Assembly (NCBI RefSeq): GCF_050303215.1
Contig: NZ_JBNLBH010000019.1
Location: 64,001 to 128,000, forward strand
Direction: 5' to 3'
From: Haliangium sp.
GTDB lineage: Bacteria; Myxococcota_A; Polyangia; Haliangiales; Haliangiaceae
Length of the DNA stretch: 64,000 nucleotides
In this document: positions 1 to 64,000 of the stretch, one piece after another
How positions within the stretch are numbered: the first letter of the stretch is position 1
How the letters are laid out: the number at the start of each line of letters is the position of its first letter
Made by a program: the position numbers and the translations under genes
Notes under the pieces: model-generated
What the model was told of the DNA's origin: nothing
The model's database searches: none
Seen by the model: the letters and a program-made list of their open reading frames with translations, nothing else

Positions 1-1
1 T

Positions 2-262
2 CCGAGTGAGGGGTTTTCGGGCCAAGGCTGGGACCAGATCGGCGCGGCGGTCGCGCCGGGGCCGGACGGGGAGCCCTGGGCGCTGGCGCATCGGGATACG
101 GCTCGGGCGGTGCTGGCGGCGGTGGCCGGCGATGGCGGCGGGTCTCGGGCGGATGTCGGACGGTTGGCTCGGTTCCGCCACGGGGCCGACGTGCAGGCCA
201 CGTTCGAGGCGGCGATGCGCTCGGAGGCCGAGCGCACGCGGGTCGCGGTCGAACTGGCCTGA
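2..262 (+). CDS. C-terminal fragment of a hypothetical protein; the gene starts upstream of the window
   Basis: Frame 2 is open from the window edge to TGA at 260-262. The translation (...GQGWDQIGAAVAPGPDGEPWALAHRDTARAVLAAV...ATFEAAMRSEAERTRVAVELA) has protein-like composition. It is absent from the ORF track because there is no in-window start. No family was recognised. Confidence 0.3.
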   Translation, partial: PSEGFSGQGWDQIGAAVAPGPDGEPWALAHRDTARAVLAAVAGDGGGSRADVGRLARFRHGADVQATFEAAMRSEAERTRVAVELA

Positions 263-734
263 GCACGGCGCGGCTCGCGGTCACGCTGAGCCCAGCACGG
301 CGCCCCTGCACGATGCGTCTTGCCTCCGCCCGCACTTGGGCACAGCCCAAGTGCTATGCCGTTGCCTACGGCAACGGCCGTCGGCCCGGCCGAGCCCACG
401 GGCCCTACCGGCGAACGGCTGCGCAAGGACGCCTATCACGACCTCCACTCCACGACTCTCTCCCAGTCGGCTGCCGGCGTCCGCCTTGCCTCGACCCGCC
501 CTTGGCATCCGACCCTCCCTGCACTCGCTCCCCTCGCTGCCTCCGCTCGCCCTCCACGGCGCGCGGTTTCGGTCGGAGCAGGGCGCGACGTCGCCTTCGG
601 GCCCATGGACTCGTCCGGGCCTCTGCGTCCACGCTTCAGCCTCGACATCCTGAGCGCGTGGCCGGCTGCAATGGGCCCCGACAGAACACGCGTAGCCGAG
701 CCACCGTGAGGTAGCCGTCAGCGGATCAAGATGC

Positions 735-1700
735 CGAGCTAAAGTCCCAGGAGTTCACCGATGGCAAGACGAAAACAGTACAGCGAAGAGTTCAAGAAAG
801 ACGCGGTCCGCCTGGTGCAGGCACGAGGAACGCGTACGGTCCAGGAGATCGCAGCCGAACTGGGCGTCAACGCGAGCATGCTGAATCGCTGGCATGCGCG
901 GTACGGTGGTGAGGTTGCAGGACGCGGAGTACGCAGCCAGGCCGAGCGAGAGGACGTCGAGGCGCTGCGGCGTCGCGTGCGTGAGCTCGAACAGGAGAAC
1001 GCGTTCCTAAAAAAATGTGCGGCCCTGTTCGCCAAGGACGTGAAGTAGCCGTGTACGAGCTGATTCACGCGGAGAGGGCCTCCTTCCCAATCGCGTTCTC
1101 CTGCCGCGTGGCCGGGGTGTCGCGCAGTGGCTACTATCAGTGGCGGACTGCATGTGACTCGAAGCGGCGGCGTGACGACGCGTCGCTGACGACCAAGATC
1201 CGCGACATTCATCGCGAGCACAAGGGCCGATACGGTAGTCCTCGCATTCACCGTGAGCTACGTGAGCGCGGAGTTCGCGTCGGCCGCAAGCGTGTCGCGA
1301 GGCTCATGCGCCAGGAAGGGCTCCAAGGGCGTACTCGGCGCCGCTTCCGGCGTACTACCAACTCCCGCCACGGCTACCGGATCGCACCGAACCTGGTGGC
1401 GCGAGACTTCACCGCGGCCGAGCCGAACCGAGTATGGGTCGGCGACATCACCTACGTGCCCACCCGCAAAGGCTGGCTGTACCTAGCTATCCTGGTCGAC
1501 CTGTTCTCACGGCGCGTCGTTGGCTGGGCGATGTCCGATCGCATCGACACGGAACTCGCGCTCAGCGCTCTCCAGATGGCCGTGGAGGCGCGCAAGCCTG
1601 GTCCAGGCCTCATCCATCATACCGACCGTGACAGCCGCTGCGCGAGCGACGCCTACCAGGCCGCGCTCCAGGCGGCGGGGATGGTCGCCAGCCGGCGGGC
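735..1700 (+). mobile_element. IS3-family insertion sequence, 3'-truncated remnant
   Basis: The orfA/orfB arrangement has a -1 overlap. An A7 slippery run (c-taaaaaaa-tg, about 1007-1014) sits exactly at the orfA/orfB frame junction. OrfB loses IS3 similarity after about residue 225 (~nt 1690). Terminal inverted repeats could not be identified by eye. Confidence 0.6.
761..1048 (+). CDS. IS3-family transposase OrfA (HTH and leucine-zipper part)
   Basis: The 95-aa product MARRKQYSEEFKKDAVRLV...LNRWHARY...ELEQENAFLKK matches the typical IS3/IS911 OrfA. It ends just after the A7 slippery site. Confidence 0.8.
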   Translation: MARRKQYSEEFKKDAVRLVQARGTRTVQEIAAELGVNASMLNRWHARYGGEVAGRGVRSQAEREDVEALRRRVRELEQENAFLKKCAALFAKDVK

Positions 1701-1767
1701 TCGCTCCAGGGAGCGCCACAGGGCATCGTCGATGCGACCCCGGCGCTCGATGTTGAGCGCGACCTGA
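1015..1767 (+). pseudogene. IS3-family transposase OrfB (integrase core), C-terminally truncated or diverged
   Basis: ELIHAERASFPIA...YYQW...PNRVWVGDITYVPTRKGWLYLAILVDLFSRRVVGW...HHTDRDSRCAS is the DDE integrase core. After GMVAS (~nt 1690) the expected MSRRGNCWDNA...ESFF tail is absent in all three frames. Confidence 0.6.
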
Positions 1768-1849
1768 AAGGCCAGCTCGGCCAAGGTGGCGTCCTCACCC
1801 CTCGCCCTGCCCAGACCGCGCGCATGTGAGCTCGCCGCCGGGTCTCGGT

Positions 1850-2425
1850 GCTCCAGACCGACGCCGGGCGGGCTCGCCGTCACCTGCACCGTCGCCCGCG
1901 TGCCGCCGGTCGAGCTCGGAATCACCCGGCTGCCAAGCTCGACCACCGCTGGACGAGCTCGCCGCCGCCTCACGACGCTCTGGTGGCCCGCGGGGCGAGC
2001 TCGAAATCGCCCGCCGCGCCACGAGACCACCGCCAGACGGGCTCGGCGCCAGGTCTCGGTGCTCTGACCGCCGGGTGGGCGAGCGCGGAATCACCCGGCC
2101 GGTGGCCTCGACTATCGCTTCCAAGCTCGGCGCCGCCCGGTGATGATCTCGCCGCCCGCGACCCGAGCTCCGCGCCACACCTCGATGCTCTCGCGGCGCA
2201 CGACCCGAGCTCGGCGTCGCCACTTCGATGGTCTCGACCATCGCCACCCGAGCTCGCCGCCGCCCGGCGATGGTCTCGCCGCCCGCAACCCGAGCTCCGC
2301 GCCGCCCGGCAGTGGTCTCGTGGCCCGCTCCCCAAGCTCGCCGCCGCACCCGGGTGGTCGCGCCACCGGCCGGCCGAGCTCGCCACCGCTCGGCGGTGGT
2401 CTCGACCATCACTAGATGGTTCCGA
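1850..2425. repeat. Degenerate ~42-bp tandem-repeat array of about 13 units with mixed orientation
   Basis: The unit recurs with a 41-43 bp period (GGTGGTCTCG-CCGCCCGC-AACCC-GAGCTC-CGCGCCGCCCGGC, containing a GAGCTC palindrome). The 5' half of the array (about 1860-2120) carries units as reverse complements of the 3' half (about 2140-2420); for example gagaccacc in the first half versus ggtggtctc in the second. Every frame translates to low-complexity 14-aa repeats. Confidence 0.6.
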
Positions 2426-2630
2426 GCTTCTCAGTTGGGTAGGCGACTTGCCTCGGGGTAGGGCTTGGTCCGGCACGCATCGATCTCGGTGTTGCCCGCG
2501 ATTGCCCCGGCGTGACCCCGGTCGGAATCCACCTCGGTAGCTTCGATCGGCTCGACGGGGAGTGCTGTCCGCGACGGCCCAGCGTGATCTCTGTCGGGCC
2601 ATCAGCAGCCCGTTCTTGGTCGAGGGCGGC

Positions 2631-3620
2631 TCAGTCGCCGACCCGCACGCCGGCGGCCGCATGCACCGCCGCGGCCACACGCTCCTGGGGCTCGACCGCG
2701 CACACGCCCACGAGTCGGTTCAGCTCCTCGACTTCATGCACCCGCGCCAGGGTCTCTTGCAGCGCAGCCGGCATGGCCCCGAACCGGCTCACGTACAAGA
2801 TCCGCAGGGCCTCCCGAAGGCCTTCCTCCCGGCCCTCCTTTCGACCCTCCTTTCGACCCTCCTTTCGGCCTTGCTCTCGGCCTTTTCCCAGGCCCCGCTC
2901 CTCGCCCTGCTCGAAACTTCGGGCTAGCCACTCTTCGTAGATGGCCTCCAGGTCGCGCACGTTTTCCATTTCTTCCTCGTCGAGTCGGTCCTGCATGAAG
3001 TGTGAGCGCGATACGCGCTGGTAGGCAAACAGATACGGCACCATCGCCGTGTGCTCCCACGAGTCCCGCGGTAGCGCCACCAGGTCCCGGATCGCCCGCC
3101 AGAAGCTCTTGCCCGCTCCCAATAACCTCAGGGCCAGGGTGTCTCGCCGCTCGGGGAGCTCGCTCAGCACCACCAGGTGCAGCTCGTGGGCCCGCCGGGC
3201 CTCCCAGAATCCCGCCGGCCAGTCGCCCATGCGCTCGCAGCCGTAGCCGTCGATGACCGCCTCCGGCCGACCCGACGACAAGATCCACAGCCGCGGCAGA
3301 CCGGGCTCGATGTCGACTCCAACCCCGGCCTCGCGCCTCCGCCAGGCGTCGAGGTTGTGCTGCTTGCCCACGCATAAGCGCACTTCGGACATCCCGGGCG
3401 TGGCGTAGAAGAACTCCAACATGCACGCCTCTTCGCTCATCCGCCCCAGCGGGCCCAAGCGCGCTTCGCCCTGCCGGAGTCCGGGCGCCGGCCGGAACCA
3501 CATGTCCACGTACTGCACCGTGCCCGGCACCTCGTATTGTGCCTCCGCGCTCCCCAGCGGCCGCAATAGCCTGCCTATCACGCCCTTGGCGTATAGATCG
3601 TGCCGCGCCCGCATGGGCAA
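2631..3620 (-). CDS. Rpn-family recombination-promoting nuclease/putative transposase-like protein (PD-(D/E)XK fold with a DUF4351-type C-terminus)
   Basis: The product is 329 aa. The C-terminal EQGEERGLGKGREQGRKEGRKEGRKEGREEGLREALRILYVSRFGAMPAALQETL resembles the DUF4351 tail of Rpn/YhgA-like proteins that are abundant in myxobacteria. The N-terminal half is consistent with a PD-(D/E)XK nuclease. Confidence 0.45.
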   Translation of the reverse strand: MPMRARHDLYAKGVIGRLLRPLGSAEAQYEVPGTVQYVDMWFRPAPGLRQGEARLGPLGRMSEEACMLEFFYATPGMSEVRLCVGKQHNLDAWRRREAGVGVDIEPGLPRLWILSSGRPEAVIDGYGCERMGDWPAGFWEARRAHELHLVVLSELPERRDTLALRLLGAGKSFWRAIRDLVALPRDSWEHTAMVPYLFAYQRVSRSHFMQDRLDEEEMENVRDLEAIYEEWLARSFEQGEERGLGKGREQGRKEGRKEGRKEGREEGLREALRILYVSRFGAMPAALQETLARVHEVEELNRLVGVCAVEPQERVAAAVHAAAGVRVGD

Positions 3621-3718
3621 ACCCTGCCCGACGAGTCTGGTCGTGTCAACCGACTTTCGGGTCTTCGTCCGCCCGCCCGGCCGGGCCCGCAGCCCGAGGA
3701 CTCAGCGGCCCAGAGGAC

Positions 3719-4558
3719 TCAGCGAGCCCGCTTCTTGTCGAGGATCTGATCCCAGGTGCCGTTGTCGATGTTGGCCTGGAGCTTCTCGACCAGATTCTCG
3801 GGGGCGTCGGGCACGGGCAGGTTTTGGTAGATGGAGGACACGTCGCGCATGGGCGCGTCCTCGTTGTTGGGCCCGGCGCCGTAGCGGCCGAAGGGGGTCA
3901 CCGGCTTGCGGAGCTGGACCTGGCCGGGGCTGCGGATGAAGCCCTTGTGCAGGGCCACCCCGACCCGGGCCGGACATCGGCACGGGTTCATGGGATCGAC
4001 GTGCTCGCAACGCGGAGCCAGGTAGTCGACCACCTTCTTGCGGGCCCGGGACAGCCGGACCTTGTACGCGCTCTTGGTGATGCCCAGGGCCTGGGCGGCC
4101 TCGCTGTCGCTCTTGGCCAGTACGTTGGCCATGACGAAGGCCGCTCGCTCGCCCGGCGATAGGCAGTTGACCACCGCTGTCATGCAGCCCTGCTTGAGCT
4201 CCCACAGCATGAAGTCACGCTGGGGATCGGTGAGCGAACGGACCACGTCAGTGCGGGTCGCCTCGCTGCGCAAGGTCTCGTCGAGTAGATCGAAACTGAC
4301 CTCGGGCTGGCGGGGTAGCTTCTGGTCGAGAATGTGGCTGCAAATGCGAAGCAGCCAGATCTCGGCGCGCTCGCCCTCGGGTAGATCCTCGGCCCCGACG
4401 TACGCGCGCAAGAAGGCCTCCTCGACGACCTCGCCCGCGCGATCGTTGTCGAGGGTCATGCGAAACGCATAGTTGAACAGCGGTTGCCAGTACTCTGTCA
4501 CCGCGCTCTTGATGAGCTCTCGACGCTTGCTCGTTTCCACAGAGCCAGAGCGTAACAC
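3719..4558 (-). CDS. ECF-family RNA polymerase sigma-70 factor with a C-terminal Cys-containing extension
   Basis: Region 2 is WQPLFNYAFRMTLDNDRAGEVVEEAFLRAY. Region 4 is LSPGERAAFVMANVLAKSDSEAAQALGITKSAYKVRLSRARKKV. A ~110-aa C-terminal extension carries the motif CEHVDPMNPCRC. Confidence 0.7.
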   Translation of the reverse strand: MLRSGSVETSKRRELIKSAVTEYWQPLFNYAFRMTLDNDRAGEVVEEAFLRAYVGAEDLPEGERAEIWLLRICSHILDQKLPRQPEVSFDLLDETLRSEATRTDVVRSLTDPQRDFMLWELKQGCMTAVVNCLSPGERAAFVMANVLAKSDSEAAQALGITKSAYKVRLSRARKKVVDYLAPRCEHVDPMNPCRCPARVGVALHKGFIRSPGQVQLRKPVTPFGRYGAGPNNEDAPMRDVSSIYQNLPVPDAPENLVEKLQANIDNGTWDQILDKKRAR

Positions 4559-4663
4559 AAGACCGCCCCGTCGCGGCGGTGTATAGACCAGAGGACTGGT
4601 GCCCGGCCGAGGTATCGGCCAACACCTCGGTCGGCCGCGGCTGTCAGCTCACCTGGTCCGCGT

Positions 4664-4699
4664 GAGAATATCTCTGAGACGCGGCCCGGCCCGCGTCTC
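4664..4699 (-). terminator. Putative intrinsic terminator downstream of korB
   Basis: A 9-bp perfect stem GAGACGCGG-N6-CCGCGTCTC lies at 4676-4699. On the minus strand it is followed by AGAGAUAUUCUC (moderately U-rich). It sits about 60 nt past the korB stop. Confidence 0.35.
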
Positions 4700-4758
4700 A
4701 TCATGGCGCCCGGAGGGACGACGGCCACGGCGAACCGGCGCCGCGACACCGCCCCGGT

Positions 4759-5820
<1,062 letters not shown>

Positions 5821-5868
5821 CGGATTCTCGAGTTCCGTCGTTGAGGTTGGAAAGGACCTGACGGTGAG

Positions 5869-7734
<1,866 letters not shown>

Positions 7735-8042
7735 CGGAGGGTCTTACCTTCGCAAGTGGCTGTGACGAGGGCTGTCTTCGAGCGGCGTATATTACTCTGT
7801 TCGGGTCCGGTTCGCAGCCGCTGGGGGGCTCGATCGATGCCCGAGCAACACACGTGAGCATCGAACGTGCTCGCGCGAAGTTGTCGGGGTGAGCTCGCAT
7901 ACGGATGCAGCCCGCGGACGCTGTCAAGCCCTCTATACGACCTCAGCACGGCTCGGCAAGGGCCGGCGCGGAGACGGCGGCGATTCGTGCGATTGGTCCT
8001 TGCCGGGGTCGGGGAGACGGGGGTATACACCCCTCGGACCGC

Positions 8043-8120
<78 letters not shown>

Positions 8121-8216
8121 CGGCGAGGCGGCGCCGGCCCGCGCCCTCGCCCCTCGCCCCTCGCCCTCGCTCGCCCCCTCGGCTCGGGCCACCGCCGCCT
8201 CCGGCCCTCCCCCCTC

Positions 8217-9079
8217 GTGATCAAGCGCCTGGCCGAAATCGTCATCGACGCCGGTCTCGCCAGCCGCGAGCAGGTGGTGCGGGGCGCCCGCATCGGTGAC
8301 GAGCAACGGATGCCCCTGATCGCGGTGCTGGTCCATCACGCCGGGCTCGATGAGCTGGCCCTGGTGGCCGCGATCCGACGCCAGGTGCGGGTGCCGCTCA
8401 TCGACCCCGCCCTGGTGGACTACGACCCGGAGGCGATGCGCGAGCTGCCCCAAGAGACATGCCGACGGCTGCGGGTCATGCCGCTGGCGATCTCGATCTA
8501 CGATCCGGATACCCGCCTGCTGCGCCTGGCCATGGCCGACCCCACCGACACCATGGCCATCGCCGAGGTCGAACACGTCACCGGGTGCCGGGTCGAGGGC
8601 CACCTGATCCCGCTGTCGGCGGTCGAGGAGCTGATCGACAAGAGCTACCGCTCGTTCGTGACCGAAGTCATGCGCCGCGCGCCGACCTCGCCGGCCGCGA
8701 GCTCGCGCCGCTCGCCGCCATCCCGGCCGGGAGACCCGCCGGCCGCGAGCGCGAGGAAGTCGAGCACGAGCGCCACGAGCACGAGCGCCGAGCCCCCGGC
8801 AGCCGCGCTCGTCGGTCACGACACCCACCGCCTCACCATCCCCGATCGGGGCCCGCCGGCGTTGCACGACGACGATGCAACGGGCACGGCCGAGGTGGAG
8901 ATCGAGCCCGGTGATGACGCACAGCCGTCCACCGTGCCGTTCCACCGCATCGTCGATGAGGCCAGCCTGGAGCTCCGCCACCAGGCGTTGCTGCAGCTCC
9001 TCATCGACAAGGATCTGCTCACGGAGGACGAGTACGAGGAGCAGATACGCCTCCTCATGAGGCGGCGCGACGGGGACTC

Positions 9080-9083
<4 letters not shown>
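8217..9083 (+). CDS. MshEN / GspE-N-terminal (T2SSE_N) domain protein with a disordered Ser/Pro/Ala-rich C-terminus
   Basis: IKRLAEIVIDAGLASREQVVRGARIGDEQRMPLIAVLVHHAGLDELALVAAIRRQVRVPLIDPALVDYDPEAMRELPQETCRRLRVMPLAI matches the GspE N-terminal/MshEN fold, a known cyclic-di-GMP-binding module. A GTG start is proposed at 8217, which is the first in-frame start after the tRNA; the listed 7905 ORF runs through the tRNA and is spurious in its 5' part. The TGA stop overlaps the GTG start of the next gene (GTGA). Confidence 0.55.
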
Positions 9084-11770
<2,687 letters not shown>

Positions 11771-12483
11771 TCAACCCGTCCACGGCCCACGCGGCCCACA
11801 CGGCGGCATCGGCTCCTGGCCGAAGCGCCGCCTCGGTCCCTGACCACCGACGCGAACGCGACCTGCCGCCTGGCCGCGCTGCGCGAGCTCGCTCGGACAT
11901 ACGGACGAACTCCGCGGACGGCGCGATGACCCGGGCTGGAGCGCAGCGACCAGCGCCGACACCGCAGTCGCACCTCGCCCGCCAACGTATTCAACCCTGC
12001 CGACCTGCCTATCCATCCTCATACATACACCGCCGTATCGAGACCCGTCGAGCAGTGACAGGGCGCACCTCGGTTCCCGCTGACAGTCGAGAATTCTTTG
12101 ATCTTTGTTCGGGTTTGCTATCATCCGACGCGCGATGCGTGATCATTGCCCGAGGACAGGAATCCCCGCATGGGAGCCCGAACCGCTCCATCTTCCGCTG
12201 GAGGAGCAACTGCCCCGCGATCGCCACGGTAACCCCGTACGCGGCCCCGGTGCCGCGTCGGGGATAGGACGCGAAGAGGAGCGGCAGAGCCGCGTGATCG
12301 TCATCGATCTCGCCTAATCGGGTGCTGTCAGGCGAGACCCGCCTGCCCCTGCTCCATCTCGTCAACCACACGCACATGCGCGGCTGCCCAGCCACTCCAT
12401 CGTGGTCGCCGGCTGCGCGTGGCTCGCCTCGGTGGCGGCGCTCCGCCCGCTCGCGGGCGCCTCGACTGGCCGCCGGCGCGGAC

Positions 12484-13395
12484 TCAGTCGTCGCCGCCGG
12501 CGCCCGGCTCTCGCTCGGTCGGCACCAGCGCCTGCGATGATGACAGTTCTGCCTCCCGGGCCTCACGGCGCTTGGTGACGAAGTACGCGATCAGGATCGA
12601 GAAGTTGTAGAGCACGATCAGCGGCCCGGCCATGACCACCTGCGAGAACAGGTCCGGGGGCGTGAGCAACGCCGAGATCACGAACGCCAGCACCGTCCAC
12701 CAGCGGTTGAAGCGCCACAGGCTGCGGTGGGTGACCACGCCGATGAGCGACAGGAAGAAGATCAGCAGCGGCAGTTCGAACACCAGGCCAAAGGCCAGCA
12801 GGAGCCGGCGCGCAAAGGCCATGTACTCTTGGATGGTCAGCAGCGGCTTGAGCGGGAGCTGCCCGGCCGCGGGCTGGCTGAGCATGCCCCCCGACAACTT
12901 GGCCAGGTTGTCGGTCGCGAAGCCGAGCAGGTACTGGTACACCGGCTCGAGCACCACCATGAAGCAGAACACCGCACCGCCGGTGAAGCAGATCGCGGAC
13001 ATGAGCGCGAACACGAGCCCAACCCGGCGCTCTTGGCGGTACAGGCCCGGCGATACGAAGCGCCAGATTTGATAGAAGATGAACGGTGAGGCGATAAAGA
13101 CGCCGGCCCAGAGCGACAGGGAGAAGTAGGTCCAGAACGGCTCGATGATGGACTTGAAGTACACCGCGGGCGGACCGGCGAAGACTTCGTTGGTCCCCTG
13201 CAGGGCCTGCCATGAGCGCTCGAAGGGCTGCAACATCAAGCGCGCCAGCTCCTCCGAAAATCCGTACGCCGCCCCGAAGCCGACGATGAGCGCGATCACT
13301 GCGTTGCGCAGGCGCAGGCGCAGCTCGCGCAGGTGCTCGACGAACGGCATGGTGCCGTCGTCGTCCAACTGCTGCGGCGGGGTCTGCTCAGCCAT
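12484..13395 (-). CDS. tatC: Twin-arginine translocase subunit TatC
   Basis: A six-TM TatC profile is present (FVEHLRELRLRL..., PFERSW, YFKSIIEPFWTYF, LTPPD). The start was chosen at the ATG for MAEQ, which overlaps the tatB stop by 8 nt; the listed ORF start at 13452 would overlap tatB by 64 nt. Confidence 0.85.
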   Translation of the reverse strand: MAEQTPPQQLDDDGTMPFVEHLRELRLRLRNAVIALIVGFGAAYGFSEELARLMLQPFERSWQALQGTNEVFAGPPAVYFKSIIEPFWTYFSLSLWAGVFIASPFIFYQIWRFVSPGLYRQERRVGLVFALMSAICFTGGAVFCFMVVLEPVYQYLLGFATDNLAKLSGGMLSQPAAGQLPLKPLLTIQEYMAFARRLLLAFGLVFELPLLIFFLSLIGVVTHRSLWRFNRWWTVLAFVISALLTPPDLFSQVVMAGPLIVLYNFSILIAYFVTKRREAREAELSSSQALVPTEREPGAGGDD

Positions 13396-14017
13396 GCGCG
13401 TGCTCCGTGGCGTCGGGCACCGGGCCGTCGTCGCCGGAGCCCCCGTCGCCACCCTCGCCCGCCGGGCCGGTCTCCGCCGTTGTCGCGGCGCCGCGGGCCA
13501 CCGCCCCGGCCGGCGTGCTCAACACCGGCATCGGTGCCTCGCCGCCCCCAACCTCGCTGCCCGCCGCCTCGCTGCCCGCCGCCTCTCCGCTCCCGACCTC
13601 GGTGCCAACCGCCTCCGCGGTGGGGGCGCCCGCGTCGGCGCTGGCCAACTCGCCGGCCACGGCCGCTGCGCCGACGGCCGCCTCCCCGCTCGCGGCCGCT
13701 GTCCCCGCCGCGTCGGTCGCAGGACCGCCCGCGGCCGAGGCCCCGGCCGGGTCCGGCCCGGGTGGCCGTACCGGCGGCATGCGACGCCGCCTCGAGGCGT
13801 GGTAGTCGTCCCCGCGCCACGCGCTCTGCAGGTCGCGCAGGGCGTCCCCGATCTCGTTGTCGTCTTCCAGGGTCTCCTTGAGCTCGCGGGTCTGCTTGCG
13901 AATATCGCGGATGCCCTTGCTGAGCGTCTTGGCCGCCTGCGGCAGCTTCTCCGGCCCCAGGAACAGCAGGGCGACCACGGCGATGATGAGGATCTCGCCA
14001 AAGCCCATTCCGAACAT
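13388..14017 (-). CDS. tatB: Sec-independent translocase TatA/TatB-family protein (TatB-like length)
   Basis: The N-terminus MFGMGFGEILIIAVVALLFLGPEKLPQAAKTLSKGIRDIRK is the TatA/B TM-plus-amphipathic-helix signature. It is followed by a ~150-aa acidic Ala/Gly-rich tail. The start was chosen at the internal Met; the listed ORF starts 67 codons upstream. Confidence 0.75.
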   Translation of the reverse strand: MFGMGFGEILIIAVVALLFLGPEKLPQAAKTLSKGIRDIRKQTRELKETLEDDNEIGDALRDLQSAWRGDDYHASRRRRMPPVRPPGPDPAGASAAGGPATDAAGTAAASGEAAVGAAAVAGELASADAGAPTAEAVGTEVGSGEAAGSEAAGSEVGGGEAPMPVLSTPAGAVARGAATTAETGPAGEGGDGGSGDDGPVPDATEHAHG

Positions 14018-14246
14018 ACGGGCGGAGTGTAGCACGCGCCGAACGACCGCTCTTGGGGTGCCCCGCTGTCCTGCATCCAAAAAATCGACCCCAGTACGGC
14101 TCGACCCCGGTACGGCTCGGCCCCCGCCCTGGGCCTGCCCGGCCCGGACGTTCCCGCCCTGGGCCTGCGGACCAGGGACTTCCCACTCATGCAATGGACC
14201 AACCACGCAGCCGGGCATGCACGGCTGCGCCGGGACGTCCGCCGGT

Positions 14247-15743
14247 TCAGTCCGGCCCGCTGGGCGGCGCCGAGTGATCCCGGCGCCGTTCCACCAGCAG
14301 CGCCAGCAGGGCGGCCCCGACCAGGCCCCCGACCGCGGCCACGATGACGTCGGTGATATCGACGACGCGTCCGATGCAAAACCCTTGGCTCAGCTCGAGG
14401 CCGGCGTCGACCACGGCCGAGGTGCCCGCGGCCAGGAGCAGGATCAAGACCTTGCGCCGGGCCAGACCGAGCTGCACGGCCAGCAGGTGAATGATGAGGC
14501 CGAGGGGCACGAACTGGGCGGTCTCTTCGAGCAGGTCGCGAATCGCAGGCAGGCTGTGCTGCTCGAAGTGGAGCCGAAAGGGGACCCAGTTGCTGTCCTC
14601 GCGCAGCTTGCGGACCACGACATCGAGGTCGGTCTCGAAGCGGTAGGGGGCCCAGGCCAGCACCGCCAGGATGACGACGTAGCCGAGGGCGACCAGCACC
14701 AGGGCGTACACGCGGATCCGGGTCGTCGACTCGTCCTTGACCAGGGGCATGCCGCGCAGCCGTTCCCAGCCGCGCGCGAGCGCCCAGCCCAGCAGCGCCC
14801 CGAGCGGGGCGAGCACGACGTTGGCGATGTCTACGGTGCGCGAGACGATGAACACCTGGGCCAGCTCGAGACTGGTCGCGAGCACGGTGCAGAGCCACAG
14901 CACCGCGGCCAGGCTGGCCCGGCCTCGCCGGGCGTCGATGTGGGCCTTGAGCGCGGCCGCCGGCATGATCCCGATGGTGGCGTAGAGCAGGTCGAGCACG
15001 CCGTCGTCGCCGGCGCGGAGGTGGTACAGGGGGTCGAGCAGGATGCGGGGCTCCTGGCCGGTGGCCAGGAGCTTGGCGTGGATGCGGGTCAGGCTGACGG
15101 TGAGGTCGAAGGGCACCAGCAGCAGCACCATGTAACCGCACACGTAGATGAACAGGGCCCCGCGCAGGGTCCGCACCGTGGCGTCGGCCTCGGCCCGTGA
15201 TAGACCCAGGATCAGGGCAGGGTCGAAGTCGAAGCGCCGGACCGCGCCCCACACCAGCAGGAAGCCGAGCACGTACCCGCCGCCGTTGGTGACGAGATCG
15301 ACGGGATCAGGCGAGCGATCGGTGAAGGCCTGGGCGATCTCCACCGCCAGGCTGACGAACACGCCCAGGGTCAGCCACCACGACTTCCAGCGCAGCCGCG
15401 TGCGCCCCAGCCGCGCGGCCATGAGCGCCCCCAGCGGCATGAACAGCAGGATGTTGGTGGCGATGTCGCGCAGGTCGTGCATGGTCTCGACCTGGCTGGT
15501 GAGGGCGAGGTGGAACTGCGCCAGCTTGCGCAGCCCCTTGGACAGCGAGACCTCGCCGGTCCCGACGCTCAATGTGGCCGCGGCGATGAAGCCGACGTAG
15601 AGCATCGCCAGTACGCCAAACCAGCGCCCGGCGGCGGCCTCCCGCGCGGCGCCGCGAGCGTCCTCGGCGTCGCCGGAGGGACGATCCTGGTCGGGTGAGT
15701 GCATCGTGTCCGTCTTATAGCTCGGGCCCATGGCGAGGTCCAT
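14247..15743 (-). CDS. Membrane protein with two tandem VanZ-like domains
   Basis: The 498-aa product has two homologous hydrophobic halves with VanZ-like motifs (NILLFMPLG...AVEIAQAFT...R..D..D and IGIMPAA...SLELAQVFIVSRTVDIANV). The start is uncertain; internal Mets at residues 5 and 14 are alternatives. Confidence 0.5.
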   Translation of the reverse strand: MDLAMGPSYKTDTMHSPDQDRPSGDAEDARGAAREAAAGRWFGVLAMLYVGFIAAATLSVGTGEVSLSKGLRKLAQFHLALTSQVETMHDLRDIATNILLFMPLGALMAARLGRTRLRWKSWWLTLGVFVSLAVEIAQAFTDRSPDPVDLVTNGGGYVLGFLLVWGAVRRFDFDPALILGLSRAEADATVRTLRGALFIYVCGYMVLLLVPFDLTVSLTRIHAKLLATGQEPRILLDPLYHLRAGDDGVLDLLYATIGIMPAAALKAHIDARRGRASLAAVLWLCTVLATSLELAQVFIVSRTVDIANVVLAPLGALLGWALARGWERLRGMPLVKDESTTRIRVYALVLVALGYVVILAVLAWAPYRFETDLDVVVRKLREDSNWVPFRLHFEQHSLPAIRDLLEETAQFVPLGLIIHLLAVQLGLARRKVLILLLAAGTSAVVDAGLELSQGFCIGRVVDITDVIVAAVGGLVGAALLALLVERRRDHSAPPSGPD

Positions 15744-15906
15744 CGCCGCCCCGACGCCAGCTCCAAGGCCGCCCCGACGCCGCCCCAGCGCCGCTCGGCG
15801 CCGGCAAGATCAAGGCGAACTCGGACGGGCGGTCCGACAGGGTCTCGGCCCAACCCGCCGGCGCAGCGCCACCGGGCGGTGCCTTTTCGCGGCCCGGTCG
15901 GTCGTG

Positions 15907-16060
15907 GTAGCTTCGACGGAGTCGAAGCACTAGGCGTTGCCCTCGGCAACGCACGGTAGCGTCAGCGAAGCTGAAGTGCTAGGCGTTGTCCACGACGACG
16001 CACGGTATCTTCGACGGAGTCGAAGCACGAGGCGTTGCCCATGGCAACGCACGCTATCCA
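15907..16060 (+). repeat. Three tandem ~50-bp repeats, each with two short hairpins, in the 5' leader of the acyl-CoA ligase gene
   Basis: Copies 1 (15911-15961) and 3 (16009-16058) are near-identical: CTTCGAC-GGA-GTCGAAG and GCGTTGCC-(CTC/CAT)-GGCAACGC. Copy 2 (15962-16008) is degenerate. The listed ORF 15986..17659 reads through copies 2-3 from a TTG. Confidence 0.55.
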
Positions 16061-16069
16061 GCACCTGTC

Positions 16070-17659
16070 ATGAGCCCACATCTCCATGAAGCCTTCCACG
16101 CCCTGACCCGCGGGTTCCGCGAGCGGCCAGCTCACACCGCGCTCTGGTCCGACGCTCGCCGGCTCAGCTACGCCGAGTTGGATGAGCTCGCGCGCCGGCA
16201 CGCGGCCGCCCTGGCCGAGTTGGGGCTCACCCGCGGCGACCGAGTCGCGGTGCTGGCCACGCCCCGGGTGGAGAGCGCAGCCGTGGTCCTGGCCCACTAT
16301 CACGCCGGGCTGATCCACGTGCCCGTCAACACCCGCTACCGCCAGGCCGAGGTCGCTCACATCCTGTCCGACGCGGGTGTCGCCGCGGTGGTGATCGACG
16401 CCGCGGGGCGCGCCATCCTCGACGAGGTGGCGCAGGCCGAGCCCGCGCTCGCCGCGCTGCCGCGGCTGCAGCTCGACGACGGCCCGCTCGGCCCCCACGA
16501 GCACGCCTGGGCGGCACCGCTGGCCCCAGCGGCGGCGACGCCCACGCCCCCCACCGCCGACGACGAGATCGCGCTCATCATCTACACCTCCGGAACCACC
16601 GGCAGGAGCAAGGGGGTGGCCCTGTCCATGGCCGCGGTGGTGGGCGCCATCGACGCGCTCACCACGCTGTGGCAGTGGCGCGATGACGACGTGCTGGTGC
16701 TGGCGCTGCCGCTGTTCCACGTGCACGGGCTGGCCATCGGGGTGCACGGCGCGCTGCTGCGCGGCATGAGCATCTCGCTGCTGCCCCGCTTCGACGCCGA
16801 GGCCGTGGTCGCGGCCATGGCCGCGGGCGGCACCATCTTCATGGGCGTGCCGACCATGTATCGGCTGCTGCTCGATCACCTCGAGGTCACCCCGGGCGCG
16901 GCCGCCACGCTGGCCCGGGCGCGCCTGTTCACGGCCGGCAGCGCAGCCCTGCCCGCGGCCGACTTCGCCCGCTTCGAGGCCCTCACCGGACACCGCATCC
17001 TGGAGCGCTACGGGATGAGCGAGACCCTGCTCACGCTGTCCAACCCGGTCGTGGGCGAGCGCCGCCCCGGCTCGGTGGGCCTGCCGGTGCCGGGATTCGA
17101 CATCCGCGTGGTCGACGAGAACGGCCACGACGTGACCCCGGGCCAGCCGGGCGAGCTGTGGGTGCGCGGGGTCGGGCTGATGAACGGGTACTGGAACCAG
17201 CCCGAGGCCACCCGCCAGGCCTTCCGCGACGGCTGGTTCCTCACCGGCGACGTGGTCGCGCGCGACCCCGATGGGTACGTGCGCATCCTGGGCCGGCGCT
17301 CGGTCGACATCATCAAGAGCGGGGGCTTCAAGATCTCGGCGCGTGAAATCGAAGAAGTGCTCGCGACCCACCCGGCGGTGGCCGAGGTGGCGGTGGTGGG
17401 GCTGACCGACCCGACCTGGGGCCAGCGCGTGGCGGCCGCGGTGGTGCCCGCTCCCGGGCACGAGGTCACCAGCGCCGCGGGCGCGGCCGCGCTGCTCGAC
17501 ACGCTGGCCGGGCACGCGAGCGCGCACCTGGCCGACTACAAGAAGCCGCGCGTGCTGGCGGTGGTGGACGAGCTGCCTCGCAACGCGCTCGGAAAGCTCC
17601 AGAAGACCCGGCTGACCGCGAGCTGGGAGGCCGGCGAGCTGGCCCTGGTCGCCCCCTGA
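16070..17659 (+). CDS. AMP-dependent synthetase/ligase (acyl-CoA or fatty-acid-CoA ligase family)
   Basis: The AMP-binding motif IIYTSGTTGRSKGV is present, with the TGD motif (WFLTGDVV) and a C-terminal PRNALGKLQK lysine. An ATG (MSPHLHEAFHAL) at 16070 is preferred over the upstream TTG that reads through the repeat. Confidence 0.85.
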   Translation: MSPHLHEAFHALTRGFRERPAHTALWSDARRLSYAELDELARRHAAALAELGLTRGDRVAVLATPRVESAAVVLAHYHAGLIHVPVNTRYRQAEVAHILSDAGVAAVVIDAAGRAILDEVAQAEPALAALPRLQLDDGPLGPHEHAWAAPLAPAAATPTPPTADDEIALIIYTSGTTGRSKGVALSMAAVVGAIDALTTLWQWRDDDVLVLALPLFHVHGLAIGVHGALLRGMSISLLPRFDAEAVVAAMAAGGTIFMGVPTMYRLLLDHLEVTPGAAATLARARLFTAGSAALPAADFARFEALTGHRILERYGMSETLLTLSNPVVGERRPGSVGLPVPGFDIRVVDENGHDVTPGQPGELWVRGVGLMNGYWNQPEATRQAFRDGWFLTGDVVARDPDGYVRILGRRSVDIIKSGGFKISAREIEEVLATHPAVAEVAVVGLTDPTWGQRVAAAVVPAPGHEVTSAAGAAALLDTLAGHASAHLADYKKPRVLAVVDELPRNALGKLQKTRLTASWEAGELALVAP

Positions 17660-17730
17660 GCTCGCGGGCCGACGTCGCCGCCGGCTGGCGTAGGTCGGCG
17701 CAGGCCACGGTCTCGCCGGCGCCCGACCGG

Positions 17731-18243
17731 CTACTCGGGCGCGAGCTCGGTCAGGAAGCGCTCGGCCGCGGCCTCGACGCCGGCGGCGTCGGTGGCCTCG
17801 ACGATCAAGACCCGCACCGACGCGTCGGCGGCCAGGGCCGCGCGCTCGGATGGCTCCAGCTCGACCCCGCGCTCGACCTCGGCGATGTACTCGAATCCGA
17901 CCCGGCGGTCGGGATCATAGCCGTCCACGGTGAGCCGGTAGGCGCCGGCGCGCTCGATCGGGACGTCGGCGCGGATCCGCAAGCCGGTCCGGCGAAACCG
18001 CTCCGCCAGGAGCGCCCGGGCCGCGGCCTCGGACAGCGGGGGCGGGGGCGCGGGGACGCGGGCGTCGGCGTCCGCGGCCCGACGGCTGGGCGCCACGGTC
18101 GCCGGCTCGGACCGCGTCGGCCCCACCCTGGCCTCCCCACCACCGGCGCAGGCGCCCGCGATCGTCCCCGCGAGCAGGAGCGCGACCGCCGTCCCCACAG
18201 CGATGCTCCGCCCCTCGGCCGGCCGGACTCCGGCGCTGATCAC
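17731..18243 (-). CDS. Hypothetical lipoprotein
   Basis: A GTG start overlaps the upstream gene's stop (GTGA). The signal peptide is RSIAVGTAVALLLAGTIAGAC with a lipobox Cys. The mature part is Ala/Arg-rich with no recognised domain. The listed ORF extends 112 codons upstream through the neighbouring gene in another frame. Confidence 0.4.
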   Translation of the reverse strand: MISAGVRPAEGRSIAVGTAVALLLAGTIAGACAGGGEARVGPTRSEPATVAPSRRAADADARVPAPPPPLSEAAARALLAERFRRTGLRIRADVPIERAGAYRLTVDGYDPDRRVGFEYIAEVERGVELEPSERAALAADASVRVLIVEATDAAGVEAAAERFLTELAPE

Positions 18244-19133
18244 ACCGAGCGGGGCTCCGCCCCCGGCGCGGCCATACCGCCAGCGAACGACTCCGAAGGT
18301 TCTAATGATTTCCACGCGTTCACATGGGGGAGGTCGTCGTCCAACCAATACGCATCGTCGTCGGTAATCACCATGATCTCCTCGAACTTCACGCCTACCC
18401 CATCGATGGCAAAGTGAGGCTCGACCGCCCACAAGCCAGGAAAAGGCTTGTGGGCGGAGGTTCGCCGATGATTCCAGTTGGGCGAATCGTTCTGCCAACC
18501 CTTCACGGCGGCGATGCTCTTCCACAGCAGCCACGCGACGTGCTTGATGCTCAGTTGACGAATCGTCCACCGGTTCCAAAACTTGTTCGGCGCGCCATAA
18601 ACACGGTGGCCAAGCACTTCGCCAATGTGCTTTCGGTGGCAGTTCTCCGCGCCCAGCCCTCTTATCGCGGAGTCTGCGTTTCGCTCGATCTCGCGGAAGG
18701 TCAGCCCCTGCTTCACCTCGCGCAGTATCTGGTCTCTAAAGGCCTGCAACTTTGGGTGCAGCTCCCGGTGTAGCTCGTTATCGCCAAACGTCGTCGACAA
18801 CGAGGTATCGACCACACAGCCCTCGTAGATGGGCGCGGCGTCGAGGATCACCGCCATCCCTCGCTCGAGCTCCTTGTCGGTCGCCAGCGCCTCCAACTGA
18901 CCAAACTCACCGGGATACGCCGTGCGCTCCCCAAACAAAGCGACCGGCACGTGAAAATACGTGTGCACGCCCTGAGCGTGGAACTTCTTGCGCAATCGCC
19001 GCGCGGCTTGTTTCTCCGTCATCCCCGCCGTCAACTCCCTCGCGACTTGCTCGAGTGTATCGAACGACTGCTTCTGAAAACGCTTGAACTTGGCCAACTC
19101 AGCGTCATCGAAATATTTGTATGTAACAGTCAT
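18240..19133 (-). CDS. M24-like (creatinase/prolidase fold) metallopeptidase homologue, possibly non-catalytic; low-GC gene
   Basis: The product is 297 aa. HIGEVLGHRVYGAPN resembles the M24 H-G-x-G-H..E.P signature with substitutions, and VGVKFEEIMVITDD resembles the M24 C-terminal strand. GC is visibly lower (~57%) than the ~70% flanks. Confidence 0.4.
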   Translation of the reverse strand: MTVTYKYFDDAELAKFKRFQKQSFDTLEQVARELTAGMTEKQAARRLRKKFHAQGVHTYFHVPVALFGERTAYPGEFGQLEALATDKELERGMAVILDAAPIYEGCVVDTSLSTTFGDNELHRELHPKLQAFRDQILREVKQGLTFREIERNADSAIRGLGAENCHRKHIGEVLGHRVYGAPNKFWNRWTIRQLSIKHVAWLLWKSIAAVKGWQNDSPNWNHRRTSAHKPFPGLWAVEPHFAIDGVGVKFEEIMVITDDDAYWLDDDLPHVNAWKSLEPSESFAGGMAAPGAEPRSV

Positions 19134-19225
19134 CAGCCGTTCCCTTGTGCTTGGACTTCGCAGGCGGCGAGGGCTCTACTTCGCGCTGGCCACCAACGAC
19201 GAGTATCGCATGGGCTCCACGTACA

Positions 19226-19645
19226 TCATTGCTGGGCCGAGTCGGCGCCCGGGCCCAGCGGCTGCCCATAGCTGAACTCGACGAAGATCCCGTCGGGATC
19301 GCGCACCCCGCAGTAATACCCAACCGGGAACGGCTCCTCGTGCGGCGGCCACTCCAAGCACCCTTCGGCCGCAGCCCGGGCCGCGATCTCGTCCACGGCC
19401 GCGCGGCTCTGCACGGCGAAGCCGAGGTGGCCGTAGTCATGCTCGTCCTGGTTGCGCCCGGGCCCGCCCGACAGCAGCACGAAGATGAAGCGCTGCTCCC
19501 GCCCCGGCTCGGCCAGCCACACCACCCGGCTGTCGCCGTCGTCGCGCTCGTGCACCACCTTCAGCGCGCAGTAGCGACGATAGAACTCGACACAGGCGTC
19601 CAGGTCTCGAACGTGGAGGGCAACGTGGGTCAAGCAAGGAGACAT
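19226..19645 (-). CDS. VOC-family protein (glyoxalase/bleomycin-resistance/dioxygenase fold)
   Basis: The product is 139 aa. MSPCLTHVALHVRDLDACVEFY...GHLGFAV...DPDGIFVEF is the typical VOC beta-alpha-beta-beta-beta module. Confidence 0.75.
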   Translation of the reverse strand: MSPCLTHVALHVRDLDACVEFYRRYCALKVVHERDDGDSRVVWLAEPGREQRFIFVLLSGGPGRNQDEHDYGHLGFAVQSRAAVDEIAARAAAEGCLEWPPHEEPFPVGYYCGVRDPDGIFVEFSYGQPLGPGADSAQQ

Positions 19646-19671
19646 ATCGGCGGCGTCCTAAGGCTGAGTGG

Positions 19672-20604
19672 TCACGCCCCGCCCAGATCCTCCACCAACG
19701 CGGTAGACAGGTAGCGTTCGCCGGTGTCCGGCAGGATCACGACCACGTCCTGGCCCTTCATGCTGTTGCGCTTGGCTACCCGCAGCGCGGCCGCGACCGC
19801 GGCCCCCGACGAGATCCCGGCCAGGATGCCCTCCTCTCGGGCCAGCCGGCGGGCGTGGGTGAGCGCCGCTCGCTCGCTGACCGGGATGATCTCGTCCACG
19901 ATGTCGAGATCCAGATTCTCGGGCACGAACCCGGCGCCGATGCCCTGAATGTAGTGCGGCGCGGGCGGCTTGCCCGAGAGCACGGCCGAGTCGGACGGCT
20001 CCACCGCGATGATGCGGGCCTCGGGACACTTGTCCTTGAGCACCCGCCCGACCCCGGAGATGGTCCCGCCGGTGCCGACGCCGGCCACGAAGGCCCCGAT
20101 TCGGCCCTCGGTGTCCTCGAGGATCTCGCGCGCCGTGGTGCGGGCGTGGGCCTCGGGGTTGGCCGGGTTGCGGAACTGCTCGAGCGACACCGCCCCGGGC
20201 GTGGCCCGCAGCAGCTCCTTGGCCTTGTTCACGGCGTCGCGCATCATCCCGCCGCGGGTCAGCACGACCTCGGCGCCGAACATGCGCAGCAGCGCGATCC
20301 GCTCCCGGCTCATGTTCTCGGGCATGGTGATGACCAGGCGGTACCCCAACGCCGCGGCCGCGAAGGCCAGGGCGATGCCGGTGTTGCCCGAGGTCGCCTC
20401 GACGATGACGGCGCCCGGCTGGAGCACGCCCCGGCGCTCGGCGTCGCGGATCATGGCCACGCCGATGCGATCCTTGATGCTGCCGCACGGGTTGCGCGAC
20501 TCCATCTTGCCGAGCACCCTCGCCTCGACCTTGCTACCGAGACGCCCCAGGTGAATCAAGGGAGTCCGGCCGATCGTATCCACCACGCTGTCATAGATGG
20601 GCAT
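19672..20604 (-). CDS. cysK: Cysteine synthase A (O-acetylserine sulfhydrylase)
   Basis: The product is 310 aa. The PLP lysine motif (NPCGSIKDRIG) and GNTGIALA and TGGT(I)SG motifs are present. Confidence 0.9.
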   Translation of the reverse strand: MPIYDSVVDTIGRTPLIHLGRLGSKVEARVLGKMESRNPCGSIKDRIGVAMIRDAERRGVLQPGAVIVEATSGNTGIALAFAAAALGYRLVITMPENMSRERIALLRMFGAEVVLTRGGMMRDAVNKAKELLRATPGAVSLEQFRNPANPEAHARTTAREILEDTEGRIGAFVAGVGTGGTISGVGRVLKDKCPEARIIAVEPSDSAVLSGKPPAPHYIQGIGAGFVPENLDLDIVDEIIPVSERAALTHARRLAREEGILAGISSGAAVAAALRVAKRNSMKGQDVVVILPDTGERYLSTALVEDLGGA

Positions 20605-20667
20605 CTGCCCATTGCTACCACGCTAGGGCAAACCCGGAAAGAGCGTGGCAGTGCGTCGACGCAATTA

Positions 20668-20695
20668 GGGCCGCCGAGTGAAGACCCGGCGGCCC
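20668..20695 (-). terminator. Possible terminator hairpin downstream of the DsbA-like selenoprotein gene
   Basis: A 9-bp stem GGGCCGCCG-N10-CGGCGGCCC lies about 75 nt past the stop at 20770. The 3' tail on the minus strand (CUAAUUGCGUC) is only weakly U-rich. Confidence 0.3.
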
Positions 20696-20769
20696 TGGTT
20701 ACCGTGACGCGGAGCGTCGCCGCGCGACGGACCCAGCGCGACCCAGATCGATCGCGCCGCGGCCGCGGC

Positions 20770-21600
20770 TCAGAGCTTCTTCTCGCCCTTCTTGATCACC
20801 CACTCGTTGTAGTAGTCGGCGACCGAGGTGCCCTGAGAGACACGCTCGTTGGCCTTCTTGAGCTCTTCGTCAACGACCCGCTTGAAGGCCTCGTAGGGCT
20901 GGGCCCCACGCAGGAAGCGGCCGTTGATGAAGAAGCCGGGCGTGCCGGTGACCCCGAAGGCCTGCAGCTCGCTGTGGTCCTTCTGGATGATCTTGGCGCA
21001 CTCGCCTTCCATGTCGGCCTTGAGGCGATCGATGTTCAAGCCAATCTCGCCGGCGATCTTCTCCATGTTCCCCTGGCTCAGATCTCGGCCGGCGTTGAAA
21101 CCCTTCTCCCAGATCAGCTTCTCCATCTCCGCGAACTTGCCCTGCTTGTCGGCTGCGCACGCAGCCTTGGCCGGGATGGTGGCGGCACCGGGGTGCACGA
21201 TGTAGTGGCGATAGACGATCTTGATGTCGCTCTTGTACTCTTCCAGCAGTTTCTCGAGGGTCGGACCGACCCTCTGGCAAAACGGTCAGGCAAACTCGAA
21301 GGCCTCGACGATCGTGACCTTGGCCTGCTCGGCGCCCTTGTACGGGCCGGTCGCCGGCACGGCGTAGACCTTTGAGGGATCGGGTCCGCGTGGTCTCCTC
21401 GGGCGCTGCGCGGCTGCGCCGCGGTTGCCCCGTTGCAGCAGTTGTTCGATGTTTTGCAGGCGCTTGTCGATCTCGTCGAGCTTCTCGCTGGTCTGCGAGG
21501 TGCCCGCTGGCTGGCAGGCCATGAGCCCGCCGACCGTGAGCGCCAGCACTCCGGTCATGGTCAAAAAGCCGATGGGTTTCATACGCATCCAGTCACCCAC
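20770..21600 (-). CDS. DsbA-family thiol:disulfide oxidoreductase predicted to be a selenoprotein (in-frame UGA = Sec in a U-P-F-C redox motif); signal peptide/lipoprotein
   Basis: Track ORFs 21286..21600 and 20770..21198 are in the same frame. They are separated only by TGA at 21286-21288, and the sequence reads ...VTIVEAFEFA-[TGA]-PFCQRVGPTLEKLLEEYKSD.... The stop falls where the first Cys of the DsbA CxxC motif belongs. A perfect 9-bp inverted repeat (GAGGGUCGG/CCGACCCUC, apical GGUC-like loop) begins 11 nt 3' of the UGA, which is the bacterial SECIS spacing. The N-terminus MKPIGFLTMTGVLALTVGGLMAC is a signal/lipobox-like sequence. Confidence 0.7.
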
Positions 21601-21788
21601 ACCACGGCCCGGCTGTCAACTCCCCGTGTTCACTGCGTCTCAGCACGCGACTGACATGTGGCACAGATCCGCACAATTTGCTGAAATCATTGACGTCGTC
21701 TACACTTTTGCCGGGCTCATCGGCGTGCGGTCCGGTACCCTTGATGTCGACACCGCCGCAGCCGCACGCGGTGCTCAGGAGAGTCGGG

Positions 21789-22445
21789 ATGTCCCAACAG
21801 TCAAACCAAGCAGATCTCGCGCGAACGCGCGACGGCTGCCGTCGGCGCCAGCGTGGCAGCGTTCTCCTGGTGGTGATGGTGTCGCTGGTGGCCCTGGTCA
21901 GCCTCGGCACCTTGACCGTGTTGACCGTCCGCAGCGGGCTGTCAGGGACCAGCCATGACCGCTTCAAGGCGGTGGCCCTGTTCGCGGCCGAGTCGGGCGT
22001 GGCCGTGGCCATGGACTACCTGCGCACCCAGCACCAAGAGGGCCTCAACTGGGGCAGCGTGGTCAACCCCAACAACAACCCGGCCTTTGTCCCGCCTGCC
22101 TCTGACCTGCTCGGCAACGGCGTCAAGCCCGGCCTGCCCGGCAACCTCTTCGACCCCGCCCTGGGCGCCTGGTACGAGGTCGAGATTCGCAACAACCGAG
22201 ACGACGGCCCGCTCGACCCGGGGCCGCCGCCGCGCTTCCTGCAGTTCCAGGCCGGCAAAGACACCGACGGCCGCGTCATCGTGGTGGTGACCGGCCACGG
22301 CCCCAACAACGCCGCCGCGCGCATCGACATCGAGGTCACGCCGCGGGCGCAGGTGGTCCCGTGCGAGACCAGCAACGCCGACAACAGCGGCTTCCGTCGC
22401 TGCGACAACCTGGCCGGAGGAGTCCAGAATGGACGCAATTTCTGA
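21789..22445 (+). CDS. Type IV pilus minor pilin PilX-like (PilX N-terminal domain)
   Basis: MSQQSNQ...RQRGSVLLVVMVSLVALVSLGTLTVLTV is PilX_N-type. The gene lies immediately upstream of pilY1. The start was chosen at the internal ATG (M38 of the listed ORF). Confidence 0.6.
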   Translation: MSQQSNQADLARTRDGCRRRQRGSVLLVVMVSLVALVSLGTLTVLTVRSGLSGTSHDRFKAVALFAAESGVAVAMDYLRTQHQEGLNWGSVVNPNNNPAFVPPASDLLGNGVKPGLPGNLFDPALGAWYEVEIRNNRDDGPLDPGPPPRFLQFQAGKDTDGRVIVVVTGHGPNNAAARIDIEVTPRAQVVPCETSNADNSGFRRCDNLAGGVQNGRNF

Positions 22446-22524
22446 CCCCCTCGACCCGCTCGATCGCCCTGACCCGCGTCCCCGCCTTCGCCTGACTGAG
22501 CCAGACCCCCCGCAGGAGCCCCTC

Positions 22525-25500
22525 ATGACCCTCACGCCTCGCACTGCATTCCACCGGATCCGATGCGCCGGCAGCCGCCTCGGCGCGCTGGCCGCGGCCG
22601 GCCTGGTGCTGGCGCAGGCGCCCGCGGCCTGGGCACAGATCACGCCCTCGGCGCCGACCACGACCGCAAACGGGAGCTTCAACGCCGGCACCCTCGACAG
22701 CGTCACCCAGACCCGCGCCGGCGTGGCCTTCAACGGCACCGCCCTCGAGCTGGCCCACGCCCACGATTCGACCTCGAATCAGTCACAGGCTACCGCCGCC
22801 CCCATCGCCGGCGCCGCGGCCGACTTCACCGGCGACGGCATGGACGACCTGATCGCCGGCTTCGACGACGGCCGGACCGCGGTGCTCCGCAACGACACCA
22901 CCGCAGCGGCGCCCCCGGTGGCGGCGGCGCCCGCGCCCAACTTCACCGCCATCGTGCCCGATCTGCAAGCCGCCGACGGCAACACCCAGGTGGTGCTCGC
23001 GGCCGCCGACTTCGACGGCGACGGCGACCCCGACGTGCTTCGAATCGCGGGCGCGACCGGGGCGACGCCGACCGTGGCCGAGCTCTACCTGCTGACGACC
23101 CGGGCCGACCCGCCGACCTTCGCCGCCGCCACCAACGCGCTCGCGGCGCCGGCGCTGCCGAGCACGCTCGGGACCTTGGACACTCAGTCCGGCGGCACCA
23201 GCGTGGCCGTGGGTGACCTCAACGGCGACAATCGCATCGACTTCCTGTTCGGTAACGCCGACGGTACCGGGGGCGAGATCCGACTGTGGATCAACACCGG
23301 CAGCTCGCCTCCGACCTTTCACGATCAGGGCCCGGTGCTGTCCAACCTCGGCTTTGGCGCCGGCGAGGCGCCCGTGTTCGCGTATGCCGATTTCGACAGC
23401 GACGGCCGCGGCGACCTGGTCGTGGGCGCGCCGGGCTCGACCACCCTGCGCCTGTTCAAGGGCAACGAGGACGGCACCTTCTTCGACACCGGCCTGACCC
23501 TGTCGCTGGGCGCGGCCGGCGCGGCCGGCGTAGCCGCCGCCGACCTGTCCCACGACGGCGTGCCCGACTTGGTGGTCAGCACCGACACCCGCGGCGGTAC
23601 CGGCGGCCAGGTGATGTGGTTCGAGAACGACCGCTCCACGGTGCCGTTCTCGACCAGCGTCGCCATCCCCGACGCCGCCCCGCTCCTCAGTGACGCCGAC
23701 CTGGTGGTGGCGATCAACTACGACAGCAACCCGACCGCCTCGCCCAGCGCCGACCACTCGGTCGACGTCCTGGTCACCCAGGTCGGCGGGTCGCTGGAGC
23801 TGTTCAGCAACATCTTGAGCTCCAACTACGTGAGCTGCGGCGAGGTCGTGTCCGACGTGATCGACTTCGGCGCCGCCCCGTACGGGCTCCCCTTCACCAC
23901 CACGATGGTGATCTCGGCCGCCCGGATGCAGACCCTGGTGGGCGGCAGCGGCACGGTCGAGCTGTTCATGTCGACCTCCGAGGACCCGACCTGGGTCCCG
24001 ACCTTCGACTGCGACGGCGCCGGCCCAGGCACCGAGCAGTGCGCGCGCTTCCCTCACACGCGCGGCCGCGAGCTGCGCTGGAAGGCCCGCATGTGCACCG
24101 CCGCTGCGGCGTCGACCCCGGCCCTGTTCGCGGTCAGCGTCCGCTTCGACTACGTCGAGGACAGCGAGCACTACCTGAGCGGCATCAGCGTATTCGACGG
24201 CGTGGCCTACTTCGGCGGCTTCACCCAGCCGGGCGACGTCGGCCAGCTCTACGCGCTGTCGGCCGACCTCAACCCGACCGCCGACCCCGCCTTCGACTAC
24301 TGGAGCGGTCGCATCAAGCTCGACACCATGGCCGACGCCGCCCGCAACGTCTACACCGCGGCCCGCGACGGCACCACTCGACTCGACTTCGCGACCACCA
24401 ACAGCGGCAACGCCCAGCTCCAGGAGATCCTGAGCGTGGCCGACTCGACCGCGGCCGACGCCATCATCAACTGGGCCCGCGACTACCGCTTCGGCCCGCT
24501 CGGGCTGTCGTTCACCCGCTTGGGCTCGATCTTCCGCTCGACCCCCACGCCGGTGGGCCGGCCGCTGTTCCCGGCCTGGTACGCGCGGGCGTCGTCGGAC
24601 GCGCGGCTCGAGTTCGACGAGCACGCCAACGGCCTGGGCGCGCGCACGGTGCTGATCTACTACGGCGCCCGCGACGGCATGATCCACGCCACGTACAACG
24701 ACGCCACCGACATCACCAACAGCCAGAACGGCCAGGAGGCGTGGGCCTACATCCCGCCGCCGGTGGCGAGCCGCATGGCCGCCGACTTCACCGCCTCCTC
24801 CGGGATCTTCGACCGGATCCAGGCCTACCCGGATTCCGACACGCTGGTCGAGACCGTGCGCATCGGCGCCGATCTGCGCTCGGTGGCGCTGTTCACCAGC
24901 GGCACCGGCGGCAGCAGCATCGCCGCCCTCGACATCACCGCGACCATCGACGAGGGCACCTCGGCCGTGCTCGGCCCGACCCCGCTGTGGCACGCCACCC
25001 CGGGCGCCAGCGAGGCCGGCCTGGGCCTCAGCCGACCCACCATCGCGCGGGTGCTCATCGGCGGCAACGAGCGCTTCATCGCCATCGCCGGCACCGGCTA
25101 CGGCGCCGATCCGGTGCGCCCGTCGGGCCGGGTCGTAGCTGCCTACGACGTCACCGACGGCACCCTGCTGTGGCGCTTCATGGCCCGCTGCGCGGTGACC
25201 ACCCACATCACCGCCTTCGAGACCAACGACGAGCCCGGGGCCGGCAACCCGCAGCTCGACGGCTTCATGGATCGGGTCGTGTTCGGCGATCAGTGCGGCT
25301 ACGTGTACAAGCTCGACCCGGCCCAGGATCTCAGCGGCGGCTGGAACGGCAACCCCAACTTCGGCGCGATCCCGACCGACCTCGTGGACGGGGTGCAGAT
25401 GTTCGCCCTGTTCGCCACCTCGGCCCAGCCCGAGGCCGGCAACCTCGAGCTGCCCATCGCCGGCAACATCGCGGTCCGGGCCATCCCCGACCAGGCCACG

Positions 25501-26115
25501 GCGACCACCCGCTCCGCGCTGTTCTTCGGCACCGGCGGGATCGAGAGCGCCGACCCCTTCAACCAGAACGTGTTCTTCGTCCTGTTCGCCGACGACACCA
25601 CCCTCGACACCCCGCCGGGGCCGCCGTTCACGGCCGCACCCGCGCGCGTCGCCAGCTTCTTCCGCGGCGTGTGCGCCGCCGATCTGCGGTGCGAGAAGTT
25701 CTACGGCGGGATCACGCTCACCGGCGGCCAGGTGGTGTTCACGCGCGTGCTCGACCCGCCGGTCGGCGACACCGCCGGGGTCGGCAGCGACCCCGGCCAG
25801 ACCATCGTCCAGGCCATCGACGTCACCGCGCTGCTCGACGCCAGCTTCGACGCCGACGATCCCCTGTTCGACCTCGACAGCTTCGGGGTCAGCTACACCG
25901 TCGGGGCGGCCTCGTTCTCACCGGTCACCATGTACGGCGACGCAGTGTACGTGCTGACCTCGCTGGGCCGGGCCGAGGTCATGGGCACCCCGCGGGCGCA
26001 GCAGGCCGGTCAGGACAGCTCCGGCAACGCCCTCACAGCCACCACCACCGACCCCGAGGGGATCGTCAACATCGAGGCGCCCATGCGCATCCTGGGCTGG
26101 CAGCAAGTGTACTAG
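22525..26115 (+). CDS. pilY1: Type IV pilus tip-associated adhesin PilY1-family protein with an N-terminal FG-GAP (integrin-alpha-like) propeller domain
   Basis: The signal peptide is MTLTPRTAFHRIRCAGSRLGALAAAGLVLAQAPAAWA. There are at least five FG-GAP/Ca-binding repeats (DFTGDGMDDLIAG, DFDGDGDPDVL, VGDLNGDNRIDFLFG, YADFDSDGRGDLVVGAPG, ADLSHDGVPDLVV). The C-terminal PilY1 propeller has the hallmark TVLIYYGARDGMIHATYNDA...NGQEAWAYIPP. A large minus-strand ORF (22783..25206) overlaps and is rejected. Confidence 0.8.
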   Translation: MTLTPRTAFHRIRCAGSRLGALAAAGLVLAQAPAAWAQITPSAPTTTANGSFNAGTLDSVTQTRAGVAFNGTALELAHAHDSTSNQSQATAAPIAGAAADFTGDGMDDLIAGFDDGRTAVLRNDTTAAAPPVAAAPAPNFTAIVPDLQAADGNTQVVLAAADFDGDGDPDVLRIAGATGATPTVAELYLLTTRADPPTFAAATNALAAPALPSTLGTLDTQSGGTSVAVGDLNGDNRIDFLFGNADGTGGEIRLWINTGSSPPTFHDQGPVLSNLGFGAGEAPVFAYADFDSDGRGDLVVGAPGSTTLRLFKGNEDGTFFDTGLTLSLGAAGAAGVAAADLSHDGVPDLVVSTDTRGGTGGQVMWFENDRSTVPFSTSVAIPDAAPLLSDADLVVAINYDSNPTASPSADHSVDVLVTQVGGSLELFSNILSSNYVSCGEVVSDVIDFGAAPYGLPFTTTMVISAARMQTLVGGSGTVELFMSTSEDPTWVPTFDCDGAGPGTEQCARFPHTRGRELRWKARMCTAAAASTPALFAVSVRFDYVEDSEHYLSGISVFDGVAYFGGFTQPGDVGQLYALSADLNPTADPAFDYWSGRIKLDTMADAARNVYTAARDGTTRLDFATTNSGNAQLQEILSVADSTAADAIINWARDYRFGPLGLSFTRLGSIFRSTPTPVGRPLFPAWYARASSDARLEFDEHANGLGARTVLIYYGARDGMIHATYNDATDITNSQNGQEAWAYIPPPVASRMAADFTASSGIFDRIQAYPDSDTLVETVRIGADLRSVALFTSGTGGSSIAALDITATIDEGTSAVLGPTPLWHATPGASEAGLGLSRPTIARVLIGGNERFIAIAGTGYGADPVRPSGRVVAAYDVTDGTLLWRFMARCAVTTHITAFETNDEPGAGNPQLDGFMDRVVFGDQCGYVYKLDPAQDLSGGWNGNPNFGAIPTDLVDGVQMFALFATSAQPEAGNLELPIAGNIAVRAIPDQATATTRSALFFGTGGIESADPFNQNVFFVLFADDTTLDTPPGPPFTAAPARVASFFRGVCAADLRCEKFYGGITLTGGQVVFTRVLDPPVGDTAGVGSDPGQTIVQAIDVTALLDASFDADDPLFDLDSFGVSYTVGAASFSPVTMYGDAVYVLTSLGRAEVMGTPRAQQAGQDSSGNALTATTTDPEGIVNIEAPMRILGWQQVY

Positions 26116-26117
26116 CC

Positions 26118-26681
26118 ATGATCGTCCCAACGCCTCGCACGCATGCCCTGGAGCCCGCCATGGTCGATCCGCGCCTCCCTCGTTCTTCGTCGCCCACGCC
26201 GCCTCGGCGGCGCCACAGCCACCAGGCCGGCTTCTCGCTCATCGAGATCATCATCGCCATGGCGGTGAGCCTGATCGGTCTGGCCGGGCTGATGTCGCTG
26301 TACACGACCAACTCCAAGGCCAACCAGCGGGTCACCCGCACGGTCGAGGCCACGGCCCTGGCCCAGCGCTCCCTGGAGGAGCTGCGCAGCATACCGGTGG
26401 CGCCGCCGTCGCCGAGCTACGACGGGCCCACCCTCGAAACCAACTTCGGCATCCCGGTGGTGGACGCGCCCCTGCCCGACGTCGTCGGACACGCCAACAC
26501 GACCTTCCAGCGCCGGGTGACCATCCAGCCCCTGGCCCCGACCAGCGCGCCGACCCCGACCCTGTTCCGGATCCGCATGGTGGTACGCTGGAGCGACGAC
26601 GGGGCCGCCATCGGCACCGATCCCTTGCGCGACCACACCGTCGCCCTCGAGACCATCCGCACGCGTCAGGACAAGCTATGA
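26118..26681 (+). CDS. Type IV pilus minor pilin (PilV-like) with prepilin N-terminal cleavage/methylation domain
   Basis: The prepilin motif is HQAGFSLIEIIIAMAVSLIGLAGL (G-F-S-L-I-E). An ATG lies 2 nt after the pilY1 stop. An alternative start at MVDPRL (26160) would give a shorter leader. The listed ORF 24039..26681 is an upstream run-on in the same frame. Confidence 0.65.
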   Translation: MIVPTPRTHALEPAMVDPRLPRSSSPTPPRRRHSHQAGFSLIEIIIAMAVSLIGLAGLMSLYTTNSKANQRVTRTVEATALAQRSLEELRSIPVAPPSPSYDGPTLETNFGIPVVDAPLPDVVGHANTTFQRRVTIQPLAPTSAPTPTLFRIRMVVRWSDDGAAIGTDPLRDHTVALETIRTRQDKL

Positions 26682-27997
26682 AGGCACGACTTGGTACAAT
26701 CGTCCCAGGATCGGGCGCGCGGCGCCGACGCGGCGAGCGCGGCTTGACCTTGATCGAGCTGATGATCGCCATGGTGGTGGCCGCGATCTTGGTCGGCTTC
26801 GTGTTCGACATCCAAAGCCGGATGTCGACCGCCTACCGCTCGCAGACCGACATCGGGTCGCTGCAGCAGGGCGTGCGCGCGGCCGCCGAGATGATGGCCC
26901 GCGACGCCCGCGCGGCCGGCTTCGCCATGCCCCGCGGCGCCAAGCTCAGCAACAAGTTCACCTCCGTCAACGCGCCCGGCACCCCCGGGCTGATCGAGCT
27001 CTCGACCGCCGCGCCGCTGCCGCCCCTGGCCTTCACCCCCATGCTGCGCCCGATCAAGTCCATCGACAACGCCTGGGAGCTGACCTCTCCGGGCAGCTTC
27101 CCCGCCGATCACTGGCAACCGGACAGCGTGCACTTCTTCTACGGGATCGACTTCGATACCCACGGCGTGATCAGCCAGGATCCGGGCGCGACCATCACCT
27201 TCATCACCCTCGAAGACGACGGCAACTACGGCGACGGCAACGCCTGGCAGACCGGCGACTTGGTCGTCATCAGCAACTCGCTGCCGCCGGCGCCCAACCC
27301 GCTGGACCCCGGCGGCACCGACCAGGATCTGCCGACGATCTCGCGCTATGACGCGTGCATCGTGCAGATCACGGGCCCGTTCAACTCGACCGGCCCCCCT
27401 ACCCTTCAGTTCGCCGACACCACGATCTTCAACAGCGCGGACAACAACCACTGCGCCGGCATCGCCGTGCAAGGGGCGCACGTGTACCTCCTGATCGCAC
27501 GCGCCTATCGCATCGACACCACCCGCCCCCGCATCGCGGCGTTGCAGCGCTCCGAGACCGGTGGCCTGCTCGATGACTGGCAGGACATCGCCATCGGCTT
27601 CGTCGACCTGCAGATCTCCGAGCACCACGCGTATACGACCGATCCCGACGGCGACCTCGATGGTATCCTCATCGGCGGGACCCCGAACGCGCGCATGGAC
27701 TGGTACTCGAACCTGGCGCCGCCGCCACAACCGGCGCCCGCCGCCGACCCAATGGTGCACCTCGACACCTTGACCGAGCTCGGAATCAGCCTGGTGGCGC
27801 GAACGAACAAGCCGGTGGAGGGCGTTACCACGGCCACCATCCCGGTGCTGGCGACGGGCGTGCTCGACCACAACCCGGTCGGCAACGCCGGCGGTCCCAA
27901 GGCCAACGACCCGTCCCACCCCGAGTTCGACGGTGATCACGTGTATCGCCAGATCTCACTGATCGTGGACACCCGCAACGTCGGAGTCTCGAGATGA
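26678..27997 (+). CDS. Type IV pilus minor pilin PilW-like
   Basis: The product is 439 aa. The prepilin motif is RGLTLIELMIAMVVAAILVG. Size and position fit a PilW-like protein. Confidence 0.7.
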   Translation: MKARLGTIVPGSGARRRRGERGLTLIELMIAMVVAAILVGFVFDIQSRMSTAYRSQTDIGSLQQGVRAAAEMMARDARAAGFAMPRGAKLSNKFTSVNAPGTPGLIELSTAAPLPPLAFTPMLRPIKSIDNAWELTSPGSFPADHWQPDSVHFFYGIDFDTHGVISQDPGATITFITLEDDGNYGDGNAWQTGDLVVISNSLPPAPNPLDPGGTDQDLPTISRYDACIVQITGPFNSTGPPTLQFADTTIFNSADNNHCAGIAVQGAHVYLLIARAYRIDTTRPRIAALQRSETGGLLDDWQDIAIGFVDLQISEHHAYTTDPDGDLDGILIGGTPNARMDWYSNLAPPPQPAPAADPMVHLDTLTELGISLVARTNKPVEGVTTATIPVLATGVLDHNPVGNAGGPKANDPSHPEFDGDHVYRQISLIVDTRNVGVSR

Positions 27998-28647
27998 CCC
28001 ACCCGCCGCAACCGTGCCTCCCGCAGTCTTCGGCCCATCGTCCGAGATATACTCTCGGCCAGCGCGGCCTCACCTTGATCGAAGTGATGATCGTCGTGGT
28101 GATCATCGGGGTGCTGGTCGGCACCGCGGCGGTCACGATCTCCACCGAGCCGTCGGTGGAGGACGAGGCCCGCCGCATCGCCGCGTTGATCAATGAAGGC
28201 GCGCGCAAGGCGGTCTCCGGCGGCTCGATCGATGTGGACGCGATCGTGGGTAACGCCGCCGGCCTATTCCGCAGTCAGATCTCGGTCCGCCAGAGCGCGT
28301 CCGGCCGGCTGTTCCTGCTGGTCGAGCGCTTCGAGGAAGGCACCGGCCTGTACCGCGAGATCTACCGGCGCAACATCAACCGGGGTATCGTCGTGGCCGG
28401 CTTTAGCTCTCAGTCCGAGATCAATCCGGGCACGACCCCGACCCCGCTGCCGCCGCCGCCGCCGCCGCCGTTCCCCGTGGACGCCGTGCCGCTGGCGTCC
28501 ACTCAGTGCCGCCCCGACGGCACCTGTAGGCCGTGGACGCTGTACCTCGAGAGCGCCGACAACCCCGGCGCGCCCGGCAACCCTCGGGCCCGGGTGGTCG
28601 TGCTCGCCCTCAACGGCATGAACACTCAGATGTTCAGCGGCTGGTAG
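27994..28647 (+). CDS. GspH/FimT/FimU-family pseudopilin
   Basis: The prepilin motif is QRGLTLIEVMIVVVIIGVLVG. It is followed by a GspH/FimT-like domain and a PPPPPPP linker. Confidence 0.65.
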   Translation: MTHPPQPCLPQSSAHRPRYTLGQRGLTLIEVMIVVVIIGVLVGTAAVTISTEPSVEDEARRIAALINEGARKAVSGGSIDVDAIVGNAAGLFRSQISVRQSASGRLFLLVERFEEGTGLYREIYRRNINRGIVVAGFSSQSEINPGTTPTPLPPPPPPPFPVDAVPLASTQCRPDGTCRPWTLYLESADNPGAPGNPRARVVVLALNGMNTQMFSGW

Positions 28648-28791
28648 CCGCGGGCCGGGCCGCCCCACGCGCTCGGACGCACGCTCGGGCGCGGGGGAAA
28701 CGGCCCTCTCGCGACCGCAGGCGTTGTGCGCCGGCGGCCAGGGGTGATATACGAACCGAACGTTCGATCGAAGGGGCAGACCGTGAACGCT

Positions 28792-29388
28792 ATGAGGTGC
28801 ATCCTGGCGGTGATGGCGCTCGTCTCGTGGAGCGCGTGCGGCGGCGCGCCGCCGCCGAATTACGACTACAGCAAGGAACCCGATCCGCGTCAGGACGAGT
28901 ACGTGTTCGGGGTCGCCGACTCCCTCGACATCAACGTGTGGCGCAACCCGGACCTGTCCACGCGGGTGACCATCCGCCCGGACGGCACCATCACGATGCC
29001 GCTCATCGGCGATCTGCACGCGGCCGGGGTCACCCCGAGCCAGCTCAAGAAGCAGATCGAGGCCCGGCTGGCCGAGTACATCAAGCTCGAGGGCACCGAG
29101 ATCACGATCGCGGTCACCAACGTGGCCAGCTATCACTTCATGGTGAGTGGCGAAGTGGGGGCCCCGAATGTCTACACCTCGGCCTATTACGTCACGGTGG
29201 CCGAGGCCATCGCGTTGGCGGGCGGGTTCTCGCGCTTCGCCAAGCGCGACCGCATTCGCCTGATGCGGCGCGACCGCGAGACCGGGGAGGTGCGCAACAT
29301 CCCCATCGATTACAACTTGATCGAGAGCGGCGCGCGCCCGGAGATGAATCTGGTCATCTTGTCCGACGACTCCCTGTACGTGCCCTAG
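28792..29388 (+). CDS. Polysaccharide export protein, short Wza-like periplasmic lipoprotein (Poly_export + SLBB domains) lacking the C-terminal OM helical barrel
   Basis: The lipoprotein signal is MRCILAVMALVSWSACGG. The Poly_export motif is EYVFGVADSLDINVW...RPDGTITMPLIGDL. An SLBB-like segment is GEVGAPNVY. The protein is about 198 aa, so it is too short to carry the Wza D4 helix. Confidence 0.8.
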   Translation: MRCILAVMALVSWSACGGAPPPNYDYSKEPDPRQDEYVFGVADSLDINVWRNPDLSTRVTIRPDGTITMPLIGDLHAAGVTPSQLKKQIEARLAEYIKLEGTEITIAVTNVASYHFMVSGEVGAPNVYTSAYYVTVAEAIALAGGFSRFAKRDRIRLMRRDRETGEVRNIPIDYNLIESGARPEMNLVILSDDSLYVP

Positions 29389-29442
29389 TCCCGATTCCTG
29401 CCGAATCGCGCCGGCCCTTTCGCCCGCCGATGGGCCGCGGGC

Positions 29443-30174
<732 letters not shown>

Positions 30175-30216
30175 CGTACTCGCGAGCCTAACACAGAGGC
30201 GGCTCGGTCTGATAAC

Positions 30217-30765
30217 ATGTGTGCTCCCATGGCCGGCGCGCGTATCGTCGAACTGACCATCCCCGGGACACTGGCGTTTCGCGATCTCGCCATCCGTGTC
30301 GTCATGGAGAGCTGTAAGCTGGTCGGCCGAGACACCTCAGGGGCCGACATGCTCGCCACGGACAACGGCAAGGTCGAACCCTCGAGCATCTCATATGAAG
30401 ACGGCTACGAGTTGCGAAACAGCTTCACCAGCGAGTTCATCTCGGCCTTCTCCGAGATCTACAACAACATCCCGATCCACGCCTACCAGCGGGCCGAGCG
30501 CGGGAATATCTCGATCCGCGTCACCATCGGCGCGGACTCCCTGACCGTGGACATCACGGACACGGGCCAGAGCTTCGACATCCAGTCCGTGCCCCTGCCC
30601 GACTCGCTCCCGACCAGCGGCATGGGCATCCACATCGCGCGCTCGATGCTCGACGATCTCCGCTATGAACCCGGCCCGCCCAACCACTGGCACCTCACCA
30701 AGTACCTGTCCCCGCCACAAGCCCCCGAAAGCCCTTCCCTCGAGACCACGCCGCCCGCAGAATGA
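30217..30765 (+). CDS. RsbW/SpoIIAB-like anti-sigma regulatory factor (HATPase_c serine protein kinase)
   Basis: IRVVMESCKL...E(L)RNSF..E....NNI...Y.....ISIRV...DSLTVDITDTGQSFD......SGMGIHIARSMLDDLRYE contains the N, G1 and G2 boxes of GHKL serine kinases of partner-switch systems. An ATG lies at 30217. Confidence 0.65.
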   Translation: MCAPMAGARIVELTIPGTLAFRDLAIRVVMESCKLVGRDTSGADMLATDNGKVEPSSISYEDGYELRNSFTSEFISAFSEIYNNIPIHAYQRAERGNISIRVTIGADSLTVDITDTGQSFDIQSVPLPDSLPTSGMGIHIARSMLDDLRYEPGPPNHWHLTKYLSPPQAPESPSLETTPPAE

Positions 30766-30926
30766 ATCGGCCCCCTCTACCGGTACCCGATGTCCCCATC
30801 GTCCCGTATTGTTCCCCTGTCGAGATTCGAGGCCGGCCCGCTCCGGGCCTGGCCGTCATCCATGGACCCGCAGTTCTTGCCCGGCGCGCGCGCGCTCGGC
30901 TGACCCTGTAAACGAGGCTGGCCCAC

Positions 30927-31235
30927 GTGACCACGAAACAGTTCAATCGCTTGGACGTCGGTGACGAAACCACGCTCCAGATCTCGGGCAAGCTCGATGT
31001 ACTCACGGCCCCCGAGATGGCCCCGCTCATCGAAGAGTTGGTGACAGAGCAGCGGCGTAAGGTCACCGTCGATTTGTCAGGCCTCGACCTCATCGACAGC
31101 TCGGGCGTCGCGGCCATCGTCGGGCTGTACAAGCGGGTCCGCGCCAGCGGCGGGCAGGTGACGGTATCCGGCGCGCGCGACCAGCCGCTGGCCATCTTCA
31201 AGCTGCTCCGCATGGACAAGGTGTTCAACCTCTAG
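30927..31235 (+). CDS. STAS-domain anti-sigma-factor antagonist (SpoIIAA/RsbV-like)
   Basis: The product is 102 aa. The conserved phosphorylatable-Ser motif DLSGLDLIDSSGVAAIVGL is present. Confidence 0.8.
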   Translation: MTTKQFNRLDVGDETTLQISGKLDVLTAPEMAPLIEELVTEQRRKVTVDLSGLDLIDSSGVAAIVGLYKRVRASGGQVTVSGARDQPLAIFKLLRMDKVFNL

Positions 31236-31319
31236 CAGGCTGCTGATGGCGCTCGCCCCGGGCTGCGTCGGCTCGCGCCGAGATGCCCGCCGGGCCGCCC
31301 GTGACCGCGCACTTACATC

Positions 31320-32513
31320 ATGCGTGTCCTGGCGCTGACCAGCTTGTTCCCGAACAGCCAGCGGCCGCTGCTGTCGCCCTATAATCGGCAACAGTTCGCG
31401 GCCCTGGGTGAGATGTGCGAGCTCGAGGTGGTGGGGCCGGTGCCCTGGTTCCCGGGCGCGCGGCTGTTCTCGCGCTACACGGTGAGCGCGCGCATGCACC
31501 TGGTCCCCCCAGTCGAGGAGATCGGCGGCATGCGGGTGAGGCACCCGCGCTACCTGCACCTGCCGCGCGCGATCGCGCTCTCGCCGCTGCTGTTCGGCGG
31601 CTCGCTGGCGCGCGAGGTGCTGCGCTACCGGGGCCGCGTGGACGTGCTGCTGTCGGCCTGGGCCTACCCCGACGGCTGCGCCGCCATCGCCCTGGCCCAA
31701 GCCCTGGGCGTGCCGTGCGTGGTCAAGCTGCACGGCTCGGACGTGAACGTGCTTCCCGAGCGGACCAGCGTGCGCCTGTACATGCGCGCTCTGCTGCCGC
31801 GCGCGGCCCGGATCGTGGCCGTGAGCCGCGCCCTCGGCCGGCGCGTGACCGAGTTGGGAGTGGCCCCGGACCGGGTCGCCGTGGTCTACAACGGGGTCGA
31901 TCCGGAGCTGTTCCACCTTCGTGACCGGGCCGCCGCCCGCACCGCCCTGGGTCTGCCGGCCGACGATCGCATCATTCTGTACGCCGGCAACCTGCTCGAG
32001 ACCAAGGGCGTGCACGACCTGGTCGCGGCCTTCGAAGATACCGTGCGCCGGGTCCCGGACGCCCGCCTGGTGCTGGTCGGCGACGGCCCAGCGCGCGCGC
32101 ACTGCGAGGAGGTCGCCCGCCGGGTGGGACCGCGCCTGCAACTCGCCGGCGGACAGCCGTTGGAGAGCATGGGGAGTTGGATCGCGGCCTGCGACGTGCT
32201 CACCCTGCCGAGTTGGAACGAGGGCACGCCCAACGTGATCCTGGAGGCCTTCGCCTGCGGGCGCCGAGTGGTGGCCACCGATGTGGGCGGGATCCCCGAC
32301 CTGATCGATTCGGAGTTGGTCGGGGAGATGGTGCCGGTGCGCGACCGAGCCGCCCTGGCCGCGGCCCTGGCCCGCGCGGCGGTGCGCCCGTACCAGCCGG
32401 AGCAGATCGCGGCCGCCGGCGCCCGCGGCGACTGGCCGACCAGCGCAGCGCACCTGTACGAGGTCTTGCGCGCAGCGGTGGCCGAGAGCACGGCCGCCGC
32501 CGCGGCGGTGTGA
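31320..32513 (+). CDS. Glycosyltransferase, GT4 family (group 1)
   Basis: The product is 397 aa. It has a GT-B fold with the E-x7-E-type C-terminal motif region (SWNEGTPNVILEAFACGRRVVATDVGGIPDLI). Confidence 0.8.
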   Translation: MRVLALTSLFPNSQRPLLSPYNRQQFAALGEMCELEVVGPVPWFPGARLFSRYTVSARMHLVPPVEEIGGMRVRHPRYLHLPRAIALSPLLFGGSLAREVLRYRGRVDVLLSAWAYPDGCAAIALAQALGVPCVVKLHGSDVNVLPERTSVRLYMRALLPRAARIVAVSRALGRRVTELGVAPDRVAVVYNGVDPELFHLRDRAAARTALGLPADDRIILYAGNLLETKGVHDLVAAFEDTVRRVPDARLVLVGDGPARAHCEEVARRVGPRLQLAGGQPLESMGSWIAACDVLTLPSWNEGTPNVILEAFACGRRVVATDVGGIPDLIDSELVGEMVPVRDRAALAAALARAAVRPYQPEQIAAAGARGDWPTSAAHLYEVLRAAVAESTAAAAAV

Positions 32514-32533
32514 TACGCTCGGAGAGCGTCTCC

Positions 32534-33769
32534 ATGGCCTCCACCACCACGTGGCAGCGCCCGGTTGGGCTTCGTCCCGCCGGGAGTGCGAGCGGGCGTC
32601 CGCCCGCCGATGGCTGGTCTCCGGACGACGACTGGCTCACCGACGAGCCGGCCATCTTCGGCGTGATCGTAGCCGAGCTGCAGCGCTTCAAGTCGCGGAT
32701 GAAGTACCGCCCGCTGCCGGCGCTGCTGCTGGCCACGCTGATGACCGCCGGCGCGGTGATCCAGTTCGCGCGCAAGCCCCCGGAGTACACGGCCCGCGTC
32801 ATCCTTCGCATCAGCGAGGGCGCGCTCAGCGACTACCGCGGCTCGGTGCTGCCGCAGCGGGAGCTCAAGGAGTACATCTATTCGTTCGCGCTCCCGGATC
32901 GGCTGCTGCTCGAAGAGATCATCGAGAAGCACGAGCTGTTTCAGGAGGAGATGGAGCTGCGCGGCGCCACCATGGCCCTCGATGAGCTCCGCGACGGGAT
33001 CTCGATCGACGTCTACCACAACTTCTTCCACCAGAGCCGCGACCTCGACAGCACCCCGCGCTCGCTGCGCATGGCCATCAACTACACCCACGTGGACGCC
33101 GAGTTCGCCTACAAGATGGCCGTCCTCCTGTCCGACTTGGTGGTGGCGGTGGAGTCCAAGAAGCGCCTCGACGAGGTCCGCTTCGCGTCGCAGAACGCCC
33201 ACGAAGTCCTGGCCGCGGCCGAGGCCGAGTACAACCAACGCGAAGAGCAGATCTCGGCGGCCATGACCGCCCTGGCCGACGCCGAGCTAGACGGGGACGG
33301 GGTCGCCGCGGCCATGGCCCGGGTCGAGATCGCCAGCCTGGCCGAGGCCCAGCTCCGGGTCGCCCGCGAGCTGGAGAACTTGCGCGCTGAGACCTCGCGC
33401 ATCGACTTCAGCCGCGGCCTGGAAGAACGACAGATGGGCCTGGTGTTCGAGTACGCCGGCCAGGTCCGACCAGTGGCCAAGCCCCCGCCCGGACCGATCA
33501 TGCTGAGCCTACTCGGCCTGGTCTGCTTCTGCATCTTCGTGCCCGTGTGCGCCATCGGCATCGGCACGGTGGACAGCCGGGTCCAGGACCTCGAAGACGT
33601 GCGCCGGCTGGGCATGCCCGTGCTCGGCCACATCCCCGCCTTCGAGGGCGACTCGGTGGGCTCCCTGCGCCGCCGCGGCGCCCTGGCCCGACGCAGCTTC
33701 CTCGCCCTCATCGGCTTGCGCCCGAGCCGTAGAGTGCGCCGTTCTCGCCCCGAAAATCGTGTAGCATAG
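32534..33769 (+). CDS. Polysaccharide co-polymerase (Wzz/PCP-family chain-length determinant), copy 1
   Basis: The N-terminal TM is LPALLLATLMTAGAVIQFA and the C-terminal TM is IMLSLLGLVCFCIFVPVCAIGIG. A large periplasmic coiled-coil region lies between them. An ATG lies at 32534. Confidence 0.6.
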   Translation: MASTTTWQRPVGLRPAGSASGRPPADGWSPDDDWLTDEPAIFGVIVAELQRFKSRMKYRPLPALLLATLMTAGAVIQFARKPPEYTARVILRISEGALSDYRGSVLPQRELKEYIYSFALPDRLLLEEIIEKHELFQEEMELRGATMALDELRDGISIDVYHNFFHQSRDLDSTPRSLRMAINYTHVDAEFAYKMAVLLSDLVVAVESKKRLDEVRFASQNAHEVLAAAEAEYNQREEQISAAMTALADAELDGDGVAAAMARVEIASLAEAQLRVARELENLRAETSRIDFSRGLEERQMGLVFEYAGQVRPVAKPPPGPIMLSLLGLVCFCIFVPVCAIGIGTVDSRVQDLEDVRRLGMPVLGHIPAFEGDSVGSLRRRGALARRSFLALIGLRPSRRVRRSRPENRVA

Positions 33770-33780
33770 GCCATCGAGAC

Positions 33781-35364
33781 ATGCTCATTGGTATCCAGAC
33801 CCCTCGCGACAAGTTCGACCAACTCATCGCGTTCGTGCGGCGCACGATGCGGTACTGGTGGCTGATCGGCATCATCGCGTTCGTCGGCGGCGTCTTGTCA
33901 GTGACCTTCGCGCTGCTTCAGAAGCCGAAGTTCATGTCCGAGACCAAGATCTTCTACAACGAGCGCATCCAGTCGAGCGTGCTGCAGGGGCGCGAATACG
34001 CCACCAACACCAGGAACCTCGGCTACCGCTACCAAGAGATGCTGATGTCGCGCACCAACATGACGCGCATCATCGAGGCCAACGAGCTCTTCCCAAAGAT
34101 CTTGGCCAAGCAGGGCCTCGACGCGGCCATCGAGGAGTTCAAGAAGAAGGCGCTCTTCCGGGTCCGCGGCACCAGCATGTTCTATATCGCCTTCACCTCG
34201 GAGGATCCGGAGCTGTCCCAACAGGTGACTCAGATGATGGTCGATAGCCTGATCGAGGAGGACGAGCGGGTCCGACGCGAGCAGGCCTCGGCCACGATGA
34301 ACTTCCTGCTGGAGCAGAAGGAGAAGATCAACAAGGAGTTGGACAAGCGTCAGCGCGAGCTGGCCAAGTTCCTGTCCGAGCACCCCGAGTTCGCCCTCGA
34401 CACGGCCCCGGGCGGCCAGAACACCCCCGGCGCGTCCATCCGGGCCCAGGCGGCCCAGGCGCGGAGCGGAACCCCGGCCCCGCTGCCGGCCAATACCGAC
34501 CCCCGGCTGGTAGCCCTGGAGCGGCAGCGGCAACGCATCAAGAACCGTCTGGCCCGGCCCGATGACGCCCGCACCCAGCAGCAGCCCAAGACCCCGGAGC
34601 AGATCGACGCCGAACGCCGGGTCGAGGAGGCAGAGCGCGACCTGCGCCGGGCCCAGCGCGACCTCGAGGACAAGCTGTCGCGCCTGACCCCGGCCCACCC
34701 CGACGTCATCCGCGCCCAGCGCGAGGTCGCGGACGCACGCCAGCGGGTCACCCGCGCCCAGGCCCAGGTGCCGCCCGCGCCGCCGCCGCCCAAGCCCATG
34801 GATCGCGACGCTTTGCAAGAGGAGCTGCGGCGCCTCGAGCGCGAGATCTCGTCCACCCGACGAGACATCAAGGACAAACACGAAGGCGAAGAAGAGGAGG
34901 CCCTCCCCGAGGAAGACCTCGACGAGGGCAACTGGGTGGTGGCCCTGGAGACCGAGTACGCCCGCCTCCGGCAGGCGGTCGAGGAGCAGCGCAGCCGCCT
35001 GGATCGGACCGACTCCAGCCTGTCCCGGGCCGAGATCACGGCCAGCCAGCAGATGGCCGAACAGGGCGCGGTGCTGACCATCATCGACCCTCCCAGCCTG
35101 CCCACCATGCCGCAGGGCAAGGGGCGCGCGATCCTGGCCGCGGCCGGGCTCGCGGTGTTCCTGGTGCTGGGCACGATGCTGGCTCTGGCCCTGGCCCTGG
35201 TCGACGACCGCATCTACGGCGGCCGTGAGCTGGAGAGCCTGGGGGTCGCGCCGGTGGCGGTGGTGGTGCCCAAAGCCGACAAGCACGCTCGGCGGCAGGC
35301 CAAGCGCGCAAGCCGCTCCCGCAAGGCGAGCACACCGCCGAGAAAGCAGTCTCCCAGTGGCTGA
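33781..35364 (+). CDS. Polysaccharide co-polymerase (Wzc/GumC-like periplasmic domain, no kinase domain), copy 2
   Basis: The N-terminal TM is [23 protein letters not shown] long periplasmic coiled coil follows. The C-terminal TM is [25 protein letters not shown]. The last 4 nt overlap the next gene's start. Confidence 0.6.
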
Positions 35365-36295
35365 AACCAAGCGATTCGGACCCGACGTCAAGACCGTGGC
35401 CGACACCCAGGACATGCGCGCGACCGGGGGTCCGCGGCCGGCGAGCGACACCAAGCGGACCGTGGCGATGGCCGCGCTGGGAGAGATCTCGTCCGAGATT
35501 CTGACCGGCCGGACTGACTCCCGCCCGGGCAGCCACGGTAGCCCGAGCGGCGCCGACTCGACCATGATGTTGCAGCTCAACGACCTCGAGCTGCAACCGT
35601 CGGCGCTCCCGATGGACGAGGTCCGACAGCCGCCGGAGATCACGCTCACCGCGCACCAGCTCCCCCCCGGGGTTCCCCTGGATCCGCGCCTGATCCTGCT
35701 GGCCGAGGCGGACACGGACCGCGCCGCCGCCTTCCGTATCCTGCGCCACCACCTCATGGACCACGGCCGCCCCCAGGTCATCGTGGTGTCCAGCCCCAGC
35801 CCGGGCGAGGGCAAGACCACGTGCGCCGTCAACCTGGCCCTGGCCCTGGCCGAGTGCAACCGAGCCCGCGTGCTCCTGGTCGAGGCCACGGTGCGCCGGC
35901 CCCAACTCGCCAGCCTGTTTGGATTCATGCCGCCGTGGTGCTTCGCCGAGCAGCTCGCCGCGCACCGCCAGCAGCCGCTGCTGCCGTGGAGCGCCATGCA
36001 CCTGCCCGATCAGTGGCTGCACGTGGCGGCCATGAACCCCGGCCTCGATCAGCACCAGTTGCTCGACGCGCCCGCCTTTGCCATCGCCATGGAGCGCCTG
36101 CGCCTGGGCCGCTATGACCACATCGTCGTGGACGCGCCCGCGGTGCTGGGCAGCGCCGAGGTCAACCTGATCCAGGACGCGGCCGACGGCGTCATCTTGG
36201 TCGCGCGGGCCAAGCAGACCACCACCCGCATGATGCGCCGGGCGGTGGAGCAGCTCAGCCCCACCAAGGTCATCGGCACGGTCTTGCTGCGATAG
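35357..36295 (+). CDS. BY-kinase-like P-loop ATPase (CapB/Wzc cytoplasmic domain homologue) lacking a C-terminal Tyr cluster
   Basis: Walker A is [21 protein letters not shown], Walker A' is VLLVEAT and Walker B is IVVDAPAV. The protein ends ...IGTVLLR with no Tyr-rich tail. The proposed GTG start overlaps the PCP stop (GTGGCTGA). Confidence 0.6.
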
Positions 36296-36301
36296 CCGAA
36301 C

Positions 36302-37750
36302 ATGCGCCCTCACCGCTCCCGGAAGTCCATCGCACGCCCGGCCCCGCTCGCCTGCGCGCTGCTCGTGGCGGGCTCGTGGTCGCTGCTCGTGGCCCCGACC
36401 CACACCCACGCCGACCCCTACAGCGTGCACGCCGAAGGCGCCGTGGCCCTGGCCTGGACCGACAACGCGGCCAACCGCCCCGAGCTGGTCCAGGTCGCGG
36501 GCGAGAGCCTGCCCGAGGCGGGCTTCTTCACCCAGCTCCGGCCATCGGTCCTGTTCACGTACGAGCAGCGCCGAGCCGTGCACGTCAGCGCCGCCGCCCT
36601 CGATATCAACCTGTACGAGACCGCCGAGCCGTCCAACTCCTATAACGGCACCCTCTCGTACAACGGCCTGCTCCTGCTGTCACCCGTGAGCGAGCTCGGA
36701 CTCGGGGCCGCGCTCGGCTTCGGACGTGTCGATCCCCTCGATCTGGCCCAGGCCAACCAGGTGCAGGGCAACACGACCTTCGTCTCCACCGGCGTCACCC
36801 AGGACCTGCGCCGCCAGCTCAGCGCTGATCTGCGGGTGAACCAGGGCTTCGCCTACACCTTCGTGCGCACCAACCAGCCCACCTCGGTCGTCGATCCCAA
36901 CGATCCCGACGCCCCCGCCGAGCTCGTGGACAACTTCAGCCGGGCCCACAGCGTGAGCCTGACCTTGGGCGGCGATCGCACCTGGGCCCGCACTTCGCTC
37001 GGCCTGGTGGCCAACGTGAACTACGTCGGCGTCGACCAGAACGGCGACAACATCCAGCTCATCAATAATCTGTCCGCCAACGTCCGCCGCGACCTCGACC
37101 CCTTCTGGTCGGCGTCAGCCACCCTCGGCGTCGGGACCATCCACGTGCTCGAGCAGCCCCCGGGCATGGAGGGCGGCGACAGCTTCGGGATCACGCCCAC
37201 GGGCAGCCTGACGGCCAACTATCTTCGCCCCGTGGGCGCCGTGACCGCGAACCTGAGCGCTACCGTGGGCTACACCGTCACCCCCAACCTGCTGCTCGGC
37301 AACGTGACCAACACCGCCAACGGCGCGCTCAGCGCCAGCATCCCCCTGCCCTGGTTCCGGCGTGGCCCCGAGACCACAGTGACGGTGGCGAGCACGCTCG
37401 CGATGTCGCACTCGCGCCCCAGCCTGCAGGCGAGCGGTGATCCCACCTGGAACAGCTACACCGCCGATGGGGTCGTGAGCTGGGCGGCCCAGGAAGGCCT
37501 GAACGTGGCGCTGCGCTACCAGTTCGTGCGCACCGATGTGTTCTACGGCGACGAGTCCATGGCCACCGGCGACATCCAGCCCCCTGAGGACTTCTTCCGC
37601 CATACCATCCTGGTGGAGTTCAACGGCCGCTACCCGGCCCGCCCTGCAGCGCAGCTCCCCGATCGCTCCGGCCGACGCGTGGACCTGTCCAACGAGCAGC
37701 CGATCGGCAGCGACGGCGACCAACAGAACGAGCCCGGGCAGCGCCGGTAG
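36302..37750 (+). CDS. Outer-membrane beta-barrel protein, candidate OM partner of the short Wza-like exporter
   Basis: The signal peptide is [37 protein letters not shown]. Alternating amphipathic beta-strand patterns run through 480 aa. It is the last gene of the co-directional polysaccharide operon. Confidence 0.5.
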
Positions 37751-37854
37751 CTCCTGGGGCCCAGGCCCCCGCCCAGGGGACACCAGCGCCCCAAAACGCG
37801 ACAACGGCCGGCAGGGCAGTGTGCCCGGAGCCGGCCGTCGTTGCGTGAGCGTCC

Positions 37855-37930
<76 letters not shown>

Positions 37931-38166
37931 TGGCTGTCGGTAAGGTACTGGAATCGCTTCGGATGTCAAGCCCTGATGGCACGCCGACGACAACCCGCCA
38001 GTACCGAGGCGAACGATAGTGAGGAACCATACTCATTCCACTGAATGCGAGGTCAGTCCACCACGATCCGGGGTTTCGGTCTCCGATCCGAGACTGCTCC
38101 GCCTCCCCTGGTGTGTGCCCCCCCCAGCTTTCGTTCGAACGTCCCTATATAGGTAAACTACTGAAA

Positions 38167-38835
<669 letters not shown>

Positions 38836-38941
38836 GACGCACCGGCGACACCCGGTCGCGCGCGGTGACGATGGACTCGACACCGCCGAGGTGCTGTCCG
38901 CGAGCTGAGCTCGCGCGCCTCGGCATGTGCTCGCCTCGAGG

Positions 38942-41811
<2,870 letters not shown>

Positions 41812-41957
41812 GCTGTGTTCGTCCTCGTGACGGCTGAATCCGCCGGGCGCAGCGCGCCCGCGTCTCCCCCGCAAGCGGGTGTCCGGGTTGACCAATGATA
41901 CCTCGACCTTAGAGCCAAGCATAGAGCGCGGCCACGAAAGCCAGAGGGCGGGGTCGA

Positions 41958-43292
<1,335 letters not shown>

Positions 43293-43311
43293 GATGGGCT
43301 GCCTCCCGCGC

Positions 43312-43932
<621 letters not shown>

Positions 43933-43936
43933 GTCG

Positions 43937-44425
43937 TCACTCGCTTGTGGAATCAGGGCGTTGTCTTCGGCGCAACCCTTTCACATGAGCCAGGGCCGCG
44001 TCCAGCCCCAGGTAGTAGCTTTGGGCGCCGAAGCCGCAGATCTGGCCGACGCACCGCGCCGCGGTGAGCGAGGTGTGCCGAAACGACTCGCGCGCGTGGA
44101 TGTTGGACAGATGGACCTCTACCGCCGGCAGCGCCACGGCCTCGAGGGCGTCGCGGATGGCGACGCTGGTGTGGGTGTAGGCGGCCGGGTTGATGACCAG
44201 GGCGTCGTAGGTGCCGGCCGCGTCCTGGATGTGCCCGACCAGCTCGCCCTCGTGGTTGCTCTGCACGCTGTCGAGCTCGGCCCCGGCGGCGCCGGCTCGG
44301 CGCTCGAGCTCGGCGTCGATCTCGGCCAGGGTGACGCGGCCGTAGATCTCGGGCTCCCGCGTGCCGAGCAGGTTGAGGTTGGGCCCGTGCAGCACCAAGA
44401 TGCGAACCGGCGACGACTCGTCCAT
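43937..44425 (-). CDS. aroQ: 3-dehydroquinate dehydratase, type II
   Basis: [19 protein letters not shown]...HLSNIHARE is the DHquinase_II signature. Confidence 0.9.
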
Positions 44426-44434
44426 GGCGACGGG

Positions 44435-44851
44435 TTACATCAACTCTGCCATCAGCTTGGGCGTCGTGATCCGCATCAGGAAGCGGCACTTGCCCAGGTT
44501 GCCGCCCGGTCGGAGGGCGACAGCCATGAAGTACTCCTCGTTGAGCATCCTGACCACCAGGACGAGTTGCTCGGCCTTGAGGACCATCTCCTCGACCGCG
44601 CCGACCTTGAGGGTCTCGGCTGCCTTCGTCACCTGGGTCAGGATGTAGGAGAACTCCATGACGATGATGTTGACGTCGAACCCGTTCGTCTCGTGCACGT
44701 AGGTATCGACCGGGATCCCGTCCAGTCCCATGATGACGGCCCCGATCCCATCACCTACGCTATCAACGACCTTTTGTAATTGTTCTCTGAACACGTTATC
44801 CCTGCTCTGGCTTATATCACAGGACCACATTCCTGGGTCGGTCGAGCGCAC
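44435..44851 (-). CDS. Roadblock/LC7-domain protein (MglB-like fold)
   Basis: The product is 138 aa. VVDSVGDGIGAVIMGLDGIPVDTY...EFSYILTQVTKAAETLKVGAVEEMVL...LVLVVRMLNEEYFMAVAL fits the Roadblock/LC7 alpha-beta fold. The 5' ~60 nt are AT-rich and the true start may be internal. Confidence 0.6.
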   Translation of the reverse strand: MRSTDPGMWSCDISQSRDNVFREQLQKVVDSVGDGIGAVIMGLDGIPVDTYVHETNGFDVNIIVMEFSYILTQVTKAAETLKVGAVEEMVLKAEQLVLVVRMLNEEYFMAVALRPGGNLGKCRFLMRITTPKLMAELM

Positions 44852-44871
44852 CGGATCGTATCAGTGCCCGC

Positions 44872-50704
<5,833 letters not shown>

Positions 50705-50708
<4 letters not shown>

Positions 50709-51418
50709 TGTACATCCCCCTCGGCCTGGAGCTCTTCGGGATACAGGGCAATCGTGCGCTCTTGGACTGCCTGGGGCATCGTCGGGTCGGCGCTGGCGGT
50801 GTTGTCGGGGCTGATGCGAAGGCTCACGAAGCCCGAGCGCACCGAGATGACCTGTGCTTTTTCGAGTCCAATGCAGTCATTCTTACGCGCGGTGTGGCCC
50901 TTCGACGAGCTGTCCACGAACAGCGCGTAGCTGACCGTGCCACGTAGGACGATCCCGACCAGGCGCAGATCGCGAAGCGAGTAGTTGTCGGCGACGAACT
51001 TCTTGCAGGTCCGCTCGGGCGCCCGACGCGAGAGCTCGCCGCTGCCGTCGGCCGGCGTCGTCGTGTTCATCGGGCGGAAGGGATCACGCCGCCCGGTCCC
51101 ACCGGCGAGGTTCAAGCCGAAGTCCTGGCGCGTGAACACGTGCCGAACCCGACCCGCCTCTTCTTCACCGATGCGGTCGTCGATCTTCTCGTGGAACTTG
51201 AGCGCGGGGCCACCCCCGCCGGCGCGCGGCGCCTGCGCGCCGGGGCCTCGTCGACCACCGGCCGGGGTCGTGATCGGTTCGAAGCCGGTGTCGTCGTCCT
51301 CGCCACATCCGACCGACAGCACCAGCGCGACCGCCACGGCCGCGAGCCATGACCACGAGCGCCGACCTGGCGGTGATCGCAGCGCCGGCGGGGCGTATAC
51401 ATGGATGGTTGCCTTCAT
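50705..51418 (-). CDS. pilP: Type IV pilus assembly lipoprotein PilP
   Basis: The start was chosen at MKATIHVY. The signal peptide ends with a Cys (LVLSVGC). The PilP beta-domain is YSLRDLRLVGIVLRGTVSYALFVD...ISVRSGFVSLR. The stop overlaps the pilQ ATG (ATGA). Confidence 0.75.
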
Positions 51419-51431
51419 GTCGTCGCTCCTG

Positions 51432-52118
51432 TCACTGCCCCGGTTGCGGCGGCGTTGGCTGACCTGGCTGGCCCGGCGGACTCGGCGCGGCCGGCTGGGT
51501 CGAGATGTCGAGGTGGAAGGTCGAGGCCACGAAGCGGGCGACCATCTGTGCGTCCCCGTCCGTGATGTTGGTGTCACTCAGGTGGAGATCTTCCACTGAC
51601 ACGATCCGGTCTCCCGAGACCGCGATCCCTTCGCCGTCCTGGGCGGTGGCGAGCGCGCGCGGCCCCAACAGATAAAAGTATCGGACCAGGCTCATGAAGT
51701 CGCCCGCGATCTCGAGCCGCACTGGGACTCGGACGTACACGTCGACCTTCTCGGGCTTGAGCTGTTCCCACTTGCTGATGGTCACCCCGGACTCGCCGGC
51801 GCGCCGTTGCAGGAAGTCGAAGAAGCCCGACATCTCGGGCTGGGTGGGCAGCGCGCGCTGGTTGGCACGAATGCTCTGCTCGAGCTCCTCCATGCGCTGC
51901 AGCAGCCGCTTTTTCTGCTCGAGGTCGCTGTCGAGCTGCCGCTGTTCGCTCAGCAGCGTGCTCTGTCGAGACTCGAGGTAGCTGAGGCGATCGCTGATGT
52001 CGGTGTAGAAGAACTGCCAATACAGCATGCCGCCGAGCACGAGCGGGATGAGCACCACCCCGAGCTTGTAGCCGGCGGACTTCTTGGCCAGATCGTCGAA
52101 GAAATCGTTGTCAGCCAT
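51432..52118 (-). CDS. pilO: Type IV pilus assembly protein PilO
   Basis: The product is 228 aa. It has an N-terminal TM (LGVVLIPLVLGGMLYWQFF), a coiled coil and a PilO periplasmic domain. Its position in the pilMNOPQ order fits. Confidence 0.8.
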   Translation of the reverse strand: MADNDFFDDLAKKSAGYKLGVVLIPLVLGGMLYWQFFYTDISDRLSYLESRQSTLLSEQRQLDSDLEQKKRLLQRMEELEQSIRANQRALPTQPEMSGFFDFLQRRAGESGVTISKWEQLKPEKVDVYVRVPVRLEIAGDFMSLVRYFYLLGPRALATAQDGEGIAVSGDRIVSVEDLHLSDTNITDGDAQMVARFVASTFHLDISTQPAAPSPPGQPGQPTPPQPGQ

Positions 52119-52119
52119 G

Positions 52120-52758
52120 TCAGTAGGCCGCCTTTCCCACGATCGTGAAGTTGTAGAAGCTGTTGCCGCTGTCCTTGTCGGTGGCCTCGGAGCCGCCGAT
52201 GGGGCGCACGTCGTAGAAGTACACCGAGGCGTCGAGCCGGATCGCGAACTGGGTCATGTCGCTGTCGGACTGGGCGGAACCCTCGAGCCGGAAGCTGCCA
52301 TCCTTGTCCTCCTTGAAGCTCTTGATCCACAGGTGTGACGGATCCCAGTCGCGCACGAACTCACGCACCCGCCCCTCTTCGATCTGCTTCTGGATCTCGG
52401 CGGTCATGGTCGGCAGCTCATTGGGGGTGAGGATGCGCGACAGCTCGAACAGCATGTGCGCCGGCAGCGATCGGGCCTGGTTGAGGCGCTCGACCACCGC
52501 CGCCCGAGCCTCGGCGTCGGCGATGGTGCGCTTGAGTTGCTCGTAGCCCTTGAGTTCGTTCTGCTTGTCCAGGTTCTCGCGCTCGAGCGCACCCACCGCG
52601 CGCTCGAGCTGATCGCGCTGCCCGCCCACGGGCGAGTGCACCAGCACGTAGATGGCCACGAACGCACCGATCCAGACCAGGGCCGCCAGCAGCATGAAGC
52701 GCTGCCCTCGGCCGGCGGTCTTGGGACGACGAAGCGGAGATAGGTTGATCTTGATCAT
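52120..52758 (-). CDS. pilN: Type IV pilus assembly protein PilN
   Basis: MIKINLSP.R is the PilN N-terminus that binds PilM. One TM and a coiled coil follow. Confidence 0.85.
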   Translation of the reverse strand: MIKINLSPLRRPKTAGRGQRFMLLAALVWIGAFVAIYVLVHSPVGGQRDQLERAVGALERENLDKQNELKGYEQLKRTIADAEARAAVVERLNQARSLPAHMLFELSRILTPNELPTMTAEIQKQIEEGRVREFVRDWDPSHLWIKSFKEDKDGSFRLEGSAQSDSDMTQFAIRLDASVYFYDVRPIGGSEATDKDSGNSFYNFTIVGKAAY

Positions 52759-52776
52759 GCCCGAGTCCCTTCGTGT

Positions 52777-53823
<1,047 letters not shown>

Positions 53824-53953
53824 GTATCACCCGGAGGAGCGCTGTCCATCAGAGCACTTCCTCTCACTGATACCTACCGTATCCTACATGCCCCGACAGT
53901 ACGCAAGAAATTGGCATCACTTTGATGCGGCAGTACTCGCTCGCTTGATTATG

Positions 53954-55462
<1,509 letters not shown>

Positions 55463-55858
55463 AGAGCTCCCCTCCGGTGCATGAACAGACGTCGACGAAG
55501 CGATACGGGCACACAAACCATCAAGAGCGTAGCTCGGATGTTCGACCCTGTCATCTTCGCGACGATGGTCACGCGAGCGGGCGCACAGACCGGTGTCGGG
55601 CTCGGTCCCCCGTCGCCTACATATCCGGACGTCATCGCAGAACGCGCGCAGTTCTCCCGGGTCACCCGGCACAACGTCGCTCGCTTGTCAGGGTAGCGGC
55701 GCTCGGACTACTATCTGGCGCAGGCCACGTACCGTCGTTGGAGCGCGTCCAACCGGGCTCGGCCCAGCCTTGGAGGTCGCCCGCCTATCGCGCTATGTAG
55801 GCGGGGATCTTATCGACTGCTATACCTAGCATTGGAAAACGAGAGTCAGGAGCTCATC

Positions 55859-57319
<1,461 letters not shown>

Positions 57320-57686
57320 CCTCCCCAAGGCCGCGCGCCTACGCGCTCGCCTCGCGCGCGTGACCTCCGGCCGGCGTTGACGCCGGCCGTCGAGCTCCGC
57401 CCAATGCCCGGGCTGGCCTCACTTCGTGCCAGTCCCGGCGCCCGATGTCCGACGCCTGCGCCCGCGCTTCGAAGTCCTGCGACCAGGAAGCAGCCCTCGC
57501 CACGGACCACGACGCTCGATCAGCCATGTGCCGTCGGATTTACGAGTTTTTCTGAGGAGACACTCCGAAAAAACCGTATCTGTATCCGCTTGGGATTCAA
57601 TTTTTGCGCGTTCGTTGTGGTGAAAAACTCCTCTGACGCCGCAATCTGGTGTACGGTTAATTACGGTTGTCATCCGCGGTGTAAAC

Positions 57687-60812
<3,126 letters not shown>

Positions 60813-60883
60813 GCCTCCTCTGGACGGCGTGATACAGTCCAGCTCGCGGCCGAGCGGCGCTGCTCCCGCCTGGAGCCGACGCT

Positions 60884-61633
60884 ATGGGCTCGCTCGACGA
60901 ATTCGACTGGAAGACCCGCACCTTCCTGCGCCTATATCGCTGGCGTCGGCTCGATCCCGTGCCCTGGACCAGCCTCGCTCGCCCCCTGTCCCAGTGCCGG
61001 GTGGCGCTGGTGAGCTCAGCCGGGCTGGTCGGCCCCGGCCAGCCCGATTTCGATCCCGGCGTCCGCGGCGGTGATTTTTCCTACCGCGTGCTCGATCGAG
61101 ACGTCGATCTCACCCTCCTGCGCGACAGCCACCGCTCGGCCACCTACGACCACGCCCACGTCGAGGCCGACCCCAACGTGGCCTTCCCCCTCGACCGCCT
61201 GCGCGAGCTCGCTGCGCGCGGCACCATCGCCGAGGTGGCCCCGCGTCACCTGTCGTTCATGGGCAGCATCACGGCGCCCGGGCGCCTCATTCGGCGCACC
61301 GCCCCGGCCGCGGCCGAGCTCCTGGCCGCCGACCAAGTCGACGTCGCCCTGCTGATCCCGATATGACCCACCTGCCATCAGACCGTGGGTCTGATCCAAG
61401 CCGAACTCGAGCGCCGGGGCGTGGTCACCGCCTCGGTCTCGATGCTGCGCTCGGTCACCGAGCGCGTCCGCCCCCCCCGCGCCCTGGTGGTGCCCTTTCC
61501 CCACGGCCAGCCGCTCGGCCGGGCCGGGGCCGTCGCCACCCAGCACCGCGTGCTCGCCGCCCTGCTGGCCCTGGTCGAGCACGCCGCCCCGCCTCCGCCC
61601 GTGATCGTCGAATGGCGCGCCGATGTCATATGA
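60884..61633 (+). CDS. GrdB/PrdB-family (glycine/betaine/sarcosine/D-proline reductase selenoprotein B-like) C-terminal-domain protein; predicted selenoprotein with in-frame UGA (Sec) in a U-P-T-C motif
   Basis: Track ORFs 60884..61366 and 61385..61633 share a frame and are interrupted only by TGA at 61364-61366. The joined sequence reads ...[10 protein letters not shown]...DVALLIPI-[U][19 protein letters not shown]...[11 protein letters not shown]. From memory, this aligns with the GrdB segment ...AVILTSTUGTCTRCGATMVKEIERAGLPVVHI...VAIPHPLGNP, placing the stop at the Sec position. An 8-bp stem AUCAGACC-GUG-GGUCUGAU begins 10 nt 3' of the UGA and is SECIS-like. Confidence 0.7.
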
Positions 61634-61661
61634 TCCCTCCGTATCCAGCCCCGAGGTCGCC

Positions 61662-62147
61662 ATGAATCCGGACACCCCCTATCACATCGTCTTCGCCATC
61701 GACTTCTCCGAGATGACCGATGCCGTGATCCAGGCCGCCATCGCGCAGGCCCAGAGACACCGTCGCCCCACCCTCCACGCCGTGTGCGCCCTCGACATCC
61801 AGCCCAACCCGCTGGCCCCGCCCGAGACCGCCGACGAGGAGCTCGACGCCATCGAGACCGCCATGCGCGCCCGCGTGGCCGGTGCCTTCGCGGCCGCCGG
61901 CCACGACATCGACGCTCCCGGCGACTGGTCGATCCACCTCCACGCCCGCTCCGGCCGACCGGCCGAGACCATCGCCGCGCTGGCCGAGGAGCTGCGCGCC
62001 GACGTGATCATCCTCGGCCGCCACGGCCGCACCGGGGGCCGCCCCTTCATCCTCGGCTCGGTCCCGATTCGGCTGATGCAGCTCGCCCGCTGCACCGTGA
62101 TGGTGGTGCAGCCCAAGAACTACCCACCCGTGGTCACGGGTGACTGA
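61662..62147 (+). CDS. Universal stress protein (UspA-family)
   Basis: [11 protein letters not shown]...[13 protein letters not shown]....[19 protein letters not shown] is a Usp alpha/beta domain with the ATP-binding G-x2-G-x9-G(S/T) region. The start was taken at the internal ATG (MNPDTPY). Confidence 0.7.
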
Positions 62148-62159
62148 GCCGACCGCTCG

Positions 62160-63253
<1,094 letters not shown>

Positions 63254-63257
<4 letters not shown>

Positions 63258-64000
63258 GCTGAAGGCTCCTCGTGGGTGGGCGCCGGGCCCGGCTCGACGC
63301 CCATGGCCTGCCAGATGGCCTCGAGCGCGGCCGCGGCGCCGGCGCGGATACGATACTCGACGATGTCCGAGACTTGGGTCTGGCCGGGGTTGATCTCGAT
63401 CGTGGTACGACCGGCGCGGCGCGCCTCGATCACCGGCGCTGCAATATAGGGAAACACGCTGGTGGTACCGACCGAGAACACCATGTCGAAGCCGCGCGCG
63501 AGCTGAGTCTGCAACTCGGCCACGGCGTGGCCCGGCAGCATCTCGCCGAAGAACACTGCGTCGGGCCGAATCAGCGCGTCGCAGCGCGGGCACATCGGCG
63601 GCAGCGCCAGTCCACCGTAGTCCGCGACCTGGTCGCGCCAGTCGCACTTGGTACAAAGGAGCGTACGCAGGCGGCCGTGGATCTCGATGACGTTGCGCGA
63701 GCCGGCCTCGAAGTGGAAGCCGTCGATGTTCTGGGTGAGCACCCATACCCGCTGCAGGTGCCGCTCCAGCGCGGCCATGACCTCGTGAGCGCGATTGTAG
63801 CGGGCACCGCGGCAGGCCTCCTCGATGCGCATGACGTGACGCCAAGCGACCTCGGGCCGCGACTCGAGCATCATGCCTGACAGCGCCACCTCGATGGGGA
63901 TGCCCTCCTCGGTGTCTGCGTCGTTGTACAGGCCACCAATGCCGCGGTACGTGGGCAAGCCGGAGTCGGCCGAGACCCCAGCGCCAGTAATGAACAGGAC
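63254..64000 (-). CDS. NAD-dependent protein deacylase, Sir2/CobB family (5' end beyond the window)
   Basis: Sirtuin motifs are [23 protein letters not shown] and a Zn ribbon C..C...C..C (CTKCDWRD...[17 protein letters not shown]). The frame stays open to the window edge ([20 protein letters not shown]), so the gene is N-terminally truncated here. Confidence 0.85.

Follow-up and report, generated by a model that had tools for sequence, protein, structure and literature searches.

An In-Frame UGA at the Active Site of a Haliangium DsbA-Family Lipoprotein Gene Probably Specifies Selenocysteine

Organization of the Locus

We analyzed a 64-kb stretch of DNA (hereafter, the window) from a genome deposited in RefSeq as 'Haliangium sp.' (Kofleriaceae). 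Translation of the minus strand from 21600 to 20770 yields one frame, 21582..20770, with a single internal stop, the flanks of which read ...VTIVEAFEFA*PFCQRVGPTLE...; the features of this gene, and of a second TGA-interrupted gene discussed further below, are collected in Table 1. The ORF listing gives the frame as two separate pieces (21286-21600 and 20770-21198), and the description in an earlier note on this DNA, of two same-frame ORFs divided by one TGA, is accurate, with the TGA at 21288..21286. The start codon assumed in that note, GTG 21600, has to be revised, as ATG 21582 (MKPIG) is the likelier start, in agreement with both the homologues and RefSeq entry WP_428261889.1. This entry comprises only the N-terminal 98 amino acids, under the label "hypothetical protein", and the C-terminal 142-amino-acid piece is stored as a separate RefSeq entry, so that the gene has indeed been split by gene finders, as had been foreseen.

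Table 1. Positions of features of the two TGA-interrupted genes within the 64-kb window
Feature	Position	Strand	Basis or remark
DsbA-like gene, probable selenoprotein	20770..21582	-	270 codons, internal UGA included
Lipoprotein signal peptide, residues 1-23 (MKPIGFLTMTGVLALTVGGLMAC), lipobox L-M-A-C (residues 20-23)	21514..21582	-	judged by eye
Heptad-like segment (possible coiled coil) and Pro/Arg-rich linker, residues 24-77	21352..21513	-	sequence pattern
DsbA/Thioredoxin_4 domain, residues 78-239, across the UGA	20866..21351	-	Pfam
UGA codon, residue 99, first position of the U-P-F-C redox motif	21286..21288	-	Cys/TGA column comparison
Resolving Cys102 of U-P-F-C	21277..21279	-	nearly invariant column in homologue alignment A1
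SECIS-type hairpin, nt 15-33 of the mRNA with the U of UGA as nt 1 (8-bp stem, GUC loop)	21256..21274	-	perfect inverted repeat
Apical G23-U24, presumed SelB contact	21265..21266	-	invariant in 47/47 Sec-type sequences
Invariant pair Cys142 and Cys195	21157-21159 and 20998-21000	-	homologue alignment
cis-Pro loop G213-T214-P215	20938-20946	-	invariant in homologue alignment
Terminal TGA of the DsbA-like gene	20772-20770	-	
PrdB/GrdB-like gene, candidate second selenoprotein	60884..61633	+	in-frame TGA scan
UGA of the PrdB/GrdB-like gene, motif U-P-T-C	61364-61366	+	
Hairpin of the PrdB/GrdB-like gene, AUCAGACC-GUG-GGUCUGAU	61377-61395	+	8 bp, GUG loop

Downstream of the internal TGA, 171 codons are open here, and the frame is likewise open in nearly all homologues for which the downstream sequence is complete. 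TGA is also the ordinary stop codon of 21 of the 30 window genes, which indicates that the genetic code is standard and rules out a TGA-reassigned code. A promoter and terminator scan of 20450-21900 found nothing, and there is no Cys-type paralogue of the DsbA-like gene within the 64-kb window.

Domain Structure of the Encoded Protein

The joined protein, read through the UGA, matches both PF13462 Thioredoxin_4 (7e-21, 75.6 bits) and PF01323 DSBA (1.6e-20, 74.1 bits, against a cut-off of 25.6) in Pfam, each match spanning both halves, and the domain at residues 78-239 covers positions 4-165 of the 165 in the Pfam profile. Since the domain requires both sides of the TGA, these matches support a single gene. 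Matches to DsbA-family proteins in the PDB are unambiguous at the level of sequence, with E-values down to 4e-19, and the Pfam and PDB sequence matches together provide the hallmarks by which the DsbA superfamily is recognized, namely a CxxC-type site, a cis-Pro loop and an inserted helical domain.

The N-terminus had been described as a signal or lipoprotein peptide, and we agree with this assignment on inspection by eye, given the lipobox-like L-M-A-C and the retention of its Cys in the homologues; in the alignment of full-length homologues, it is the hydrophobic stretch followed by Cys that is conserved. The region that follows carries a KLDxIxxRLxxIE pattern and an RPQRPxxPDP linker, both conserved in homologue alignment A1, and from this pattern it is possible that residues 24-77 form a coiled coil.

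Cysteine and TGA at the Active-Site Column

Twenty full-length homologues, 50-64% identical over 100% of their length, have Cys at the column of the TGA (CPFC or CPYC), and the first Cys of CPFC in the solved DsbA structure 4pwo aligns with this same column (U-PFC). The TGA therefore stands for the first Cys of the thioredoxin-fold CxxC motif, as the earlier note had proposed, and the locus combines the two marks expected of a selenoprotein gene at the codon itself, an in-frame UGA where homologues have Cys and coding conservation on both sides of it.

The substitution is not confined to this genome: TGA occupies the active-site column of 47 distinct homologous sequences. Their identity to the window protein is 32-65%, and they derive from Myxococcota genomes (Kofleriaceae, Haliangiales and Nannocystaceae) and from metagenomes. 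Database entry P0063 has Trp at this column, and entries P0115 and P0120 start just past it; the DNA behind all three carries TGA. We also scanned 185,579 species genomes with a degenerate DNA pattern for [AG][FY][ED][FY]A-TGA-P[FY]C, which returned 23 loci vs the approximately 4 expected from our own information-content estimate. Twenty of these belong to the same lipoprotein family, and all those with an order- or family-level label are from Myxococcota; the remaining three (L014, L018 and L024) are chance matches without DsbA homology. In a motif-neutral metagenome scan, we obtained 20 TGA and 52 Cys active sites (20/72). The ratio dN/dS downstream of the TGA is 0.12 (Nei-Gojobori) for the sole usable close pair, L088/L103, a value on which we do not rely, and is apparently near or above 1, and uninformative, for most pairs, for which synonymous sites are saturated or constrained by a GC3 of about 90%.

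The Hairpin Directly 3' of the UGA

The inverted repeat described in the earlier note as a perfect 9-bp repeat is present, its arms (21256-21264 and 21266-21274, GAGGGTCGG/CCGACCCTC) being 100% complementary with 1 nt between them. However, as 1 nt cannot make a loop, the true hairpin is a stem of 8 bp closed by a GUC triloop (or one of 7 bp closed by GGUCC). The spacer between the UGA and the first paired base is exactly 11 nt long, and the sequence at the apex is G22-G23-U24-C25, so that the spacing and the GGUC-like apical loop both stand as originally described. The locus has, as a selenoprotein gene should, a stem-loop directly 3' of the UGA with a conserved apical GU at the right distance.

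The hairpin folds with an energy of -14.1 kcal/mol (z = -2.56, in a 27-nt context); in a 71-nt context, the fold is no better than that of shuffled sequences (z = -0.82), and only the local hairpin stands out. For comparison, the window contains perfect hairpins of 8 bp or more at a frequency of 7.2e-4 per nt per strand, and an in-register 4-bp core with the GU accompanies 5 of the 1386 TGA trinucleotides of the window. Rfam searches, with gathering thresholds on the whole window and in E-value mode on 21150-21350, returned two tRNAs and noise, and no SECIS family.

The hairpin codes for Q-R-V-G-P-T-L within the DsbA-like protein, and it sits in a conserved coding stretch, such that its conservation is partly shared with that of the protein. 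Across the 47 sequences with TGA at the active site (Sec-type), 87% of hairpin cells (at least 98% for the core pairs 18-21:27-30) are paired vs 28-55% for slid registers, and compensatory, double-sided changes are found in 5 of the 8 pairs. The observed pairing or covariation score was reached by none of 500 shuffles, a control that overstates significance for related sequences. G23-U24 is invariant in all 47 although their codon encodes Gly, Ser or Arg, and U24 is a wobble base, with T present at 7.7% of the other wobble positions of these segments; the Cys102 codon (nt 10-12) is TG[CT], again in 47/47. The combination of GU and the four core pairs occurs in 33 of 34 Sec forms vs 2 of 56 Cys-type homologues and paralogues. 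GU by itself is likewise found at these positions in 2 of the 56 Cys forms, and 13 of the 56 keep four pairable core positions without the GU.

The earlier note had likened this element to the E. coli fdhF SECIS, which has an 11-nt spacing, a hairpin starting from nt 15 and G23/U24 in its apical loop (PMC8659212). The resemblance holds in all three respects, as well as in the placement of the element within the coding sequence directly 3' of the UGA, but it does not extend to the bulged U17 or to the extended lower helix, both of which are missing from the window hairpin. The loop is also smaller than that of fdhF, at 3 nt (GUC, GUU or GUG), and the stem in the window is a perfect 8 bp.

A Second TGA-Interrupted Gene and Selenocysteine Decoding

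A PrdB/GrdB-like gene that lies 40 kb from the DsbA-like gene is likewise interrupted by an in-frame TGA. Its product scores 46.8 bits against PF07355 GRDB (cut-off 22) and 111 bits against TIGR04483 PrdB, its Cys homologues read VPV-C-PMC at the UGA site, and its hairpin, 10 nt downstream of the UGA, folds with an energy of -10.3 kcal/mol (z = -2.79). Approximately 100 of the best 120 homologue clusters end at 160 amino acids, exactly at the UGA column, as does the RefSeq protein from the same genome (WP_428261918.1). The presence of a second UxxC gene with TGA, from a known selenoprotein family, supports the decoding of UGA as selenocysteine (Sec) in this genome.

Turning to the decoding machinery, Pfam searches detected none of selA, selB and selD among 29 window ORFs, ARAGORN found no tRNA-Sec in the 64-kb window or in 21 related loci, and no Sec machinery was found in the 7 kb to the right of the window (L108) or in 8-kb related loci. 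Haliangium ochraceum and Plesiocystis pacifica are both listed as Sec-utilizing organisms (PMC5029168 Table S2).

Alternative Explanations for the Internal UGA

That the TGA and hairpin are conserved is proof of recoding but does not identify the inserted residue, and the UGA might thus be recoded as something other than Sec. The decoding tRNA could be a near-cognate or suppressor species (Cys, Trp or Gly), or a tRNA(Sec)-like one charged with Cys and acting via the same hairpin. The fact that selA and selD were not found in the sequence examined (the 64-kb window and related loci) would fit such a scenario. We nevertheless consider it unlikely, since the layout is that of a bacterial SECIS down to the 11-nt spacer, the hairpin start at nt 15 and G23-U24, the residue occupies a Cys/Sec redox position in a family with known Sec forms, and the same arrangement recurs in a second gene, of a classic selenoprotein family. 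Furthermore, related cultured genera use Sec, and TGA is the main ordinary stop codon here.

Less probable still is a pseudogene, that is, a normal CPFC DsbA with a TGC/TGT-to-TGA nonsense mutation, next to which the hairpin is coincidental. One base change suffices to turn the Cys codon into TGA, RefSeq lists a short protein of its own for the N-terminal part, and no Sec machinery was seen within the window. However, chance inactivation would have to account for the same TGA, in the same column, in 47 distinct sequences from many species, for frames that remain open after the TGA with their catalytic residues conserved, and for G23-U24 and a helix that are kept, with compensatory changes, in the TGA forms only, and we therefore regard it as very improbable. 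We give the least credence of all to two separate genes, one for a coiled-coil lipoprotein of 98 residues and the other for a C-terminal thioredoxin-like protein translated on its own: the two pieces are indeed separate entries in public protein collections and in the ORF listing, but the Pfam domain begins before the TGA, at residue 78, and runs past it, initiation at the nearest in-frame start downstream of the TGA (GTG 21198) would lose Cys102 and the first helix, and the Cys-type homologues are single proteins of 260-280 residues, colinear with both pieces.

Comparison with Known Systems

DsbA-like and DsbG-like UxxC selenoproteins have been described since 2004-2005 and are established families, and the window gene would be a further example of that kind. 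The DsbG-like selenoprotein (UxxC) corresponds to NCBIfam NF041057, the 'Rcas_1661 family thioredoxin-like (seleno)lipoprotein' (PMC13188914), and NF041057 is the only NCBIfam match of the window protein. The two have in common a DsbA/Thioredoxin_4-type fold, a lipoprotein N-terminus (by eye), Sec as the first residue of UxxC, and Cys-type relatives. The window protein differs in scoring 67.2 bits (E = 1.5e-18) against a cut-off of 190, which makes it a relative from outside the equivalog, and in its place within a group that is restricted to Myxococcota and has a heptad/Pro-Arg stalk at the N-terminus.

Form 1 of the DsbA-like selenoproteins (PF01323, UxxC; published representative NIP15863.1) is known from the Sargasso Sea (2005) and is also reported from Anaeromyxobacter dehalogenans, Desulfovibrio and Desulfotomaculum; A. 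dehalogenans, a myxobacterium, also has a 'proline reductase' selenoprotein. Compared by Pfam and motif, the window protein resembles form 1 in exceeding the PF01323 cut-off and in having Sec first in UxxC, and departs from it in that its best Pfam match is PF13462 and that JGI calls its homologues protein-disulfide isomerase. The Sargasso Sea family was assigned to COG2761, the FrnE-type DsbA-like group; the JGI label presumably fits COG1651 better.

Among Cys-type proteins with PDB entries, 4pwo and 4pwp ('DsbA'), 7unn, 3gyk, ScsC (4gxz) and BdbD (3eu3) share the domain and the G-T-P cis-Pro loop with the window protein, and 4pwo also shares the F-x-C-P-F-C active-site context. All of them, in contrast to the window protein, have Cys as the nucleophile, and are without a Sec codon or SECIS and without a coiled-coil stalk.

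Conclusions

Taken together, our analysis indicates that the locus is very probably a genuine gene, the product of which is an exported enzyme that handles disulfides and has selenocysteine in place of an active-site Cys. We put the probability at about 0.9 that this is one gene, coding for a membrane-anchored extracytoplasmic DsbA-family thiol:disulfide oxidoreductase with a nucleophilic Sec (U99-P-F-C102). The original suggestion of a probable selenoprotein is strengthened by the TGA in 47 sequences, by the in-register, covarying hairpin, and by the invariant G23-U24, which is rare in Cys forms. From these sequence features, we predict SelB binding and the actual incorporation of Se, as well as export, lipidation and a redox role for the DsbA-like protein. 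In the mechanism that we propose, Sec would be inserted in place of termination, and translation would run on through the hairpin; the product would then be exported via its lipoprotein signal peptide and lipidated on Cys23, a coiled-coil/Pro-rich stalk would carry it, and its selenenylsulfide couple of Sec and Cys may oxidize, reduce or shuffle the disulfides of envelope proteins.

While no new mechanism is revealed, an annotation error is corrected, as the RefSeq entry, a hypothetical protein, stops after residue 98 and omits the active enzyme; truncation likewise affects the neighboring PrdB-like gene, and in the collections many homologues are cut short or misread. The aligned set of 47 sequences also documents how a very compact SECIS (8 bp, a GU triloop and no bulge) varies in nature, which could be of use in tuning predictors of bacterial SECIS elements and in engineering Sec insertion. 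With 20 of the 72 active sites in the motif-neutral sample, the Sec type of DsbA lipoprotein is common in Kofleriaceae, Haliangiales and Nannocystaceae. It would put a selenolate nucleophile into the envelope of bacteria that are predatory and largely aerobic, a setting in which its advantage over Cys would be testable.

We also put forward, tentatively and as the less likely side of the question, that the coiled-coil DsbA lipoproteins of Polyangia form a lineage outside NF041057 that has undergone repeated Sec/Cys exchange, with about one-quarter Sec forms and often with tandem Sec/Cys (or Sec/Sec) paralogues. If this is true, gene callers, by truncating these proteins, would have left a class of selenolipoproteins exported by the Sec pathway largely without annotation, and the Sec/Cys pairs among them would parallel the Sec/Cys isoenzyme pairs found in methanogens. 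Aerobic myxobacteria would then gain a Se-dependent, more reactive envelope disulfide catalyst with a Cys backup.

Reading Frame and Public Annotation

The DsbA-like lipoprotein gene with the internal UGA at residue 99 (hereafter the Sec-DsbA gene) translates as a single frame with one internal stop, reading AEQAKVTIVEAFEFA, then the stop, then PFCQRVGPTLEKLLEEYK. The earlier note had described an in-frame TGA at the CxxC cysteine, followed by an inverted repeat; the frame, the TGA (in the context FEFA-TGA-PFC) and the repeat all stand, the start alone needing correction: ATG 21582 (MKPIG...), which agrees with the homologues and RefSeq, is the most likely initiation codon rather than 21600. 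The gene is mis-annotated in RefSeq, where WP_428261889.1, a "hypothetical protein", is its 98-residue N-terminal piece (MKPIG...FEFA); the 142-residue C-terminal piece, from GTG 21198, is also on public record, separate and unnamed, as had been predicted of gene finders.

Window features, with positions in nt
Feature	Position	Strand	Basis or remark
Sec-DsbA frame	21600..20770	-	translation
Internal TGA of Sec-DsbA gene	21288..21286	-	translation
Two separately listed ORFs of Sec-DsbA gene	21286-21600 and 20770-21198	-	ORF listing
Arms of inverted repeat	21256-21264 and 21266-21274		1 base between
TGA-interrupted PrdB/GrdB-like gene ("selenoprotein B family", U-P-T-C)	60884-61633; TGA 61364-61366	+	in-frame TGA scan
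Hairpin of PrdB/GrdB-like gene, 8 bp, GUG loop	61377-61395	+	10 nt past UGA; -10.3 kcal/mol, z = -2.79
Cysteine synthase-like PLP enzyme (PF00291)	19672-20604	-	immediately downstream of Sec-DsbA gene
Class V aminotransferase (PF00266)	~62160-63257	-	from locus L108, 3336-4433
Type IV pilus/secretion genes	7893-9083, 21678-29388, 51432-55687		
PilY1/FG-GAP protein, 1228 aa	22429-26115		
Pilin-like gene	starts 21678		divergent from Sec-DsbA gene
Fused shikimate kinase + 3-dehydroquinate synthase (AroK-AroB)	44872-46695	-	adjoins aroQ and accB/accC

Protein Product and Homologues

Searched against profiles with Cys put in place of the stop, the 270-residue product matched Thioredoxin_4 (Pfam, 7e-21, profile positions 4-165 of 165, residues 78-239) and DSBA (Pfam, 1.6e-20). 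The Thioredoxin_4 domain thus starts 21 residues ahead of the TGA and requires both halves. A PDB sequence search matched DsbA-family structures down to E = 4e-19, with F-E-C-P-F-C of 4pwo aligned to F-A-U-P-F-C. At its N-terminus, MKPIGFLTMTGVLALTVGGLMAC closes with a lipobox-like L-M-A-C; after it come a heptad-like KLDEIDKRLQNIEQLL segment and a linker rich in Pro and Arg, and the homologues share all three features, consistent with the signal/lipoprotein peptide proposed previously.

A protein search found 636 relatives, the best of which (50-64% identity, full length) come from Haliangium, Kofleriaceae and related MAGs. We aligned 23 of the best matches, 20 of them full-length; the column at which the earlier note had suggested looking for Cys or Sec is Cys (CPFC or CPYC) in 20/20 full-length entries, and the cis-Pro loop G-T-P, C142 and C195 are invariant.

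Recurrence of the TGA

The TGA is common to relatives, not private to the window gene. Among the database proteins, P0063 has Trp at the active-site column, and P0115 and P0120 start just past it; the DNA of these three relatives (loci L001-L004) carries TGA at exactly the active-site codon, with frames intact on both sides. When 185,579 species, one genome each, were scanned with the degenerate DNA pattern [AG][FY][ED][FY]A-TGA-P[FY]C, 23 loci matched, with ~4 expected by chance from our own information-content estimate. Twenty belong to the Sec-DsbA lipoprotein family, all in MAGs labelled Myxococcales, Kofleriaceae, Haliangiales, Nannocystaceae or, more broadly, delta-/Proteobacteria; the other three, without homology, were rejected as chance matches. 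A metagenome scan seeded on GTPAFFING and DEELKKA, motifs distant from the active site, gave 80 loci, whose active sites comprised 20 TGA and 52 Cys codons. In total, 47 distinct Sec-type sequences (TGA at the active-site column) were gathered, forming several subfamilies (QKVGPT, ERVRAT, QRVSST, LRVRET and others) that are interleaved with Cys forms in a neighbour-joining tree.

Tandem DsbA-like paralogues are frequent in related genomes, as Sec/Cys neighbours at L006, L009, L011, L015, L019 and L026 and as two Sec copies on one locus at L017, L056 and L102. Three or four consecutive Cys copies are found at metagenome loci L046, L053, L096 and L101. Inside the window there is no second DsbA-like copy. 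We note that in MAG MFD05684.bin.1.145 (L011 4725-5440) the frame shifts ~55 codons past the TGA, while a near-identical gene in bin.1.144 (L026 1984-2500) is intact; either decay of the former copy or an indel in its assembly would account for this.

The Hairpin Downstream of the UGA

The perfect inverted repeat GAGGGTCGG/CCGACCCTC corresponds in RNA to an 8-bp stem capped by a GUC loop, folding at -14.1 kcal/mol (z = -2.56 vs shuffles, 27-nt context), with an unexceptional fold in a 71-nt context (z = -0.82). With the U of UGA numbered nt 1, the stem-loop occupies nt 15-33, its pairing beginning after a spacer of 11 nt past the UGA, and has G23-U24-C25 as its loop. The window contains perfect hairpins of 8 bp or more at a frequency of 7.2e-4 per nt and strand, and just 5 of its 1386 TGA trinucleotides carry an in-register core with GU; with such rarity, the repeat reported 11 nt past the UGA is confirmed.

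In an ungapped 45-nt alignment of the 47 Sec-type sequences, standard pairs fill 87% of pair cells, vs 28-55% with the 3' arm slid by 1-3 columns, and each of the four core pairs (18-21 with 27-30) forms in 98% of sequences or more. Two-sided changes affect five of the eight pairs (e.g., G18-C30 to C-G, U20-A28 to C-G, and G22-C26 to A-U or C-G), and none of 500 column shuffles matched the observed pairing or covariation score, a control that exaggerates significance when the sequences are related. All 47 sequences have G23 and U24, while the codon containing them encodes Gly, Ser or Arg depending on subfamily; U24 is a wobble base, and T stands at just 7.7% of other wobble positions in the same genes. 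GU at nt 23-24 together with the four core pairs is present in 33/34 Sec forms vs 2/56 distinct Cys-type sequences, which include paralogues adjoining Sec forms. Hairpin conservation is partly shared with the encoded peptide. Taken together, the amino-acid variation, compensatory pairs and Sec/Cys contrast nevertheless argue for selection on the RNA, despite the caveats of the controls, and for a hairpin tied to the TGA.

The sole Sec-type sequence with a broken core (L039 195, C21/C27 mismatch), which also has Gly instead of Ala before Sec, may reflect degeneration of the copy or a variant SECIS. A Cys-type paralogue (L015 983, CPYCERVRPTM) retains the GU and all four core pairs, which would fit a recent conversion from a Sec form.

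Decoding of UGA and a Second TGA-Interrupted Gene

No tRNA-Sec, selA, selB or selD lies within the 64-kb window. TGA is the ordinary stop of 21/30 window genes, including the Sec-DsbA gene, and reassignment of the code is therefore rejected. A scan for in-frame TGAs between coding-like frames revealed a second case, a PrdB/GrdB-like gene whose joined 249-residue protein scores 46.8 bits against PF07355 (glycine/sarcosine/betaine reductase selenoprotein B; cut-off 22) and 111 bits against TIGR04483 PrdB, under the equivalog cut-off. Full-length homologues read VPV-C-PMC at the TGA column. Of the 120 best homologue clusters, about 100 have a length of 160 residues and terminate precisely at that column. 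Annotation splits the gene into 160 + 82 residues, the former identical to RefSeq WP_428261918.1 from "Haliangium sp." (taxid 2663208, Kofleriaceae). A longer context of its hairpin favours a competing fold. A published list of organisms that use Sec (PMC5029168, Table S2) includes Haliangium ochraceum and Plesiocystis pacifica. Stop usage, the second TGA gene and Sec-using relatives bear indirectly on decoding of UGA as Sec.

Neighbouring Genes

The PF00291 neighbour, on the same strand, recurs at 767-871 of metagenome contig L002, again following the Sec-DsbA homologue, and the pairing may be conserved. The class V aminotransferase, of the cysteine desulfurase/selenocysteine lyase type, is a close downstream neighbour of the PrdB-like gene, separated from it by a Usp-domain gene; a link to selenium metabolism is speculation. 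The pilus/secretion genes around the locus also include an MshEN-domain protein, an N-methyl pseudopilin, a polysaccharide export protein, pilM/N/O and a sigma-54 activator.

Proposed Mechanism and Relation to Known Selenoproteins

The gene has a single frame, and its UGA stands where a DsbA-type CxxC has its nucleophilic Cys; a SECIS-type hairpin, conserved and in register, follows the UGA. By analogy with established bacterial Sec insertion (summarised in PMC9312934), the apical GU would be bound by SelB with GTP and Sec-tRNA(Sec), the ribosome pausing at the UGA, and after Sec insertion the ribosome would unwind the hairpin and read it as Q-R-V-G-P-T-L. The lipoprotein signal peptide would direct export of the product, with lipidation at Cys23 and a stalk displaying the catalytic domain, and a U99-C102 selenenylsulfide redox couple would act on envelope proteins, as oxidase, isomerase or reductase. 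General selenium chemistry predicts greater nucleophilicity and quicker exchange for such a couple than for a disulfide.

We consider it very probable (roughly 0.9) that this is a real selenoprotein gene, and the selenoprotein reading of the earlier note appears correct. The kind of selenoprotein is already covered by the literature: UxxC selenoproteins are established in the DsbA-like (PF01323) and DsbG-like (NF041057) families, the former with nine Sargasso Sea sequences and members in Anaeromyxobacter dehalogenans, Desulfovibrio and Desulfotomaculum (PMC1088965, PMC1794560, PMC13188914). The window protein passes PF01323; at 67 bits against the NF041057 cut-off of 190, it is a relative, not a member, of this curated Rcas_1661 family of thioredoxin-like (seleno)lipoproteins. 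The proposed resemblance to the E. coli fdhF SECIS holds for the 11-nt spacing, the start at nt 15 and the conserved apical G23 and U24 (PMC8659212), but not for the bulged U17 of fdhF. The finding goes modestly beyond the known picture in its restriction to a Myxococcota lineage, its high Sec fraction, its tandem Sec/Cys pairs and a very compact SECIS without a bulge.

Follow-up and report, generated by a model that had tools for sequence, protein, structure and literature searches.

Two adjoining reading frames in a Haliangium sp. genome meet at a TGA, and the question is whether this triplet ends a protein or encodes selenocysteine (Sec), and, if the latter, what kind of enzyme is made. The DNA analysed was a stretch of 64,000 nucleotides, hereafter the window. 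ORFs 60884..61366 and 61385..61633 (+ strand) lie in one frame and are split by the TGA at 61364-61366 alone, as the original prediction had stated. Joined, they make a single frame of 249 codons (60884..61633) that encodes 160 amino acids, Sec161 and a further 88 amino acids, followed by a TGA stop at 61631-61633. The motif at the internal TGA reads I-U-P-T-C, placing Sec at residue 161 and a second cysteine, the proposed resolving one, at residue 164 (TGC codon 61373..61375), which agrees with the U-P-T-C described before. GC3 is 0.85 upstream of the TGA and 0.90 downstream of it. The sequence also holds a putative Shine-Dalgarno-like GGAG (60872..60875), 8 nt before the ATG.

We compared the gene with its relatives at both the protein and the DNA level. 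A protein database search returned 2,542 significant relatives, and, in species-representative genomes, a relative is encoded in at least 569 species. The top match is a 100%-identical 'Haliangium sp.' record of 160 aa (P0001), annotated as a 'glycine/sarcosine/betaine reductase selenoprotein B family protein'. The roughly 100 matches that follow are likewise about 160 aa long and end at the same codon, the H. ochraceum record P0040 among them. Full-length homologues numbered 19 (247-286 aa). Alignment shows Cys at the Sec column in 17 of these 19, Trp in one and Gly in one, and the full-length Cys homologues share 52-58% identity with the window protein.

At the DNA level, 80 fetched loci and two H. 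ochraceum gene copies (L001 and L002) gave, with the window, 82 distinct gene copies. They come from Acidobacteriota, Binatia, Myxococcota, Verrucomicrobiota, Gemmatimonadota, Planctomycetota, Desulfobacterales, Nitrospirota and others. The window and 80 of its 81 relatives carry TGA at the Sec column (81/82), the H. ochraceum orthologue included; the sole exception, from Verrucomicrobiales (L053), has TGC. Aligning the U/C column and looking for Cys (TGC) relatives were among the checks suggested with the original prediction, and both turned out in its favor. The proteins reconstructed from these relatives are 55-66% identical to the window protein. Conservation continues past the Sec residue, with P.C.Q, E.ER.G, PPRAL.VPF and G.PL marking the columns conserved in at least 90% of the 82 sequences. 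Cys164 is invariant in the protein alignments and in all Sec-form loci.

Decoding of UGA as Sec in bacteria calls for a hairpin in the mRNA, and an 8-bp hairpin 10 nt past the TGA had been predicted here. It is present at 61377-61395, where AUCAGACC-GUG-GGUCUGAU forms a perfect 8-bp stem with a 10-nt spacer from the UGA (in DNA form, ATCAGACC/GGTCTGAT with the loop GTG between). By itself the hairpin folds at -9.7 kcal/mol. The 66-nt fold at the TGA has z = -1.09 relative to shuffles, and a comparable hairpin lies behind 46 of the 1386 TGA triplets of this GC-rich window. Taken alone, the hairpin is thus within chance, and its case depends on comparative evidence.

That evidence is strong. Alignment A2 brings the TGA and the 45 nt after it into register for 73 Sec-form sequences; in it, 90.4% of the cells at the window-hairpin pairs are paired. 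Compensatory change on both sides is seen at 6 of the 8 stem pairs, and none of 500 shuffles matched the observed values. Pair 19-27, for example, is AU in 36 sequences, GC in 33, GU in 3 and unpaired in 1, and pair 15-31 is CG in 50, UA in 16 and UG in 3. As a control, sliding the 3' partners by 1-3 columns reduced pairing to 18-44%. The stem sits within conserved coding sequence, which is a caveat to such counts. Some stem changes couple a non-synonymous first position (ACC/GCC, Thr/Ala) with a synonymous third position (GGU/GGC) two codons away, making protein constraint a poor explanation. DNA of Cys forms keeps 3, 6 and 6 of 7 stem pairs, a weak control comprising three sequences only. 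As the innermost pair, 21-25, is not conserved, the consensus stem has 7 bp and encloses a loop of 3-5 nt; G22 and U23 of this loop never vary.

In the E. coli fdhF SECIS, about 11 nt separate the UGA from the stem and about 23-24 nt separate it from the G/U of the loop. The hairpin described here resembles that element in being intracoding, in starting about 10-11 nt past the UGA and in carrying a small apical loop whose G-U is found about 22-24 nt beyond the U of the UGA. Its stem sequence is different, and a bulged U is missing from the window copy. The base 3' of the UGA is C in all Sec forms because the next codon is Pro; a C following UGA is a weak termination context. An Rfam gathering scan of the window reported no SECIS family and no tRNA-Sec, and two tRNAs only.

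The window carries a second Sec gene, as had been noted before. This DsbA-like gene lies on the - strand and has its TGA at 21286-21288, in the motif A-U-P-F-C. A spacer of 11 nt separates this TGA from a hairpin whose 8-bp stem is capped by a GUC loop. The near-identical geometry of the two hairpins is consistent with one SelB reading both. Rfam and Pfam scans detected no selA, selB, selC or selD within the 64-kb window, the Pfam scans covering the major ORFs of roughly 2.6-42 kb and 46.5-64 kb. Indirect support for Sec machinery in the genome comes from this second TGA/SECIS gene and from the H. ochraceum TGA orthologue.

Could the TGA nevertheless be a genuine stop, a sequencing error or the lesion of a pseudogene, leaving a 160-aa product with or without a separate product of 82 aa? 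Public annotation gives the 160-aa protein and, as an entry of its own, a small ORF, and the hairpin by itself, as described above, does not exceed chance. This reading would have to accommodate a TGA kept in nearly all of the independent gene copies across many phyla, 88 residues past it that are under strong purifying selection, Cys homologues that are single polypeptides, strong covariation in the stem, and a GC3 that stays at 0.90 beyond the TGA. We find it barely credible. The conserved TGA, the downstream conservation and the Cys homologues together exclude a stop, a lesion and an error, indicating that TGA 61364-61366 is, on comparative sequence grounds, a selenocysteine codon.

We then asked to which family the 249-aa protein belongs. 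The original prediction had assigned it to the GrdB/PrdB family, and this assignment held: Pfam GRDB (PF07355) scored 46.8 bits against a cut-off of 22 (E = 3.4e-12), and the best NCBIfam match was PrdB (TIGR04483, E = 4e-32). The PF07355 model stops at the Sec column (positions 344-347 of 347), and its match is accordingly limited to residues 18-157. The narrower models gave a different picture. The protein reached 111.5 bits on the PrdB equivalog (cut-off 300). On the four models for selenoprotein B of glycine, betaine and sarcosine reductases (TIGR01917, TIGR01918, NF040794, NF040795) it reached 45.2 for the subfamily model (65.45), 41.1 for GrdB (602), and 56.2 against 800 and 56.9 against 775 for the other two, so that the GrdB, GrdF and GrdH models span 41-57 bits against 602-800. 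Among the profiles suggested earlier as checks, Pfam GRDB therefore gave a positive answer and TIGR01917/TIGR01918 a negative one, with scores far under their cut-offs. Since all the specific NCBIfam models stay far under cut-off, neither PrdB nor GrdB is an orthologue of the window protein. An exhaustive profile search collected 3,004 clusters at 50% identity (E <= 1e-3), and single-protein and profile searches of the PDB yielded no meaningful match.

One element of the original prediction had to be revised. The protein was taken for the C-terminal domain alone, but about 250 aa is the normal size of full-length PrdB, and the match to the PrdB profile extends over positions 19-219 of 238. Judged by its sequence, the window protein has the full PrdB architecture; it matches the C-terminal half of GrdB, yet is no fragment. 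Like the D-proline reductase PrdB of the C. sticklandii / C. difficile type, it falls in the range of 240-250 aa, is collinear throughout, has Sec/Cys at the homologous column of U/C-x-x-C, belongs to superfamily PF07355, and presumably shares the chemistry of a Sec nucleophile and a resolving Cys. Unlike PrdB, it carries the clade motifs WRR, HRS and RPPRALxVPF, which are missing from true PrdB, and neither prdA nor prdH adjoins the gene or occurs anywhere in 84 related loci. With GrdB/GrdF/GrdH it shares homology to the C-terminal half (profile positions ~209-420 of 431-435), including the Sec region. The N-terminal ~200 residues are absent, the protein having 249 aa compared with the two-domain GrdB of about 430 aa, and, in contrast to glycine, sarcosine and betaine reductases, no grdA, grdC, grdD or grdE is found nearby.

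One of the clusters collected by the profile search, the true PrdB P0267 (241 aa), served as positive control and scored 453 bits on the PrdB model. Its identity to the window protein is 27%, with U161-P-T-C164 aligned to C-G-T-C, and its gene lies directly 3' of prdA (PF09338) and a gene for a 149-aa protein. Using PrdA and the 149-aa protein of this locus as tblastn queries, we obtained no match in the window and the 84 related loci (~0.96 Mb). These results bear on the possibility that the gene is a true PrdB, or a glycine/betaine/sarcosine reductase selenoprotein B, whose pyruvoyl partner is encoded elsewhere. PrdB is indeed the best NCBIfam match, the two proteins are collinear with the same length and Sec position, and 'proline reductase PrdB' is the name the family bears in the literature. 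All this is outweighed by scores far below the cut-offs of the PrdB, subfamily and GrdB models, by an identity of just 27% to a PrdB that itself reaches 453 bits, by the lack of prdA and the 149-aa gene in the window and the 84 related loci, and by the lack of any conserved neighbour. We therefore regard a true PrdB or selenoprotein B as highly improbable; save for the Sec motif, the clade falls outside true PrdB on every test of membership.

In the window, a protein kinase/nSTAND1 NTPase gene (57687-60812, +) precedes the selenoprotein gene. On the downstream side and likewise on the + strand, a universal stress protein gene (61662-62147; Pfam Usp 1.7e-24) starts 28 nt past the stop of the selenoprotein gene, with no terminator-like site on the + strand between them, and the two genes are possibly co-transcribed. 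This pairing is not conserved among relatives. Class-V aminotransferase and Sir2 genes come next, on the opposite strand. When the ORFs within 5 kb of the gene were clustered for 74 loci, no family-wide conserved neighbour emerged, the largest non-self cluster being present in 8 loci. The earlier view of a stand-alone gene outside a Stickland operon is thus borne out by the lack of a conserved neighbour in the 74 loci and of PrdA in the window and 84 loci. Likewise, the statement that no grdA, grdC, grdE or thioredoxin gene is nearby holds among the Pfam-scanned neighbours. Haliangium, one of the hosts of the clade, is an aerobic genus that is not known to carry out Stickland fermentation, which sets it apart from the hosts of true PrdB. 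We are highly confident that the locus is a genuine, Sec-decoded, stand-alone gene for a PrdB-like selenoprotein.

Elsewhere in the window we observed type IV pilus genes, a secretin, exopolysaccharide genes, kinases, TatC and pyruvate:ferredoxin oxidoreductase. The remainder of the window is typical myxobacterial chromosome.

The motif was viewed in three dimensions on an AlphaFold2 model of P0002, a Cys homologue with 58-59% identity to the window protein. The model (pLDDT 93.3, pTM 0.92) displays an alpha/beta three-layer domain. Its U/C residue occupies the loop that joins strand 154-158 to helix 162-177, and the first turn of this helix contains Cys164. By this model, the window protein is predicted to be a compact Rossmann-like alpha/beta domain. 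Redox-active CxxC motifs are usually placed in this way, in a loop that leads into a helix N-terminus. The substrate of PrdB and GrdB is activated on the pyruvoyl group of the partner subunit and then attacked by the selenol. The neighbouring Cys converts the resulting selenoether into a selenenylsulfide, and a dithiol reduces the latter. Of this scheme, the U-x-x-C, its position at the helix N-terminus and invariant polar residues away from the motif are conserved in the clade. R21, R22, D57, G62-G63-D64, H83-R84-S85, D89, D96, N98, R105 and R199 are invariant or near-invariant across phyla. Charged and polar residues of this kind, far from the motif, suggest a specific substrate pocket.

By analogy with PrdB and GrdB, the window protein is most likely a stand-alone Sec-dependent reductase that would cycle through a Se-S bond with Cys164. 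UGA 61364-61366 is decoded as Sec through a SelB-type hairpin located in the coding sequence 10 nt downstream. Sec161 could then act as nucleophile or reductant on a bound substrate, and Cys164 would resolve the resulting adduct into a selenenylsulfide. A thiol system may re-reduce this bond; thioredoxin is one candidate, and the FAD disulfide reductase encoded next to the gene in some relatives is another. The protein would act without a pyruvoyl partner (PrdA/GrdE), suggesting that its substrate is neither D-proline nor glycine. The sequences themselves show the gene structure, the Sec codon, the SECIS element, superfamily membership, high conservation and the lack of prdA in the loci examined; we infer the catalytic cycle, its reductant and the nature of the substrate, and give the proposed cycle about an even chance of being correct.

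What the enzyme acts on may be approached from its chemistry or from its neighbours. From the chemistry, the protein could be a generic thiol/selenol-disulfide oxidoreductase that serves the stress response as a redox carrier, acting on disulfides of proteins or of low-molecular-weight compounds. A U-x-x-C at a helix N-terminus is classic redox-carrier geometry, the universal stress protein gene lies 28 nt downstream, most genomes have no dedicated partner, and the literature places the family among thiol-dependent redox selenoproteins (PMC1088965). The substrate pocket suggested by the invariant residues far from the motif speaks against a generic carrier, as does homology to substrate-cleaving enzymes and not to the thioredoxin fold, so that we consider this role rather unlikely.

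From the neighbours, a different picture comes into view. About 10 of 83 loci, from Myxococcota and Gemmatimonadota, have parts of an arsenosugar-type set no more than 6 kb from the gene, in varying arrangements. The set consists of the genes for the radical SAM (seleno)protein ArsS, for MTAP, for glycosyltransferases of the TIGR04282/TIGR04283 types and for an FAD-containing oxidoreductase. Two loci of Kofleriaceae (L027 and L047) and two of Anaeromyxobacteraceae (L055 and L072) have the selenoprotein gene at the end of a same-strand run, with the cluster directly upstream. The run of L047 comprises a radical SAM (seleno)protein of the ArsS type, MTAP, a permease, a MerA/Lpd-class oxidoreductase that contains FAD (722 bits, cut-off 620), and a TIGR04282+TIGR04283 fusion, the 'arsenosugar biosynthesis' glycosyltransferase. 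L040 and L063 show a different arrangement of these genes. In the window, tblastn and Pfam searches of the major ORFs detected no arsenosugar-type genes. ORF 55697-57319 was considered as a counterpart of the FAD reductase of the relatives and rejected as unrelated.

This recurrent adjacency in Myxococcota and Gemmatimonadota is the basis for a reading in which the clade acts in the organo-chemistry of metalloids (arsenic/selenium). It might, for instance, reduce a pentavalent methylarsenical, and the adjacent MerA/Lpd-like FAD disulfide reductase might recycle it. Proximity in some 10 loci, and in the four named runs directly upstream on the same strand, lends this idea its appeal. Yet it concerns a minority of loci, the arsenosugar-type genes are absent from the window and from H. 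ochraceum, there is no known biochemical link, and we found no paper that connects arsenosugar genes to selenoprotein B. The association may also be a lineage-specific juxtaposition of selenoprotein genes. Overall we judge a metalloid role to be improbable. The same low odds apply to its broader form, in which environmental 'PrdB' selenoproteins would be a separate, almost obligately Sec-dependent family of stand-alone enzymes with a possibly metalloid substrate, such as a methylated arsenical, served by a MerA/Lpd-like FAD reductase. The stand-alone reductase cycling through a Se-S bond with Cys164 thus stays our preferred description.

The clade has in all likelihood been catalogued before. 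Among the known selenoprotein families of the Sargasso Sea, 'proline reductase PrdB' (pfam07355, UxxC) took third place by abundance, with 42 genes in the Sec form and a single Cys homologue (PMC1088965), and in the GOS data the 'PrdB' family ranked seventh, with 235 Sec and 110 Cys sequences (PMC2398784). The selenoprotein list of Anaeromyxobacter dehalogenans has 'PrdB' plus a DsbA-like selenoprotein (PMC1794560). Our clade resembles the family of these surveys (Zhang & Gladyshev 2005, 2006, 2008) in Pfam domain, in UxxC, in the excess of Sec over Cys forms, and in its occurrence in oxic environmental samples and in Anaeromyxobacter together with a DsbA-like selenoprotein; we noticed no substantive difference. 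Anaeromyxobacter loci L072 and L079 carry the same gene with TGA. From the match in domain, motif, Sec/Cys ratio and distribution, which is environmental and deltaproteobacterial, we infer that the clade is the 'PrdB' UxxC family of the surveys. The gene is a new member of a family listed in 2005-2008 and less novel than the original prediction assumed.

Recent reviews keep D-proline reductase as the label of this family. Our literature searches returned no published selenoproteome of Haliangium, no relevant paper on 'PrdB-like' or 'GrdB-like' families, and none on PrdB homologues without PrdA. The surveys treat the family as proline reductase, whereas the evidence from the window and its relatives does not support that label: the absence of PrdA, the sub-threshold scores and the ~60% identity across phyla argue against it, and we argue that the family is an orphan enzyme.

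For the public record, the consequences are practical. The Haliangium sp. entry ends at 160 aa, as do about 100 close relatives, and the true product is a selenoprotein of 249 aa. The downstream ORF that is called separately (82 aa in the window, 88 aa as annotated in H. ochraceum) is the C-terminus of this selenoprotein. Beyond this, the present analysis adds that the clade does not pass as PrdB, that prdA is missing from 84 related loci, that Sec is used almost exclusively, and that part of the family is linked to arsenosugar-type genes. The gene does not represent a new kind of system; it is a well-supported, unsurprising selenoprotein gene of a known orphan family. That family ranks among the most abundant selenoprotein families of environmental bacteria and is still called 'proline reductase', and its near-exclusive use of Sec implies a chemistry that Cys does poorly.

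The Pfam GRDB superfamily model (PF07355) matched residues 18-157 of the PrdB-like selenoprotein encoded at 60884-61633 (+), corresponding to profile positions 206-344 of 347. The model ends at the selenocysteine (Sec) column, leaving the C-terminal third of such proteins never covered by Pfam. Truncation of its seed sequences at the TGA is the presumed cause of this early end, and the coverage gap may help truncated annotation to persist.

In an alignment of 19 full-length database homologues, Trp and Gly occupy the Sec column in two proteins, P0015 and P0019, which may have lost activity or may stem from errors in assembly. A codon for either residue, TGG for Trp or GGA for Gly, lies a single base change away from TGA. 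Some related subfamilies of the same domain display further architectures. Five proteins of 380-415 aa (P0128, P0129, P0143, P0144 and P0148) carry a C-terminal extension of ~150 residues without a Pfam match, P0196 (495 aa) harbors an HTH_3 DNA-binding domain at its N-terminus, and P0219 shows a weak match to the 'UGSC family' (PF24696). The latter is another selenoprotein family, abundant in marine settings.

The second Sec gene of the window encodes a DsbA-like selenoprotein (20770-21588, - strand) with an in-frame TGA at 21286-21288 in the motif A-U-P-F-C. Beginning 11 nt past the UGA, its mRNA can form the hairpin GAGGGUCG-GUC-CGACCCUC with an 8-bp stem, a geometry nearly equal to that of the hairpin in the PrdB-like gene of the same window. 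The N-terminus of the DsbA-like protein is lipoprotein-like or signal-like.

Directly 5' of the PrdB-like gene lies a large gene (57687-60812, +) encoding a protein kinase fused to a 'novel STAND NTPase 1' domain, with a second kinase-like region, possibly degenerate, at its N-terminus. Among related loci carrying a PrdB-like gene, six from Desulfobacterales and other deltaproteobacterial MAGs (L019, L021, L028, L060, L067 and L075) contain a ~410-aa gene on the same strand, ~0.4-1.6 kb downstream. Judged by eye, its product resembles a fusion of an alpha/beta-hydrolase with an OsmC-like domain.

Arsenosugar-type genes adjoin the PrdB-like Sec gene in ~10 of the 83 related loci (L047, positions 40-8133; L027, L055, L072, L040, L032, L063, L030, L011 and L056). 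The set comprises an ArsS radical SAM (seleno)protein, MTAP, TIGR04282/TIGR04283 glycosyltransferases and a MerA/Lpd-like FAD-containing oxidoreductase. A further gene follows in L047, and its combined domains resemble MerT/CopZ and the 'DF family (seleno)protein'. The PrdB-like and arsenosugar-type genes may be linked in function, or their adjacency may mark an island of selenoprotein genes.
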